From Candidatus Bipolaricaulia bacterium (GTDB lineage Bacteria > Bipolaricaulota > Bipolaricaulia > JBHIAT01): 11,923 nt of DNA. This document shows, in pieces, positions 1 through 11,923 of the stretch. The notes beneath the pieces were generated by a model, which had not been told where the DNA came from, searched no databases, and worked only from the letters and a program-made list of their open reading frames with translations. Numbering within the stretch: position 1 is the first letter of the stretch; each line of letters opens with the position of its first letter. The stretch covers positions 1 to 11,923 of the forward strand of contig JBHIAT010000115.1 in the NCBI GenBank assembly GCA_046758705.1, read 5' to 3'. The position numbers and the translations under genes are program-made.

Positions 1-18
1 GGCTGGACTTGAAGTAAA

Positions 19-276
19 GTTACAATCCCCTCCTTATCGGGTCAAGTTTTGCAACGCCAGCGCGTCATTGAACTTCCTGGCGCCCTCGTCAGTAACAATC
101 CCCTCCTTATCGGGTCAAGTTTTGCAACTTCCGCCACCATCACCAATGCCTATGCGTTGTGGGTGGAGTAACAATCCCCTCCTTATCGGGTCAAGTTTTG
201 CAACATGCTAATTCGTTAATGGACTTCCGCGTCGAGACGGTAACAATCCCCTCCTTATCGGGTCAAGTTTTGCAAC
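19..276 (-). CRISPR. CRISPR array, leader-proximal end, truncated by the left edge of the window; repeat (minus strand) GTTGCAAAACTTGACCCGATAAGGAGGGGATTGTTAC
   Basis: Four 37-bp repeats at 19-55, 92-128, 168-204 and 240-276, separated by unique spacers of 36, 39 and 35 bp, plus a partial spacer at 1-18. Repeats 2-4 are identical; repeat 1 differs at one base (+ strand GTTAC vs GTAAC). Orientation is inferred from the ATTGAAAC-like 3' end (ATTGTTAC) and the leader-like sequence to the right. Confidence 0.97.
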
Positions 277-541
277 TCCTCCCTCCAGAGCCCGCTACTG
301 CAGCAGACCCTGAAGGCGGTTTTCAAGCACCTATAGTTTTCTACAGGCAAAATCACTTGCACATCCGTCCAAAAGTGACGCAAATTCCCACCCCATCCGG
401 TACGAGCATCTCCATCCGGAGGTAAATCGTTGAATCTTCGTTTGCATAAGGCTTTGAGATCCCTTCCAGGCCAAATGCGTCATTTGCTCCAGGAGGTGCT
501 CGCAGAAACGCAAGCAGACCCGCTTCTCATCTGATATTCAC

Positions 542-553
542 TTGTCAAAGACC
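542..553 (-). promoter_or_regulatory. boxA-like (Nus antitermination) element
   Basis: Minus strand GGTCTTTGACAA resembles rrn boxA (GCTCTTTAACAA / GTTCTTTGAAAA types) and lies ~30 nt downstream of the candidate -10 box. Confidence 0.5.
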
Positions 554-582
554 ACCTTGATCCTCCCAGTGCAATCTATAAC

Positions 583-612
583 AATCTATCCCTATCTTTG
601 ATCCACTGTCAA
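583..612 (-). promoter_or_regulatory. Candidate sigma70 promoter for the CRISPR array
   Basis: Minus strand TTGACA (612-607), 18-bp spacer, TAGATT (588-583). Confidence 0.5.
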
Positions 613-792
613 ATCTAATCCCAGAACCACCCCCTCACCTGTCCTGACCCAAATACTGACTCTTTGTCGACGTGGATATAAGACTTTGTAGAGAAGTTAT
701 CAATGTTCACATGGTTAAGCTTTTCTACCGAAAGATCACTTTCAAATATTCTCTTTGCCTCTCAATCTGTTCAAAATTTTCAGTCCACTGTT

Positions 793-945
793 CCTCCTAC
801 ACTTGGTCAAATATGACCACGTTCGGTCCGCTGCCTTATCGCGGCCAGCGGAGTTTCGCTCTCGGATTGACCCGCCGGATCCCTGCCCTTGTCCACCAAA
901 GGCGCAGTCGGTCGGGTGTCTCGAGTCCTGCCCGGAACAGTCGAT
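793..945 (-). ncRNA. Putative omegaRNA (reRNA) scaffold overlapping the tnpB 3' end; the guide would read into the flank from 792 downward
   Basis: Stacked hairpins: TGGTCA-aata-TGACCA (804-819), TCCGCTGCC..GGCCAGCGGA (827-852) and an imperfect long stem at 870-917. They lie under a Pro/Arg-rich, apparently unstructured TnpB tail and end at the right end of the element. TnpB omegaRNAs are known to occupy this position. The 5' boundary is approximate. Confidence 0.65.
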
Positions 946-2441
946 GGACCCTCGATCCCCACCTCAGCCAGAACGGCCAGATTCACCTGCTGTGGCGGGA
1001 AGTCGAATGCCCACCGTTCCAATCGGCGACGAAACCTGCTTTCTAGGACCGCCCGAACCCGCTCCTTCGGCGTCCAAAGGAGGATCTCGGAATCATGCCA
1101 GCGGTCCAGCAGGTTCAAGGCGGCCACCGCGTCACTATCTCCACCGTGTCCGCAAAACAGACACTGAAACCTGTTCCCACGGCGGTTCTGGCGGTGGACG
1201 AACCCACAGTGAGGACACGTTTGGCTGGAGTAGCTCGCGTTAACCTGCTCATGGTGGGAACCTCCCGCCGACGCCTTGAAGGCGACACGGTCCTTGATCA
1301 AACCGCGAACCCACAAGCTGACAATACGGCTCAGCCGCCTGGATTTCCATTTACCGTTTAAGTAACGAAGATTCTCATGCACCACCACGGCTGGTCCTTT
1401 AGCCTTCCAAAAAGCATTCAGGGCGCGATTGATCTCGTTGGCCAACGTCTGGCGCATCTTGCGGCGCTGCTTGCGCTGCTTCTCCCTACCCAGATTGTAC
1501 TTGCGGATGCGTCGTGCCTTGGCTTTATCACCTTTTTCTTCGGCCCGGCGGGCTAACGCGCCCAGCTTATTGCGCTTGCGGCCTTTGTCGCATATCTGGT
1601 CCGAGTAGTTCGCGAGTCGCTGGCCCAGACCCTCACCCCAACGGTCGCCATCAGAGTCGGTCATGACTTCAGTTACGCCCAAGTCGACCGCCTTCACCTT
1701 CGACCCGTCGGTGACTGGCTCAGGCTTCACCTCGATAGCCCGATGTACTTCGATGCGTCGCTTTTCCTCATCCCGAACGATGCGCAGGTTGCCTTGGATG
1801 GTTCCCCACCCGGTGAGGGGCAGGATCAGGCGCCGGCCAGGCGTGAGGGTCATGATCGAGATATACTGGCGACCGTTCTGCTCAAAGACTCGATACATCT
1901 CAGCATCCAAAGCAAAGCTGCGCACCTGCCCGACCCGGGGATCTTTCCCGCGCTTGCGCCTGATGACCCGGCGCAGATAGGCAACTACTTGGCGCTGCTC
2001 CCTGCGGCTGATGGAGAAGTGCAGCGGAGACGGTGCCCTGCCACTCACCAGTTGAGCCATGTGCCGGGACGACTTCAGCACCCAGAACGCATAGCGGGCT
2101 TGCTCGTCGGTGAAGTGGTCCCGGTTTTTCTGAGCCATCACCAACGGGCGCAGGGCTTCGGCCAGGGCTAGCCACTGCCGATCTATCGTCTCGATCGCAT
2201 CCTGGAGCGCCAGCTTCCACATGCGAGCTTGCAGGCCGAAAGGACTCTGGTAGCCAGTTGCCAGCAGTTCGTCCCGCACCTGGTGGTGGTTCTGGTAACG
2301 GGCGAAGATGGACGGGCGGCCGTATTCTACCAGGAAGCGGTCCTTCTGAGCCACATAAGCGGCGGCGATCTGGTGCACGGTCTGCCACTTGCCCTGGTTC
2401 AGGGAGCGGCTGTAACGCTTGATGGTTCGTCTCAAACTCAC
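807..2441 (-). CDS. tnpB: RNA-guided endonuclease TnpB (IS607-associated), ~544 aa
   Basis: RuvC-I AVDLG, RuvC-II VVHENL, zinc finger CPHC..CLFC after YSSQT, RuvC-III DSDAVAALN. Start moved from the ORF-track 2498 to GTG at 2441, which overlaps the tnpA stop (GTGA) and follows GGAGGGAG. Confidence 0.93.
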   Translation of the reverse strand: MSLRRTIKRYSRSLNQGKWQTVHQIAAAYVAQKDRFLVEYGRPSIFARYQNHHQVRDELLATGYQSPFGLQARMWKLALQDAIETIDRQWLALAEALRPLVMAQKNRDHFTDEQARYAFWVLKSSRHMAQLVSGRAPSPLHFSISRREQRQVVAYLRRVIRRKRGKDPRVGQVRSFALDAEMYRVFEQNGRQYISIMTLTPGRRLILPLTGWGTIQGNLRIVRDEEKRRIEVHRAIEVKPEPVTDGSKVKAVDLGVTEVMTDSDGDRWGEGLGQRLANYSDQICDKGRKRNKLGALARRAEEKGDKAKARRIRKYNLGREKQRKQRRKMRQTLANEINRALNAFWKAKGPAVVVHENLRYLNGKWKSRRLSRIVSLWVRGLIKDRVAFKASAGGSHHEQVNASYSSQTCPHCGFVHRQNRRGNRFQCLFCGHGGDSDAVAALNLLDRWHDSEILLWTPKERVRAVLESRFRRRLERWAFDFPPQQVNLAVLAEVGIEGPSTVPGRTRDTRPTAPLVDKGRDPAGQSESETPLAAIRQRTERGHI

Positions 2442-3094
2442 TGCTCTCCCTCCAGGATGCATACCATCTGTCGAGCCAACTCTGTGACCTGTCTGCATTT
2501 GTAGGAACGCCGGCCGTAGAACTTCGCGCAGAAGTGTTGCACGATGGCGATGAGGTCTTCGGTCAACTCGTGCATGAACTCTGGATCTGGCTTCTCAGAG
2601 CGATTGATGACCACCAGTTTGGTGCCGTACTGAGCGAAGATGGCTTCGATGAGATCGTAGCCGAAGCGGGCCAGTCGGTCTTTGTGAGCCACAATGACCT
2701 TCTCCAGGCGTCCGTTCAGCGCCTTGGTGATGAGCTGGCGGAACTTCGAGCGGCGATAGTTCAAGCCGGATCCGATGTCCGTCCAGACGTCGTCATAGGA
2801 TTGCCCGGCCCCGATGCAGAATTGCTTCAACGTCTGCACTTGGTTCTCCAGGTCATCCTTGTGGGCACGGCTGGAGACGCGGGCATAGAGGATGACCTTT
2901 TTGTTTTTGTCACCAGGGGAGGAAGGCAACGGTTGACCCAGGAACTTACGCAGGGTGGTCTCACTGTAGCGACGATGGCCTCCCTGGGTGCGGATGTCTG
3001 GGACGAGCTTGCCTGACTTATCCCAGCGACGGAGGGTGATGATAGAAACCCCGAGCATCTCGCTGACTTGGCCGATGGAATAGTAGCGATCCAT
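2438..3094 (-). CDS. tnpA: IS607-family transposase TnpA (MerR-type HTH + serine recombinase), ~218 aa
   Basis: N-terminal YSIGQVSEMLGVSIITLRRWDKSGKL..RTQGGHRRY helix-turn-helix; catalytic YARVSS; DIGSGLNY, HKDRLARFG and ELTEDLIAIVQHFCAKFYGRRS motifs. Start moved to ATG 3094 because the ORF-track TTG start (3157) is the -35 box of its promoter. Confidence 0.95.
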   Translation of the reverse strand: MDRYYSIGQVSEMLGVSIITLRRWDKSGKLVPDIRTQGGHRRYSETTLRKFLGQPLPSSPGDKNKKVILYARVSSRAHKDDLENQVQTLKQFCIGAGQSYDDVWTDIGSGLNYRRSKFRQLITKALNGRLEKVIVAHKDRLARFGYDLIEAIFAQYGTKLVVINRSEKPDPEFMHELTEDLIAIVQHFCAKFYGRRSYKCRQVTELARQMVCILEGEQ

Positions 3095-3128
3095 TATATG
3101 AATATCTTTTCCGTATAGATATGTACAT

Positions 3129-3157
3129 ATTATATCACATTTTAGCTTGACTGTCAA
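3129..3157 (-). promoter_or_regulatory. Consensus sigma70 promoter at the IS left end driving tnpA-tnpB
   Basis: Minus strand TTGACA (3157-3152), 17-bp spacer ending in TGA (extended -10 TGn), then TATAAT (3134-3129). Confidence 0.85.
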
Positions 3158-3276
3158 ACCTCCTCGATTCCGACGTTCTCGGGGCTGATGCTCGGCTGGC
3201 GCACCAGCGTTTTGAGATCGTTGAGATGCTTTTCGCTACGGCGATCGATCTCTCGATAGATCCTTTCTAACTGCAC
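3154..3276 (-). pseudogene. 5' fragment (39 host codons) of an M20/M25/M40-family metallopeptidase-like gene, truncated by the IS
   Basis: Not in the ORF track. AAGGAGGT (3288-3281) precedes GTG at 3276, giving MQLERIYREIDRRSEKHLNDLKTLVRQPSISPENVGIEE, then V-stop inside the IS. The pattern L..LVRQPSIS....GI.E is typical of M20 peptidase N-termini. Confidence 0.7.
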
Positions 3277-4381
3277 GTTCACCTCCTTGAAGCGCTTTGA
3301 TGATCCGGTGGTTGGCAACCGGGAACGCATAATCCGGGAGTTCCTCCAACCGAACCCAACGCCAGTCGTCGCAGCCGAGGGGCTGAGGGGTTCCCTGTTG
3401 ATAGGTGCAGTGGAAGACGTGGAGGGTGACGTGGAAGTGAGTGTAACCGTGCTTCACGACGATGAACGGCTGTGGCTGGCTCACGGACACCTCGATGTCC
3501 AGTTCCTCTTTCACCTCGCGGACCAGACAGCGATCGAGCGACTCGTCGGGTTGGCGCTTCCCACCCGGGAACTCCCACAGTCCACCGAGCAGGCCGTTCT
3601 CAGGTCGTTTGGCGATCAGAACTTTTTCATCATGCCAGATGATCCCGACGGCGATGTCATAGTGGGGTCGATCTCGCTTCGGGGTGTTGATCGGCAGTTC
3701 TGCCTGAAGCCCCAGGCGGTTGGCCTCACACAGCTCTGCGACCGGACAGATCAGACACCGGGGATGCTTGGGAATGCAGACGGTCGCCCCGAGCTCCATG
3801 AGCGCCTGGTTGAACTCCCGCCCTTGGCCCCGAGGCAGGAGCGTTTTGGCAAGCGTCCACAGCTGCCTCTGGGTGCCGGCCTCTGTCACAGGCCGATCGA
3901 TCGCGAACAGGCGGCAGAGCACCCGCCGCACGTTGCCGTCAACGATCGCCTCGTCCTTCCCGAACGCGATGCTCAGGATCGCCCCGGCGGTGTAGCGGCC
4001 GATCCCGGGAAGCTTCAGCAGTTCCGTTCGACTGTCAGGGACCTGTCTACCATAGCGTTCCACGATGATCTTGGCCGCCCTGTGGAGGTTTCGGGCTCGG
4101 GCGTAGTAGCCGAGGCCTTCCCAGACCTTCAACACCTCTTCCAGCGAGGCGTCCGCCAGCACCTCCACGGTGGGGAACCGTTCGATAAATCGCTGGTAAT
4201 AAGGACGTACTGTTTCCACTTGAGTCTGCTGGAGCATGGTCTCGGAAACCCAGATCTGGTAAGGATCCTGGGTTCGCCGCCACGGGAGATCGCGGCGGTG
4301 ACGTTCGTACCAAGCCATCAGCCTGTCGGTCAGTAGCTTGCGATCTTGGGGATCCGGGATTGAGGCGATCGGGTCGTGCAT
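3236..4381 (-). CDS. mutY: A/G-specific adenine glycosylase MutY with a C-terminal Nudix (MutT-like) domain
   Basis: RDLPWR, WVSETMLQQTQV, WEGLGYYARARNLH, HhH motif LPGIGRYTAGAI, VDGNVRRV, 4Fe-4S motif C-x6-C-x2-C-x5-C and C-terminal GLWEFPGG. Confidence 0.97.
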   Translation of the reverse strand: MHDPIASIPDPQDRKLLTDRLMAWYERHRRDLPWRRTQDPYQIWVSETMLQQTQVETVRPYYQRFIERFPTVEVLADASLEEVLKVWEGLGYYARARNLHRAAKIIVERYGRQVPDSRTELLKLPGIGRYTAGAILSIAFGKDEAIVDGNVRRVLCRLFAIDRPVTEAGTQRQLWTLAKTLLPRGQGREFNQALMELGATVCIPKHPRCLICPVAELCEANRLGLQAELPINTPKRDRPHYDIAVGIIWHDEKVLIAKRPENGLLGGLWEFPGGKRQPDESLDRCLVREVKEELDIEVSVSQPQPFIVVKHGYTHFHVTLHVFHCTYQQGTPQPLGCDDWRWVRLEELPDYAFPVANHRIIKALQGGERAVRKDLSRDRSP

Positions 4382-4389
4382 GGGCGTCT

Positions 4390-5310
4390 CTATTTGGATC
4401 CCTCCCCTGTGCTCAACGCCGGTTTGATATGCTTACGCCACAGCGCATCCGCCTGCCGATGGGCCCGCAACCGGTCCGAGCGGACCACGAAGGCAAGCAA
4501 CAGCAGCCCCAGGCCGGTCACGATCACGCTCCCCTCCGGTCCGAACGCCCCGCCGGTGAGCCAGGCAGGTTCGGAGCGGTCCACTGCCACCTGGAGCAAC
4601 CCGACCCGAAACGAGATCCCGCTGACGGGGAACGCGTACAGGTGTGCCTGGAGGAAGTTCCAGGTGAAATGGAAGCCAATGGGCAACCACAAGGACTTCG
4701 TCCTGATGTAAGCGACCGCCAGACCCAGGCCGACGAGGCCGGTATTGATGGTACCGATCGGTGTGGCGTTGGGATTGCTGTAATGCAGGAGTCCGAAGAC
4801 GAAGGACAGGGTGACGGCCGCTGGCCAAGTCCCCAGTCCTTCGATGAGGGACTGGAACAGGTATCCCCGGAAGGTGATCTCCTCAAACGCGCCCAGGCTC
4901 AGATGGGCGAGCAGATAGAGCGAGAAGATTTTGAGCAGTTCACGGGATCCGATCGCGGCCCAGGAGACCGTAATCCCACCCATTAAATAAGCGATCCCGA
5001 AGAACAACGAGATCATCAGCAGGCCGAGTAGGGCCCCGAGTGAGAACTCCCGGCGCCAGTGAGGATGGAACCACAGCCCGACGGAGTCGAACGGCCGCCG
5101 GTCAACATAGCGGGCCATCAGGTAAGTGATCCCCAACACCGGGATCAGCAGATAGCTCTCGACGATGAGGAGATCATCGAGCGACGATGACGCTTCGGGC
5201 AGCTGGATGAGCGAGAAGAGCAGGGTGAAGAGGAAGAGCAGGAGCGCGATAAACAAAAGCGCGCGCCATCCGGCCCGCATCCTCCGCTCATTAAAGAAGA
5301 TCGATCTCAT
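4390..5310 (-). CDS. CPBP-family (CAAX/Abi) intramembrane glutamic endopeptidase
   Basis: Multiple hydrophobic helices with EEITFRG, FGLLH and HFTWN motifs and C-terminal WLTGGAFGPEGS. Likely start is ATG 5310 (MRSIFFNERRMRAGWR); the ORF track extends to 5397. Confidence 0.9.
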   Translation of the reverse strand: MRSIFFNERRMRAGWRALLFIALLLFLFTLLFSLIQLPEASSSLDDLLIVESYLLIPVLGITYLMARYVDRRPFDSVGLWFHPHWRREFSLGALLGLLMISLFFGIAYLMGGITVSWAAIGSRELLKIFSLYLLAHLSLGAFEEITFRGYLFQSLIEGLGTWPAAVTLSFVFGLLHYSNPNATPIGTINTGLVGLGLAVAYIRTKSLWLPIGFHFTWNFLQAHLYAFPVSGISFRVGLLQVAVDRSEPAWLTGGAFGPEGSVIVTGLGLLLLAFVVRSDRLRAHRQADALWRKHIKPALSTGEGSK

Positions 5311-5406
5311 CTTGGAAAACGCTTCCGAATCGATGTCACATCCTGATTTCGGCTTCTCCAACTTTGGATTGTAAGCAATTGACCCGGCATGTCGCAAGGG
5401 GGGACC

Positions 5407-5435
5407 TTTACCGGCGATGGGGTATGTGATACACT
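5407..5435 (+). promoter_or_regulatory. Candidate sigma70 promoter for the glycosyltransferase
   Basis: TTTACC (5407-5412), 17-bp spacer containing an extended -10 TG (5427-5428), then TACACT (5430-5435). Confidence 0.45.
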
Positions 5436-5452
5436 GGACAGTGGTTCAAGGA

Positions 5453-6466
5453 ATGCGAATCTGTCTCTATCTGGAAGCGGAGAACATCTCTGTATCAGGC
5501 ATCTTGACTGCCTTCAGACAGCAGGTCAAGGCGTTGAAACAGGTCGGGGTGGAACTCACCACCGACTTTAAGGACGATCACGACCTGCTACACCTCCATC
5601 GCTACGGCCCGAAATCCCTCTATTACCTGAAGCGAGCGAGGACCCGGGGGAGGCCGGTGGTGATCACCGCTCACAGCACCGCCGAGGATTTTCAAAACAG
5701 CTTCACACTCTCGAACACATTCGCCCCGTTCATCGGCTGGTATCTGCGATTCTTCTACGAACAGTGCGATCATATCATCACCCCCTCGGAGTACACCAGA
5801 GATCTGTTGAGACGTCATGGCACACGGGGCGAGTTCTCGGTGGTCAGCAACGGTGTTGACCTGGAGTGCAATCGATTCTCCGCGGAGAAGCGTCGTCGGT
5901 TTCGGGAGACGTGGGGTTTGGAAGGGCCAGTTGCCCTCTCCGTCGGCCGGGTCTTTCCCAGGAAGGGGGTGATCGACTTCATTAAGGTTGCGGCCCAGCT
6001 TCCGGAGGTCACGTTCGTCTGGTGTGGGCCGCGGCTCAACCGACTGATCTCCTTCTATCCGGAGATGGAACGCCGGATCCGCGAGCGATCGCCCAATGTG
6101 CGGTTTTTGGGGTTCGTTCCCGACATCCAGGCGGCCTATGCCGCCGCAGATGTCTTCTTCTTCCCGTCCCACGAGGAGAATCAGGGGATCGTGCTGTTAG
6201 AGAGCGCCGCCATCGGGGTTCCGATCGTGACCCGGGATCTCCCCGTCTACCAGGGATGGCTGGTCCATGGGGAGAACTGTTTCAAGGGAAAGACGGTCGA
6301 GGAGTTTCGAGATCACATCCAGAAGTTGCTCGATGACGAGGAACGGCGCACCGCCTTGGTCGCCGAGGGGAAACAACTCGCTGAAACGCACCGTCTGGAG
6401 CGAATCGGAGGGCAGCTGGTGGCGGTTTACCGGTCGCTGTTGGACGGTTCGGCCGAGTCTGGCTGA
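5453..6466 (+). CDS. GT4 (GT-B fold) glycosyltransferase, similar to diglycosyl-diacylglycerol synthases
   Basis: MRICLYLE..SGILTAFRQQVKAL, HSTAEDFQNSF, ITPSEYT, SNGVD, PRKGV and the E-x7-E motif (EENQGIVLLE). Start at ATG 5453 is preferred over 5417 because the candidate promoter overlaps 5417. Confidence 0.88.
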   Translation: MRICLYLEAENISVSGILTAFRQQVKALKQVGVELTTDFKDDHDLLHLHRYGPKSLYYLKRARTRGRPVVITAHSTAEDFQNSFTLSNTFAPFIGWYLRFFYEQCDHIITPSEYTRDLLRRHGTRGEFSVVSNGVDLECNRFSAEKRRRFRETWGLEGPVALSVGRVFPRKGVIDFIKVAAQLPEVTFVWCGPRLNRLISFYPEMERRIRERSPNVRFLGFVPDIQAAYAAADVFFFPSHEENQGIVLLESAAIGVPIVTRDLPVYQGWLVHGENCFKGKTVEEFRDHIQKLLDDEERRTALVAEGKQLAETHRLERIGGQLVAVYRSLLDGSAESG

Positions 6467-6982
6467 TCAGCGGGGACCGTTCCCCAGCTGCCTTGCATCT
6501 TGGATAAACTCGCTGACCACCCCTCTGAACCTTCGCCAGTCGAGGATCAACGCCAGGACGATCCAGGCGATGAAGATATAGGCCGCCTCCGGAGCTTCCA
6601 GATAGGCGATCACCAACGGAAGCACCACGAGCGGCAGAGCGAACAGCTCTGTGATCGCTTTGGATCGCGACTTGATCATGAAGATCCCGGCGATCACGGT
6701 GTAGATGAGAGCGGGCAGCGCGGGAACGAATCCGGCGAGCACCATGTAGACGAGGCCGGCGAGGACCATCACCATGTCGAATGGAAAGTCCTTGTCACTG
6801 ATCCAGGTGGGCTCTTCTGAGCTCCGTTTGGCCAGCCGGCCATCCAGGATGTCCGTCGTCCAACCGAAGATCGTCAGAAAGACGACCGCTTCCAAAGCGC
6901 GCTTTCCGGCGAACCCCAACAACAGAATGATGAGAGCGATACCCCCTCGAGAAAGCGTCAATGTATCCGCGAGACGCCTCAT
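6467..6982 (-). CDS. CDP-alcohol phosphatidyltransferase family membrane protein
   Basis: ADTLTLSR, then TDILDGRLAKR...DFPFD (DxxDGxxAR..DxxxD signature) and about five hydrophobic segments. Likely start is ATG 6982; the ORF track extends to 7051. Confidence 0.82.
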   Translation of the reverse strand: MRRLADTLTLSRGGIALIILLLGFAGKRALEAVVFLTIFGWTTDILDGRLAKRSSEEPTWISDKDFPFDMVMVLAGLVYMVLAGFVPALPALIYTVIAGIFMIKSRSKAITELFALPLVVLPLVIAYLEAPEAAYIFIAWIVLALILDWRRFRGVVSEFIQDARQLGNGPR

Positions 6983-7053
6983 GACATTTTGCCCCTTGAC
7001 TCTCATTTTTGTTATTATACCGTACTCCGACCTCGAATGCCACCCCGTCATCC

Positions 7054-7083
7054 TTGATCTTCTCTATCTCCCTCCCGTAGAAT
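7054..7083 (+). promoter_or_regulatory. Candidate sigma70 promoter for the trpBA-aro operon
   Basis: TTGATC (7054-7059), 18-bp spacer, TAGAAT (7078-7083), 33 bp upstream of the trpB ATG. Confidence 0.45.
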
Positions 7084-7116
7084 ATTTCCATAGTAGACGT
7101 TAGGATGTGCTGACCT

Positions 7117-8361
7117 ATGAAAAGTGGAACCAAGGTGGAGAATCATCGGGGGAGATCTCCGGAAAAACTCTCGACCCTGCCGGAGACCGGATGGTTCGGA
7201 GAGTACGGGGGCCGATTCTATCCGGAGGCGTTGATGCCGGCCCTGGAGGGGCTTGAGGAGGCGTATACGGCCCTCCAGGACGACGACGCGTTCCGGCTCG
7301 AGCTGCGCCGCTACTGGGAGGAGTATGAAGGACGTCCCTCCCCACTATATAAAGCGAGCAACCTGAGTGAATATGCCGGCGGGGCGAAGATCTATCTCAA
7401 GCGGGAGGACCTGATCCACGGCGGTGGCCACAGCCTCAACAACGCGCTGGGCCAGATCCTGCTCGCCAAACGGATGGGCAAAAGACGGGTGATCGCCGAG
7501 ACCGGATCGGGTCGACACGGGATCGCGGTGGCGATGGCTGGGGCTCTGCTTGAGGTCGAGGTCGAGATCTTTATGGGGGCCATGGATTTCGACGCGCGTC
7601 GCGCGGAGATCGATGAGATGGAGATGATTGGAGTCCGGGTGCACCGGGTTTCGGACGGTAGAGGAGGGTTGACAGGGGCGATCAACACGACGTTGCGTGT
7701 CTGGATGCAGGACCTGGAAACGACCTATTATCTGCCGAGCACCGCTGTCGGGCCGCATCCCTATCCGATGATCGTCCGGAACTTCCAGAGCGTTATCGGA
7801 GATGAGATCAAAGGTCAGATACTGAGAAAGGAGGGCCGGCTTCCGGACCTGTTGGTCGTCTGCGTCGGCGGCGGAGGCAGCGCCATCGGGACCTTCTATC
7901 CGTTTGTCGACGATGAAGCGGTGAGGTTTCTGGGAGTGGAGGGCGGAGGGCAGGGTCTGGAAAGCGGCCGTCATGCGTCCAAACTGGTTGCCGGGAGTGT
8001 CGGGGTTCTCTACGGGGTGAAGACCTACCTGCTCCAGGACGACAGCGGACGGGTCGTTCCCCCCCGCAGCCTTGCGGCCGACCTCACCTATCCAACGGTC
8101 TCCCCGGAGCTCTCGTTCTACAAAGAGATAGGACGGGCGGAGTATATCTCCGTGACCGATGAGCAAGCGATGGAGGGTTTTCGATCTCTGGCACAGCTGG
8201 AAGGCATCCTGCCTGCCCTGGAGTCTGCCCATGCGATCTATGCCGGCCTGGAGCGGGCAAGGCAGATGGAGCGCGATCAGGTGGTGGTGCTCACCGTGTC
8301 GGGCCGGGGGGAGCGGGATATCGGATTGCTGAAGATGAAGACCGCAGGGTTGGGACCATGA
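7117..8361 (+). CDS. trpB: Tryptophan synthase beta-subunit homologue lacking the PLP-binding lysine (probably not a canonical TrpB enzyme)
   Basis: Full-length TrpB1 motifs: FGEYGGRF, GRPSPLY, IYLKREDL, IAETG, GPHPYPMIVRNFQSVIG, EGILPALESAHA, SGRG. The canonical HTGAHKINN reads HGGGHSLNN here. Confidence 0.9.
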   Translation: MKSGTKVENHRGRSPEKLSTLPETGWFGEYGGRFYPEALMPALEGLEEAYTALQDDDAFRLELRRYWEEYEGRPSPLYKASNLSEYAGGAKIYLKREDLIHGGGHSLNNALGQILLAKRMGKRRVIAETGSGRHGIAVAMAGALLEVEVEIFMGAMDFDARRAEIDEMEMIGVRVHRVSDGRGGLTGAINTTLRVWMQDLETTYYLPSTAVGPHPYPMIVRNFQSVIGDEIKGQILRKEGRLPDLLVVCVGGGGSAIGTFYPFVDDEAVRFLGVEGGGQGLESGRHASKLVAGSVGVLYGVKTYLLQDDSGRVVPPRSLAADLTYPTVSPELSFYKEIGRAEYISVTDEQAMEGFRSLAQLEGILPALESAHAIYAGLERARQMERDQVVVLTVSGRGERDIGLLKMKTAGLGP

Positions 8362-9146
8362 GCGACATCGGGCTCAAGTTTCGAGAGCTGAAGGAGCGGG
8401 GGGAACGGGCACTGATCGTGTATCTGGTCGCCGGAGATCCTTATATCGAATACAGTCGCGAGTTTATCCGAGCACTTGAGGCAGGGGGTGCCGATATGAT
8501 CGGAATCGGGGTTCCTTCCTCCCAATTGATCGTCGAGAGCCCGGTGGTCTGGGATGCACACCTCAGGGCGCTCAACGCCGACATCACCCTCCAGGATGTG
8601 TTAAACCTGATCGAGGAGGTGCGAAGGACGTCGGAGATCCCCATCATCCTGATCAGTTACTATAACCCAATCCTGAAAATGGGCGAGTGGATGTTCATGG
8701 AGCGTTGTGGGGAGCTGAAGGTGGACGGGGTGATGGTCGTGGATCTCCCCCTGGAAGAGGGCGAGGACTACAGTGAACGGGCACGGCGCAACGGGATCGC
8801 CCCGATCTTCTCACTGTCACCGCGATCCGGGTCGAACCGTATTATGGCGATCGGGGCGCGGAGGAACGGGTTTTTACACCTCATCGGCGTGGAGATGGAT
8901 GAACAGGGGGCAGCTCAAACTTGGATCGGAGAGCTGCGTCCCCAGCTTCCTGAGCGGCTGCCTCTGGTGATCGAATGTCGAGGCACGAGCATCGACCAGG
9001 CCGGAATCGCGGCACTACTCCGTTTGGGTGTCGACGGGGTGATCATCTGGGATGCTCTCGTTGAGCGGATCGGCCGGGGAGAGAACCTGGAGCAGATCCA
9101 GTGGTACATCGGTGAACTGAAGGGTGGAACGACGATCGGCGGATAA
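8358..9146 (+). CDS. trpA: Tryptophan synthase alpha-subunit homologue with a degenerate active site
   Basis: 262 aa, ATGA overlap with trpB; RALIVYLVAGDP, GGADMI, RAL, PIILISYYNPI and VDGVMVVDLPLEE motifs. The catalytic segment ELGxPFSDPxADGP reads GIGVPSSQLIVESP. Confidence 0.88.
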   Translation: MSDIGLKFRELKERGERALIVYLVAGDPYIEYSREFIRALEAGGADMIGIGVPSSQLIVESPVVWDAHLRALNADITLQDVLNLIEEVRRTSEIPIILISYYNPILKMGEWMFMERCGELKVDGVMVVDLPLEEGEDYSERARRNGIAPIFSLSPRSGSNRIMAIGARRNGFLHLIGVEMDEQGAAQTWIGELRPQLPERLPLVIECRGTSIDQAGIAALLRLGVDGVIIWDALVERIGRGENLEQIQWYIGELKGGTTIGG

Positions 9147-9209
9147 CAGGGGACAGGTGCCCGCCATCGTACTCCGTGGCTGCGGACGAGGCTGGAGTGG
9201 AGTTGGAGT

Positions 9210-9770
9210 ATGGCCCCAATCATGAACGTGAACGAGAACATCTATCTGATCGGTTTCATGGGTGCAGGAAAGAGCACTGTGGGATTGTTGTTGGCCGAGC
9301 GCACCGATCGAATATATGTCGATACCGATCAGTTGATCGTGGAACAGGTTGAGAGATCGATCGCCGCGATCTTTGCCGATAACGGTGAGAAATACTTCCG
9401 GGATTTGGAATCTGAGATCATTAAAGAGATCTCACGCCAGGAAGGGCTGGTGGTGGCCCTCGGCGGGGGAGCCCCGATCCGCCGCAGGAACTGGGGACGG
9501 ATCGAGCGAACCGGGGTCAGTGTCTATCTCATGGCGAAGCCGAGGACGCTCCTCGAGCGAATCGAGACTGAGGGTGAGGGACGGGAAGAACGGCCGTTGC
9601 TCGCTGGGTTGAGCCGCCAGGAGAAGTTGGCAAGGATCGAGGAGATGCTCTATCAGCGCGCTCCCTATTATATGCAGGCGACGCTCATTGTCCCCAACGA
9701 GCACCGTGCCCCGGAGATGGTCGTCGACGAGATCTTGAGTGGGTTGGCCGAGCTGTATGGCGAGGATTGA
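9210..9770 (+). CDS. aroK: Shikimate kinase
   Basis: NIYLIGFMGAGKSTVG (Walker A), DTD, GEKYFRDLE, LGGG, RPLL and RAPYY. The start could alternatively be ATG 9222. Confidence 0.96.
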   Translation: MAPIMNVNENIYLIGFMGAGKSTVGLLLAERTDRIYVDTDQLIVEQVERSIAAIFADNGEKYFRDLESEIIKEISRQEGLVVALGGGAPIRRRNWGRIERTGVSVYLMAKPRTLLERIETEGEGREERPLLAGLSRQEKLARIEEMLYQRAPYYMQATLIVPNEHRAPEMVVDEILSGLAELYGED

Positions 9771-10882
9771 CCGACACCGACATGGGACGAATCGATGTCG
9801 TGCTCAGCGAACCGGACGAGCGAAGCTATCCGATCTACATCGGGAACGGCCTGTTAGGTGCGGTGGGGTCCCACTATCGTGATCACGGCCTCGGGCCTCG
9901 GACGGCGATCATCACCGACGTGACCGTTGAGCGGCTCTATGGCACCGGGATCGCGGGTTACCTGGCGGATGCGGGCGTCCAGGTCGATACGATCGCGGTT
10001 TCGACCGGAGAGACGGCCAAGACGTTGGCCACGGCTGATACCGTCTATGACGCTCTGATCACCGGAAGGCATGAGCGAAGCTCAACGATCATCGCGCTCG
10101 GGGGCGGGGTGATCGGTGATCTGGCCGGGTTCGTCGCCGCCACCTTCCTACGCGGTCTCCCACTGGTTCAGATTCCCACCACATTGCTGGCTCAGGTGGA
10201 CAGCAGCGTCGGTGGGAAGACGGGGGTCAACCACCGCCTGGGGAAGAACCTGATCGGCACTTTCTACCATCCTCGGTTTGTGCTTATCGATCCCCAGGTG
10301 TTAAGCACGCTGCCCGAGCGGGAGCGCTGGGCAGGGCTGGTTGAGGTGATCAAGTACGGCCTGATCCGGGATGAGCAGCTGTTTCGGCTGCTGGAGTCGC
10401 AGTTGGAAGGGCTGGCTGGCCTCCAGGACGGTCGAACGCTGAACCAGGTGATCGAGACCTGCTGCCGGATCAAGGCGGAGGTGGTCGGTCGGGACGAACG
10501 GGAGCACGGGCTGCGCCGCATCCTGAACTTCGGCCACACCATCGGACACGCTCTTGAGGTGGCCACCGGATACGAGCGGCTGAGGCACGGGGAGGCGGTT
10601 GCCCTGGGGATGTGGGCCGAGGCGTGGTTGTCCCATCGGGAAGGCCTGTTGAGCCAAGCAGAGTTGGCTCGGATCGAGGATCTTTTGGATCGGGTGCCGG
10701 TTCCTGACCTCGCTGAGATCGATGCAGGGCAGTTAATGGATCGGATGCGTTCGGATAAGAAGGTCGAGGCGGGAAGGATCCGGTTCGTGCTGCTTGAACG
10801 AATCGGAGAGGCGATTGTCCGAGAGGTGAACGACGCCCGCATCCTGGAAGCGATCGAACGCCTCCAGCAAAAGGCAAAATGA
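9767..10882 (+). CDS. aroB: 3-dehydroquinate synthase
   Basis: [65 protein letters not shown] and HGEAV. The TTG start overlaps the aroK stop; ATG 9782 is an alternative. Confidence 0.97.
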
Positions 10883-11325
10883 AGCGAATTTTGGTCGTTC
10901 ATGGACCGAACCTGAACCTGCTCGGCGAGCGGGAACCCGGGGTTTACGGAGACCGGGGCCTGAGGGAGTTGAACGCGATGATTGAGCGGTTCGCCGAGGT
11001 GCAGGGGCTGCAGGTTCGCATCTATCAATCGAATCACGAAGGCCGGATTATCGACCGCATCCACGCGAATCGACGCTGGGCCGACGGGATCGTCATCAAC
11101 CCGGGCGCGTTCACCCACTACAGCTACGCGATCCGTGATGCAATCGCCGCCGTCGGGCTGCCGACGGTCGAAGTCCACCTCTCCGATATCGACCGCCGGG
11201 AACCGTTTCGCCGCATCTCGGTGATCGCCCCGGTCTGCATCGAGCAGATCTCGGGGAAGGGCTTCGACAGTTACATCGAAGGGATTCGAACCCTGCTTGA
11301 CCAGGACAAGGGTCTGCTCGTTTGA
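10879..11325 (+). CDS. aroQ: Type II 3-dehydroquinate dehydratase
   Basis: [39 protein letters not shown] and EVHLS..REPFR; ATGA overlap with aroB. Confidence 0.97.
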
Positions 11326-11346
11326 GGTTTGAGATTCAACCGTACA

Positions 11347-11856
11347 TCATGGCTGCGAGGCATCGTCGGAGGTGAACGGCAGGGATGAGACCACCAGGGA
11401 CGAGCCCTCTTCAGAGATTCCCTGAAGGGTGAAGAAGCCAAGCCGCGCCTCGATCGCATACTTGAAGTTGCCGCGATCGGTCCCGTACAGCTCCCCGGAG
11501 TTTGGATACATCCCTTTGATATCGAGGATCCGGCCGTCCGCGGCGATGAACGCGATCTCCAGGGGAGCGAGCACATTGTTCATGTGAACTTGAGCATCGA
11601 TCTCCACTTCGAAGACGAACAAGATGATCGTCTCCTCGATCACCGTCTTGGGGATGTACTGGAATCCAGCGTACCATTCGTGGGGCTCATCGGCGACTCG
11701 GACGGTCATCCGGATCACTTCGCCCGCGTCGTTGATCATCTCGATCTCGGCCGGTTCCATCGCCTCCAGGATGCCGAGTCCGGCCGGTTGGGCCGTTGTC
11801 ACACCCGAAAATGCAACCCCAATTCCGAACAGAATCAGCAGGACATTGTTCGTCAT
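11347..11856 (-). CDS. DUF192-family exported protein
   Basis: Signal-peptide-like N-terminus; VRVADEP..WYAGFQ, ILFVF, HMNNVLAPLEIAFIAADGRILDI and YAIEARLGFF match the DUF192 pattern. ATG 11856 follows AGGAGGAG. Confidence 0.8.
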   Translation of the reverse strand: MTNNVLLILFGIGVAFSGVTTAQPAGLGILEAMEPAEIEMINDAGEVIRMTVRVADEPHEWYAGFQYIPKTVIEETIILFVFEVEIDAQVHMNNVLAPLEIAFIAADGRILDIKGMYPNSGELYGTDRGNFKYAIEARLGFFTLQGISEEGSSLVVSSLPFTSDDASQP

Positions 11857-11923
11857 CTCTTTCTCCTCCTTATTGCCGGTCAATACACCGGACTTCAGTC
11901 CGCGTGATCCGGTATGCTACGAT

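Follow-up and report, generated by a model that had tools for sequence, protein, structure and literature searches.

A trpB-like/trpA-like gene pair of Candidatus Bipolaricaulia bacterium, located ahead of aroK-aroB-aroQ, is with high confidence a native copy of tryptophan synthase that has been stranded, become redundant and is catalytically dead. Its reading frames are very likely held open by selection, and we see about an even chance that this selection acts at the protein level, on a non-catalytic alpha/beta pair. The stretch analysed (GCA_046758705.1 JBHIAT010000115.1:1-11923), hereafter the window, is 11,923 nt long.

Layout of the locus and degeneration of both subunits

The features of the locus are the following (positions in the window):

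7054..7083, + strand: promoter-like site TTGATC-18-TAGAAT, a consensus match only (9/12), 34 bases 5' of the trpB-like start
7117..8361, + strand: trpB-like gene (P0001, 414 aa), TrpB1 fold with Ser106 instead of the PLP lysine
8358..9146, + strand: trpA-like gene (P0002, 262 aa), TrpA barrel with Glu49 -> Gly and Asp60 -> Glu, both phosphate-binding motifs erased and loop 6 shortened
9210..9770, + strand: aroK, shikimate kinase, sole copy found in the genome
9767..10882, + strand: aroB, 3-dehydroquinate synthase, sole copy found in the genome
10879..11325, + strand: aroQ, type II 3-dehydroquinate dehydratase, sole copy found in the genome

The end of trpB-like (8361) and the start of trpA-like (8358) form an ATGA overlap, aroK/aroB and aroB/aroQ overlap by 4 bases, and a spacer of 63 bases separates trpA-like from aroK. 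A second promoter-like site lies upstream of trpB-like (6989-7018), and the region contains five such sites versus 1.4 +/- 1.0 in shuffles. The Rfam search of the window returned zero families at E<=1. The aroK product passes the Pfam SKI profile (145.6 bits, cut-off 22.1) and is below the NCBIfam equivalog cut-offs (best 132.3 versus 186), while those of aroB and aroQ pass TIGR01357 (389.7, cut-off 305) and TIGR01088 (179.1, cut-off 169.85), respectively. This layout agrees with a sequence-only reading of the same DNA, which had described a full-length, overlapping pair with a candidate promoter ahead of aroK-aroB-aroQ, in a window free of trpE, trpG, trpD, trpC and trpF; none of these five genes was found there.

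Both proteins are still recognized as tryptophan synthase subunits. The TrpB-like protein scores above the NCBIfam equivalog cut-off for trpB (TIGR00263, 496.9 bits versus 392.45), with 5ey5_B as its best solved chain (E = 1.3e-139), and the TrpA-like protein above that for trpA (TIGR00262, 161.1 bits versus 102.35), with a best PDB match at E = 5e-42. The AlphaFold2 models reach pLDDT values of 93.5 for TrpB-like and 94.4 for TrpA-like, the latter with Foldseek TM-scores of 0.85-0.90 against TrpA chains; these high pLDDT values are driven by the alignments and do not by themselves demonstrate folding in the cell.

Residue losses in both subunits were read by aligning the pair with solved chains and with the canonical copies present in the genome, which agree that the pair is degenerate at catalytic positions, as the sequence-only reading had claimed. 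In the TrpB-like protein, the lysine motif H-T/G-G-A-H-K has become HGGGHS, and Ser106 (codon AGC) is aligned to the lysine of 5ey5_B, of 1v8z_A (residue 82 in P. furiosus) and of the genome's canonical copy; no substitute lysine was seen elsewhere in the protein. The PLP phosphate loop is lost, GGGSNA being replaced by GGGGSA (GGGGS at 251-255), with two altered columns that are at least 97% conserved in 107 Lys-bearing homologs, and GLDYPGVGPEH reads DLTYPTVSPEL. The protein retains His105, the catalytic Glu128 (IAETG; E109 in Salmonella) and Ser395 (VSGRG). Ala160, Thr186 and Thr324 replace R, K and D residues found in at least 97% of the Lys-bearing homologs. We take these positions to correspond to beta R141, K167 and D305, assuming the offset of +19 given by K87 at residue 106; together with alpha D56, these residues presumably form the alpha-beta allosteric network.

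The TrpA-like protein is likewise modified in its active-site segments. The motif E-L-G-I-P-F-S-D-P-L-A-D-G-P is replaced by GIGVPSSQLIVESP, corresponding to Glu49 -> Gly, Asp56 -> Gln, Asp60 -> Glu and Gly61 -> Ser, in which the Glu49 and Asp60 columns are 93% and 98% conserved among 44 other TrpAs. The phosphate motifs GFGIS and VGSA have become CRGTSI and IWDA, so that the IGP phosphate site is altered at F210 (Thr), G211 (Ser), G231 (Trp) and S232 (Asp). Loops 2 and 6 are both altered, and loop 6 lacks six residues, including a conserved G and a conserved T. Since both subunits are deprived of their catalytic requirements, we conclude from the alignments that the pair would be able neither to cleave IGP nor to make tryptophan.

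The altered conserved sites are not evenly spread and are limited to active-site and allosteric elements. In TrpA-like, 14/47 conserved columns are altered, 14/20 in active-site segments versus 0/27 outside (Fisher p = 1e-7). In TrpB-like, 31 of the 153 invariant columns are altered, with 15/41 in the COMM region versus 16/112 elsewhere (p = 0.005) and only 2/37 in residues 1-120.

Origin of the locus and the second trp operon

Gene maps of 67 loci revealed the order trpC/F-B-A-aroK-B-Q in families f3, f4, f5, f7, f10 and f11, and the co-directional B-A-K-B-Q order of the window is the same as in these relatives. Close homologs carry the name Candidatus Bipolaricaulota. In the window, a divergent ORF is located upstream of trpB-like, where relatives carry trpC/trpF. 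Moreover, the TrpA-like protein is nested among the TrpAs of supraoperons (SH-aLRT 96). Since a single supraoperon, trpC-F-B-A-aroK-B-Q, is the ancestral layout of the class, the linkage of the pair to aroK-aroB-aroQ is inherited synteny. The sequence-only reading had seen in this linkage a candidate module: the probable selection on the frames and the recurrence of such genes in the class (see below) support this in part, while the association with aroK-aroB-aroQ is the tail of an inherited supraoperon and no designed module.

A second contig of the same genome (C19) carries a complete trp operon, trpB2-E-G-D-C-F-B-A, with a TIGR00263 score of 601.9 bits; both this contig and that of the window (C115) are typical of the bin by GC content and tetranucleotide use. 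This operon, which lies outside the DNA that the sequence-only reading had before it, very probably makes tryptophan, and the native trpB/trpA pair is therefore redundant.

Probable selection on the pair and on Lys-less TrpB of the class

The 676 codons of the pair contain no stop or frameshift. A non-synonymous single-base change in these frames would create a stop in about 5.2% of cases, so that, by our own arithmetic, several stops would be expected had 20% of the invariant sites changed neutrally, and none is present. Over 1298 bases of the two genes, pieces of the X4 run (about 88-90% identity) align with a single gap, of 6 bases and in frame. Among the 1-base indels listed for this relative, 6/8 lie in the spacers 7000-7030 and 9148-9153, and three 1-base insertions (9202, 9203 and 9208) are present in the trpA-like/aroK spacer. 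In the 40 listed of 315 differences, on which this count is based and some of which possibly come from TrpB contigs of other organisms, trpB-like exhibits 7 synonymous and 4 non-synonymous changes versus 12 and 5 for aroQ. At the invariant positions 248 and 255, the X4 relative appears to differ towards the canonical residue, as if decay were ongoing. The terminal branches are long for both TrpB-like (0.62 versus a median of 0.11) and TrpA-like (1.21 versus a median of 0.17), a feature as compatible with relaxation as with a new role.

The many altered conserved columns, these long branches and the degradation series observed at the locus within the class, which ends in a single remaining trpB-like gene (G023b) or in no TrpB1 match, are what one would expect if the two genes were young pseudogenes that lost their function recently and are intact by chance. 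We consider this very improbable, because the changes are unevenly distributed, the frames are free of stops and frameshifts despite the roughly 5% chance of a stop and the 1-base indels in the spacers of the relative, five analogous redundant copies all have open frames with zero internal stops, and the GC content at all three codon positions still resembles that of the neighbouring aro genes.

The variant is not confined to one genome: the survey of the class detected recurrent Lys-less TrpB together with degenerate TrpA. The TrpB lysine is missing in 14/22 loci with neither trpC nor trpF upstream and in 1/45 loci with either, whereas in a broad metagenome sample the lysine motif is present in 78/80 TrpB loci, the other two being misfires of the pattern search. 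Loss of the lysine is no chance event. Less degenerate relatives have lost the lysine alone and still possess the PLP phosphate loop together with most of the substrate contacts. The dN/dS of Lys-less trpB, calculated on genes of relatives, is 0.08-0.11 in genus g10 (at dS 0.69-0.91) and 0.04-0.08 in g4, matching the Lys-bearing g4 genes (0.044-0.066); values of 0.04-0.11 apply to Lys-less genes in genomes where searches detected neither trpD nor IGP synthase nor shikimate kinase. The redundant copies of G011 and G113 differ by dN 0.187 and dS 1.46. These dN/dS values, the clustering of changes and the in-frame-only indel support the earlier proposal that selection, very likely, rather than chance holds the frames open.

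What this selection sees could be position alone. The pair would then be a relic without any function of its own, open only because it forms the first cistrons of the sole aroKBQ unit. Translational coupling would break at any stop or frameshift, lowering the expression of essential downstream genes, and selection against misfolding would spare structural residues. The organization of the unit is compatible with such polarity, with aroK, aroB and aroQ each found once in a genome of 93.9% completeness, cistrons that overlap or abut, no promoter-like site in the spacer ahead of aroK and no terminator-like site on the + strand from 7117 to 11325. The doubly degenerate pairs G011a and G113a, whose branches are also accelerated, likewise precede the only aroK found in their genomes, as polarity predicts. 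However, intact Lys-less pairs without aro genes behind exist in G039, G015, G027, G102 and other genomes, with dN/dS of 0.04-0.11, and the lone trpB-like gene of G023b is intact with no aro gene downstream. Clean loss of trpBA is evidently frequent in the class (no TrpB1 match in 123/184 genomes), so that a useless pair could be deleted. In addition, the all-or-none pattern of changes in TrpA-like calls for selection at the protein level, and avoidance of misfolding alone is a weak force when protein abundance is not known. We regard the relic explanation as the main alternative, less likely than selection for a non-catalytic protein pair.

The sequence-only reading had also listed as options that the pair senses tryptophan, serine or indole and regulates the shikimate enzymes, that it is a regulatory partner of a canonical TrpAB, or that a substrate derived from shikimate undergoes a new reaction on it. 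The pair is likely to be co-transcribed with aroK-B-Q, the beta residues Glu128 and His105 and the serine of SGRG are kept, and the milder relatives that lose only the lysine resemble the laboratory mutant beta-K87T, which holds amino-acid aldimines tightly. The case for a control of shikimate enzymes is nevertheless weakened by G039, a genome with a Lys-less pair in which searches detected neither trpD nor IGPS nor shikimate kinase, and by G023, in which shikimate kinase was not found either; the aro linkage itself is inherited. Ligand sensing by the pair of the window is doubtful since the PLP lysine, with no replacement, the PLP phosphate loop, the IGP phosphate site, alpha loops 2 and 6, the beta COMM residues and the presumed allosteric residues are all altered, leaving little of any known ligand site. 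Altogether, such a sensor or new enzyme seems improbable.

Our preferred scenario is the following. With high confidence, the two genes are the native trpB and trpA, the middle of the class-wide trpC-trpF-trpB-trpA-aroK-aroB-aroQ supraoperon, whose upstream trp genes have vanished from the locus in the lineage of the window, the pair turning redundant as the complete C19 operon supplies tryptophan. The beta subunit has lost the Schiff-base lysine, the phosphate loop and the residues equated with the R141-D305 salt bridge and K167; in the alpha subunit, Glu49 and Asp60 are gone, as are the phosphate site for IGP and a portion of loop 6. Transcription of the pair probably still starts from the promoter-like site at 7054, its two genes being the leading cistrons translated from the sole aroK-aroB-aroQ operon, and selection may maintain it as folded, non-catalytic alpha/beta pseudoenzymes. 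Its likeliest role would be that of a structural or regulatory partner that needs the folds and not the active sites.

Our literature searches returned no account of a Lys-less TrpB from bacteria. We tentatively suggest, with a confidence slightly short of even, that Bipolaricaulia harbour an undescribed family of natural Lys-less TrpBs with their TrpA partners, which arose repeatedly from the native supraoperon copy each time the upstream pathway disappeared or this copy became redundant through a second trp operon. Purifying selection on this family would be as strong as on working enzymes, even where IGP synthase, trpD and shikimate kinase were not detected, and the doubly dead pair of the window would be its most derived form. 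If this is true, the tryptophan synthase fold has a second, lysine-independent function, e.g., in binding, sensing or scaffolding.

Comparison with known tryptophan synthases

The pair shares with canonical TrpA/TrpB1 (Salmonella, P. furiosus, LBCA-TS 5ey5) the same folds and lengths, adjacent and overlapping genes with trpB ahead of trpA, and scores beyond the equivalog cut-offs. Unlike them, its beta subunit lacks the PLP lysine and the phosphate loop, and its alpha subunit lacks Glu49, Asp60, the phosphate site for IGP and a portion of loop 6; also missing are the presumed allosteric residues beta R141, K167 and D305 and alpha D56. The R141-D305 salt bridge is described as important in tryptophan synthase (PMC9512447).

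Single positions of this kind have been changed in the laboratory in Salmonella, as indicated by the entries for beta-K87T (2tys), alpha-D60N (1a5a/1a5b/1beu) and beta-K167T (6duc/7lgx). The equivalent sites have changed naturally here, the lysine to T, S or A in relatives and to S in the window, D60 to E and the K167 equivalent to T; each laboratory mutant carries one engineered substitution and is intact in all other respects.

The plant TSB-like pseudoenzyme (Florean et al., 2025, PMC12727527) is a similar case of a non-catalytic beta paralog under selection beside a working tryptophan synthase. It differs from TSB at two residues, with Ala for the catalytic Glu and Glu for an Asp, keeps the PLP machinery and activates a competent TSA, leading to indole release. 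The pattern of the window is reversed, the catalytic Glu being present and the lysine lost, and its alpha partner is dead as well, so that the plant mechanism is inapplicable to the pair as it stands.

Chlamydia trachomatis retains a TrpBA pair while lacking the remainder of the pathway; according to Michalska et al. (2021, PMC8376405), TrpA is an inactive yet retained partner with conserved catalytic residues and partly relaxed purifying selection, and TrpB is active, whereas both subunits of the window lack catalytic residues. Finally, the cluster of Bipolaricaulota strain J31 (bioRxiv 10.1101/2025.11.21.689855) groups trp genes with aroK/aroB/aroQ in one co-directional overlapping array. 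Compared to such trp-aro supraoperons, the window retains only the B-A-K-B-Q tail, with its two trp members catalytically dead.

Layout and catalytic positions of the window's pair

The window is a complete contig (C115). The segment from 7117 to 11325 on the + strand holds five closely packed ORFs, all named by Pfam and NCBIfam profiles and joined by three 4-base overlaps and one 63-base spacer. The features of the window discussed here are the following:

807-3157, - strand, TnpB-type ORF of 563 aa with a Cas12f1-like/TnpB TNB domain, overlapping a 239-aa serine resolvase
7054-7083, promoter-like site upstream of the trpB-like gene
7117-8361, + strand, trpB-like gene (protein P0001, 414 aa)
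8358-9146, + strand, trpA-like gene (protein P0002, 262 aa)
9210-9770, + strand, aroK (186 aa)
9767-10882, + strand, aroB (371 aa)
10879-11325, + strand, aroQ (148 aa)

No + strand terminator-like site was found within the five-gene unit, and the window has no Rfam match at E ≤ 1. The aroK, aroB and aroQ genes are the sole copies detected in the genome (G000).

The residues lost were read by aligning the proteins to solved chains with HMMER and to the canonical copies of the same genome with MAFFT. The trpB-like protein reads HGGGHS in place of the TrpB motif H-x-G-A-H-K, with Ser106 (codon AGC) in the position of the lysine that forms the Schiff base with PLP (K87 in Salmonella); GGGSN is replaced by GGGGS and GLDYPGVGPEH by DLTYPTVSPEL. 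It carries Ala, Thr and Thr at sites that we take to be β R141, K167 and D305 in Salmonella numbering, anchored by equating K87 with residue 106. The β R141-D305 salt bridge and its role are discussed in PMC9512447. In the trpA-like protein, ELGIPFSDPLADGP is replaced by GIGVPSSQLIVESP, so that Glu49, Asp56, Asp60 and Gly61 are all altered; GFGIS has become CRGTSI, VGSA has become IWDA, and loop 6 is shorter by six residues. The laboratory mutants β-K87T, α-D60N and β-K167T appear as entry titles among the solved-structure matches. Both sets of alignments thus bear out the sequence-only reading that the two subunits are degenerate at catalytic sites and yet full length. Both proteins exceed the curated NCBIfam equivalog cut-offs, and their predicted models are confident (pLDDT 93.5 for trpB-like and 94.4 for trpA-like; TM 0.85-0.90 between the trpA-like model and TrpA chains), these models being driven by the alignments and no proof of folding.

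The changes in the window's pair are not random. In the trpA-like protein, 14 of 20 conserved columns are changed in active-site segments vs 0 of 27 elsewhere (p = 1e-7), the segments being partly post hoc, drawn from Salmonella elements after inspection of the data. In the trpB-like protein, changes affect 15 of 41 invariant columns in the COMM region vs 16 of 112 in the remainder (p = 0.005); residues 1-120 have just 2 of 37 changed. The all-or-none pattern in the trpA-like protein favours the explanation that selection acts on the proteins themselves, in a non-catalytic role, to which we give about an even chance.

The resolvase at 807-3157 contains a MerR-type HTH domain, and together with the TnpB-like ORF it looks like an IS607-family element. 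Four ORFs follow between 3236 and 7051, encoding a MutY-like glycosylase (HhH-GPD and NUDIX_4), an Rce1-like CAAX protease, a GT4 glycosyltransferase and a 194-aa protein with no Pfam match. Genome G011 (locus L035) likewise has an Rce1-like gene upstream of a trpB without the lysine, but there the two genes are co-directional, and any synteny is weak at best. The summed contig depth across runs rises about 10-fold (from ~10 to 99-118) in the last 160 bases (11765-11923), suggesting that the contig ends in an element that is repeated or shared widely.

Supraoperon origin and a second trp operon

P0001 was used to query 184 genomes of the same class, of which 61 gave a TrpB1 match at E ≤ 1e-100; the neighbourhoods of 65 matches were retrieved, and trpD/C/F/B/A and aroK/B/Q were mapped by tblastn. 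The order trpC-trpF-trpB-trpA-aroK-aroB-aroQ, or its visible part, is present in families f3, f4, f5, f7, f10 and f11. Judged by these gene maps, the window appears to hold the tail of a class-wide trp-aro supraoperon, and the aro linkage of the pair would for that reason be inherited, not new. The proposal that the pair heads a shikimate operon as a new module is therefore not retained. The close homologs are labelled Candidatus Bipolaricaulota, and for the first cultured member a figure legend of the preprint groups trpA, shikimate kinase and dehydroquinase (bioRxiv 10.1101/2025.11.21.689855). An apparent absence of trpA in genome G007 was rejected, as tblastn shows an intact gene; in the same genome (L038, contig C13, 5579-7234) aroK and aroB are fused in a single 551-aa ORF.

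The window's genome also encodes, on contig C19, a trpB2-trpE-G-D-C-F-B-A operon with normal catalytic motifs. The window and C19 do not stand out from the bin in GC content (0.586 and 0.583) or in tetranucleotide distance, which falls in the 17th and 12th percentile, respectively. We considered C19 as a foreign or contaminant operon and dropped this idea, its composition being bin-typical and its TrpB 57-62% identical to those of class members. The bin as a whole (3.7 Mb in 319 contigs, completeness 93.9%) may be chimeric given its contamination of 4.7%, though the two contigs are alike in composition. The bin is alone in its family, and nearly all surveyed class relatives have 0.9-2.9 Mb. 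Directly upstream of the canonical operon (L010, 23-4118) lie an NRPS module with condensation-adenylation-type hits, an unidentified ORF and a HetI-type phosphopantetheinyl transferase gene. From sequence comparison, the window's pair is very probably the native trpBA of the supraoperon, stranded, redundant and catalytically dead.

Recurrence, divergence and selection of TrpB without the lysine

The variant recurs across the class, beyond the window's genome. Among the 119 best database matches to P0001, 25 lack the lysine (T in 18, A in 2, S in 2, P in 1, N in 1), the motif being unread by the regular expression in 3. The loss was tallied over 67 loci, including the window and C19; these counts are not independent trials, the surveyed genomes being related to each other.

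State of the catalytic lysine by gene context (one Lys-less locus, G095, was read via the identical protein P0171)
trpF or trpC directly upstream: 45 loci; kept 44, lost 1 (G104a), unread 0
Neither trpF nor trpC upstream: 22 loci; kept 7, lost 14, unread 1 (G097)

Lys-less loci occur in two settings. The first comprises genomes without detected trpD, TrpB2 and IGPS, as in family f4 (trpD in 0 of 7, TrpB2 in 0 of 7, IGPS in 0 of 5), and the second comprises genomes that have an additional, canonical trp operon (G000, G011, G104 and G023). In G113, the His adjoining the lysine position is changed to Pro. In the trees, a Lys-bearing clade of genus g4, including G098 with trpC-F, is nested within Lys-less lineages, which implies several independent losses or a reversal. 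Of 104 representatives (50% identity) whose motif could be read, 6 lack the lysine, and a broad metagenome sample has it in 78 of 80 TrpB loci, the other two being regular-expression misreads. The nearest homologs of the pair in the database search are 61% (TrpB) and 43% (TrpA) identical; a metagenome scan with P0001 found only relatives of ≤56% identity, mostly through a generic motif.

Several divergent cases deserve mention. P0142, P0143 and their neighbours are nearly identical TrpBs with K or T at the catalytic position and branch lengths near zero, suggesting polymorphism within populations. P0230, a 585-aa TrpB-like protein from one assembly source only, carries Leu where the lysine would be and Asp instead of the catalytic Glu, and is extended by ~170 aa at the C terminus; 50% identical to P0001, with a 14-residue identical stretch in common, it may be a distant ortholog, and a metagenome scan with it found no relatives. 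In G023, which gave no shikimate kinase match, a Lys-less trpB-like gene that stands alone, intact and very divergent (L089, contig C5, 1447-2739; Leu at the lysine, preceding His changed to Asn) sits between a Sir2 gene and tuf-nusG-rplK-rplA, a slot that holds trpB-trpA-aroK-aroB-aroQ in G011.

The window's pair is the far end of a gradient: of 153 invariant TrpB columns, 2 are changed in G003, 5-7 in G031 and G039, 18-25 in genus g10 and 31 in the window. In a tree omitting G068, G001, G033, G025 and G115, long terminal TrpB branches occur in all redundant copies of two-operon genomes (G000 0.62, G104a 0.67, G023b 1.09, G011a 0.33 and G113a 0.25; median 0.11). The window's TrpA-like branch is 1.21 vs a median of 0.17 in a tree omitting G073 and G090, and neither the GFGIS phosphate motif nor the whole of loop 6 survives in any of the TrpAs of G000, G104a, G011a and G113a.

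Purifying selection on Lys-less trpB is seen in the relatives g10 and g4 (dN/dS 0.04-0.11), as the sequence-only reading had supposed for the pair. A custom Nei-Gojobori script applied to tblastn-cut genes gave 0.08-0.11 (dS 0.69-0.91) for g10, where all three genomes have Ser, most simply through one ancestral loss, 0.04-0.08 for Lys-less and 0.044-0.066 for Lys-bearing g4 trpB, and 0.06-0.14 for trpA of both genera; G033 pairs were omitted as artefacts (bad tblastn-cut CDS, absurd values). Several of these selected pairs have no aro genes behind, and G039 gave no shikimate kinase match. Strong constraint on Lys-less pairs elsewhere without aro genes is a second point in favour of a non-catalytic role of the proteins. 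In a 73-tip clade, the lysine column shows 12 Fitch changes, the most of the 139 columns conserved outside the clade, of which 74 show none. Positive selection on this column was rejected, 12 changes being only the 90th percentile of all 384 columns: the site behaves as unconstrained, not driven, and in this clade seems free to vary within an otherwise constrained protein. A lysine elsewhere that might take its place was looked for in the Lys-less proteins and not found; Lys-enriched columns, considered as compensating, look lineage-specific.

The window itself is matched by four DNA runs of one study, with no RNA run among the listed matches. In run X3, a single contig covers 6400-11898 and carries 5 differences (2 synonymous in trpB-like; 2 non-synonymous and 1 synonymous in trpA-like) that agree with protein P0379. 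Pieces from run X4 are ~88-90% identical over 1298 bases of the pair, where their sole gap is an in-frame deletion of 6 bases; the 1-base indels listed fall in the spacers 7000-7030 and 9148-9208. Its coding tally, covering 40 of 315 differences, some possibly from TrpB contigs of other organisms, gives 7 synonymous and 4 non-synonymous changes in trpB-like, 2 and 2 in trpA-like, 4 and 0 in aroB, and 12 and 5 in aroQ. We infer that the open frames of the pair are kept by selection.

Meaning of the pair and nearest precedents

Alternatively, the frames could be preserved because they head the sole aroKBQ operon, with selection acting on their translation and not on the proteins. All doubly degenerate pairs that could be placed precede the only aroK found, and the locus shows a series of degraded states that ends in a solitary trpB-like gene, both of which speak for this explanation; we consider it the main rival, less likely than a role of the proteins. 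If the proteins are functionless, the locus would be a clean natural case of frames preserved only by operon position.

Tryptophan synthase is a textbook example of substrate channelling and allostery. If, as in the reading centred on the proteins, they have a function, this very well studied fold would gain a new one, and the reading of trpA/trpB calls in genome-based predictions of tryptophan prototrophy would change, because all these genes pass curated equivalog thresholds.

No description of a bacterial TrpB without the PLP lysine was found in a full-text literature search conducted mostly outside subscription journals. As precedents, the nearest are the TSB-like pseudoenzyme of plants (PMC12727527) and Chlamydia TrpA, which is inactive (PMC8376405). 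The plant protein keeps the PLP lysine, unlike the Lys-less TrpB, and the Chlamydia case concerns the alpha subunit alone; no further pseudoenzyme relatives of tryptophan synthase are known to have been described. Several genomes here have both subunits dead at once. As for the laboratory mutant β-K87T, the equivalent change has been made repeatedly in nature, and the protein was then kept.

Follow-up and report, generated by a model that had tools for sequence, protein, structure and literature searches.

A tryptophan synthase-like gene pair without its catalytic residues in a Candidatus Bipolaricaulia bacterium, and its lysine-less relatives

Substrate channelling and allostery have their textbook model in tryptophan synthase, whose best-studied catalytic residue is betaLys87. 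A stretch of 11,923 nucleotides from a Candidatus Bipolaricaulia bacterium (contig JBHIAT010000115.1, referred to here as the window) contains a trpB-like gene that encodes serine in place of this lysine. The question raised by the locus is whether such a gene reflects an error, an eroding relic, an enzyme of a different kind, or a protein kept for something other than catalysis. A preliminary description, made from the sequence alone, held that the product does not function as a tryptophan synthase, and proposed either a maintained pseudo-enzyme or different chemistry.

The trpB-like protein and its missing lysine

The features considered here are listed in Table 1. The frame of the trpB-like gene contains REDLIHGGGHSLNN and is open over its full length, as had been noted earlier, and its product scored 496.9 bits on TIGR00263 (cut-off 392.45) as a full-length match of the TrpB1 type. 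When the protein was aligned by phmmer with the solved TrpB chains 5ey5_B and 1v8z_A, Ser106 stood without gaps opposite the lysine of the H-K motif, in agreement with the replacement that had been proposed. Salmonella residue numbers were transferred through this gap-free alignment. The protein is regarded as a homologue of the TrpB1 family and not as a functional member, because Ser106 replaces the Schiff-base lysine at the betaLys87 position that characterizes the family.

Table 1. Positions of the features in the window, with the basis of each assignment.
Feature	Position	Strand	Basis
Promoter-like site, TTGATC, 18 nt, TAGAAT, 34 nt upstream of the trpB-like ATG	7054..7083	+	Consensus match alone
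trpB-like gene (P0001), 414 aa, TrpB1 fold without the PLP Schiff-base lysine	7117..8361	+	TIGR00263, PF00291, alignment to solved TrpB chains, AlphaFold2 model
Codon 106, AGC (Ser), at the betaLys87 position	7432..7434	+	Alignment; contigs of two further samples
COMM-domain equivalent, residues ~121-208, strongly remodelled (R141A, N145E, R148E, K167T, D168G, E172T, D176V)	7477..7740	+	Conserved-column comparison
trpA-like gene, 262 aa, ATGA start/stop overlap with the trpB-like gene	8358..9146	+	TIGR00262, PF00290, alignments to 5ey5_A and relatives
aroK (shikimate kinase)	9210..9770	+	PF01202, E 1.8e-42
aroB (3-dehydroquinate synthase), 4-nt overlap with aroK	9767..10882	+	TIGR01357, 389.7 bits
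aroQ (type II 3-dehydroquinate dehydratase), 4-nt overlap with aroB	10879..11325	+	TIGR01088, 179 bits

Sequencing or assembly error at codon 106, already thought unlikely in the preliminary description, was ruled out by the identical codon in two further samples of the same study and by the 31 altered conserved columns described below. One Logan contig (X2 record 8) covers 7117-8029 with two differences, and another (X3 record 13) covers 7117-9146 with five; none of these differences falls at 7432-7434. Another sample, X1, may be the one from which the window comes.

Besides the lysine, several ligand sites are substituted, and every change reported earlier is present in the translated frame. 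These include GSGRHG (Gln114 to Arg), AADLTYPTVSP (Asp305 to Thr), GRGDKD to GRGERD, and a phosphate loop altered from GGGSN to GGGGS, which corresponds to Ser235 to Gly and Asn236 to Ser. The equivalents of Glu109, Glu350, and Ser377 are retained, likewise as first described, and so are His86, Thr110, and the GGG of the phosphate loop. With Ser235 changed to Gly and Gln114 to Arg, this copy may bind PLP less well or not at all. The roles assigned to PLP- and substrate-contacting residues throughout are those of the tryptophan synthase literature, in part as given in passages of PMC9512447.

The extent of the remodelling was assessed over 154 positions that are at least 97% conserved among 107 Lys-type relatives. 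The trpB-like protein differs at 31 of them, including known catalytic and allosteric positions, a number that exceeds chance as judged from the alignment. Within the COMM-domain equivalent, the limits of which follow the Salmonella literature, 15 of 41 conserved columns are altered. The earlier claim that changes are concentrated at the active site thus holds in part: the ligand-site changes do lie there, but the COMM domain is heavily altered as well.

The trpA-like partner and the setting of the pair

The product of the overlapping trpA-like gene scored 161.1 bits on TIGR00262 (cut-off 102.35). Passages of PMC9512447 name alphaGlu49 and alphaAsp60 as catalytic residues of TrpA. Both are gone here (Glu49 to Gly and Asp60 to Glu), together with Asp56 (to Gln) and Gly61 (to Ser); the Glu and Asp at the two catalytic positions were retained by all six Lys-type partners compared. 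Additionally, loop 6 is shortened by a six-residue gap in the alignment, and the phosphate-site motifs are replaced (GFGIS by RGTSI, and VGSA by IWDA). The protein is, to judge from these residues, a catalytically dead TrpA paralogue with its phosphate site lost, and the ATGA overlap indicates that the two genes are translationally coupled. This adjacent dead paralogue was a feature missed by the preliminary description.

The predicted complex of the alpha-like and beta-like proteins reached an ipSAE of 0.87, compared with 0.01 for the best of three controls, where the mark applied is attained by 58 of 80 solved complexes and by two of 110 mismatched pairs. The runs shared at least 95% of their contacts, the pLDDT of the partner was at least 87, and the interface was the canonical one. 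Because TrpAB complexes have already been solved, the result may reflect memory of those structures, and it indicates likeness, not binding. It is probable that the two proteins continue to associate across the classical alpha/beta interface. The classical communication between the subunits is probably gone in the window's pair, where betaLys167 and alphaAsp56, the partners of an allosteric salt bridge, are both lost.

Both a canonical trpB and a trpB2, the presence of which elsewhere in the genome had been proposed as a check, were found on contig C19 of the same genome, within a complete canonical operon preceded by trpB2 (trpB2-trpE-G-D-C-F-B-A). The composition of this contig is typical of the bin, and its canonical copies scored 602 bits (TrpB, TIGR00263) and 222 bits (TrpA, TIGR00262). 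The actual synthesis of tryptophan in this genome would be carried out by this operon. Together with the absent lysine, its presence supports the view that the trpB-like protein of the window is not a working tryptophan synthase.

A search of the window at Rfam gathering thresholds gave no matches at all, so no known leader or riboswitch is present upstream of the trpB-like gene. The arrangement of CPBP upstream and aroK-aroB-aroQ downstream of the pair is a synteny common to the window and the genome G011 (L044/L057). Only some lysine-less pairs adjoin aro genes, namely those of the window, G003, G011, L072, and L077. A role as regulator or scaffold of the shikimate enzymes is weakened by these few cases, and by five pair-bearing genomes with no match to DAHP synthase or chorismate synthase.

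Lysine-less relatives and selection

Detached trpB-like/trpA-like pairs were found across the same class, in MAGs labelled Bipolaricaulota or Acetothermia, and similar lysine-less copies are kept by related vent and subsurface bacteria. A detached lysine-less pair is defined here as a trpB-like gene directly followed by a trpA-like gene, located apart from trpEGDCF and encoding a residue other than lysine at position 87; the window's pair falls in this class by its synteny, its residue 87, and its clade. In a concatenated tree built with the active-site columns removed, the detached pairs grouped together (SH-aLRT 83), and 14 of the 15 rows carried Thr, Ser, or Ala at position 87. The place of the window inside this clade is not fixed by the tree, owing to the length of the branch, which measures 0.64 in the tree of 141 rows and 1.19 in the concatenated one.

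The lysine was absent in 25 of the 119 other homologues listed. At the syntenic locus, a residue other than lysine was found in G011 and in six of the seven genomes of one family (f4); in these six, the lysine-less pair is the sole TrpB/TrpA and neither TrpC nor TrpD occurs. A GTDB-wide pattern scan matched 14 species representatives of the detached-pair group, compared with 13 scattered singles elsewhere. Residue 87 varied among lineages as Thr, Ser, Ala, Pro, Asn, or Leu, with Thr in 22 of 34 non-Lys rows. Replacements also differed by lineage at Gln114 (Arg, Glu, Asp, Asn, or Ala) and at Asp305 (Thr, Cys, Ala, or Asn), a variety that looks like relaxed constraint and not like one shared new chemistry.

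The lysine appears to have changed state more than once. Lys and non-Lys states alternate along the tree, and two database proteins differ solely by K>T. A tree in which every lysine-less row descends from one origin and the Lys-type G007 falls outside was rejected by an AU test (p 3e-60) on a group named after inspection of the tree, and the rejection may reflect several lysine losses or a reversal from Thr to Lys. Where proteins are identical except for Lys or Thr, this dimorphism may correspond to two functional states that populations maintain. When metagenomes were scanned for DNA encoding the near-identical Lys/Thr proteins, only close relatives of the Thr/Ala type were returned (seven of 80 loci were non-Lys), because one search pattern included the Thr motif; the Lys-type DNA of the two was not among them. 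Gln114 was altered in 13 of 34 non-Lys rows and in two of 107 Lys rows. Correlated evolution of Ala112, Gln114, Asp305, and Asp381 with the loss of lysine was not borne out: the raw tables are striking, but the association was not significant in phylogenetically independent pairs (seven pairs, median p 0.5).

Selection was estimated between lysine-less pairs of the syntenic-locus relatives, where dN/dS was 0.055-0.14 for the beta-like and 0.06-0.10 for the alpha-like genes, a range similar to that of the neighbouring genes (0.06-0.19). Lysine-less homologues therefore exist, and their ratios are not near 1, the value that the preliminary description had tied to simple decay. Additionally, five genomes that are 90-93% complete and all carry a lysine-less pair (G039, G035, G031, G015, and G027) gave no match to TrpC, TrpD, TrpE or chorismate-binding enzymes, DAHP synthase type 1, or chorismate synthase. 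By these measures, the lysine-less proteins are under purifying selection even in genomes without a detectable tryptophan or shikimate pathway.

For the window's own copy, selection is read from one partial list of strain differences, because the 8000 scored candidates from a 5.8-billion-cluster collection included no protein above 61% identity. Relative to a strain diverged by about 10%, the 40 differences listed (49 more lie beyond them) include 20 synonymous and 15 non-synonymous changes and no indels, and over 310 and 932 sites, respectively, these give a ratio of about 0.25 for the window's own lineage.

These data bear on whether the pair is simply decaying. Redundant beside the canonical operon, it could be an eroding relic whose frames remain open by chance or through polarity on aroK-aroB-aroQ. 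The long branch, the 31 altered columns, and the loss of both active sites are in keeping with such erosion, as is the COMM region, where residues 146-191 hold 10 of the 15 non-synonymous changes in the strain list. Two other lysine-less copies with long branches also coexist with canonical genes, in G011 (full trpEGDCFBA) and in G023 (trpD-trpC-trpB-trpA). However, both frames of the window are open (414 and 262 aa) with their ATGA overlap intact, no indels were seen across four assemblies including the diverged strain, and synonymous changes outnumber non-synonymous ones in the list at the low ratio given above. The trpB-like protein is also predicted to fold with confidence, as its AlphaFold2 model has a mean pLDDT of 89.7 and TM scores of 0.89-0.97 to P. 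furiosus TrpB structures. Selection against polarity alone would hold the frames open without lowering dN/dS, and it was ruled out for the relatives by ratios of 0.06-0.14, which are found in relatives without any canonical copy. Slow decay is thus considered unlikely as an account of the pair, while some decay of the window's copy may have occurred, given its long branch and the loss of betaLys167 and alphaAsp56.

Retention of the pair and comparison with known systems

The explanation towards which we lean, with slightly better than even confidence, is that the window's pair is a catalytically inert alpha/beta complex that descends from tryptophan synthase, occurs lineage-wide, and is retained for a role outside catalysis. 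The loss of the catalytic residues, the canonical operon elsewhere, the conserved synteny, and the selection on the relatives are observed; the role itself we infer. The beta-like half would be inert through the lack of the Schiff-base lysine and the alteration of Gln114, the Ser235-Asn236 loop, Asp305, and the COMM switch residues, and the alpha-like half through the lack of Glu49, Asp60, and the phosphate site. The lysine would have been replaced repeatedly in the detached-pair lineage (by Thr, Ser, Ala, Pro, and Asn). A ligand-binding module, in which conformation or scaffold and not turnover would be selected, is the most likely mechanism by extrapolation from a laboratory mutant; it is favoured because most PLP-contacting residues survive and because K87T binds the external aldimines of Ser and Trp and locks alpha/beta in the closed state. 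Of the two possibilities raised in the preliminary description, the maintained pseudo-enzyme is therefore favoured by the dN/dS of the relatives and by the strain differences.

A broader reading is put forward tentatively, at somewhat less than even confidence. It holds that, in bacteria of the class, tryptophan synthase was inactivated repeatedly and in one direction through replacement of betaLys87, in most cases by Thr, and that the inert alpha/beta complex was afterwards retained for a novel, non-enzymatic function independent of aromatic amino-acid synthesis, with the window's copy as the most derived and both of its active sites dismantled.

Different or residual chemistry is improbable. 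It would involve non-covalent PLP or another cofactor, a lysine-independent reaction, or a very slow, amine-rescued beta-reaction; ammonia reportedly rescues the K87T enzyme in part. The retained equivalents of His86, Glu109, Thr110, the phosphate-loop GGG, Glu350, and Ser377 would suit such an enzyme, and so would the recurrent change of Ala112 to Ser (22 of 34 non-Lys rows and two of 107 Lys rows). In contrast, the varied residue 87 and the chemically unrelated replacements at 114 and 305 do not fit one new catalytic design, and the alpha partner is stripped of its catalytic residues too. Among the alignment columns, no substitute lysine was enriched in a set of non-Lys rows that includes the trpB-like protein. 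A relocated catalytic lysine was rejected, as the Lys-enriched columns 64, 268, 337, and 385 track clade membership instead.

Action in trans on the canonical enzyme, in which the beta-like protein binds canonical TrpA and frees indole or the alpha-like protein activates canonical TrpB or TrpB2, has partial precedents in plant TSB-like and the impaired Chlamydia TrpA (passages of PMC12727527 and PMC8376405), in the coexistence of canonical operon and lysine-less pair in this genome and G011, and in relatives of group g10 with Glu109 to Ala, described there as defining TSB-like; it is nevertheless decidedly unlikely, as six of the seven f4 genomes, with the lysine-less pair as their sole TrpB/TrpA and without TrpC or TrpD, offer neither a canonical partner nor indole-3-glycerol phosphate, the window's copy has other residues in place of Lys167, Asp168, Arg141, and Asp305, which belong to the activation network, and the coupled partner is a dead alpha-like protein and not canonical TrpA.

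A literature search returned no description of a lysine-less bacterial trpB-like/trpA-like family. Retention of the inert complex would be a bacterial addition to the small number of pseudoenzymes known to descend from PLP enzymes and, if true, would represent a bacterial two-subunit pseudoenzyme complex. The selected loss of the lysine in nature, often by the same K>T change used to trap the closed state, would be an evolutionary experiment on the value of the complex beyond catalysis. Since the pair passes the curated thresholds for TrpB and TrpA, pathway reconstructions from Bipolaricaulota or Acetothermia MAGs that count these genes would falsely predict tryptophan synthesis or indole salvage. 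Cultivation of a Bipolaricaulota strain has been reported (bioRxiv 10.1101/2025.11.21.689855), which makes the role of the pair testable.

Three known systems resemble the pair in part. The TSB-like protein of core eudicots is described in passages of PMC12727527 as a retained TrpB paralogue that no longer forms tryptophan but continues to pair with a TrpA-type subunit. The window's pair shares with it the character of a TrpB-derived pseudoenzyme with a TrpA-type partner and an altered Asp305 equivalent. However, TSB-like proteins, according to those passages, consistently carry Glu to Ala and Asp to Glu relative to TSB and are modelled with PLP, whereas the trpB-like protein of the window has no such lysine, retains Glu109, and has Thr in place of Asp305. 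TSA, the partner in plants, is described there as active and releasing indole, whereas the alpha-like protein lacks Glu49 and Asp60, which rules out plant-like indole release by the coupled partner in the window, and several related genomes lack a source of indole-3-glycerol phosphate. With Glu128 retained, Thr and not Glu at position 324, and a partner without catalytic residues, the trpB-like protein resembles TSB-like in kind only.

Chlamydia trachomatis, as presented in passages of PMC8376405, has an incomplete tryptophan pathway and retains only trpBA, with a TrpA that is inactive but kept in the complex under partly relaxed purifying selection. The likeness lies in the retained inactive alpha subunit. 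In the same account, the chlamydial TrpB retains full activity in indole salvage, and the TrpA keeps its catalytic residues, whereas the beta-like protein of the window lacks the lysine and both subunits appear dead.

The closest laboratory counterpart is the Salmonella betaK87T mutant (Rhee et al., 1997, as given in passages of PMC9512447), in which the alpha/beta complex adopts the closed state when Ser or Trp is bound as an external aldimine, its fold and complex preserved and its catalysis abolished. It carries the replacement found in most of the natural lysine-less relatives. The K87T entries 2TRS, 2TSY, and 1UBS were listed with a distinct sequence of their own in the comparison with solved chains. 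The mutant is an engineered single change, whereas the natural relatives add changes at Ala112 (to Ser), Gln114, Asp305, and Asp381, and the window's copy has Ser instead of Thr together with a remodelled COMM domain.

The trpB-like gene, its partner and the canonical enzyme

The frame of the trpB-like gene is open over 414 amino acids, containing REDLIHGGGHSLNN, and its product exceeded the cut-off of the TrpB equivalog model TIGR00263 (496.9 against 392.45 bits). In a gap-free alignment to solved TrpB chains (LBCA TrpB, 5ey5_B; P. furiosus, 1v8z_A), Ser106 occupied the position of the H-K motif lysine, Lys87 in Salmonella numbering; we take this numbering to run 19 below that of the window residues up to Glu350 and 18 below it near the C-terminus. 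The preliminary description had proposed this replacement of the PLP lysine, together with further ligand-site changes, and the alignment bore out both: Gln114 was replaced by Arg, Ser235-Asn236 by Gly-Ser, Asp305 by Thr, and Asp381-Lys382 by Glu-Arg, and the equivalents of Glu109, Glu350, and Ser377 were retained, as it had also stated. Its view that a sequencing error at the codon was unlikely agrees with Logan contigs from a further two samples in a single hydrothermal-vent study, which cover codon 106 with 2 and 5 total differences, none of them at the codon. The sample with the best match may itself be the window's source. The AlphaFold2 model was confident (mean pLDDT 89.7) and closely matched P. 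furiosus TrpB structures (TM 0.89-0.97). The protein lacks this lysine and is very probably no functional tryptophan synthase subunit, in line with the preliminary description.

Features of the window and loci of related genomes
Feature	Coordinates	Strand	Remarks
IS607-type pair	807-3157	-	
Long TnpB/Cas12f-like protein	807-2498	-	563 aa, after the serine recombinase; NF040570 91.8 bits, just below cut-off 100
Serine recombinase with MerR-type HTH	2438-3157	-	PF00239 + PF00376
194-aa ORF	6467-7051	-	divergent from trpB-like gene; CDP-alcohol phosphatidyltransferase 19 bits, below cut-off 22
trpB-like gene	7117-8361	+	
Codon 106	7432-7434	+	AGC
trpA-like gene	8358-9146	+	
aroK, aroB, aroQ		+	downstream of trpA-like gene; 4-nt overlaps between them
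Lone TrpB-like gene	G023:C5:238025-239191 (locus L052 7969-9261)		Leu at lysine position; no adjacent trpA
Operon-type trpB match	G001:C17:29419-30624		in-frame stops at match edges, 1 TGA + 1 TAA
Operon-type trpB match	G037:C34:5474-6658		in-frame stop at match edge, 1 TGA

The trpA-like gene starts inside the stop of the trpB-like gene (ATGA), and its product passed the TrpA model at 161 bits. It carries Gly49, Gln56, Glu60, and Ser61 where TrpA has Glu49, Asp56, Asp60, and Gly61; loop 6 includes a six-residue gap, RGTSI replaces GFGIS, and IWDA replaces VGSA. Glu49 and Asp60 are named as the residues that catalyze the alpha reaction (PMC9512447). Judged by its residues, the neighbor appears to be a dead TrpA. 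In complex predictions the two proteins met at the classical alpha/beta interface with an ipSAE score of 0.87, which indicates likeness rather than binding because TrpAB complexes have already been solved. The best of three controls scored 0.01. Among 80 solved complexes, 58 attained the 0.87 mark, compared with 2 among 110 mismatched pairs. Contacts agreed between runs to at least 95%, and the partner pLDDT was 87 or higher.

Both a canonical trpB and a trpB2 are present elsewhere in the same genome, on contig C19, in the row trpB2, trpE, trpG, trpD, trpC, trpF, trpB, trpA. This trpB retains its lysine (602 bits), and its trpA scored 222 bits. GC content was reported as the same for C19 (58.3%) and the window's contig (58.6%), and the tetranucleotide usage of both was typical of the bin. 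The 194-aa ORF had no counterpart in the relatives' loci examined.

Distribution and alternation of the lysine

Among 8,000 scored candidates from a collection of 5.8 billion protein clusters, the closest protein shared at most 61% identity with the trpB-like protein. Lysine-less homologues were found: among the matches listed, 25 of 119 other homologues lacked the lysine (Thr 19, Ser 2, Ala 2, Pro 1, Asn 1). Within 40 genomes of the same class, a trpB-like/trpA-like pair detached from trpEGDCF occurred in all seven genomes of the family f4 and in G011. The residue was Thr in G003 and G039, Ala in G031 and G035, and Ser in G015 and G027; G007 had the only Lys, and G011 had Thr plus a full operon. 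The window and its relatives partly share a neighborhood, with a CPBP protease upstream, aroK/aroB/aroQ downstream, and GT4 glycosyltransferases nearby. In a concatenated beta and alpha tree without active-site columns, the detached pairs clustered (SH-aLRT 83; 14 of 15 rows non-Lys), and operon-type Lys rows fell outside this group.

A GTDB scan of one genome per species for versions of the motif in which the lysine codon is replaced returned 30 loci, 27 of them trpB. Fourteen were detached pairs in MAGs labeled Bipolaricaulota, Acetothermia, Fraserbacteria, or Thermotogae. The other 13 (L056, L060-L063, L066, L068, L071, L073, L076, L079, L082, and L083) were isolated cases spread over other phyla (Thr 7, Arg 3, Cys, Gly, Ser). 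At least eight adjoin other trp genes, and the 13 may represent genuine auxotrophic alleles or errors in the MAG consensus. L076 (Methanoregulaceae label) has HGGSHSLNN at the site in a frame of 633 aa. L080 (Bipolaricaulota label) is a further pair of the Thr type on a long branch and follows a weak trpF-like gene; in its alpha partner, Phe and Ala stand at Glu49 and Asp60, and the GFGIS motif is lost as well. The lone G023 copy formed the longest branch (0.98), and this genome also has canonical trpD-trpC-trpB-trpA. The stops in G001 and G037 are probably read-through into flanks.

The trait changed between Lys and non-Lys at least eight times on a 141-row tree. The database proteins P0034 and P0035 differ solely by K106T; their close relatives carry F107L, V110A, and I111L in addition, all within one helix, a sequence pattern that may reflect a recombining or maintained Lys/Thr dimorphism. 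A single clade for all non-Lys rows, a group named after the tree was seen, was rejected in the concatenated set (AU p 3e-60). The lysine was either lost many times, or lost early and then regained.

Selection, erosion and pathway context

In comparisons between lysine-less genomes, the beta-like gene had a dN/dS (Nei-Gojobori) of 0.055-0.14 and the alpha-like gene one of 0.06-0.10; the neighboring GT4, amidotransferase, aroB, and aroQ genes had values of 0.06-0.19. Synonymous variety was observed at the site within each state (Thr ACG/ACT/ACC; Ala GCC/GCG/GCT; Ser TCC/TCG). By these comparisons, the lysine-less genes are under selection. For the window lineage, one run provided a relative diverged by about 10%. 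Among the differences listed, with 49 more beyond them, 20 were synonymous and 15 non-synonymous (per-site ratio about 0.25), and residues 146-191 held 10 of the 15. No indels were seen against this relative. Slow decay of the window's copy remains a rival explanation.

Erosion of conserved sites was assessed at 154 columns near-invariant in 107 Lys rows. Changes occurred in the 34 non-Lys versus the 107 Lys rows at Ala112 (22 versus 2), Gln114 (13 versus 2), Asp305 (10 versus 1), and Asp381 (15 versus 1). Changed columns numbered 3-7 in G003, G035, and G039, 14 in G011, 18-25 in G027 and G015, 31 in the window protein, and 42 in the G023 Leu copy. Erosion would seem to follow lysine loss; at the four sites, the association was not significant in a phylogenetically independent test of only seven pairs. 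The alpha partner appears to erode in parallel: three of the 14 lysine-less pairs (window, G015, and L080) have lost Glu49 and Asp60, and 10 of the 14 have an altered Gly in VGSA, and all six alpha partners of the Lys type kept every one of these residues. Residual or new chemistry also remains as an explanation; the replacement residues vary by lineage, which points to relaxed catalytic constraint rather than one new chemistry, and no substitute lysine was found elsewhere in the non-Lys rows searched.

None of the seven f4 genomes searched gave a match for TrpC, TrpD, or chorismate-binding enzymes, and only G003 and G007 did so for DAHP synthase type 1 and chorismate synthase. With the genomes 90-96% complete, each absence is to be read as no match in the genomes searched. 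The detached pair appears to be independent of the pathway. G039, G035, G031, G015, and G027 (90-93% complete) had no match to any of these five enzymes and are apparently aromatic amino-acid auxotrophs, which would nevertheless be annotated with tryptophan synthase.

Possible role and comparison with known systems

The evidence best supports an inert alpha/beta complex that would be maintained for a non-catalytic role. In the laboratory K87T enzyme, Ser and Trp were bound as external aldimines, with both subunits locked closed (PMC9512447), and the PLP contacts are mostly kept in the natural lysine-less proteins. Given these two observations, a ligand-binding or scaffold role for the inert complex would be favored. 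Action in trans on canonical subunits is a further rival explanation, with precedents described for plant TSB-like proteins (PMC12727527) and Chlamydia TrpA (PMC8376405).

In a full-text literature search, neither a lysine-less natural bacterial TrpB1 nor a pair with both subunits dead was found described. A preprint reporting the phylum's first cultured member has a figure legend that lists the gene run trpA-aroK-aroQ, where the lysine-less pair receives no comment (10.1101/2025.11.21.689855). The nearest cases found in the literature were the plant pseudoenzyme, the Chlamydia case, and the K87T mutant.

Follow-up and report, generated by a model that had tools for sequence, protein, structure and literature searches.

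The window analysed here, a stretch of DNA of 11,923 nucleotides, carries two overlapping genes, trpB′ and trpA′, whose products (β′ and α′) resemble the two subunits of tryptophan synthase, followed on the same strand by the genes aroK, aroB and aroQ (Table 1).

Table 1. Coordinates of the genes, sites and replaced motifs discussed in the text (positions are those of the window; residues of α′ in its own frame).
Feature	Position	Strand	Description
Promoter-like site	7054..7083	+	TTGATC, 18 nt, TAGAAT, upstream of trpB′; consensus scan, 9/12 matches (pattern match only)
trpB′	7117..8361	+	414 aa, TrpB1-type, without the PLP Schiff-base lysine and other catalytic/allosteric residues
trpB′ codon 106	7432..7434	+	AGC (Ser) at catalytic Lys87 (E. 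coli numbering); context HGGGH-S-LNN
ATGA overlap	8358..8361	+	trpA′ start codon overlaps trpB′ stop codon
trpA′	8358..9146	+	262 aa, full-length TrpA-fold protein without catalytic and phosphate-binding residues
trpA′ codon 49	8502..8504	+	GGA (Gly) where catalytic Glu49 is expected
trpA′ loop 2, residues 53-62	8514..8543	+	PSSQLIVESP; consensus PFSDPxADGP
trpA′ loop 6, residues 174-184	8877..8909	+	HLIGVEMDEQG; Y175H; 3 residues shorter; Thr183 position not Thr
trpA′ residues 205-212	8970..8993	+	IECRGTSI at the xxVGFGIS phosphate loop (G211, F212, G213)
trpA′ residues 231-233	9048..9056	+	WDA at G234-S235-A236, second phosphate loop
aroK (shikimate kinase)	9210..9770	+	63 nt downstream of trpA′; sole copy found in genome
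aroB (3-dehydroquinate synthase)	9767..10882	+	overlaps aroK; sole copy found in genome
aroQ (type II 3-dehydroquinate dehydratase)	10879..11325	+	overlaps aroB; sole copy found in genome

Sequence and predicted structure of the trpB′-trpA′ pair

Intact overlapping reading frames, GC by codon position (0.64/0.40/0.72 in the pair, similar to the neighbours) and the promoter-like site give trpB′ and trpA′ the appearance of working genes. No terminator-like site was found on the + strand between trpA′ and aroK, and the window contains no tRNA. A leader or attenuator RNA upstream of trpB′ was considered and rejected, no Rfam family reaching threshold in the window and the gap measuring just 65 nt.

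The trpA′ frame is open over all 262 amino acids, with no internal stop, and its product belongs to the TrpA family by score (153 bits against Trp_syntA PF00290, cut-off 27; 161 bits against TIGR00262 trpA, cut-off 102). Alignment with 5ey5_A, a solved chain, and with E. coli TrpA identifies the replacements E49G, F54S, D56Q, P57L, A59V, D60E, G61S and Y175H; at position 60 the acid is kept but shifted, and Glu is also found there in 15 others of the 230 database TrpAs aligned. The position of Thr183 is occupied by Glu, Gln or Ile, depending on the aligner, and the GFGI stretch can be read in two registers, as ECRG (MAFFT) or as GTSI with a one-residue insert (HMMER), the motif being lost in both. 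In the second phosphate loop G234W and S235D yield IWDA. Roles for αGlu49, αAsp60 and αThr183 in catalysis are described in passages of PMC9512447.

Among 230 TrpA rows examined, 196 were canonical and defined 47 columns with a conservation of 85% or more; which positions count as site positions was fixed before counting, from known residue roles and passages of PMC9512447. The window copy retains only 5 of the 20 conserved columns in the active site, loop 2, loop 6 and phosphate loops but 25 of the 27 scaffold columns (Fisher p = 2e-6), and canonical rows have lost a median of 0 and a maximum of 4 of the 20 site columns. As aligned, the losses are thus concentrated in the active site and its loops beyond chance. 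The sequence-only reading had described 8358..9146 as a full-length TIM barrel that is inactive or repurposed, and had proposed alignment to PF00290 and a structure prediction as checks. Each replacement that it listed (Gly49, Glu60-Ser61, loop 6, GFGI and VGSA) is present in the alignments, the family match carries replaced site residues, and loss of the acids and phosphate loops on a retained scaffold with a confident barrel model supports its overall description.

That model (AlphaFold2) is a predicted (βα)8 barrel with a pLDDT of 94.3 and a pTM of 0.92, and its top Foldseek matches are all TrpA chains (TM 0.84-0.90). The Chlamydia structure 6v82 is listed among the solved structures matched in the sequence alignments of α′ and β′.

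The upstream gene encodes a protein scoring 497 bits against TIGR00263 (cut-off 392). Aligned to 5ey5_B, 1v8z_A and E. coli TrpB, it has the replacements K87S, Q114R, R141A, K167T, D168G, S235G, N236S, G303D and D305T, and the changes in helix 6 are T165G, K167T, D168G, E172T, A173T and D176V. Of the 170 columns conserved to at least 95% across 100 Lys-bearing TrpBs, 135 are retained, and the 35 losses cluster at residues 85-87 and 112-114, in the COMM domain (127-190), and at 235-236, 297-313 and 381-382; His86, Glu109, Thr110, Gly111, Gly113, His115, Glu350 and Ser377 are still in place. αAsp56 and βLys167 are residues that couple the α and β subunits. Since coupling residues are lost on both sides (αAsp56, βLys167, βArg141 and βAsp305), any remaining complex cannot work as the known allosteric one. 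Passages of PMC9512447 assign to βLys87 the proton transfers of the known TrpB chemistry, and to βArg141 and βAsp305 a salt bridge. Judged by its residues, β′ too appears to be catalytically dead.

A model of the α′/β′ complex scored 0.86, the best of three controls reaching 0.00; the mark used for this score was reached by 116 of 157 solved complexes and by 2 of 215 mismatched pairs (own alignments, counts approximate). Contact agreement over the complex model runs was at least 100% and partner pLDDT at least 87, and the contacts of lowest error involve α′ residues 101-107 and 128-131, including the retained Tyr101, Asn103, Pro104, Asp129 and Leu130 (own numbering). The model supports binding between α′ and β′, but as the tryptophan synthase complex is a solved one, the score may derive from likeness to it; what the model shows is that likeness and not the binding of this particular copy, and we infer that the two proteins would bind each other.

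A canonical operon and an orphan lineage in the class

Elsewhere in the genome, contig C19 carries a full trp operon (trpB2-like, trpE, G, D, C, F, B and A) whose canonical TrpB scores 602 bits and whose TrpA, 26% identical to α′, scores 223-236 bits; with this operon present, tryptophan catalysis by a second synthase is redundant. The C19 TrpB and TrpA are placed outside the class clade in trees, a position which suggests that the canonical operon was acquired. Contamination was rejected as the source of the second operon by a weak test, in which the tetranucleotide usage of C19 and that of C115 fell within the bulk of the genome (they rank 94th and 28th among its 160 contigs of at least 8 kb).

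A survey of 41 genomes of the Bipolaricaulota-like class detected non-operon, or orphan, trpB loci in 10 of them, namely the window genome, all seven genomes of family f4, G011 and G023. A trpA′ gene accompanies the orphan trpB at nine of the ten loci, the exception being G023, and the order trpB′-trpA′-aroK-aroB-aroQ recurs in G011, G003 and G007. Lys87 is replaced in nine of the ten orphan TrpBs (Ser in three, Thr in three, Ala in two and Leu in one) and retained in all four operon-type TrpBs examined. Over 120 protein hits examined Thr is by far the most frequent replacement, found in 19 of 26 Lys-less proteins, and the difference between the Lys-less and the Lys-bearing state sometimes falls between near-identical proteins. 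A relocated lysine was sought in the Lys-less TrpBs and rejected, the comparison yielding just a variable column at the N terminus and two columns that discriminate weakly. In family f4 the pair is present, no canonical subunits were found, and neither IGP synthase nor TrpD was matched in any of the seven genomes.

Losses at the α site are graded within the orphan lineage, from 2 to 9 of the 20 site columns in the relatives to 15 in the window copy, and non-site losses stay at 1 to 3 of 27. E49G, D60E and G61S all occur in G015 as well, and its sister G027 has Glu, Asp and Gly at these positions; a transferred segment common to G015 and the window was rejected as their source, the flanking codons being widely different. 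Among the orphan TrpBs the 35 conserved columns lost in the window copy compare with 16 in G011, 44 in G023, 28 in G015 and 25 in G027 (each of 170). The canonical operon and an orphan locus occur together in the window genome, G011 and G023, and G015 and G027 are without the operon. In G023 the lone Lys-less trpB is followed by tRNA genes and EF-Tu, and a search for a trpA remnant over the 17-kb locus returned a best tblastn E of 0.028, with none convincingly in the gap.

The sequence-only reading was incomplete on three counts: the apparently dead partner TrpB, the canonical trp operon elsewhere and the conserved orphan trpBA lineage.

Selection on the pair and candidate roles

Constraint can be estimated where orthologous Lys-less pairs have close relatives. 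Between the f4 genomes G035 and G031 dN/dS is 0.096 for TrpB′ and 0.084-0.087 for TrpA′, within the range given by five genes of the neighbourhood when these genomes are compared (GuaA, Sir2, two GT4 and ABC-F; 0.076-0.117), and the G015 and G027 pair gives 0.10 and 0.079, respectively. Purifying selection thus acts on the f4 Lys-less pairs at the level of housekeeping genes (dN/dS about 0.09). Five of the genomes with constrained orthologous Lys-less pairs have no aro genes downstream.

The window copy itself stands apart. Apart from itself, its TrpA has at best 43% identity to a hit from 5.8 billion proteins and 42% to one from 1.84 billion representatives, and against its class relatives dS is saturated (at least 1.5, or not computable), which makes the corresponding dN/dS values of 0.14-0.40 unreliable. 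A search for fragments of the copy found none among 54 candidates at E ≤ 1e-10, although parts of the pair are covered by short contigs from one run that diverge further, by about 10-12%. The 90% cluster has one further member, a two-residue variant which is also found in a sister contig. As the window copy has no close relative, selection on it is not measurable directly; by extension from its orthologues it would still be under selection.

Changes along the window branches amount to 1.5 per site in TrpA′ and 0.96 in TrpB′, or by summed branch lengths some 2-3 times (TrpA′) and 1.5-2 times (TrpB′) the root-to-tip paths of the orthologues, and these are the longest branches in the lineage bar that of the lone TrpB of G023. 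Long branches fit relaxed constraint as well as they fit repurposing, and they invite the explanation that the pair is a decaying duplicate, useless after the loss of catalysis or the arrival of a foreign operon, in which the frames stay open through recency or through polar effects of stops on the essential aro genes. Such decay is considered unlikely. It agrees with a canonical operon elsewhere whose TrpB and TrpA branch outside the clade of the class, with the coincidence of the longest branches (G023 TrpB aside) and the most losses in the window copy, and with G023, where the absence of trpA′ beside a more degenerate Lys-less trpB implies that decay does occur in the lineage. Random decay should, however, strike the scaffold and the site equally, and 15 of 20 site columns are lost as against 2 of 27 in the scaffold; codon-position GC is intact, and orthologous Lys-less pairs are constrained like housekeeping genes, also in genomes in which no aro gene lies downstream.

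The open frames themselves weigh little in this question. Cross-family TrpA identity is already 43-48%, and in a substitution-only simulation 28% of frames remained open after 10% extra neutral divergence, a result that is not discriminating. Stops in the pair could also be selected against for their polar effect on the sole aroK-aroB-aroQ of the genome, which lie downstream, and the frames could stay open in this way without any function of the proteins; an open frame is therefore weak evidence for function, as the decay explanation would have it. Population data are similarly divided. Near-identical contigs from other samples of one study differ at six sites in the pair, four synonymous and two nonsynonymous, which in such small numbers speaks against decay, but a 6.5-kb contig of another sample has all five of its differences within trpB′/trpA′, two of them residue-changing, and this could reflect relaxed constraint.

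A gain of new catalysis would explain the same replacements differently. The remodelled α′ pocket (Glu60, Ser61, His174, Glu206/Arg208, Trp231 and Asp232) could convert a non-phosphorylated substrate, or β′ could use PLP non-covalently, and the independent origin of E49G, D60E and G61S in G015, the retention in β′ of the eight residues from His86 to Ser377 listed above, and the dominance of Thr at the Lys87 position, which points to a constrained rather than a free state, are in line with this. A new enzyme is nevertheless distinctly improbable: the orphan copies do not agree in their pocket residues, a different set having been lost in each lineage, no new conserved lysine or clade-specific residue accompanies the change beyond the two weak columns, and the proton transfers of the known chemistry are those of βLys87 itself, according to passages of PMC9512447.

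The dead subunits could instead act on the canonical synthase, with β′ activating the C19 TrpA to yield free indole, for example, or α′ binding the C19 TrpB. Parts of PMC12727527 (plant TSB-like) and PMC8376405 (Chlamydia TrpA) provide precedents, and of the five orphan TrpBs that are most degenerate, three belong to genomes holding both operon and orphan locus, although those of the operon-less G015 and G027 rank high as well. Modulation of this kind is most improbable. The contact elements have changed jointly (α′ loops 2 and 6, β′ helix 6), and α′ and β′ should suit one another more than either suits a foreign partner of the canonical type; the identity of the canonical TrpA to α′ is low; and the pair persists in family f4, where no canonical subunits were found.

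Against the established background of residue losses, their focus on the active site, a second canonical operon, and an orthologous lineage under selection, the explanation that we favour, and regard as reasonably likely, is that α′ and β′ form a non-catalytic complex kept for a non-enzymatic role and co-transcribed with the genome's only aroK-aroB-aroQ. In such a complex, α′ would be a non-catalytic TrpA-like subunit with a dismantled substrate pocket, probably filled by the new side chains of Trp231, Asp232 and Glu206 or Arg208, persisting as the structural partner of β′ from the overlapping upstream gene. The β′ protein would be a TrpB-like subunit without the Schiff-base lysine and without the residues linking the two active sites, and the two together would make a tryptophan-synthase-shaped complex that produces no tryptophan, synthesis being left to the C19 operon. 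The orphan lineage would have lost catalytic residues repeatedly under purifying selection, and it is this combination from which a non-enzymatic role is inferred. As a guess, the complex may bind a ligand in the remaining β′ pocket (PLP with an amino acid or indole) and so sense or buffer aromatic amino-acid metabolism.

A wider reading, which is offered tentatively and may well prove wrong, joins these elements for the whole class. Bipolaricaulota-like bacteria would maintain a tryptophan-synthase-shaped complex under housekeeping-level purifying selection, in which the β lysine has been lost or exchanged at least eight times and the α site erodes stepwise afterwards; the window pair, with both sites dismantled, would be the end state, a true double pseudoenzyme whose work is not catalysis. 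It might, for instance, serve the aromatic pathway as a PLP-dependent sensor or buffer of an amino acid or indole. Loss of the lysine may itself be adaptive where there is no indole supply, ending a wasteful deamination of serine.

Comparison with known tryptophan synthase systems

Tryptophan synthase is a textbook case of substrate channelling and of allostery between two enzymes. A pair in which both subunits appear dead, in a lineage nevertheless conserved like housekeeping genes, points to an undescribed function of the scaffold. The source names shown for the orphan proteins are all plain 'tryptophan synthase subunit alpha' or 'beta', and metabolic reconstructions would wrongly credit these uncultured bacteria, family f4 included, with tryptophan synthesis or indole salvage. 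The recurrent loss, mostly from Lys to Thr, offers a natural experiment in which the route from enzyme to pseudoenzyme, and the reasons for it, can be studied. Regulation of a live partner by one dead subunit is already known from Chlamydia TrpA and plant TSB-like, as parts of PMC8376405 and PMC12727527 describe, and a natural pair with both subunits dead cannot act in that manner; among CC-licensed PubMed Central papers and bioRxiv, no description was found of a bacterial Lys-less TrpB or of a doubly dead pair.

In Chlamydia trachomatis, according to passages of PMC8376405, a catalytically impaired TrpA regulates TrpB allosterically. Both it and trpA′ have the TrpA fold at full length and are kept beside trpB where the organism or lineage does not have the upstream pathway, and the same positions of the phosphate and indole pocket are replaced in each: the Chlamydia pocket is blocked by G211R, F212R, G213D and G234K, with an Asp mimicking phosphate (passages of PMC8376405), and trpA′ is replaced at G211, F212 and G213 and carries G234W and S235D. 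The same passages describe a Chlamydia TrpA that retains both catalytic acids and an active TrpB with PLP on βLys84, whereas in trpA′ the acids are changed and loop 6 is shorter, and the partner has Ser87. Because trpB′ is without the lysine, activating catalysis by the partner, the role of the Chlamydia protein, cannot be that of trpA′.

Plants have a TSB paralogue that is itself non-catalytic but activates TSA, with release of indole (passages of PMC12727527). There, as in the window genome, a non-catalytic tryptophan synthase paralogue exists beside the canonical enzyme, acting in the plant case through the subunit interface. Only the β paralogue is dead in plants, by loss of two residues (one next to the counterpart of bacterial Glu105, the other changed from Asp to Glu), and a live TSA is switched on, as far as those passages go. 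In the window pair both partners appear dead, the lysine itself is lost, and the co-encoded α′ is without Glu49 and Asp60.

A man-made counterpart exists in the Salmonella βK87T mutant (PDB 2TYS), whose Thr87 is also the most frequent natural replacement in the orphan lineage and whose complex assembled and was crystallised with active-site ligands. It represents a single change in an intact enzyme, whereas trpB′ has Ser at this position and about 34 further losses at conserved positions. The window pair resembles the canonical α2β2 synthase in family score, predicted fold, trpB-trpA order with overlapping stop and start, and predicted interface, and it differs from that enzyme in that every tested residue defining the two catalytic sites and their coupling is missing or changed.

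Lost residues in the two subunits

The trpA′ ORF is translated into a 262-aa protein that scores above the cut-off on PF00290 (153 bits) and on TIGR00262 (161 bits; cut-off 102) in profile searches. The sequence-only reading had described a TrpA homologue with both catalytic acids altered and the phosphate-binding loops lost, and had proposed alignment to PF00290; the protein matches the family, and all listed replacements were borne out when its residues were read against the solved chain 5ey5_A and E. coli TrpA (the numbering reference). Both alignments agree on the change of Glu49 to Gly (GGA), on a loop 2 that reads PSSQLIVESP (F54S, D56Q, P57L, A59V, D60E, and G61S), on a loop 6 that is three residues shorter, lacks Thr183 and has Tyr175 replaced by His, and on Trp-Asp in place of G234-S235. 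The GFG motif is absent, the stretch being ECRG (MAFFT) or GTSI (HMMER), and is thus lost in either register; this register is the only uncertainty among the replacements.

As judged by alignment, these losses are focused on the active site and loops. Of 47 columns conserved to 85% or more in the 196 canonical TrpAs (of 230 rows examined), trpA′ keeps 25 of 27 outside the active site and loops and 5 of 20 inside (Fisher p = 2e-6), the site list, which includes all of loops 2 and 6, having been set before counting from background knowledge and excerpts of the review PMC9512447. In canonical TrpAs the median number of lost columns is 0 for the 20 site columns (maximum 4) and 1 for the other 27 (maximum 8). 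The full-length barrel envisaged earlier was also predicted by AlphaFold2 from a 100-row alignment (complete barrel; pLDDT 94.3, pTM 0.92), and the best structural matches of the model are all TrpA chains (TM 0.84-0.90), although a canonical alignment would draw the prediction to the TrpA fold anyway.

The upstream gene trpB′ overlaps trpA′ at a shared ATGA and scores 497 bits on TIGR00263 (cut-off 392). HGGGHS replaces HxGAHK, the motif with the Schiff-base lysine, and further changes in the alignment are Q114R, R141A, K167T, D168G, S235G, N236S, G303D, and D305T. Of 170 columns conserved to 95% or more in 100 TrpBs that bear the lysine, it retains 135; those lost, 35 in all, group at the lysine, the carboxylate loop, the mobile COMM domain, the PLP-phosphate loop, and residues 297-313, and the pocket residues His86, Glu109, Thr110, Gly111, Gly113, His115, Glu350, and Ser377 are retained. 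The couple αAsp56-βLys167, a link between the subunits, and the couple βArg141-βAsp305 are each lost on both sides in the window pair. In the sections of PMC9512447 consulted, βLys87 is responsible for aldimine chemistry and proton transfers, and βArg141-βAsp305 is the latch of the closed state. On its residues, trpB′ is predicted to be catalytically dead as well.

Coordinates of features (window contig unless a locus is named)
Feature	Position	Strand	Remark
trpB′	7117-8361	+	
trpA′	8358-9146	+	
Gly49 codon, trpA′	8502-8504	+	GGA
Ser87 codon, trpB′	7432-7434	+	AGC
E49G, D60E, G61S tract	8502-8540		shared with G015
Promoter-like site	7054-7083		upstream of trpB′
Run X3 differences	8007, 8016, 8419, 8828, 8857		chance of all in pair by length alone ~0.003
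TnpB-like gene	807-2498	-	563 aa; 92 bits vs guided_TnpB cut-off 100
IS607-type serine recombinase gene	2438-3157	-	overlaps TnpB-like gene
IS607-type/TnpB-like element	807-3157	-	adjoins mutY
Dispersed repeat	11863-11906		37-44 nt, small hairpin
Raised contig depth	11722-11923		about eight-fold, metagenome runs
Canonical trp operon, L010 (C19)	4351-12130		first gene TrpB2-type, 738 bits on PRK12391
AroK + AroB ORF, L025 (G007)	5579-7234		directly after trpA′
AroK + AroB ORF, L028 (G003)	5787-7379		directly after trpA′
Lone TrpB, L031 (G023:C5)	7972-9264		Leu87

Genomic context and predicted complex

The window genome (3.70 Mb, 319 contigs, 93.9% complete, 4.7% contaminated) carries on another contig, C19, a canonical operon in the order TrpB2-like gene, trpE, G, D, C, F, B, A, whose TrpB (602 bits) and TrpA (223-236 bits) have all catalytic residues. 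The window pair is therefore predicted, from gene content, to be dispensable for tryptophan synthesis in this genome. By tetranucleotide composition, both contigs sit in the main mass of the genome's contigs. Quick trees with long branches place the C19 TrpB and TrpA outside the class clade, and the operon may thus be an acquisition. The gene directly upstream of it encodes a HetI-type phosphopantetheinyl transferase. Modulation of the canonical synthase by the pair is, in our estimate, very improbable. An operon plus an extra locus also occurs in two genomes of family f7. Every one of the seven family f4 genomes (90-96% complete) has a single TrpB match and a single TrpA match, and matches to IGP synthase and TrpD were found in none of the seven.

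Given the promoter-like site upstream of trpB′ and the lack of a terminator-like site on the + strand before aroK, the pair is very probably transcribed with the essential genes downstream, second copies of which (aroK, aroB, and aroQ) were not found in the window genome. Such transcription could shield the frames from polar stop mutations. No Rfam family matches were found. The dispersed repeat near the window's end has at least nine more copies on other contigs of the genome (93-95% identity), and was rejected as a CRISPR repeat since it is not in arrays.

The α′-β′ complex model scored 0.86 (best of three controls 0.00), a mark that 116 of 157 solved complexes attained, as did 2 of 215 mismatched pairs; these counts apply approximately, since our own alignments were supplied for the window pair. 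Contact agreement of the runs was at least 100% and partner pLDDT at least 87; the best-defined contacts, α′ 101-107 and 128-131, hold retained scaffold residues. The model supports α′-β′ binding, yet it shows likeness rather than binding: the tryptophan synthase complex is already solved, and the high score may come from that precedent.

Orthologues and constraint in the class

Comparison was made with the 40 nearest genomes at hand, related to the window genome at class level only; similar database proteins are named as Candidatus Bipolaricaulota. Searches of the 41 genomes detected a TrpA relative in 18, TrpB (E <= 1e-60) in 19, IGP synthase in 12, and TrpD in 12. The window proteins are, by identity, nearer the non-operon copies (37-43% for TrpA′, 53-59% for TrpB′) than the C19 copies (26% for TrpA). 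The order trpB′-trpA′-aroK-aroB-aroQ recurs in G011, G003, and G007; five other genomes have the pair by itself, with different neighbours. A single ORF in G007, and likewise in G003, has matches to both AroK and AroB, suggestive of a fused shikimate kinase/dehydroquinate synthase.

Among the ten non-operon loci, Lys87 is kept in G007 only; Ser is found in the window, G015, and G027, Thr in G011, G039, and G003, Ala in G035 and G031, and Leu in G023. It is kept in all four operon-type TrpBs examined (three of family f6 and C19). Replacement codons vary synonymously (ACG/ACT, GCC/GCG, TCC/TCG), which shows that the Lys-less state is old. The 120 best database matches to trpB′ include 26 without Lys, the query counted (Thr 19, Ser 3, Ala 2, Pro 1, and Asn 1), and at least eight changes of state were placed on a quick 64-row tree, in which 24 of the 58 inner forks are unresolved. 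That the pair is a new enzyme is improbable in our estimate; the Lys-less TrpBs showed neither a substitute lysine nor any other residue specific to the clade. Ten trpB′ relatives (P0291, P0279, P0285, P0302, P0288, P0278, P0286, P0297, P0273, and P0275) differ at a handful of positions clustering at 87, 88, 91, 92, and 99, with HKF, HTF, or HTL at 86-88, a pattern that could reflect exchange of alleles, or natural populations having recently lost the catalytic lysine more than once. The lone G023 TrpB is very degenerate (44 of 170 conserved columns lost) and adjoins a Sir2 gene, as in f4, followed by three tRNA genes and EF-Tu; neither a trpA nor a clear remnant was found after it at this locus.

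The α site has eroded in steps along the lineage: of the 20 site columns, relatives lack 2 to 9 and window trpA′ lacks 15, with 1 to 3 of 27 lost elsewhere. The metagenome protein P0107 (41% identical to trpA′) has E49A and D60N and lacks loop 6 and GFG; its gene is preceded by a TrpB fragment in which Asp305 is replaced and is followed by aroB. G015 trpA′ (L023) shares E49G, D60E, and G61S with the window, its sister G027 keeping canonical residues; flanking codons differ between window and G015, so the sharing resembles convergence. P0106 (630 aa), the best-scoring non-self match in the representative library, has two TrpA-like stretches and is possibly a tandem or fused form. Five TrpA-like matches outside the orphan clade (P0144, P0147, P0169, P0182, and P0214) have Glu60 and a short or absent loop 6, and most of them have lost one phosphate loop or both. 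Annotation may understate how widespread degenerate TrpAs are.

Selection was estimated (Nei-Gojobori) for two genome pairs whose TrpB′ is Lys-less. Between G035 and G031 (both Ala87), dN/dS was 0.096 for TrpB′ (dS 0.47) and 0.084-0.087 for TrpA′ (dS 0.83), with 0.076-0.117 (dS 0.43-0.71) for GuaA, Sir2, two GT4, and ABC-F; between G015 and G027 (both Ser87) it was 0.10 (dS 0.88) and 0.079 (dS 1.17), respectively. In those genomes the Lys-less pair therefore consists of conserved proteins, not junk.

For the window copy itself, decay of a duplicate is unlikely, though less so than the two alternatives weighed earlier. Its dS against the class is saturated, the best non-self match to trpA′ is 43% identical (42% among 1.84 billion representatives), and no close relative of the window genome was found. 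Its branches are long, 1.5 for TrpA′ and 0.96 for TrpB′; in sums of branch lengths this is two- to threefold (TrpA′) and 1.5- to twofold (TrpB′) the orthologue paths. The open frames say little, because 28% of simulated frames remained open after 10% extra neutral divergence. Four DNA runs from hydrothermal vents, all belonging to a single study, contain the stretch; one of them may be its source. A contig from another sample (run X3) spans window 5400-11898 with five differences in 6.5 kb, all in the pair: two synonymous in trpB′, and one synonymous, V21A, and A167E in trpA′. This clustering could reflect locally relaxed constraint or a recombined tract; with another synonymous site from one more sample, four of six are synonymous, numbers too small to decide.

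Proposed role and known systems

We favour, as the probable reading, that α′ is a non-catalytic partner of a non-catalytic β′, the two being maintained as a complex whose role is not enzymatic. As a guess at that role, made from gene context and less likely than not, we suggest ligand binding in the remaining β′ pocket, tied to aromatic amino-acid metabolism. Searches of CC-licensed PubMed Central and bioRxiv literature turned up no account of a bacterial TrpB without this lysine or of a doubly dead pair; a figure legend in a Bipolaricaulota isolate paper names TrpA, shikimate kinase, and type II 3-dehydroquinate dehydratase among the members of a single cluster, the legend itself adding no comment. 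Going by its PDB title, the laboratory mutant βK87T still assembles and holds ligand. The plant TSB-like protein, in the part of PMC12727527 consulted, is a dead β that turns on a live α. In the portion of PMC8376405 consulted, Chlamydia TrpA is blocked at pocket positions that are also replaced in α′, keeps both acids and has a live TrpB partner; α′, unlike Chlamydia TrpA, has both acids changed and is paired with a Lys-less TrpB.
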